From the IMG/VR virus record IMGVR_UViG_3300020120_000117, positions 1-24,397 of that record: 24,397 bases of DNA; one strand, 5' to 3'. A model generated the notes under the pieces. That model did no database searches. It saw only the letters and a program-made list of their open reading frames with translations, and was not told where the DNA came from. Source of the stretch: a virus. Taxonomy: Duplodnaviria > Caudoviricetes. This document shows positions 1 to 24,397 of this stretch, piece by piece. The stretch's first letter is position 1, and each line of letters starts with the position of its first letter. Made by a program: the position numbers and the translations under genes.

Positions 1-2
1 AA

Positions 3-287
3 CTTGAACGATGCGGATTCGGAGGTTGCCGCGGCTTCCGTATTCGAACTGGAGAGACTAACCGTCCCACTGATCGAGACAGAGGCCGATTCACTGGTGG
101 CTGCAGCTTCCGTTTCAGAAGCCGAGAGCTTGAATTTAAATGTCGCGGCTTCGCTCGTCGCCGCGGCTTCAGTGTTGGAGGCTGCGAGGCTCTGAGTGAG
201 AGGAAGGAGCGCTGCAACCGGTAGCGGCTTCGAGCGTCGCCGTCTCTTGGGATCGTCCCAAAATAACGGTCTGCGGCGCTCGATCAT
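3..287 (-). CDS. Ser/Ala/Thr-rich repeat virion or tail protein, 5' part only (runs off the window edge)
   Basis: Not in the ORF track. ATG at 287 lies just after the stop of 294..764. The frame is open to the edge: MIERRRPLFWDDPKRRRRSKPLP... followed by three copies of LxxSxTEAAATSExA. Confidence 0.75.
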   Translation of the reverse strand, partial: MIERRRPLFWDDPKRRRRSKPLPVAALLPLTQSLAASNTEAAATSEAATFKFKLSASETEAAATSESASVSISGTVSLSSSNTEAAATSESASFK

Positions 288-293
288 GGATGT

Positions 294-764
294 TTACCCG
301 CCTGACTCTTCGACCAGGCACACGCCGTTCAAATGCACCGTGCCTGAGACCGTGGATTTCAGCTCGAGCGTGAAGGACTCAGACGGCCCGATCACTGGAG
401 GCCTCGGGAAGGTGTAATCGAGGCCGGAAAAGATGTGAACGCCCCACTCGCCGAGGACGATCGCGGTGCCCGACGTCGACGCCTGCGTCGTGTTGTTGAT
501 TTTGGCCGTGAAGCTGGCCGCCGCGTCTCCCGGATCGAGCGCCGCGGGCGTTGCCGTCGAACCGCCCGAACCGTTCGTGACGGTCGCGGGCAGGTAGCGC
601 GCGCGCAAGTTGAGCATCTGGGAATTGGGAAGCGTGGTGTCCGTGGCTCCGACGGAAACCGACAGGATGCGGAGCGTCTTTCCCGTCGCGCCCAAGATCT
701 GGAAAAGATCCTGGACGGCCGTAACGGAGATGTTTTCGAAAGTGACTACATAAGGGCGCGGCAT
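294..764 (-). CDS. Putative virion structural protein (beta-rich, 156 aa)
   Basis: Abuts the upstream stop at 765. Thr/Ser/Gly/Val-rich composition and position in the tail cluster. Confidence 0.7.
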   Translation of the reverse strand: MPRPYVVTFENISVTAVQDLFQILGATGKTLRILSVSVGATDTTLPNSQMLNLRARYLPATVTNGSGGSTATPAALDPGDAAASFTAKINNTTQASTSGTAIVLGEWGVHIFSGLDYTFPRPPVIGPSESFTLELKSTVSGTVHLNGVCLVEESGG

Positions 765-1454
765 TTAAAACTGGTCCTCACTGGTAACAAAGTGGTTGAT
801 GGTTTTCGAAATGATGATCGTGCCACCCGCCGAGCTGGCGTCATTGAGCGCGAGGGCGATGAGTGTTCCGGCGTTGTTCGTCGCGCCGGTCCAGGTGAAG
901 CTGTACTGAGTCCCGAGCGGAATTCCGGTGCTGGCCGTGGTGTCTCCCAGGGCAAAGACGACGCCGGGCCCGGCGAGCGACTGAGTTTCTCTCACATTCA
1001 GGTTGGCCGACGAAACGGTGTGGTTCGTGTGCTGGTCGCCATACATCACGATCACGAGCGAATCCGTCTGCGTCTCGATTCCCACCCCGGTCGAAATTGT
1101 GGTTCCTGTTCCGACGTTCGAGGGTGGCCCGGCACAAATGGAATAAGTGGTTGGAACCACGTACTCGGCGATGATGAGACCCTCGCCCGTTCCGGAGCCA
1201 TTGTTGATCGTGACCGTATTCGCCCCGCTCGCTCCCGAAATGGCGAACCAGATCTGCAACACGGTCGAGCTGAACGTGTAGTGGCCCATGAGCCGCCAGG
1301 TGTTGCTCAGCGTGTCGGTGATCGACGTCGGGAAACTTCCGGCAAATTCACCGAACCCCACCACGAGCAGATTGCCCGAGGTGACATTCGAGGTGTAGGC
1401 CAGGCTCGCCGCGTTGTTCGTGCTCCGGGACTGGACGAAGCTGAAGGCGCTCAT
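765..1454 (-). CDS. Putative tail or virion beta-sandwich protein (229 aa)
   Basis: Beta-strand-rich sequence (SNVTSGNLLVV, ITDTLSNTW) of the kind seen in tail fibre domains. Co-oriented with the operon. Confidence 0.7.
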   Translation of the reverse strand: MSAFSFVQSRSTNNAASLAYTSNVTSGNLLVVGFGEFAGSFPTSITDTLSNTWRLMGHYTFSSTVLQIWFAISGASGANTVTINNGSGTGEGLIIAEYVVPTTYSICAGPPSNVGTGTTISTGVGIETQTDSLVIVMYGDQHTNHTVSSANLNVRETQSLAGPGVVFALGDTTASTGIPLGTQYSFTWTGATNNAGTLIALALNDASSAGGTIIISKTINHFVTSEDQF

Positions 1455-1459
1455 GTGGG

Positions 1460-1855
1460 TTAGTTGGCGACGTCGTTACGGCCCATCGTGACCGCGACTT
1501 GCAAGGTCCAGGTTTGCCCCGAGGCCTTCGCGACGCCTCCATTGAGCGACTGCACGAACCGGATCCAAGCGGTACCGGGGGAGCCATCGCCGACTAGGAA
1601 TTCATTCCACACGTAGTTCCCCTGCGAACTTCCCGCGGTGACTTGGAAAGTCGCAACCGAACCCGAAACGGTCGGATACGTCGCATCCATTCCGAGGTAG
1701 AGCTTGTTCGTCGAGGCCTGGAGATCGGTCTGGGTTTTCGCGGCGGCCGTCGTCGAGTCGCCGATTCCAATGTGGGCGTTGGCGTTATTGAGTGCCGTGT
1801 AGGTGCCTCCAACCATCGCATTGGTCAGAGGGCCGGTCGAGCCGTTAAGCAACAT
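1460..1855 (-). CDS. Minor tail or tail-fibre-associated protein (131 aa)
   Basis: Motif NNANAHIGIGDSTTAA..TQTDLQASTNK...MDATYP...WNEF resembles a common phage minor tail family. An AAGGA RBS lies upstream. Confidence 0.75.
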   Translation of the reverse strand: MLLNGSTGPLTNAMVGGTYTALNNANAHIGIGDSTTAAAKTQTDLQASTNKLYLGMDATYPTVSGSVATFQVTAGSSQGNYVWNEFLVGDGSPGTAWIRFVQSLNGGVAKASGQTWTLQVAVTMGRNDVAN

Positions 1856-2006
1856 GGAAGGTTTCCTTTCGACCGTCCGCGTGCTCGACGATACGCTGCT
1901 GCGTGTCGGCGCGGAAGGTCTCGGTCTTGATGAGTTGGCCCGCTTCGTCTCGAATTTCGAGCCGGTATTCGCGGACCTGCAAAGAGGGTTGAATCGGTAA
2001 AGTCAT
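1845..2006 (-). CDS. Small protein, 53 aa (MTLPIQPSLQVREYRLEIRDEAGQLIKTETF...HVA)
   Basis: Below the ORF track cutoff. ATGA overlap with the stop of the upstream gene. It fills the gap and overlaps the start of 1460..1855. Confidence 0.7.
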   Translation of the reverse strand: MTLPIQPSLQVREYRLEIRDEAGQLIKTETFRADTQQRIVEHADGRKETFHVA

Positions 2007-3034
2007 TGCGTTCTCTGGATGCCGAGCTGGAGCGAGTTAATCTCGCCCACCGTCCAATCGATGCCGGTGTCGAGAGAGGATCTCTGCGGATCGATGAGGT
2101 ACAGATAGCTGAGGTTCGACGGGAAGAACTCGGGGGTCTGGTGTCCGGACCCTGCGCTCCACAGGCCCTTAATCGCTCCCGTTCCGGTGTCGGATTTCTT
2201 GGTGAGCCAGAGCGCCTGCGCGCCCTTGATCGTGCCCGTGAACCCTACGATGTCATCGAGGTTGTAGTAATCGATGAGCCCCGTCGTCGAAGCGGTGTTG
2301 ACGGTGGTGTCGTCGTCTGGCGGGTGTTCCTTCACCATGTTGTAATTGGCCGCCATGGACACGTTGGGCGTCCATGTCGTCGAAGCGCCCGCCGCGTTCG
2401 GGTAGAGCACCGCGATTTTGATATCGCCCAGGTACTCGGAGTCGGTCACATAGAGGTCGTCGATGATGGCATGGAAGCCGCCGCCAGGTCCGCCGGGTGA
2501 GATCTGCGCGAATTTCGCATGGCTGCCGAAGGTCGTCGAGCCACAGTTGAGCGAGAAGGTTTCGCTGAGCACCGGGTTTTCGTTGACGCGGAACTCATTG
2601 TTAAAGGTCAGATTGGGAGCCGAGAAGGAGACCTGCGATTTCATCTCGACGTAGTACCACTCGTTGGTGTTGAAGAGCGGCGGAGAAATCGTGTCGCCGT
2701 CCGCCGCTCCGCCGGTGTAGGCGTAGTGGAAGCGGACGCGGCCGTCGCCGATGTGGTTCACCTGGGTGGTGATGCCGTTGACCTGGTTTGAGAACTGCCA
2801 GATCCAATTCGCAAAGGCCTGTGTGTTGTAGGCCATGCCGGCATACAGGGTGTCGCGCTCGGTGGTTGCACCGGAGATAATCCCGAGCGTCTTTTCCGGG
2901 CCGCCCCCGAAGATCTGCAAACCGTTGCCGGTGCGGCCGGGCACAATGCTGCCTACGCCTACCGTCCACTTGCGGAGGAATTGCGCGGTCGAGTAGTGGT
3001 CAAACGAATCGAGGAAGAGTAAGTCAGTGGCCAT
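2003..3034 (-). CDS. Virion or tail protein with possible lectin/ConA-like fold (343 aa)
   Basis: Start moved to ATG 3034 (TAATG overlap with the upstream stop). The N-terminal LLFLDSFDHY, WYYVEMK and IDDLYV motifs are typical of a phage tail protein family. Confidence 0.75.
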   Translation of the reverse strand: MATDLLFLDSFDHYSTAQFLRKWTVGVGSIVPGRTGNGLQIFGGGPEKTLGIISGATTERDTLYAGMAYNTQAFANWIWQFSNQVNGITTQVNHIGDGRVRFHYAYTGGAADGDTISPPLFNTNEWYYVEMKSQVSFSAPNLTFNNEFRVNENPVLSETFSLNCGSTTFGSHAKFAQISPGGPGGGFHAIIDDLYVTDSEYLGDIKIAVLYPNAAGASTTWTPNVSMAANYNMVKEHPPDDDTTVNTASTTGLIDYYNLDDIVGFTGTIKGAQALWLTKKSDTGTGAIKGLWSAGSGHQTPEFFPSNLSYLYLIDPQRSSLDTGIDWTVGEINSLQLGIQRTQ

Positions 3035-3573
3035 TAGATTGGGGCTCCGATCAGGTACACCGCCACCCACCAGTTGCCGCCGCCCTGCAAGATGTCGATC
3101 ACCACGTCGTCGTTTTCCGCGATCTGTAAATTGGTGGTGAAGTCCGAGAACTCATGCACGGTGCGCGATCCGGCGTTAGCGGGGACGATGGGCTTCAACG
3201 TGAAAATCGAAACGCCGTTCTTGCGGATGTCGATCTGGAACGGGTTCGTCGAGTCGGCCGACTTCACGCGGATGCGGCAGGTATTCGGTGCAAACGCCAC
3301 CGGTGGAATCACCGGGTCCGACACATCGAGCGCGACGGTGGGGTCTTGGATATCCCACCCGATGATGTTCTGGAAGGGGCCGTTATTGTTGTTAATGATG
3401 GTCGTGACATCCGAGAGTTTTTTCGCCAAGCGCTCGAAGAAAATGATCCAGGTGCGGGTGAGGTGTTTCGAAATCCCTCCGCCCGAATTCTGGTCCTCGA
3501 TGAACATCGGGGTTTCGATCGGGACCGAAGGGATGGTGGTCTTGCCTGCACCGGCTTTCGTGCCCGCTGCCAT
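3034..3573 (-). CDS. Tail protein following the gp10-like hub (179 aa)
   Basis: Start moved to ATG 3573 (TAATG overlap). PIETPM...LTRTWIIFFERL helix followed by a beta domain. It occupies the position of P22 gp26. Confidence 0.7.
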   Translation of the reverse strand: MAAGTKAGAGKTTIPSVPIETPMFIEDQNSGGGISKHLTRTWIIFFERLAKKLSDVTTIINNNNGPFQNIIGWDIQDPTVALDVSDPVIPPVAFAPNTCRIRVKSADSTNPFQIDIRKNGVSIFTLKPIVPANAGSRTVHEFSDFTTNLQIAENDDVVIDILQGGGNWWVAVYLIGAPI

Positions 3574-5459
3574 TACGCACCCCCTGCGAGCCAATCGAGA
3601 TAAGCATTGATCAGCGAGATTTTGGTATTGCCGGTGACGGTCACGCGGAAAACGCGATCGCGCCCCGAGCCGAGCCGGTTGAAGATCGCGCGCGCTTGCG
3701 GCCGGAAGTTCGGATTCGAACCGCTATCGAGCTGGGGAACTGTTACCGTCATCGCGTTCGAGAAGGTGTGCCCGTTGTCTTTCGACCAGTCGAGCTTTAC
3801 AGTGAGCGCGGCGCCGCCGGTTTCGAGATCGAGCTGCAACCGGTGGAAGAACTGGCGCAATCCGGCTTCTGACAGATGCGGGAAGGTCCGAACGCAGTAA
3901 ATCGTCTGGCCGTTGTCTTGGTAAGTCGCCGTCGAAAGCGGATAGATCGCGCCTGAGGAGTGATCCCCGACATAGTGCACCCCGGCCGCGTTCGCCCAGC
4001 TCACGAAAGCATGGCCGCGCGCGGGGTGTCGGTGGAAGGTGGTTCCATCGGTCGAATAGGTCCACTCGTGCCAGAGAGGTTTGCCGAACTGGGCCGATGC
4101 GGTGATGTCATAAACCCACGTCGCATCGGCCGCGTTAAAGCTGAGCACCCAGAATTCGTGGCCGTCGAGTTCCAACATGAAACTCTCGGCATCCTGCACG
4201 GTCGAATAGCCGGACCAGACTTGCTCCACCGCATGCGTCGAAACTCTCTGCGGTTGGTAGCCTTGCCCGCGATAGGCGACGATGCCGCCTTCGAGGTCGG
4301 TCCCCAGCCAGATCGGCCCTTGCCGGGTCGAGTTGGCCGCGCGGATCGACGCCAGGCCGATCGGAATGAACGCGCCGGGGTCGCGCTGCATGGGCGCGCC
4401 TTCGGCCGGTGGGTTGTCGAGCGATCGCCAGATTTCCGATGACGACTCACCCAGAATCCACAGGTCCTCGTGATCGGCCAGAATCGCGCCGATGTTATCC
4501 GGGTAACCTTCCTTGATTCCGAAGTCGAGCGGGTCCCAGGTCTTGCCGTCGAACACGGCCGAGAAGTCGATTTCCTTCGAATCGGGTTTGGCCACGATGA
4601 AATAGCTGTCGAGGAACGTGCCCGTTTGCGCGGTCACTCCGAGCCCCGCGACGCTCCAGGCCGAGCCCGCTTGAGCGCCCGCACTACCGGTGAGCGTGAG
4701 GTGGGTCTGATCCTGGACTGAGGCCACCGTGTAGGAAGCGCCGTTGATCACGATGGTTTGCCCCACCATGCCCTGGTTGAAGAGCGGGCCGCTGTCCCAG
4801 GTCACGGCGGTGCCCGTGACGTCGGCGGTTCCACCCACGGCAAAGACCGTATAAGCCACGGCGGTTTGCGTGCCGGCGCTCGACGTGAGCACCAGGTGCT
4901 GATTGTCCGTGACGGAGGCGACGGTATAGCCAACCCCGTTGATGATGATTTGCTGGCCTGCCATCGCGGCCGTGAAATTGTCGCCTTCGTCCCAGGTAAC
5001 GGCCGTGCCGCTCGTATCCACGACGCCATGCGCGGAAATGAAGAGAGGCTGCGCGACCGTGATTCCATCCGCCAGATAGAATTTGCCGGCCGAGACGATG
5101 CCCAACTGGTTGCCGTTCGGAATCATCTGGACGGGCGAATGCGCGGAGTCGTCGCCGACGTCGCCCAAGAGGCTGGAAGTTCCACCCGAAAAGACTTCGT
5201 AGAGCTTGGAGCCCGCCACGGCGAAGAGCCGGCCGCCGGTGGTAAGTGGGGCCCCGCCGGCGAACAACCCCCGGATTGGCGAGGTGGGAAGCGTGATGAA
5301 GGGCGCGCCGATCCCGGGCCGTGCCCGGAGCATCCCGACAGACTTGGTTTCGCCGTCCGCTTCGATCGCTTCCGGGAAAAGGTTCTGCGATCGCTGGCAG
5401 GCAGCGTTCACGCTCGCCGCGAGGTAACTCCCGCCGATGAATCCCGGAAATCGCTTCAT
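3573..5459 (-). CDS. P22 gp10-like packaged-DNA stabilization / tail hub protein (628 aa)
   Basis: FIGGSY...QRSQNLFPE N-terminus, PIRGL, EGYPDNI, RVSTHAVE, WSKDNGHTF and RLGSGRDRVF motifs. Lies downstream of the adaptor genes. Confidence 0.88.
   Translation of the reverse strand: MKRFPGFIGGSYLAASVNAACQRSQNLFPEAIEADGETKSVGMLRARPGIGAPFITLPTSPIRGLFAGGAPLTTGGRLFAVAGSKLYEVFSGGTSSLLGDVGDDSAHSPVQMIPNGNQLGIVSAGKFYLADGITVAQPLFISAHGVVDTSGTAVTWDEGDNFTAAMAGQQIIINGVGYTVASVTDNQHLVLTSSAGTQTAVAYTVFAVGGTADVTGTAVTWDSGPLFNQGMVGQTIVINGASYTVASVQDQTHLTLTGSAGAQAGSAWSVAGLGVTAQTGTFLDSYFIVAKPDSKEIDFSAVFDGKTWDPLDFGIKEGYPDNIGAILADHEDLWILGESSSEIWRSLDNPPAEGAPMQRDPGAFIPIGLASIRAANSTRQGPIWLGTDLEGGIVAYRGQGYQPQRVSTHAVEQVWSGYSTVQDAESFMLELDGHEFWVLSFNAADATWVYDITASAQFGKPLWHEWTYSTDGTTFHRHPARGHAFVSWANAAGVHYVGDHSSGAIYPLSTATYQDNGQTIYCVRTFPHLSEAGLRQFFHRLQLDLETGGAALTVKLDWSKDNGHTFSNAMTVTVPQLDSGSNPNFRPQARAIFNRLGSGRDRVFRVTVTGNTKISLINAYLDWLAGGA
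4650..5027 (-). repeat. Tandem protein-domain duplication (65-aa spacing) inside the gp10-like gene
   Basis: GVVDTSGTAVTWDEGDNFTAAMAGQQIIINGVGYTVASVTDNQHLVLTSSAG versus GTADVTGTAVTWDSGPLFNQGMVGQTIVINGASYTVASVQDQTHLTLTGSAG. Confidence 0.9.
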
Positions 5460-5466
5460 AGCGGGC

Positions 5467-6210
5467 CTACTCCGTCAGTCCGGTGAAGCGGTTGTAGTTG
5501 CCGCCGAGCCCGTTGCCGCGCCGCGTCTTCAGTGCCGGGTCTCCGTGCAAGAGCAGCTTCGGTGAGTTCTTCGATTCGATGAGGGCCTTCGCCTGGCTGG
5601 CCAGCATCGTCAGTTCGGGCGTGGGGCGTTTCGCGAATTCAAGCGCCAGGCGGACGGCCAGGTTCAGGACGATCGCATCTTCGTACCCGGGCGGAAGGAT
5701 GATGTTGTCGGTAAGGGCCGCGTAGGTCGAGAGCTGCTGCCAGGTGTAAAGCTCGATCGTGTAGGCGGCATCCGGAATCGGGTAAAAGTACAGCGTCGAA
5801 AGCGGGTCATTGCCGTCGTTATACAGCTCGGCCGGGAAGGTATAGACCTCCTGGAGCCGCTTCGCTGCCCACTGCTCATCCGTCATCAGGACGAGCGGCC
5901 GCCGGATGACAGGCGACTGCGAAAACTGTAAATTCGCGCTCACGATCTGGGTGGGACGCGGCGCGTTGAAGTCGGCCGTGAGGATGTGGGCCGGGTCGAT
6001 CCCGATGGTGTAGCTCTGCTTCTGGTTCGTGAGCGTGTAGGTGTCGAAGCGAACCGTGAAGGCGTTCAGTCGATCCGCGCACCAGGCGTCGAGCATCCGG
6101 CGAAGCTCTTCGAAGGAGTCCGTCAATTCATCGGTGTTCGGGATCTGCCCCTGTGCCAGCACGTTCGATTTACGGAGCGCGGCACGGATGGCATTCTGAA
6201 CCGTGATCAC
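5467..6210 (-). CDS. Head-tail adaptor (P22 gp4-like) paralog 4
   Basis: Shared motifs TVQ..I..AL, YTIG, RP..I, YFYPIP, LPPGYEDAIVLNLAVRLA. GTGA coupling. Confidence 0.82.
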   Translation of the reverse strand: MITVQNAIRAALRKSNVLAQGQIPNTDELTDSFEELRRMLDAWCADRLNAFTVRFDTYTLTNQKQSYTIGIDPAHILTADFNAPRPTQIVSANLQFSQSPVIRRPLVLMTDEQWAAKRLQEVYTFPAELYNDGNDPLSTLYFYPIPDAAYTIELYTWQQLSTYAALTDNIILPPGYEDAIVLNLAVRLALEFAKRPTPELTMLASQAKALIESKNSPKLLLHGDPALKTRRGNGLGGNYNRFTGLTE

Positions 6211-6899
6211 GCAGCCACCTTCACGGGCGCGACGGGCGGAGGCGGAGGCGGATAGAGCAGCTTGTTTTTGTTCTGGAGGGTTGCCTTGGCCAGCTCGGCA
6301 TTCGCCATCAGTTCTTTGGTCACGGGCTTGTTAAAGGCCGGGGCGAGGATCAGAGCGAGCGCGCAAATGATCGCCCATTCGTAGCCGTCGGGCAAGTTGA
6401 ACGTGTCGGAGAGCGCCGTCACATTCGGGATCGGGAGCCAGGTGAAAAGCTCAAGCGAAGAGTTCGAAGCCGCGGGAATCGGGTAAAGATAGAGCGTCGA
6501 GTTCGGGTAGGCGTAATCGTCGTAGAGCACCTTGGGCAGGGCGCTCGTGTCGGACTGCATCCCGAGTGCGTTCCATTCGTCGGCCGTCGCGAGCTTGAGC
6601 GCGCCGCGGATCGCTACCGCGTCGCCAATGACGATGGCGGCAGCCTCGATGCGCACCGGGCGAGCGGCGGTGAACGTCGCGCCCGAGGGTCCGATGGTGT
6701 AGCTCTGGGTGCCCGCGGTCAGTGAGAACGTGGACTTTGCAATCTCGTAAATGTAGAGGCCATCGTTCTCCCAGCTCGACAGCATCGCCTGGAGAAAGGG
6801 CAGTGAGGCTGCGGATTCGGAAGCGCCCGACGTCCGGCCAGGCCCGAGCCGGCCGATTTGAATCAGCGCGCGATCGATGATGTTCTGAACGGTGCTCAT
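6207..6899 (-). CDS. Head-tail adaptor (P22 gp4-like) paralog 3
   Basis: TVQNIIDRAL, YTIG, RPVRI, DYAYP, YLYPIP, LPDGYEWAI. ATGA coupling. Confidence 0.82.
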   Translation of the reverse strand: MSTVQNIIDRALIQIGRLGPGRTSGASESAASLPFLQAMLSSWENDGLYIYEIAKSTFSLTAGTQSYTIGPSGATFTAARPVRIEAAAIVIGDAVAIRGALKLATADEWNALGMQSDTSALPKVLYDDYAYPNSTLYLYPIPAASNSSLELFTWLPIPNVTALSDTFNLPDGYEWAIICALALILAPAFNKPVTKELMANAELAKATLQNKNKLLYPPPPPPVAPVKVAA

Positions 6900-7582
6900 G
6901 AGGCCTTCTTGAGGTCAGCGCCAGGCGCCGCGGGATGCTGTGGCAGGGGATCACCCGGCATGGTGTTATCGCCGAAGATCGCCTTGTTCGTCGAGATGAT
7001 TACGCCCTTCGACTGGAGCGCGAGCGCCATCATGCCTTGCGCCAGGTCGAGCCGCCCGAACTGAGTCGCGAGATCGACGGCCAGGTTCATGGTCAGTCCG
7101 CGCGCGTAGCCTGGCGGCAGGTCGATCGAGGTCGAGAGCGTGGCAAAGACCGAGAGCGGCGCGAACGTGATCAGAGTCAGTGAGGCCGTGGCCGCGGGCC
7201 ACACGTAAACGTTGCTCGTCGGATAGGCGTAGTCGCAGTACATCTTGGTCGCGTAGGTGCCTGATCGCGACTCGTCGATGATTTGCGCCCACTGCTCGGC
7301 CGAACAAACTTCAACGGGGGAACTGATGTTGCCGGAGCTGCAATAGGCCGCTTTGATTTTGAGCGGCCGGGCCGTGGTAAAAGGTCCGGCTCCCCCGGTG
7401 GCCACGGTGACTTTTTGCTCGACGGGTACAATGATCTGCTCGACTGACCAGGAGTCGATGAGCTTATTCAGGACGATCAGGCCGTCGTTACTTTCGTCCG
7501 TTGAGGGCGATTCGCCCGAGGCCAGAATCCCGAGTTCTTTCATGGCGTCGGTGATGAGCTGCTGCCCGGTGTAGGAACTCAC
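6896..7582 (-). CDS. Head-tail adaptor (P22 gp4-like) paralog 2
   Basis: TGQQLITDAM..LGIL, WSVE, RPLKI, DYAYP, LPPGY...MNLAVDLA. GTGA coupling. Confidence 0.82.
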   Translation of the reverse strand: MSSYTGQQLITDAMKELGILASGESPSTDESNDGLIVLNKLIDSWSVEQIIVPVEQKVTVATGGAGPFTTARPLKIKAAYCSSGNISSPVEVCSAEQWAQIIDESRSGTYATKMYCDYAYPTSNVYVWPAATASLTLITFAPLSVFATLSTSIDLPPGYARGLTMNLAVDLATQFGRLDLAQGMMALALQSKGVIISTNKAIFGDNTMPGDPLPQHPAAPGADLKKAS

Positions 7583-8289
7583 TGGTTCGCCTGGCCTTTC
7601 TCGATGTCAGTCATGGTGAGCGGCTGCTGCGCACTCACTCCGATCGGGGCCAACGGCTGGCCGAGCGATACGCCGTTGATCGCGGCGAGCGCCTGCTTGG
7701 CCTCGTGGGCTTTCGCTACCACCGCCTGGTCCAGATGGGAGCCAGCGAATTCGGGGGCCATGTTCACGGCAAGGTTGAAGCTGAAGGCGTCCTCGTAGCC
7801 CGGCGGGAAACTCACGGTATCCGAGATCGCGGAGAAAGCCGCGAGGGGCTTCACGCTCCACAGGTCGAGCGATCCGGAGGCCGGGGCGGGCCACAGAAAA
7901 ATGGTTGCGAGCGGAAATTGATAATCACATGCGAGCCAGTCGGCAAAAGCGCCGGTCACTCCGCGATCGATGATGGTCGCGAATTTCTCGGCACTCACGA
8001 TCTGGCAGGGCATGGAAACGGAGCCGGTGACCACGGCCGCCGCGCGGATTTTCTCCGGCCGCGACGTGTTGAAAGTTCCGGTCGATCCGATCGTGTAAGA
8101 GGCCGCACCGGTAAGTGAGAACGTCTCTTTCTTGATCTGGTAAATCGTCAGGCCTTCGATCGAGAAGGCCGAGAGCAACTGGTTGGCAAGATTCAGGCAG
8201 TTGGTGTATTCACCGGTTGCCAGACTTCTGCCCGCCTGGAGAATGCCGATTCTCCGCGCGGCTTGCTCGATGTAATCCTGGACGATCAT
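7579..8289 (-). CDS. Head-tail adaptor (P22 gp4-like) paralog 1
   Basis: VQDYIEQAA..IGIL, YTIG, RPEKI, DYQFP, FPPGYEDAFSFNLAV. Confidence 0.82.
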   Translation of the reverse strand: MIVQDYIEQAARRIGILQAGRSLATGEYTNCLNLANQLLSAFSIEGLTIYQIKKETFSLTGAASYTIGSTGTFNTSRPEKIRAAAVVTGSVSMPCQIVSAEKFATIIDRGVTGAFADWLACDYQFPLATIFLWPAPASGSLDLWSVKPLAAFSAISDTVSFPPGYEDAFSFNLAVNMAPEFAGSHLDQAVVAKAHEAKQALAAINGVSLGQPLAPIGVSAQQPLTMTDIEKGQANQ

Positions 8290-8466
8290 TTATTTCGTGG
8301 CCTTGCGGGCTTTCGCGATCGCCGGGTCGGGTTTGACGCCGGGCGCGGTCTCGATGCCGAATGCGGCCGGGGAGTCTTCCCAGCCCTTGCCGAGTTCCTT
8401 CTCCTCTTCGGGAGAGTTGACGATCTTCGGCTCTTCGGTCGCGTGGTAACGGAACGATGGGTACAT
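8290..8466 (-). CDS. Small conserved post-capsid phage protein (58 aa)
   Basis: Start moved to ATG 8466 behind a GAAAGGA RBS. YPSFRYH...IVNSPEEEKELG.GWEDSP pattern. Confidence 0.7.
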   Translation of the reverse strand: MYPSFRYHATEEPKIVNSPEEEKELGKGWEDSPAAFGIETAPGVKPDPAIAKARKATK

Positions 8467-8480
8467 GCAAGTCCTTTCGG

Positions 8481-8515
8481 AAAAGTGGGGCGGCATCGTA
8501 TCGAGAGGCCGCCCC
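8481..8515 (-). terminator. Putative intrinsic terminator or attenuator
   Basis: Minus strand reads GGGGCGGC-13 nt-GCCGCCCC followed by ACTTTT, just after the stop at 8530. Confidence 0.55.
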
Positions 8516-8529
8516 GTTCGCTCAGTGGA

Positions 8530-9285
8530 TTAATAGCTGGGGTAGAACTTGGCCGTCTTCGCGTCGAACGTCCAGCACTGAACCTTGCTCACCACGCCCG
8601 TGGTAGCGAGCGCGATGTTGTTCGTAGCCGTCGTGGTGTAGGCCGCATCCGGGATGATGCAGAATCCGCCACTCACCTGGCCAACCGGAATGCTCCAGGA
8701 GGTAATGGCGTTCGTGCCGGTTACGTGGAACAGTGGGCCGCTCGGGAGTGTGGCGCCGGCGACGGATGCAACGGCCGTAGTCGGCTGAGCGGGGGCGTCG
8801 GTGTTCTGGAACCCGGGAACCCAGCTCAGGGTGACGGTCGAGCAGAGCCACTGCCGGCCATTCTGCACGTTGACATACGGGGTGACGAAGGTGGCCGAAG
8901 CGGTGCAGGCGCCGTCCGGGTCGGTCGAGTAAAACCAGTTGGGTTCACCGATCAGAACCATGGAGCCGGAAACGTGGGCCACTGCTTTGCTGCCCGAGAG
9001 ACCGTTGCGAGTCACGGTGATGTTGGTGCCCGAGATGGAAACGACGCGCATCGCTTCGCCGCGAGCATCGCCCGGGTCCTGGACAAAGAGCATGGAGCCA
9101 GGCTCGCCGGTGGCGGTGTTGGGGGCATTGATGCCGGTGGCCGAAGAGACCGGGATTACCGAGTCGGTCGCGGCGATCGCGGCCGAGGTGGAAGTCTGGG
9201 TCAGGGTGTGTTGCTGCGCAAACGCCGGGGTGAAAGTGACGAGGGCCAGGAGACTGGCCAGGAAGAGTTTGAAAGTCTTGATCAT
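8530..9285 (-). CDS. Signal-peptide-bearing decoration-like or virion protein (251 aa)
   Basis: Start moved to ATG 9285 behind GAAGGA. MIKTFKLFLASLLALVTFTPAFA/QQ is a Sec-type leader. The mature part has the phage motif E.MRV..ISG..ITVTR...G..A.AH..G..V. Confidence 0.75.
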   Translation of the reverse strand: MIKTFKLFLASLLALVTFTPAFAQQHTLTQTSTSAAIAATDSVIPVSSATGINAPNTATGEPGSMLFVQDPGDARGEAMRVVSISGTNITVTRNGLSGSKAVAHVSGSMVLIGEPNWFYSTDPDGACTASATFVTPYVNVQNGRQWLCSTVTLSWVPGFQNTDAPAQPTTAVASVAGATLPSGPLFHVTGTNAITSWSIPVGQVSGGFCIIPDAAYTTTATNNIALATTGVVSKVQCWTFDAKTAKFYPSY

Positions 9286-9305
9286 CGAAGTTGTTTCCTT
9301 CAATC

Positions 9306-9338
9306 GAAAAATTGGTGGGCCGCCCCGAAAGACGGCCC
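9306..9338 (-). terminator. Putative terminator after the major capsid gene
   Basis: GGGCCGTCT-TTCG-GGGCGGCCC stem (two G-U pairs) followed by ACCAATTTTT. Confidence 0.65.
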
Positions 9339-9345
9339 GATTCAG

Positions 9346-10590
9346 TTAGCCTTCGATCGCGCAGGCCATTTCGCCGTAGAGCTTCCCGAAGTCGTACAGC
9401 ACGTCGGCGCGGTTCACTTCCTTGCGGTAAACCGGATCGAATGCGCGGATCATGGAAATCGCGAGGCCGGTCTCTTCGTCGCGCTCGCGGGTGACCAGGG
9501 CGCCCATGCCGGGCTCGGGGTCATTCAGCGGGACGCTGACGAAGGCGAAAGCGTTCTTGTGCAGCAAGAGGGCTTGGGGCGAAGTCGTGGACGCGGGTCC
9601 ATCGACCGTGATCGCGGCGCCGTCGACGGGAGCCGAGTCAACGTTCTGATACTGGCCGGTCGGGGTGATTGCGGGTGCGATCGAGACGCTGCCGTTGCCC
9701 GATCCATCGGAGCTGAAATCGGCGAGGACAACGAAGCTCTGCAAGCGGCCAGTCGACTGGCGGGTCTGCGGATGCACGCTGAACACGTTGGCGATAGTGA
9801 AGCGATCGCCGGCCTTCAGGCGGGAAGCCGCCGCGCCGGTCCAGCCGCGCGTGGTCAGGCTCATCGTGCCGTTGTTGCCGCCATCGGCGGTCTGGGCTGC
9901 CGTCGACGCATCCACGAGCGGAGTGCCACCGTACGGGCCGGTCTTGCGGCTGTAGATGGTCTGGTCGCGGAAGACGTTATAGCCGAAGCTGTCCACCATC
10001 CGGCCCTGTTCCCATTGCTTCGAGATCGCGCCGGTCGGATTGAACAGCGTTTTCACGCCGTGCACGAAGGAGCTGGAAATCTTGCGGTTGACGATCAGGT
10101 TCAGCTCTTCGCCTTCGGGCAATCCCTGTTCGACCAGGATGTCGCCGGCGGTGAGGAACGGCAGATCGTCGGTGGGGGTGGTTCCCGGCGTTCCCGCCTG
10201 GTTCCAGGTGTTGAGTGCGATGAACTGCGCGGCTTCGGCGTTGATCTTCGAAGCGAGCGCGATCGCGAGCGGCTTCGCATACAGTTCGCGAGCTTCGCGG
10301 ATCGAGAGGGTTTTCTCCACCGAGTCCCACTCGTAGGCGACCTGGGCAACCTGGCCGACTTTGATCGGGGTCACCTGGTCGGTGAGGGACTGGGGATCAT
10401 ATTTCAGACCCTTCGAAACGGTGAAGCGGTAGGGCTTGCGAACTTCTACGCTCGCGCCCACCTTGAAACTCTTCTTCCCGAATTCGGGAGAGAGCGCGGG
10501 GGACATGTTGCGGCAAACGTTGAGGGCGTTGCCGAGGTCCATCAGGACCAATTTGGCGAACACCTGCGGGGTTAAAACAGCATTCGGCAT
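9346..10590 (-). CDS. Major capsid protein, P22 coat family (414 aa)
   Basis: MPNAVLTP...L.NAL...R, KVGASVEVRKP.RF, LKAGDRFTIANV..V.PQTRQSTG.LQ.FVV and R.DVLY motifs. GGAGGAG RBS. Confidence 0.93.
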   Translation of the reverse strand: MPNAVLTPQVFAKLVLMDLGNALNVCRNMSPALSPEFGKKSFKVGASVEVRKPYRFTVSKGLKYDPQSLTDQVTPIKVGQVAQVAYEWDSVEKTLSIREARELYAKPLAIALASKINAEAAQFIALNTWNQAGTPGTTPTDDLPFLTAGDILVEQGLPEGEELNLIVNRKISSSFVHGVKTLFNPTGAISKQWEQGRMVDSFGYNVFRDQTIYSRKTGPYGGTPLVDASTAAQTADGGNNGTMSLTTRGWTGAAASRLKAGDRFTIANVFSVHPQTRQSTGRLQSFVVLADFSSDGSGNGSVSIAPAITPTGQYQNVDSAPVDGAAITVDGPASTTSPQALLLHKNAFAFVSVPLNDPEPGMGALVTRERDEETGLAISMIRAFDPVYRKEVNRADVLYDFGKLYGEMACAIEG

Positions 10591-10598
10591 TGAATTCT

Positions 10599-10670
10599 CC
10601 TCCGCCTCGCGGCGGTGGTTTCCCGGTCTATCTCCCGACAGTCCGGGGCCTGGTCAGCCTTTCGGGCCGA
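10599..10670 (-). promoter_or_regulatory. Structured capsid leader with three GNRA-capped hairpins and the RBS
   Basis: TCGGCCC-GAAA-GGCTGA; CCCGG.CTGTC-GGGA-GATAG.CCGGG; CCGCC-GCGA-GGCGG running into AGGAG. Confidence 0.55.
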
Positions 10671-11648
10671 TTACAGGTACTTTTTGATCTCCCGCTTGAA
10701 GGTCCGCATGTCCGTCTTATCGAGATCGATTTCGGTGGCAGCGGAGCCACTTCCCCCCACCGATTTCGGCGGTTTGGGAAGCGGCGGAGCGGGAGCAGGG
10801 GTTTCCGTTTTAGGAGCCGGGGGAGCCTGGAGTTTCGCGACGAACGCGCCCAGCTCGAAAGCCAGGCGATGGGCCGGCAGCTTGGAGAGACGCTCCAGCT
10901 CGGGCCGGTTCTTCGCGAGCGCGTAGGCCAGTTCGGCCTTTGAGATGTCGCCTTCGGACTCAATGACGGCGCGGTGCATTTCGGCTGGCAGCCTTTGCGC
11001 CAGGTCCTTTACCGTATCCATCACGTCGTCATAATCGGCGTGTTTCGCGCGCGCGGTTTCGACGCTCGAATTCCAGCTCTGTGCGAGGGCCTGGTTTCGT
11101 TCCTGCGTGAAGCGCGCGGCCTCTTCGTTTGCGCGTTTCTTCTCACGCTGGTCGATCGTGTAGTTCGTCAGGTCCTGCTGATACTTGTCCCAGTCGGTGT
11201 AGTTCTTCGGATCGGGTGGCTGATCGGCCGGCTTCGCTGGCTCGGTTGCAGGTTGCGCCGTTGGTTGGGCAGGTGGCGGGGCCTGTAATTGCTGCAATCG
11301 TGCTTCGACGGCTTCGAGTCGCCTTTCGGCTTCCCGTTGCCTCCGGACGGCTTTGTCGATCCGCTTTTGGACTCCGGGAGGGACGGGCGTTTTATCGTCG
11401 TCTTCCTCCGTCGGAGTAGTTCCTTCCGCGGGCTCCTGTGGCTTACCCGGTTCCGAGGCCGGGGGCTTGGTTTCACCCTCCGGGGTTGCCGGGGGCGCGG
11501 GTGTTTCTGTCGTTTCGGCGGGTTTGGGCTCCGCCGCCGGCGACACCGGCATGTCTCCTTCGAAATCGGTCTCCGCCCATTTGCGGAGGTCCGCCATCGT
11601 GGGCTCGATAACGACTGAAGGAGTCGGGGGCACTACGACTGTAGCCAT
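10671..11648 (-). CDS. Capsid scaffolding protein (325 aa)
   Basis: Between portal and coat. Pro/Glu-rich disordered N-terminus, GVQKRIDK coiled coil, PPKSVGG near the C-terminus. Confidence 0.88.
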   Translation of the reverse strand: MATVVVPPTPSVVIEPTMADLRKWAETDFEGDMPVSPAAEPKPAETTETPAPPATPEGETKPPASEPGKPQEPAEGTTPTEEDDDKTPVPPGVQKRIDKAVRRQREAERRLEAVEARLQQLQAPPPAQPTAQPATEPAKPADQPPDPKNYTDWDKYQQDLTNYTIDQREKKRANEEAARFTQERNQALAQSWNSSVETARAKHADYDDVMDTVKDLAQRLPAEMHRAVIESEGDISKAELAYALAKNRPELERLSKLPAHRLAFELGAFVAKLQAPPAPKTETPAPAPPLPKPPKSVGGSGSAATEIDLDKTDMRTFKREIKKYL

Positions 11649-11724
11649 GCTGTTTGGTTGAGTTTCCTCGCGCGGCGATTCTGGTTTAATTCACCCAAGG
11701 CCCGCCACGAAGGCCTGAAAATGA

Positions 11725-13926
11725 TTACGCTGCCTGCGGTTCCTGTTCAGAACCGGTGTCCGTAGTATTCATCGGCAAACTGGCGATCTGTTGTTCGTGC
11801 TGCTGCTGGATTGCCGACTGCTGGGCCTCATGGGCCTGTTGCTGCTGCTGCAAACTCTGTTCGTGTTGCTGGTCTGCCTGTTGCGTCACCGCTTCGTGCA
11901 GGCGTCCGTACTTGGCATCGAGGGCCGCGATTTCCGCGCGCAGCAGCTCGACACCCTGTTGCTGGTTCAGTTCGGCGAAAGCGATCGAGCGCTTCGTCTC
12001 TTCCTGCATCGCAACGATTCTTTCCCTCGAGGCGGATTCCACGGCCTTGGTTTCGATCTCCTGGGAGAGCGCGTGGACCTGAGCAACAAGCGCCTCGTGC
12101 TGCTGGGCCATGAACTGCATTTGCGCCTGCACCTGGGGTGGGAGCGGCTGCTGCTGGCCTTTCTGTTCCTGGAGCGCCGGCGGAAGGACTTTGCGGTAGC
12201 GTTCGGCGATGCGTTCTGAGCCGGGGGCGTCGAGCGAATCGAACAGAATATCGCCCGCGATCTGCATGAAGTTCTTGTCGGCGTTCGCGATCTGGCTGTA
12301 AACGTCGAAGGCTTCCTCACGCTGGCTGGTGTAGGACTTGCCCGTGGAGACGGCGACGCCGTATTCGCCCTGGTCGAGCTGGTGATGCACGACCTTGCCG
12401 CTTTCCGGGTCCTGGTAGGGTGTCGGCGTGTTCACCCGTACGGTGCTCGTCTTGCCGTCTTCACTCCGGACCGGGACGTTCTTTTCGCCGCGATCGATGA
12501 TCGGGATCAGTTCGAGGAGAATCCGGCCGAGACACTTACGGCTGCGAGCTTCATTGTCGTGGAAATGGAAGTTGGCGTTGTCGGCTTCTTTTTGCCGGCG
12601 CTCGATCGCGATGCCGGCGGTTTCGTTCGACTTCGCGCCCAAGCTGGCATCGAAGATTCCCATCGCCGCTTTGATCGCGTCGACGCACTGGTTATAGCCG
12701 ATGACTAACGCGCGGATCGGAGGTTCGGAGGTGACCCGTTGCGGCGCCGGCACGAGCTGCTGGGTGCCGTTCACCGTGACCACGACGGGGCGGTATTGCA
12801 CCACGGCTTGCGGGAGGTTGTTGATGTTCTCCCATTCGTCCTCGTGGTTGGCGATCTGCCCTTCGGCCGCGATGTAGGGCGTCTTCGGCATCTGCCCCAC
12901 CTGTTCGGCCATGTTGGACACGTATAGGTTGAGCAAGCGTTGAGGGTCTTTGGCGAAGCGGATCAGTGAGAGCGTCCGCCGCTTGCCGTCGACGATCATT
13001 TCGCGTCCCCACAAGGGAACGATCGGAATGTAGCTACCGAGCCACTCGGTCTCGTCCAGAATTTCTACGCCGTCGATGATGTACTGGCAGACGGTGACGC
13101 AATCTTCTTCGCGGGTTTCGAGGATCGCTTCGTCGGGAAAGTCTTTGGGCAGCTCGTCGCGGTAGGCGATGCCTTCGACGTTCATGCCGCGGGAGAGTTC
13201 GTGACGGATGCGGCAGAGAGTGCGCGTCTCGTGTTCGCGGATCCAGTATTCCGCGATCTGCACACCGCCGCCGTCTTTCCCTACCCCGATCCAGTCCGGA
13301 GCCGGGTTTTCCTGGTCGGTGTAAAACGAATTGCGGCAGAGTTCCGTCTTGTTGCCGAAGCGCCGTCGATGCTCGTCGGCTGAAATTGTGGTGAGGACGA
13401 ACCACCAGTCCGAATCAGAGCGGTCATACTCGCGCGCGTTCGGATCGCACAGAACCGAGAATTGATTCTCGATACGCTCGATGCGCAGCTCCTGGTCGAA
13501 GCTGCCTTTCTTGTAGCGGGTCGAAACGCGATAGAAGCCGCGGCCTGAGGTTACCTGTTGTTCGCGTGACGTGTCGTAGGCGATGTCTGCGTCGGACTCG
13601 TACTCGATGTGCCGGATTCGGCCCTGCAACATCTCGGCGGTTTCTTTGGTTCCCCCGTCGAGCGGGGTAAGCCGGATGGCGGGCTTCGACTGGCGGCCGT
13701 CGTTGACGACTTGCGCGGTGAAAGTCTGGAGCCGGTTTTCAGTGAGGACGGGCCGCTCGGCCGCGATGCGCTGGTCTTTGGCTTCCTTGTTCCACTGATC
13801 ACCCGCCGCAAACGCTACATCTTCGACGGCCTCTTCGCGGTCCTCGCGATCGACGGCCATCGCATACGCGAAGCGCTCCCGCGCCAGGCGCATGAATTCG
13901 GTTACGTCTTTGACTTTGCTCGGCAC
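11725..13926 (-). CDS. Portal protein, P22-like (733 aa)
   Basis: Start moved to GTG 13926, just after the upstream stop. FAAGDQW, RPVLTEN, YIPIVP, KDPQRLLN and SNETAGIAI motifs, with a Gln-rich coiled-coil C-terminus. Confidence 0.93.
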   Translation of the reverse strand: MPSKVKDVTEFMRLARERFAYAMAVDREDREEAVEDVAFAAGDQWNKEAKDQRIAAERPVLTENRLQTFTAQVVNDGRQSKPAIRLTPLDGGTKETAEMLQGRIRHIEYESDADIAYDTSREQQVTSGRGFYRVSTRYKKGSFDQELRIERIENQFSVLCDPNAREYDRSDSDWWFVLTTISADEHRRRFGNKTELCRNSFYTDQENPAPDWIGVGKDGGGVQIAEYWIREHETRTLCRIRHELSRGMNVEGIAYRDELPKDFPDEAILETREEDCVTVCQYIIDGVEILDETEWLGSYIPIVPLWGREMIVDGKRRTLSLIRFAKDPQRLLNLYVSNMAEQVGQMPKTPYIAAEGQIANHEDEWENINNLPQAVVQYRPVVVTVNGTQQLVPAPQRVTSEPPIRALVIGYNQCVDAIKAAMGIFDASLGAKSNETAGIAIERRQKEADNANFHFHDNEARSRKCLGRILLELIPIIDRGEKNVPVRSEDGKTSTVRVNTPTPYQDPESGKVVHHQLDQGEYGVAVSTGKSYTSQREEAFDVYSQIANADKNFMQIAGDILFDSLDAPGSERIAERYRKVLPPALQEQKGQQQPLPPQVQAQMQFMAQQHEALVAQVHALSQEIETKAVESASRERIVAMQEETKRSIAFAELNQQQGVELLRAEIAALDAKYGRLHEAVTQQADQQHEQSLQQQQQAHEAQQSAIQQQHEQQIASLPMNTTDTGSEQEPQAA

Positions 13927-13927
13927 C

Positions 13928-14146
13928 TTAGTTGAGGTTCTGGCCGCCCGCGCTCGTGGTCTGGTTCGTTTGCACCGTCCACATCGGGTAAGTGTTCGGC
14001 CAATACGGGTACGGCCCGTTGTAGGGAACATGTCCGCAGTGGGGGCAACGTCCGCAGTGAGGGCAGGACTGCCCGAGGAATTGCATGTAGGAGGCGGTTT
14101 GGCTGTTGCCGAGGTTGTTCAGTTGCGAGTTCTGGATGTCGTTCAT
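13928..14146 (-). CDS. Small CPHCGRCPHCG protein (72 aa)
   Basis: ATG 14146 preferred because the longer start runs through hairpins. Stop lies 1 nt before the portal GTG. Confidence 0.55.
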   Translation of the reverse strand: MNDIQNSQLNNLGNSQTASYMQFLGQSCPHCGRCPHCGHVPYNGPYPYWPNTYPMWTVQTNQTTSAGGQNLN

Positions 14147-14169
14147 AGCGTCGCGTTCATGAGGGGATG

Positions 14170-14281
14170 CCCGCGCCGGGCAAAGGAGGAAGAAAACCCG
14201 GCGCGGGGCCGTTTCGCGCGGAGGGTACGCGCTCATGAGTCGAAACGGCTACCCGGTCTGAGGAGAATTCAGCCGGGTCCG
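14170..14281 (-). ncRNA. Candidate three-hairpin small RNA or structured leader with CUCC (anti-SD) loops
   Basis: Three abutting stems at 14251-14278, 14208-14249 and 14170-14207 (11-bp perfect), directly downstream of a motif copy. Confidence 0.6.
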
Positions 14282-14298
14282 ACACCTGATCTATCGGC
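14282..14298 (-). promoter_or_regulatory. Sigma28-like late promoter motif, copy GCCGATAGATCAGGTGT
   Basis: 15/17 identical to the copy at 14596-14612. Confidence 0.65.
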
Positions 14299-14461
14299 AA
14301 TCGTCACGAAAGGCCTTGTCGAGCTTTTCGAGGTAGGTGCGGTCGTCGGAGTCGAAGTGGTGCCGGATGGTCGGGTTGCCGGTGCTCTCGCCCTGGCGCT
14401 CGGCCAGGAAGAGGTGGAGGCGCATTTCGAGATCTCGCCGCCATTTTGTGAAGGCGTTCAT
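14291..14461 (-). CDS. Small hypothetical protein (56 aa, MNAFTKWRRD...)
   Basis: ATGA coupling to the stop of 14458..14595. Confidence 0.6.
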   Translation of the reverse strand: MNAFTKWRRDLEMRLHLFLAERQGESTGNPTIRHHFDSDDRTYLEKLDKAFRDDCR

Positions 14462-14595
14462 TTGGCGGGCTTGCGGGCTTTCCCGGCTTTGCGCAGCGCG
14501 ATCGCTACCGCCTGTTTCTGCGGGCGGAAGGCGTTGATCTCGGTTTTGATGTTTTCGGAAATGACTTTGGGCGAGCTGCCTGGCTTGAGCGGCAT
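14458..14595 (-). CDS. Small basic conserved phage protein (45 aa, MPLKPGSSPKVISENIKTEINAFRPQKQAVAIALRKAGK...)
   Basis: Missed by the ORF track. It resembles the widespread MPLK.G.S...IS.NI..E....PQKQAVAIA peptide found near terminase and portal genes. Confidence 0.8.
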   Translation of the reverse strand: MPLKPGSSPKVISENIKTEINAFRPQKQAVAIALRKAGKARKPAK

Positions 14596-14612
14596 ACACC
14601 GGATTTATCGGC
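14596..14612 (-). promoter_or_regulatory. Sigma28-like late promoter motif, copy GCCGATAAATCCGGTGT
   Basis: Exact GCCGATAA. The ATG follows immediately with no SD. Confidence 0.72.
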
Positions 14613-14618
14613 AGCCTG

Positions 14619-15764
14619 TCAGTGGCAGGTGCCTGAGGTGATTTCCGAGACCGTGGCGTAACCGAGCGTCTTGCCGTCTGACTTCCAACAAACGACGGTA
14701 TTGGGGCTGCCCGTCATCTGTACCAGGAAATTTCCGTTCGTGCCCATGACGCCGTTGGGGAAGCCATCGAAGAAGTACGCGCCATTGTTCGTCCCGCCAA
14801 GGGGAAATCTCAACCCATAGTCGAACGGTTGGATGGCACAGGAGCCGAGAGCGCGGCCTGCATCCTCGTGGTAAAAGCAGGGCGTCGCCGTGGTGATGTT
14901 GCCCCATGTCGATGAGGTGGGGACTGTCAGAGCGGAATCCGGCTTGTTGTAGGTGTAGGTGGACCCGCTGTATCCCACCGGCAAAAAGTCAGCCAGATAG
15001 TATTGAGAGCCGCCCGCCTTCGTAACCCACACGTTCGTGCCGGCGTACAGCGGGTCGGTGGATTGGTTGAGATTCCCGATGAGAATCTGCCCGTCCACGG
15101 TGTTGTCGGTGACTGTGACTGATACGAGACCCACCGGGTAAGTGTCGCCACCATTCGTTGCCCAGGTAATCGCGACATGGTGCACGCCGTTCGTCACGGA
15201 GCCGGCACCCGCTCCGGCAAGAGCAGCGGTCGGAGTTTGAATCGTATCTTCCCCGAGGCCTGCAACCCACCAGATTCCGTGCCGTGTCGGAATCACCCAC
15301 TTGTCGCCGAGGGTGTGTCCTGTCGACGCATTCCAATGCACCACGAGACCATCCGCCACAGCCGCGTCCGTCGTGGTCACATTGACCGGTGAGGAGAAAG
15401 CGCCACTGTTGCGAGCCCAGGCGTAGGTATCGGGCGTGCCTGTGCCGACGATCTTGATAATGATCGTCTCTGGACCAGAACCCGTGTAGCAAGGCTGCTC
15501 GTTCGCGAGAGTGCCCATGAGCAAATCGTTCAATCCGGAGCCTACAAACTCGCCGCCATGATCGAGAGTCGTCATCGTGGAGAGGGCGAATGCCGGAGTG
15601 GCAAAGGCCGCGGAAAACGGTAAGCAGGGAGGCTGAGTGCTCCCGACCTGGATGCCTTGAAAAGGGGTGAGCCCGTTTCTGACAGTCGTTCCCTTGGGCG
15701 GCCCCTGCGTGATCTGAGCGAACGCGGCCGAGCCGAGAAACAGGAATAACGCGAGCCGTCTCAT
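14619..15764 (-). CDS. Signal-peptide-bearing beta-rich virion-like protein (381 aa)
   Basis: Start moved to ATG 15764 (TAATG overlap), exposing the leader MRRLALFLFLGSAAFA/Q. Thr/Gly-rich, with GTPDTY.W and TGHTLGD.W motifs. Confidence 0.75.
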   Translation of the reverse strand: MRRLALFLFLGSAAFAQITQGPPKGTTVRNGLTPFQGIQVGSTQPPCLPFSAAFATPAFALSTMTTLDHGGEFVGSGLNDLLMGTLANEQPCYTGSGPETIIIKIVGTGTPDTYAWARNSGAFSSPVNVTTTDAAVADGLVVHWNASTGHTLGDKWVIPTRHGIWWVAGLGEDTIQTPTAALAGAGAGSVTNGVHHVAITWATNGGDTYPVGLVSVTVTDNTVDGQILIGNLNQSTDPLYAGTNVWVTKAGGSQYYLADFLPVGYSGSTYTYNKPDSALTVPTSSTWGNITTATPCFYHEDAGRALGSCAIQPFDYGLRFPLGGTNNGAYFFDGFPNGVMGTNGNFLVQMTGSPNTVVCWKSDGKTLGYATVSEITSGTCH

Positions 15765-15874
15765 TAACAGTGCCTCGCGAGAAGAATCGCGATCGAAATT
15801 CCGATCCACGGTAAGTGCTGGTCTGCGAGCTTGCGCAGCCAATGCCGCCGATCGGCGGAGTAGTGAGTCATCAT
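15764..15874 (-). CDS. Small peptide with hydrophobic C-terminus (36 aa)
   Basis: MMTHYSADRRHWLRKLADQHLPWIGISIAILLARHC. ATGA overlap upstream and TAATG overlap downstream. Confidence 0.6.
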   Translation of the reverse strand: MMTHYSADRRHWLRKLADQHLPWIGISIAILLARHC

Positions 15875-16176
15875 AAAATCAGTCCGGTTACCTTCCCGTG
15901 CAACCCTGTGGCGCTGGCGAACCAGGTGAATCCGCCGGCGAACGGGTCTCCGTTCCTCGACTCCACGCTGAACCAGTCACCAGGCGCGAGCGGCTCGCCC
16001 GGCACAAGCTGAATGGGGGTAGGGATAGAACGATCTTGTACGGTTACCGTGATCGTCGAGTTCGAGGGGTTCGTGATGCGAACGCTCCTAATCCACAGGT
16101 CCGTCAAGTGCTCGTCGGTAGGAACGGTGGGCACGATCTTGTTCAAGACGAAATTGGTGTTGCCTGGCGTCTTCAC
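15871..16176 (-). CDS. Small beta-sandwich hypothetical protein, possibly virion-associated (101 aa)
   Basis: GTG start embedded in the promoter motif. Alternating beta-strand pattern. Confidence 0.7.
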   Translation of the reverse strand: MKTPGNTNFVLNKIVPTVPTDEHLTDLWIRSVRITNPSNSTITVTVQDRSIPTPIQLVPGEPLAPGDWFSVESRNGDPFAGGFTWFASATGLHGKVTGLIL

Positions 16177-16191
16177 ACTGGATTCATCGGC
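16175..16191 (-). promoter_or_regulatory. Sigma28-like late promoter motif, copy GCCGATGAATCCAGTGT
   Basis: Fills the gap after terL. The GTG start is in the same register as in the 19519 copy. Confidence 0.7.
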
Positions 16192-16194
16192 ACA

Positions 16195-17697
16195 TCACGC
16201 CATCCAACTATGCGGGTTACGTCGGCCCGCGGGCCTTCGTGGTGGCGGAGGAGGGGCGATCGGCGCTACGGGCTGGGCGAACGTAAGCGCCAGGCCGTCC
16301 GCATCGTCAGGCGAATCGAGGCCGCGTTTCTGCATCGACTCTTTGGCTTCGAGCACCAATCGGTCATTGCGATCGTGATGAAATTCGGGGCCCGCCAGGT
16401 CAGTTTCTAGCCGGGTATCCCTTTTGTCGATCGACCCTCCCGGCAGCCAGTCCCGCATCTTCATCCACATGTAGGCCCGCATGTTGGCGCAGCGGTTATC
16501 TGGAGCCGCAGCGCCGAAGCTGACTTCGAACACCTTGTCGTAGCCGAGCTGCCGGCAGCGATCGACTACCGGGCCGCCGAATCCCGAATCGACGAACGCG
16601 GCAGCCGGCTTCACGCCGGCATACGTGGTGGACATCACCTCCGTGAGCTTGGCCGCGATCCGCATCGAGTCGCGCGAGTCTTGCCCGCTAATCCGGACGG
16701 GCGGAATCGAGGCTGCGTCTCTTCCCCGGCGGAAGCGGAATACCGTGTTCGCCAGGCCGCCGCGGGCGACGTCGACGCCTACAATGAGCGGATCGTCGGG
16801 CATGTAGGCCGGTTCGCGATTCTGCGCGGCGAAGATGCGATCGCTATCGATGTACTGGAGGTCGGAGGCACGAGGAGCTACACCGCGAACACGCACGCGG
16901 AAGAAGTCGGAGTCCTCGCCGTAATCGTGCAGCCACTCGTCGATCAGGGCTTTGTTGGTGAACTTCGAAGTTCGGGAGTCGACGACGCGCGTATTCCAAC
17001 GGCCGCGCTCGCTGCCGAAAACGATACGGTGAAACTTTCCGCTGTTCCGCGTCGGGTTGCCCCACGCGAAAATCATCGGCTCACCGTCAGTCAGTCCGCC
17101 TTCGGCTACTTCCCAGATGGCGTCAGGAATGGCGCTCGCTTCGTCGAACAGATACCAGCTCGTCGAGTCGGCCGCGTGTTGTCCGGCGAAGGCCTCGCTA
17201 TTCTCTTCGCGGCACGTTTGCGCACTGACGAACCACGATTCCGGCCGCTCGACCGATCGAATCCACTCGCTACCGATTTCGAACCACTGAGCCGTGATGC
17301 AGAGCTTCGTCCATCGCTGGATGGCTGCCCATGTTTTGGTTTTGAGCTGGGTGAACTTGTTGGCGGTGATGGTGCCTTGTGAGTTCGGCCTGGTCGAGAG
17401 AATCCAGTCCGTGAGCCAGGCGGACATGGTGGACTTGCCGATGCCGTGGCCGCTCGATGCAGCTTCGCGGATCGGCTCTACCGCGTTCAGCCCGTCGAAA
17501 TTGCGGCGCCGGACTTCCTCACCCAGGTGCGCGAGGAACTCGGTTTGCCATTCGTCGGGCCCGGTGTGCTTCTCAAGCGCCGTGCCTTTCTCGCCCCACG
17601 GGTACGCCGCGAGCACGAAGCCCAGGGGGTCCGAGTAGAACTGGGCGATGAAATCGACAAGCTCGTCTTCACTGTGGAGGGGCAGGCTTGGGGTCAC
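16195..17697 (-). CDS. terL: Terminase large subunit (500 aa)
   Basis: Walker A SGHGIGKS, Walker B LFDEAS, GNPT coupling motif, nuclease GVDVARGG and SPDDAD. Confidence 0.95.
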   Translation of the reverse strand: MTPSLPLHSEDELVDFIAQFYSDPLGFVLAAYPWGEKGTALEKHTGPDEWQTEFLAHLGEEVRRRNFDGLNAVEPIREAASSGHGIGKSTMSAWLTDWILSTRPNSQGTITANKFTQLKTKTWAAIQRWTKLCITAQWFEIGSEWIRSVERPESWFVSAQTCREENSEAFAGQHAADSTSWYLFDEASAIPDAIWEVAEGGLTDGEPMIFAWGNPTRNSGKFHRIVFGSERGRWNTRVVDSRTSKFTNKALIDEWLHDYGEDSDFFRVRVRGVAPRASDLQYIDSDRIFAAQNREPAYMPDDPLIVGVDVARGGLANTVFRFRRGRDAASIPPVRISGQDSRDSMRIAAKLTEVMSTTYAGVKPAAAFVDSGFGGPVVDRCRQLGYDKVFEVSFGAAAPDNRCANMRAYMWMKMRDWLPGGSIDKRDTRLETDLAGPEFHHDRNDRLVLEAKESMQKRGLDSPDDADGLALTFAQPVAPIAPPPPPRRPAGRRNPHSWMA

Positions 17698-18178
17698 GGT
17701 TTTTCAGGCGCTCTCGCGCGGCTGCCATGCGTACGGCGATGTTGCCCGAGTGCTCGACCTTCACCTTGCGGCCGTACTTCTCGGGCAGCCTGGCTTCGAT
17801 GAGTTTCCAGAGGAGATCGTTCGCATACTCGCGGACACAGAGCGGGTCTTTGGCCAGCAGCGCTTTGCCCTGTTCGTCGCGCATGATCTCGCCGGCCTCG
17901 TTGCGGATCGGCTCATAGGTGAACATGCCCTGGAACACGACGGGCTTCAACGTGCCCCGCGTCGCGCGTTCGATGGCTTCGTCGACGAGCAAACCGGAAA
18001 GTTCGCGATCGGCCGCTTCAAACCGCGCGCGGTAATCCGTATCGGTGTCAAGCCATTCGTAATGCTGCCGGCGGGCGACGTCGGCCGCTTCACAGGCTTT
18101 GTTCACGCGGCCGGTTTCCCGGAATGCGGCGAGCACGGCATCTTGCCGCGCGCGCTTCATGGTCTCCTGGTGGGTCAT
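17669..18178 (-). CDS. terS: Terminase small subunit (169 aa)
   Basis: Start moved to ATG 18178 (ATGA overlap). HTH-like TGRVNKACEAADVARRQHYEW, EAIERA and PEKYG motifs. Directly upstream of terL. Confidence 0.85.
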   Translation of the reverse strand: MTHQETMKRARQDAVLAAFRETGRVNKACEAADVARRQHYEWLDTDTDYRARFEAADRELSGLLVDEAIERATRGTLKPVVFQGMFTYEPIRNEAGEIMRDEQGKALLAKDPLCVREYANDLLWKLIEARLPEKYGRKVKVEHSGNIAVRMAAARERLKNRDPKPAPPQ

Positions 18179-18480
18179 GAGAGGTCCCAAAGCAGCATCG
18201 AGGCGAGCGCCATTCCGAACGCGATCCACTTCCGCACGGTCATCGGCTCATGCAGAATCGCAGCTCCCACGAACGCGCAGAGCACCAGCGCCATCACAGA
18301 CCACAGGAGTCCGATATCCATCCAGCCACTGCGCCGATAAGCGAGCCATACCGGAATCGCGGAGCTTCCATACAGCCACACGCCGGCGAAAAGCCGCACA
18401 TCGGGGCCGGCGCTCGTCTTCAGGAGGTAATCGCCGGAAAGGGCAAAGGTCACTCCCCAAGCGATGAGGAGAAGAGTCAC
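18175..18480 (-). CDS. Four-TM SMR/DMT-like membrane protein (101 aa)
   Basis: Start moved to GTG 18480 (GTGA overlap, GGAGG RBS). Four hydrophobic segments, with WS in TM3 and the LHEPMTVRKW loop typical of SMR/EamA. Confidence 0.65.
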   Translation of the reverse strand: MTLLLIAWGVTFALSGDYLLKTSAGPDVRLFAGVWLYGSSAIPVWLAYRRSGWMDIGLLWSVMALVLCAFVGAAILHEPMTVRKWIAFGMALASMLLWDLS

Positions 18481-18674
18481 TGCAAACCCTCCCACGCCTT
18501 CTTCACGCGCTCCCACTGCTTCAAATCGATCACGCCGGCGCGCAGTTCTTCCACATAGTGGTTGTAGCGTTCCGCGAAGGCGTTCAGCTTCAGCTCGTCA
18601 ACCGGTGATGCCGGCGAAGTCGCGCGCGCGGCTGCGATGGCCAGAAAGCCAGAAAGACAGAAAGCGCGAATCAT
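18477..18674 (-). CDS. Small protein with possible signal peptide (65 aa)
   Basis: ATGA overlap. MIRAFCLSGFLAIAAARA leader followed by an amphipathic helical body. Confidence 0.6.
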   Translation of the reverse strand: MIRAFCLSGFLAIAAARATSPASPVDELKLNAFAERYNHYVEELRAGVIDLKQWERVKKAWEGLQ

Positions 18675-18931
18675 TTTTTGGCGTCGAGAATGGTTTTGAG
18701 CAACAGGAACAACCACCCGCCACATGCGAGCAACGCTGCAAGTAGCATGCTCATGAGCGTGTAGAGGATCTTGTCGAGCTTGTCTTCGAGCCTGGTGTAG
18801 GCCGCGGCATGAGAGGCTACCGTCTCTTTCACGTCTTCAATCGCGCGCTCTTGCACGGCGATCGCCGGGGCGTTCGGGCAGCAGTCGCTTTTCAGGGGGA
18901 AGGGGATGATTTTGGCGGCCATGGGTGTCAC
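18671..18931 (-). CDS. Coiled-coil plus single C-terminal TM protein (holin or XhlA-like architecture)
   Basis: RLEDKLDKI followed by about 25 hydrophobic residues and a KK end. The start could instead be ATG 18922. Confidence 0.6.
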   Translation of the reverse strand: MTPMAAKIIPFPLKSDCCPNAPAIAVQERAIEDVKETVASHAAAYTRLEDKLDKILYTLMSMLLAALLACGGWLFLLLKTILDAKK

Positions 18932-18936
18932 GCTTT

Positions 18937-19329
18937 TCAGTTATTGGTCTTAATGGGGAGTAGGAACGTGGTGACCTTGCGCGTTCCGGTGTGCTCTTCG
19001 TTGAGCAGCACGGCTTTTTCCGTCTCCGTGATGAGGCCCGATTTCACACAGGCGTCGAAGTGCTTCAAGGGGAAGCTGCAGCTCGCCAGGAACTCGCGCT
19101 GCCCGAGCGTCCGGAACAAACGCGGCATGCTGGTGATGGTGCGCTCGTTCGCGTTCTGCGATACCGAAGCACCGTAAACCTGCCCGTTGACGACTTGCTC
19201 GCCCGCCGGGGCCATCTCGCCGATTTTCGCCTCGAGGAACTTTACTCGATCGACGTCGGGCTTGATCGCCGCGAGCGTCGGAGCGAGTTTCACCTTCAGG
19301 GCTCCCAGCTCGTCGATTAGCTCTTGCAT
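18937..19329 (-). CDS. Hypothetical protein (130 aa)
   Basis: AGGAG RBS. Overlaps the LuxR gene end and has an N-terminal coiled coil. Confidence 0.7.
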   Translation of the reverse strand: MQELIDELGALKVKLAPTLAAIKPDVDRVKFLEAKIGEMAPAGEQVVNGQVYGASVSQNANERTITSMPRLFRTLGQREFLASCSFPLKHFDACVKSGLITETEKAVLLNEEHTGTRKVTTFLLPIKTNN

Positions 19330-19520
19330 GGAAGCTCCTGGAGCATCTGGCGAAATGCCGCGATCTCGATGGCTTTGTGGACGCCGAGTTTCTTGAAAAG
19401 GGACTTCCGATAGCCGCGCACGGTGTGAAAGCTCAGTGCGAGCTGCGAAGCGATTTGCTTGTCGGTTTTGGAGTCGGCGATGAGGAGGGCAACCTCCCTC
19501 TCGCGCGGGGTCAATCTCAC
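19317..19520 (-). CDS. Stand-alone LuxR/GerE-type HTH regulator (67 aa)
   Basis: LTPREREV..LIA...TDKQIA.QL.LS..TV..Y...L.KKLGV. Confidence 0.92.
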   Translation of the reverse strand: MRLTPREREVALLIADSKTDKQIASQLALSFHTVRGYRKSLFKKLGVHKAIEIAAFRQMLQELPCKS

Positions 19521-19535
19521 ACGGGATTTATCGGC
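19519..19535 (-). promoter_or_regulatory. Sigma28-like late promoter motif, copy GCCGATAAATCCCGTGT
   Basis: Exact GCCGATAA between the sigma stop and the LuxR GTG, with no SD. Confidence 0.72.
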
Positions 19536-19542
19536 AAGCCGA

Positions 19543-20148
19543 CTATGCGACGCGCTTCTGTTCGACCAGGCGTGCGCGTGCGAGCCCGATATCGATCACG
19601 TTGCGCGCTTCTCCTGTCGAGATTCCCAGACGTCCGGCGACGTCGCGCAAGGGCCGCTCTTCCATGAACCGCATTTGGAGGGCTTCGGCTTCGTGCGGCG
19701 GTAAGTGGTCTAAGATCGAGACCACACGGCAGCGGGTTTCCACCGCCTCCGCGGCCTCGGAAGCACGGTGATCCGGGATTTCGATCCGCTCCCCATTGCC
19801 TGTTTTCCCGTAAAAATGTGGCGAACGCTCCGGATGGGCATAGGTCCGGAACTCGAATGCATCCTCCACCGACGGGTTGGAATTTTCCCGGAGATGCCGG
19901 CGCCGGACCAGCTCGAGCATTTCGCCGCGGATCCGCCTCGAGGCGAAGGTCCGGAAGCTGGCGCCTGAACCGGGCCGGTACCGGCGGGCTGCCTGCACCA
20001 GGCCGATGTGGCCCGCGCCCTGGAAATCCTCCATGGAAACCTGGGGATGGGTGCGCCTGACGATGCGCGCGATCAATTCTACGAGGTCCGTGTTTTCTTC
20101 AACTTGCCTGTGGAACGACGATGCCGGGACGGACTCCCGGCGGGGCAT
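19543..20148 (-). CDS. RNA polymerase sigma factor, FliA/WhiG (sigma28)-like, compact
   Basis: Region 2 EDFQGAGHIGLVQAARRY.P..GASFRTFASRRIRGEMLE and region 4 LP..E..AL..RF.EE..L.DVA..LGIS. The start is uncertain (ATG 20148 chosen; the frame is open to 20244). Confidence 0.88.
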   Translation of the reverse strand: MPRRESVPASSFHRQVEENTDLVELIARIVRRTHPQVSMEDFQGAGHIGLVQAARRYRPGSGASFRTFASRRIRGEMLELVRRRHLRENSNPSVEDAFEFRTYAHPERSPHFYGKTGNGERIEIPDHRASEAAEAVETRCRVVSILDHLPPHEAEALQMRFMEERPLRDVAGRLGISTGEARNVIDIGLARARLVEQKRVA

Positions 20149-20643
20149 GACGATGACGCGACCCAAGTGGCCTCTCAGAAAAACTGTATTGAACTGCTGG
20201 TGAACACTGGTACTTACGGTACTGTTTTTCACACAGGAAAACAATACCCGCCCTTTGAGGTGGCCGTTTTTCCTATTCCAATAGAAAACCGCGTTCGCTT
20301 TTCATTCGATTGTCACTTGGGGGCCATAGAGGTACCCTGACTACCATCGGTCGAGGCCGAAACGAGCGTTTGATTTGGGTTTTGGAAGGGTTTGAAGGGA
20401 CCGGCCGTTCTGGTTGACCGGCCCCCGTTGCAATAGCGGACTCACTGAAAAGAAAGCGGGTAACCGCGAGGAAACCGCCTTCATGCGAAGGGTACCACAG
20501 GGACGGAACCATCGGAATCGGATTTCAACAGGCGGGAGGCGCGCCTGGTGAACCGGTCGATCCGCGGTTTTCTCACTCCGGCATTCAAATTCGGTACTTT
20601 TTCCGTTTTTCTATCGCTGGGATCGGTGTATCATTCGATCGAT

Positions 20644-20703
20644 GGAGGGCCGGCCCTTCCAACGCTAGCCTATGGCGTTGGGTTTCGGGGGGCCGGTTCC
20701 TCC
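20644..20703. other. Long imperfect hairpin downstream of the recombinase gene
   Basis: GGAGGGCCGGCC...GGCCGGTTCCTCC enclosing CCAACGC...GCGTTGG. Confidence 0.5.
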
Positions 20704-20748
20704 AACGCTCTACCCGAAACCGGAGCGGTGGTGAGCTGCCCCTCAACG

Positions 20749-21705
20749 TCACACCCCGAGCATCGAGACCGCACCCCGGAAACAGTCTTGCTTCCGGAAG
20801 TAGCGCCGGAGCACGTTCATGTCACGATGCCCGGTCTGGTGCGCGATCAACAAATCGCTGGCGCCACTTTCTCCGGCGGTCGTGACGAAGCCCGAGCGCA
20901 ACGAGTGCCCCGAGTAGAATTGGGGGTCGAGTCCGATTCTCTGGGCGCACTGCTTCACCACCAGGCCAATGCGTTCGGGGACGAGCGGCAACGCCTGCAA
21001 AGCTCCGGTAGACGCGAACCGCGTGAAGAGCGGCCCGGGGAAACCGCCGCGCCGCTCCATCCAGTCAGCGAGCGCGCCCACTGGGCAAGTTTCGATCGCG
21101 CTGCCCTTGGGCAATCCGATCATGCGGCCTCTTCCCTCCTGATCGTTTTTCTCCCGGTTGATTCTCAGCAAGCATCCCGGCTCACAGAACTCCACGTCGT
21201 TCACGTGGAGAGCCGCGAGATTCGCCGAGCGCAGGGCGCTCACGAAACCGGTGAGGATGATGGCGCGGTTGCGAATGGCGATTGGGGTTCCTTCGGCCGC
21301 AAGCGAGATCGCGATCGCGCGCACGTCGGCAAGTTGCAAGGGTCGCATGCGTCTCACTTGTTCGGTGCGCATTCGCTTCGCGCCGTGGATCAGTTGGCGC
21401 ACGTCGCGAGTGACTGGAGACTTGAGCGAGAGCGCGCGATGCATGTAGGCGACGGCCGCGACGCGACGAGTAGCGGTCGAGGTTTTCTTGCCATCACTCA
21501 ACATCGAGGTGGCGTAGAGCGAGACCGTTTCTTCCTCTGCCGGCAGCGCGCGCAGCTCCATGTCGAAGCACCATTTCTCGAAGTGCTTCCAGTCGTACTT
21601 GTAGCCTTGGCGCGTGTTGACGGCCAGGAGCGACTCAGTGAGTTTGGCCCGCTCGACATGGAGTTGTTCGAGACGGGCAGCGATTTCTGGGGAGGTGTCG
21701 AACAT
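20749..21705 (-). CDS. Tyrosine recombinase, Cre-like integrase/resolvase (318 aa)
   Basis: NT..GY..DW..F..WC N-terminal domain, catalytic R (ALRSA), K (EKNDQ), HSLR, H (QTGH) and Y (RRY). GGAG RBS. Confidence 0.92.
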   Translation of the reverse strand: MFDTSPEIAARLEQLHVERAKLTESLLAVNTRQGYKYDWKHFEKWCFDMELRALPAEEETVSLYATSMLSDGKKTSTATRRVAAVAYMHRALSLKSPVTRDVRQLIHGAKRMRTEQVRRMRPLQLADVRAIAISLAAEGTPIAIRNRAIILTGFVSALRSANLAALHVNDVEFCEPGCLLRINREKNDQEGRGRMIGLPKGSAIETCPVGALADWMERRGGFPGPLFTRFASTGALQALPLVPERIGLVVKQCAQRIGLDPQFYSGHSLRSGFVTTAGESGASDLLIAHQTGHRDMNVLRRYFRKQDCFRGAVSMLGV

Positions 21706-22046
21706 TCTCCGGATTGTGCCATCGATCGAGCAGAAACAATAGCTCTGCTTCGGTTATGGACAGCGGGAAAACGCGAGGGTTTCAGTACGCGTTGTAACGC
21801 GCGGACGAATCGGACACCAGGATTGTACCTCCCGGATGATGCCTTTCCCACAGAAAGGGGACCTCCACAAAGCCAGTTTTAGCTCGTGAGGCCGCAACAC
21901 TAGTCGCCAAACTTTACTGCGGCTGTAACGAGTGCAATCCGCGCATGGGAGGCCTGGATTCCATTCTCACATAAACCTCACCTTGCGTGGAAGCCCGTTT
22001 TTTCGCGGGTCTAACGATATTTCCAATTTTTGAAGGGTGAGGATTT

Positions 22047-23426
22047 ATGGCTACAGCCACAGTTAACCAAAACGGACAATCGACGAAAGCGAAGAAAGAC
22101 CCCTACGTAACGACGCCCCCGGGCCAAAAGCACCAGTGCGACAACAGCCACCCGGAATGCGTAGCCCTAGTGAAGCGGATGGGCAGCAAGCGAGGCTACA
22201 GCCCCATACCGCCAGACCAGCACCACTGGCAGAGCTTCGCCGGAGAGCCGCCGCTTTACCGCATCTGGGCCTGGCTCTGCGATCACACGCTTGCCTGGGG
22301 TCACCGGTGCGAGTACGCGGTCGACAAAAACGGCAACGAGCTGCACCTGGAGCACATCGCGGCCGAACTCGACATGGACATCGCGAACGTGTACCGCTAC
22401 TGGGACGAAGGCGCCAAGCGGGGAATCTGGAGGGGTGGAAAAAAGACCGAGGGGGAGCGCCGGCTTTTTCTATGCGGGAGCGTAGCCGAACCCGCGACGG
22501 AAGAAGCGAAGAAAAAAGTCTGCGCAGACAATTTCCCGCTTCACATCTGGAAGCAAATAAAGGACTGGCCCCCCGAAGAGCGCGATCAGTTCAAGGCTGA
22601 GCTGGAACGGGTCGACGAGGAATACAAACAGGCTCTTTCAGCAGTAACAGCAGGGCTCAGACACATACGTGCTCAGAAAGAGGATAGCGTATGTGACCGT
22701 CGGGGTGTCAAGAATAATCGACAGGAGCACAAGAAAGACGGCGAGAGCGACGAAGAGGCGGCCGCCCGGCGGGCCCGGTTCGAGCCGATCCTCCCCGCCC
22801 TTGAACAGTATGTGCAGACAATTGCGACTCCGCACACAGTCGAAAACGAGACTTTGCACAAAACCGAAAATGGCTCCGCACAAAGCCAAACCGACGACGC
22901 TACCTTATTGCCTGTATCCCCCATTAGCGGAGGCGAAGACAAAGCAGGCAGCTCGCTACTGGATACAGGCGCGCGGGGCTCAGCAGCCAAACCTTTCCAA
23001 CAAGGCAAGAAGTCCAAGTACCTACCCGCGGACGAATTGCCCGATTTCAAAAGCGCAGAAACCGTAGGAACCGAGTGGAAGGCCGCCTACGATCTCTTGT
23101 TTTCTGAAATCAAAAGAATGCAAGACAGCTTCCCGCACCAGGATTTCTCTAGCGAACGTTTGGATCCAAAGGACCGGTCCCACCAAATTTTGATCGCGCG
23201 GATTTTGAAGGCCCTGACCCCGCAGTTTGTCCTGCCGTTTCTCGTGCACTGCGGCGCAAAGTTCAGAGGGATCGGAAAAGGTGGCCTGGGCAAACTTCCG
23301 CCCCGCGCTCCAGGTTCCCCAAACGGTCCTCGTAAAGTGGGGCTGCTTTTGGAATGGGCAATTTCCTTCGGCCGCCAAAACGGGGTCCAGCAGTGGGGCG
23401 ATCACGCGGAGGCCACCAATGCCTGA
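22047..23426 (+). CDS. Large HTH-containing protein, possible replication initiator (459 aa)
   Basis: GAGG RBS. HTH-like LEHIAAELDMDIANVYRYW and a disordered linker. First gene of the divergent operon; function is inferred. Confidence 0.6.
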   Translation: MATATVNQNGQSTKAKKDPYVTTPPGQKHQCDNSHPECVALVKRMGSKRGYSPIPPDQHHWQSFAGEPPLYRIWAWLCDHTLAWGHRCEYAVDKNGNELHLEHIAAELDMDIANVYRYWDEGAKRGIWRGGKKTEGERRLFLCGSVAEPATEEAKKKVCADNFPLHIWKQIKDWPPEERDQFKAELERVDEEYKQALSAVTAGLRHIRAQKEDSVCDRRGVKNNRQEHKKDGESDEEAAARRARFEPILPALEQYVQTIATPHTVENETLHKTENGSAQSQTDDATLLPVSPISGGEDKAGSSLLDTGARGSAAKPFQQGKKSKYLPADELPDFKSAETVGTEWKAAYDLLFSEIKRMQDSFPHQDFSSERLDPKDRSHQILIARILKALTPQFVLPFLVHCGAKFRGIGKGGLGKLPPRAPGSPNGPRKVGLLLEWAISFGRQNGVQQWGDHAEATNA

Positions 23427-23586
23427 ACCAACTTTGAACCTGTACCAATACGCCATCGCCCGGGCTTACAAACAGTTGCTCGAAGCCGGAGAGGCGGAAA
23501 AGGCGATCGCGTTTGCGCGGCTGGTGCGGGAGAACGGGTTTTTGTGGCGGATGACTGAGGGGAAACCGGAAGGAGGCCAGGCATGA
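23419..23586 (+). CDS. Hypothetical protein (55 aa)
   Basis: GGAGG RBS before ATG 23419. Overlaps the upstream stop. Confidence 0.65.
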   Translation: MPEPTLNLYQYAIARAYKQLLEAGEAEKAIAFARLVRENGFLWRMTEGKPEGGQA

Positions 23587-23795
23587 AGTACCGAGCCATT
23601 TTGAACGATCCGGGAAATTCGACGATCGAACGCCCGAAGCAGATTTACGGGCAGGCGAAACCAGCGATTGACGAGTGGGCGGCCACGGTTTTACAGGGCG
23701 CCGTTTCAGACGACGCAACCGTGGAGATTTACGAGACGGTCGAGAAACGAATCGACACGATCGCCAAACCGAAGCCGGCGGAGGTTACGAAATGA
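23583..23795 (+). CDS. Hypothetical protein (70 aa)
   Basis: AGGAGG RBS and ATGA coupling. Confidence 0.75.
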   Translation: MKYRAILNDPGNSTIERPKQIYGQAKPAIDEWAATVLQGAVSDDATVEIYETVEKRIDTIAKPKPAEVTK

Positions 23796-24241
23796 CGCTC
23801 CAGGAAGCAGTGAAAGCCTTCGATCGAGTTCACCCGATCGATGACGACAAACTCACCATCGACGGCGAGCATGTGGGCATTCCCTACTGCTGTGATCTAC
23901 CGGTGGTGCTCGATACCAGGAGTGGAATATGCCGGATTTTCTGCGGGCAGTGCCGGCGGGAAATCGCGCGTGTCGTTCGCGTCCTGCCCCAGAAGTGCGA
24001 TGAGTCGCCTTGCCTAGACTGGGCGGTGACGACCTGGGGATCGAAAGGACCCTTCCGCGATCTCTATTCCGCCGACATCTTCGAGGCCCTTCGCCAGGCG
24101 GTGAAGCTGATTCGGGACTGGCACGGAATCAACATGCGAGACGATTCCGAGCGCCAGGCGTGGCAACTGTATGCCGCCCACGCCCCGGAGATGCGGCCGA
24201 TTATGCGGATCTTGCGAGGTGAGAACCGGAGGCCTCTATGA
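23792..24241 (+). CDS. Hypothetical protein with Cys cluster (149 aa)
   Basis: Start moved to ATG 23792 (GGAGG RBS, ATGA coupling). CC...CxxC present. Confidence 0.7.
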   Translation: MTLQEAVKAFDRVHPIDDDKLTIDGEHVGIPYCCDLPVVLDTRSGICRIFCGQCRREIARVVRVLPQKCDESPCLDWAVTTWGSKGPFRDLYSADIFEALRQAVKLIRDWHGINMRDDSERQAWQLYAAHAPEMRPIMRILRGENRRPL

Positions 24242-24397
24242 CCCGCAACGAAAACGAAATCCAGCGGGCGCACGACATCCTGGTCGCGGTTCTCCGAAAA
24301 GAGACGCCACCGATTCAGATCGATGCAATGGCGCTAAACGCACTCCACGTTGCCGCGGACACTCTGTGCTGGGTGCTTCACCACGATTACAACCCGG
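24238..24397 (+). CDS. Hypothetical protein, 5' part (MTRNENEIQRAHDILV...)
   Basis: GGAGG RBS and ATGA coupling. Open to the window end. Confidence 0.7.
   Translation, partial: MTRNENEIQRAHDILVAVLRKETPPIQIDAMALNALHVAADTLCWVLHHDYNP

Follow-up and report, generated by a model that had tools for sequence, protein, structure and literature searches.

Upstream of the portal gene of a tailed phage, three small hairpins lie directly behind a promoter box, and they raise the question of whether this stretch gives rise to a regulatory RNA that controls translation of the major coat protein or forms the structured beginning of the portal message. The initial annotation had favoured a late RNA that tunes coat translation and had kept a 5' leader of a Cys peptide and portal as the alternative. 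The window, that is, the whole 24,397-nt stretch of DNA that was analysed, represents the late part of a P22-like phage genome, carried on the minus strand, and profile hits identified in it the portal (PF16510), scaffold, coat (PF11651), terminases, an integrase and a sigma factor. The phage is P22-like and has its own FliA-like sigma factor. The genes that matter most for the question are the following.

9346..10590, minus strand: major coat protein gene, P22-type (PF11651, phrog_283)
11725..13926, minus strand: portal gene, P22-like (PF16510), without a Shine-Dalgarno (SD) sequence and with a start that abuts the stop of a 72-aa ORF
19543..20244, minus strand: phage sigma factor, with a best subfamily match to FliA/WhiG that lies below the curated cut-off

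The window also holds four tandem paralogous genes of 228-247 aa (5467-8289, minus strand), all assigned to phrog_12985 and one of them matching the Pfam SU10 adaptor. Comparison by blastn with 50,697 phage records returned only six weak halovirus hits of 26-32 nt (E 0.2 or worse), and the phage sigma protein had no match among the same records. The closest genome-borne relative, L068, is found in a Bryobacterales bacterium record (identity of 81% for coat, 65% for portal and about 40% for sigma) and, because of this, the host is probably an acidobacterium, probably of the order Bryobacterales. The sole genome found by a coat search of 401 genomes of the class was G001, and a portal search of 401 genomes of the order gave six hits, the five besides G001 having 31-41% identity and no such element on inspection. 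Five genomes of the likely host order were searched for RNA-binding regulators; Hfq was present in all five and CsrA in two, G001 included. Among the family contigs, L073 and L090 are one 64-kb contig with two related coat-portal clusters, whose coat ribosome binding sites (RBSs) are near-identical.

Three predicted hairpins and their probable promoter

The locus itself is made up of these parts.

14282..14298, minus strand: sigma-28-type -10 box GCCGATAG (14298-14291) and conserved spacer, with a predicted +1 at 14283
14251..14278, minus strand: hairpin 1, loop AUUCUCC, in which 14271-14260 complements the coat RBS
14208..14249, minus strand: hairpin 2, loop UACCCUC
14170..14207, minus strand: hairpin 3, with a 12-bp stem, loop UUUCUUCCUCCUUU and no U tract after it
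14143..14160, minus strand: ORF of five codons, its stop sharing bases with the following start (ATGA), that is not retained in this form in the close relative L003
13928..14146, minus strand: 72-aa Cys/Pro-rich ORF, the first gene after the hairpins, without an SD and with its frame kept, with indels, in L003

The minus strand from 14283 to 14170 folds as three abutting hairpins with C/U-rich loops, so that the hairpins and the loops AUUCUCC, UACCCUC and UUUCUUCCUCCUUU described in the initial annotation are borne out by sequence, position and fold (z -5.1). The region 14298-14170 reaches -68.3 kcal/mol (z -5.46), a stability attained by none of 200 shuffles, and the fold from the predicted +1 has -61.8 kcal/mol (z -5.12). 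A CCGG stem core and a UCCUC loop are common to two of the hairpins. An Rfam scan up to E 10 gave nothing at the locus, and the sequencing runs listed as carriers included no RNA data set. The segment can be regarded as genuine, a predicted RNA structure of accessory nature whose loops carry anti-SD sequence.

The promoter motif GCCGATRNATCMNGTGT occurs four times in the window, always on the minus strand, and in none of 100 shuffles, which upholds the motif copy annotated at 14282-14298; a fifth exact copy lies outside the window in the same phage (L110). Its first eight bases fit the -10 consensus of sigma-28 (FliA), whose promoters are described as TAAAGTTT-n11-GCCGATAA with a start 6-8 nt downstream (PMC2859248). 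Like those promoters, the box before the hairpins has a GCCGATAA-like -10 octamer and a predicted start 6-8 nt downstream. Unlike them, it has no visible shared -35 box (inspection revealed no TAAAGTTT at 11 nt upstream of the four aligned window copies), it carries an extra conserved spacer ending in GTGT and it is probably read by the phage-encoded sigma. The -10 box GCCGATAG overlaps the stop of a 56-aa ORF, and no plus-strand promoter was found near the hairpins.

In seven of the 18 listed motif-like sites (eight sequences), a GTG stands exactly 7 nt after the octamer and opens a frame of 67-238 codons, a pattern that was picked after inspection of the data. The simplest reading that these copies suggest is a leaderless mRNA. 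Because leaderless GTG starts lie 7 nt behind other copies of the box, the +1 of the hairpin copy is predicted at 14283, and the 5' end near this position that had been annotated thereby gains comparative support from the box repeats and the leaderless starts. The promoter is credible and likely late. Three further copies in the window belong to the set of boxes for transcripts opening at a GTG start.

14596..14612, minus strand: upstream copy of the box, from which a transcript would cross two small ORFs into the hairpins
16175..16191, minus strand: copy with the leaderless GTG start of a 101-aa ORF
19519..19535, minus strand: copy with the leaderless GTG start of a LuxR-type ORF

The same placement of box and GTG start was seen at L381 14836, L382 12515, L077 5057 and 10335, and L002 420. 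Together, the GTG-start boxes may mark a partly leaderless late regulon without a visible -35 box. The box also recurs in L112 (4027, 4982 and 6001, minus-strand count) and L114 (6001), phages in which no protein matched the window genes tested, and two of the three L112 boxes were seen with a short hairpin, then a purine-rich RBS and then ATG. Directly behind the upstream copy in the window lies a 45-aa basic ORF (14458-14595, minus strand), relatives of which (68-75%) are found shortly before portal in L016 and L076.

No terminator-like site follows hairpin 3, so a free RNA of 110 nt would need processing. A transcript running past this hairpin would reach the 72-aa ORF and portal, both of which are without an SD. 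A protein search with the 72-aa ORF returned only itself; it contains a tandem CPHCGR repeat and, in L003 (3022-3282), its ends are replaced and its Cys core is kept.

Complementarity to the coat ribosome binding site

The candidate target and its surroundings are two overlapping features.

10591..10602, minus strand: coat RBS GAGGAGAAUUCA, the proposed target, which has two extra bases in a sister allele
10591..10670, minus strand: structured coat leader (z -3.34), with two GNRA-type hairpins before the SD

The 12-nt capsid complement reported in the initial annotation is real. Positions 14271-14260 exactly complement 10602-10591; the minus strand offers the region no longer complement, and this one stops one base before the AUG. 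A match of at least 12 nt to any of 35 start windows, which were hand-set and three of them slightly misplaced, turned up in 100 of the 20,000 dinucleotide shuffles and, when the anti-SD cores were kept fixed, in 649 and 492 of 100,000 randomisations. The nominal p is about 0.005 before allowing for the genome-wide scan, a value that is unusual for one locus and not decisive for a hit picked from a very large scan. Five of the 12 bases lie in the stem of hairpin 1, and opening it costs 6.3 kcal/mol. The second annotated complement, between hairpin 2 and the RBS at 18486-18492, is present over 7 nt but at chance level, as 19,877 of 20,000 shuffles reach this length, and the label 'SMR-like' given to the gene behind it found no Pfam, PHROG or NCBIfam match.

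When the loops were ranked by pairing energy over 33 hand-set phage starts, coat came first both for loop 1 (-19.9; next -11.7) and for loop 3 (-18.5; next -14.3). The coat SD is among the strongest in the phage, and any anti-SD loop would for that reason rank coat high. Over 44 distinct coat RBSs of the family, loops 1 and 3 both fit their own two alleles best, with 8 nt also reached by L076, which is without the element, and with L044 close for loop 3. A further comparison used 124 host starts, which are rough gene calls from 400 kb of G224, a genome of the likely host order. On this sample, none of the starts beats the window coat allele for loop 1 and one beats the sister allele, and for loop 3 one start beats either coat allele. 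The net energies after opening both RNAs are -5.9 (12-mer), -5.3 (loop only) and -3.6 kcal/mol (sister allele, loop only) for loop 1, and -3.7 and -2.6 kcal/mol for loop 3. Such modest modelled values would make pairing possible, not strong.

Natural variants bear on the specificity of the match. The element is kept in L003 (portal 98%) with one change, from U-G to U-A in hairpin 3, by which the pair is preserved, and the same pair-preserving change is found in the sequencing run X5. Hairpin 1 is unchanged in L003 and in the runs X1, X3, X4 and X5, for which no difference is listed at 14182-14302 (X4 covers only from 14208). By contrast with this constancy of the loop, the coat RBS of L007, L008 and L072 (coat 93%) is GAGGAGAACUCUCA, two bases longer, and the same two insertions are present in X1 and X4 contigs (X2 and X3 do not cover the site). 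Against loop 1, the sister allele retains 8 contiguous nt, at -14.6 versus -19.9 kcal/mol for the window allele. The two alleles differ by two separate bases, which jointly make or break the 12-nt match. In X1 and X4, the two runs that cover both places, loop 1 stays the same and the perfect coat match is lost with no compensating change, loop and coat RBS being on separate contigs whose linkage is deduced from depth and from there being no second loop allele. The perfect 12-nt match is specific to one allele, and the conservation of the capsid complementarity, by which the initial annotation had set store, largely fails, given a sister allele of 8 nt facing an unchanged loop.

The coat start has structure of its own. 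Coat leader hairpins also occur in relatives without the three-hairpin RNA, a GNRA hairpin stands directly before the coat SD in 12 of 44 coat leaders (with no Rfam hit), and in 11 leaders chosen for this hairpin, a selected and therefore biased set, 10 of the 15 pairs predicted showed double changes. Regulation of coat initiation in cis thus appears, by sequence comparison, more widely kept than the three-hairpin RNA. A structure of the same type recurs before another gene of the same phage (L110 5892-5981, minus strand).

Distant relatives and known regulatory RNAs

Comparison of 40 distinct portal-upstream segments (a set that includes the window and L003 and in which three are under 450 nt) showed that, among the 38 other relatives, only L068 has a promoter box and an anti-SD hairpin (CUUCCUCC loop) before portal; in the other 37 no such element was found there. 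In L068, a GCCGG...CCGG stem capped by the loop UCCUUCCUCC comes after the box GCCGATGA, and two further hairpins separate it from the portal start. This first hairpin resembles hairpin 3 in loop and stem (with one G-C/C-G swap) and hairpin 1 in position, a likeness that lends comparative support to the anti-SD loops of the initial annotation. The L068 leader folds no more stably than shuffles (z -0.05), and its hairpins form only in the sense direction (-43.0 vs -36.3).

The covariation between loop and coat RBS that the initial annotation proposed to look for in relatives was not seen in L068. The match between its loop and its own coat RBS is 7 nt long, a length equalled or exceeded by five of 44 distinct coat RBSs; by energy, its own coat RBS is outside the best six for this loop, and the loop does no better on it than on the coat RBSs of four other relatives. 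Another start in the L068 prophage matches the loop over 9 nt. What seems to have been kept is an anti-SD loop close to the promoter, and not a seed that covaries with coat. A covariance model would need more than the two independent sequences available. Scans of viral contigs gave no new homolog, either with the hairpin 3 pattern among the matches listed (119 new loci) or with the box and loop pattern (92 new loci). The latter pattern matched in 72 of 401 genomes of the phylum and, among the printed matches inspected, a like hairpin was present only in G001. A scan based on the sigma alignment found no further carrier of the element.

Three candidates were rejected. The CUCCUCCU hairpin of L030 lies within an apparent signal-peptide ORF, the 11-nt coat-RBS complement of L083 appears inside the large terminase gene, and the 16-nt complement of L108 is an inverted copy of the coat start. 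In this last contig, positions 1-72 hold the start of a coat gene in inverted orientation, some 1 kb ahead of the coat gene itself, either an assembly chimera or an inversion.

The initial annotation had likened the locus to the cuckoo/CcsR RNAs, which are defined as two to four adjacent hairpins with CCUCCUCCC in each loop, are alphaproteobacterial and, in the CIN1 group, adjoin a DUF1127 gene (PMC4615179, PMC8034643). Like them as described there, the element consists of abutting hairpins, three in number, with C/U-rich anti-SD loops, lies behind a small-protein gene and would have to be processed from a longer transcript. It differs in that none of its loops has CCUCCUCCC and the loops differ from one another, and in that it belongs to a phage of a probable Acidobacteria host, has its own promoter directly ahead and lacks an Rfam hit. 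No DUF1127 gene stands beside it either, the flanking 56-aa and 72-aa ORFs being without a Pfam hit. Membership of this class, set against that description, does not hold.

The nearest phage RNA in action is the c4 antisense RNA of phages P1 and P7, in which sequences carried in the loops pair close to an RBS of the phage and prevent translation (PMC12197685). The element shares with it a candidate pairing of a phage loop with an RBS, and no sequence likeness to c4 was found in the Rfam scan. As far as that description goes, c4 controls antirepressor synthesis in immunity, whereas the candidate target here is the coat and the RNA would be late. RNAIII and RsaE of Staphylococcus aureus likewise expose C-rich seeds in their loops that pair with the SDs of several mRNAs. 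Both are chromosomal, with defined 3' ends and proven targets; the pairing of the element is predicted. Phage sRNAs described so far act mostly in the lysis-lysogeny choice or on host genes. The word 'capsid' is absent from the text searched of a 2025 review (PMC12197685), and a literature search of titles and abstract openings found no sRNA against a capsid RBS.

Possible functions of the element

The best explanation, put forward tentatively and at rather less than even confidence, is that a late promoter starts transcription at 14283, that the GC-rich hairpins persist as a 5'-derived RNA or act within a long transcript, and that loops 1 and 3 pair with strong SDs, chiefly that of coat, and slow translation. 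Besides the fold, the leaderless starts, the L068 counterpart and the ranking of coat, it is favoured by the 8 nt that loop 3 has in common with the 16S 3' tail of two host-order genomes and by Hfq in all five genomes searched; the modest net energies, the missing terminator and the rarity of the element before portal count against it. The hairpins would be the first 114 bases of a late transcript from the sigma-28-type promoter. A stable RNA might be freed by 3' trimming back to hairpin 3; alternatively, the hairpins could act in cis from within the long transcript, in which they would lie 3.7 kb ahead of the coat RBS. Loops 1 and 3 would both pair with SD sites, the coat being the best-fitting and probably not the sole partner, so that the element would be an accessory general anti-SD device and not a conserved 12-nt lock and key. 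Its purpose may be to restrain the synthesis of coat, whose initiation is strong, in comparison with that of portal, which has no SD. P22 uses 12 copies of portal and about 415 of coat. Of the late, coat-tuning RNA proposed at the outset, the promoter, the 5' end and the anti-SD loops have gained support, and the coat-specific lock and key has been weakened by the 8-nt sister allele and the unspecific L068 loop. A more specific scenario is unlikely, namely that a late small RNA is released by cleavage from the 5' part of the portal transcript, throttles the coat mRNA through two anti-SD loops and thereby determines when, or in what proportion, portal, scaffold and coat are made during head assembly, with leaderless late messages escaping.

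Somewhat unlikely, and still a close rival, is the 5' leader of the Cys peptide and portal that had been named as the alternative. As a leader acting only in cis, the hairpins would protect the start of the transcript and keep the 72-aa ORF and portal, neither of which has an SD, translated at a low and constant rate; their pyrimidine loops would bind a protein, for example ribosomal protein S1, and not mRNA, and the coat match would be incidental. The lack of a terminator after hairpin 3, the lack of an SD at the downstream starts and the failure of the coat match to be kept all agree with such a leader, and so do two layouts in relatives. The hairpins of L068 lead straight into the portal start, and in L002 the box sits directly on it, which argues that the conserved job of the promoter is to drive portal. 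A leader of this kind leaves unexplained, however, why an anti-SD word is repeated in two or three hairpins and why a 12-nt match of nominal p about 0.005 is present.

It is quite improbable that the loops are primarily host-directed decoys, which would imitate the 3' end of 16S rRNA and keep host messages that depend on an SD from being translated, while late phage messages, many of them leaderless or coupled, go on. In two genomes of the likely host order, the 16S tail GGAUCACCUCCUUUCU does have 8 nt, CCUCCUUU, in common with the loop of hairpin 3; the anti-SD duplex is weaker than -4.5 kcal/mol at 16 of 31 phage starts, several of them leaderless; and loop 3 pairs at -10 or better with nine of the 124 rough host starts. 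Yet the phage's own coat RBS beats 123 of these 124 starts, which would be costly for pure host shut-off, and the host sample comes from a related genome with rough gene calls.

Slighter still are the chances of a dedicated coat-specific antisense sRNA acting through the full 12-nt duplex of hairpin 1. The exactness of the match up to one base before the AUG and the two separate allele bases that together make or break it would suit such an RNA. It is nevertheless largely contradicted by the uncompensated sister allele, seen in two runs and three records, by the five stem bases that must be opened and by the lack of covariation in L068.

A role for the other strand or for the DNA, as plus-strand GGA loops or as inverted repeats forming a DNA-level site, is very improbable. 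The plus strand folds equally well (-63.0 kcal/mol, z -4.97), its GGA loop motifs resemble CsrA-sponge RNAs and CsrA is encoded in two of the five host-order genomes, but the box before the hairpins faces down the minus strand, with no plus-strand promoter found near it, the variant U-G/U-A pair holds only on that strand and the hairpins of L068 form only in the sense direction. Least credible of all is a 42-codon ORF from the GTG at 14285 with the hairpins as a by-product, for although its frame is open to 14157 and the sole hairpin variant is synonymous in it, this GTG stands at offset 5, upstream of the predicted +1, offset-5 frames close within 11 codons in 11 of the 14 printed sites with a start codon there, and L068 has no like peptide.

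If the hairpins are a structured leader only, they are an ordinary accessory element of two phage lineages. If the pairing with coat is true, control of coat synthesis by an RNA brake would be a further level at which tailed phages balance their head proteins, and the element would be a rare regulatory RNA from a soil Acidobacteria phage, whose natural alleles, with 12 versus 8 nt of pairing, would offer a ready-made tuning experiment.
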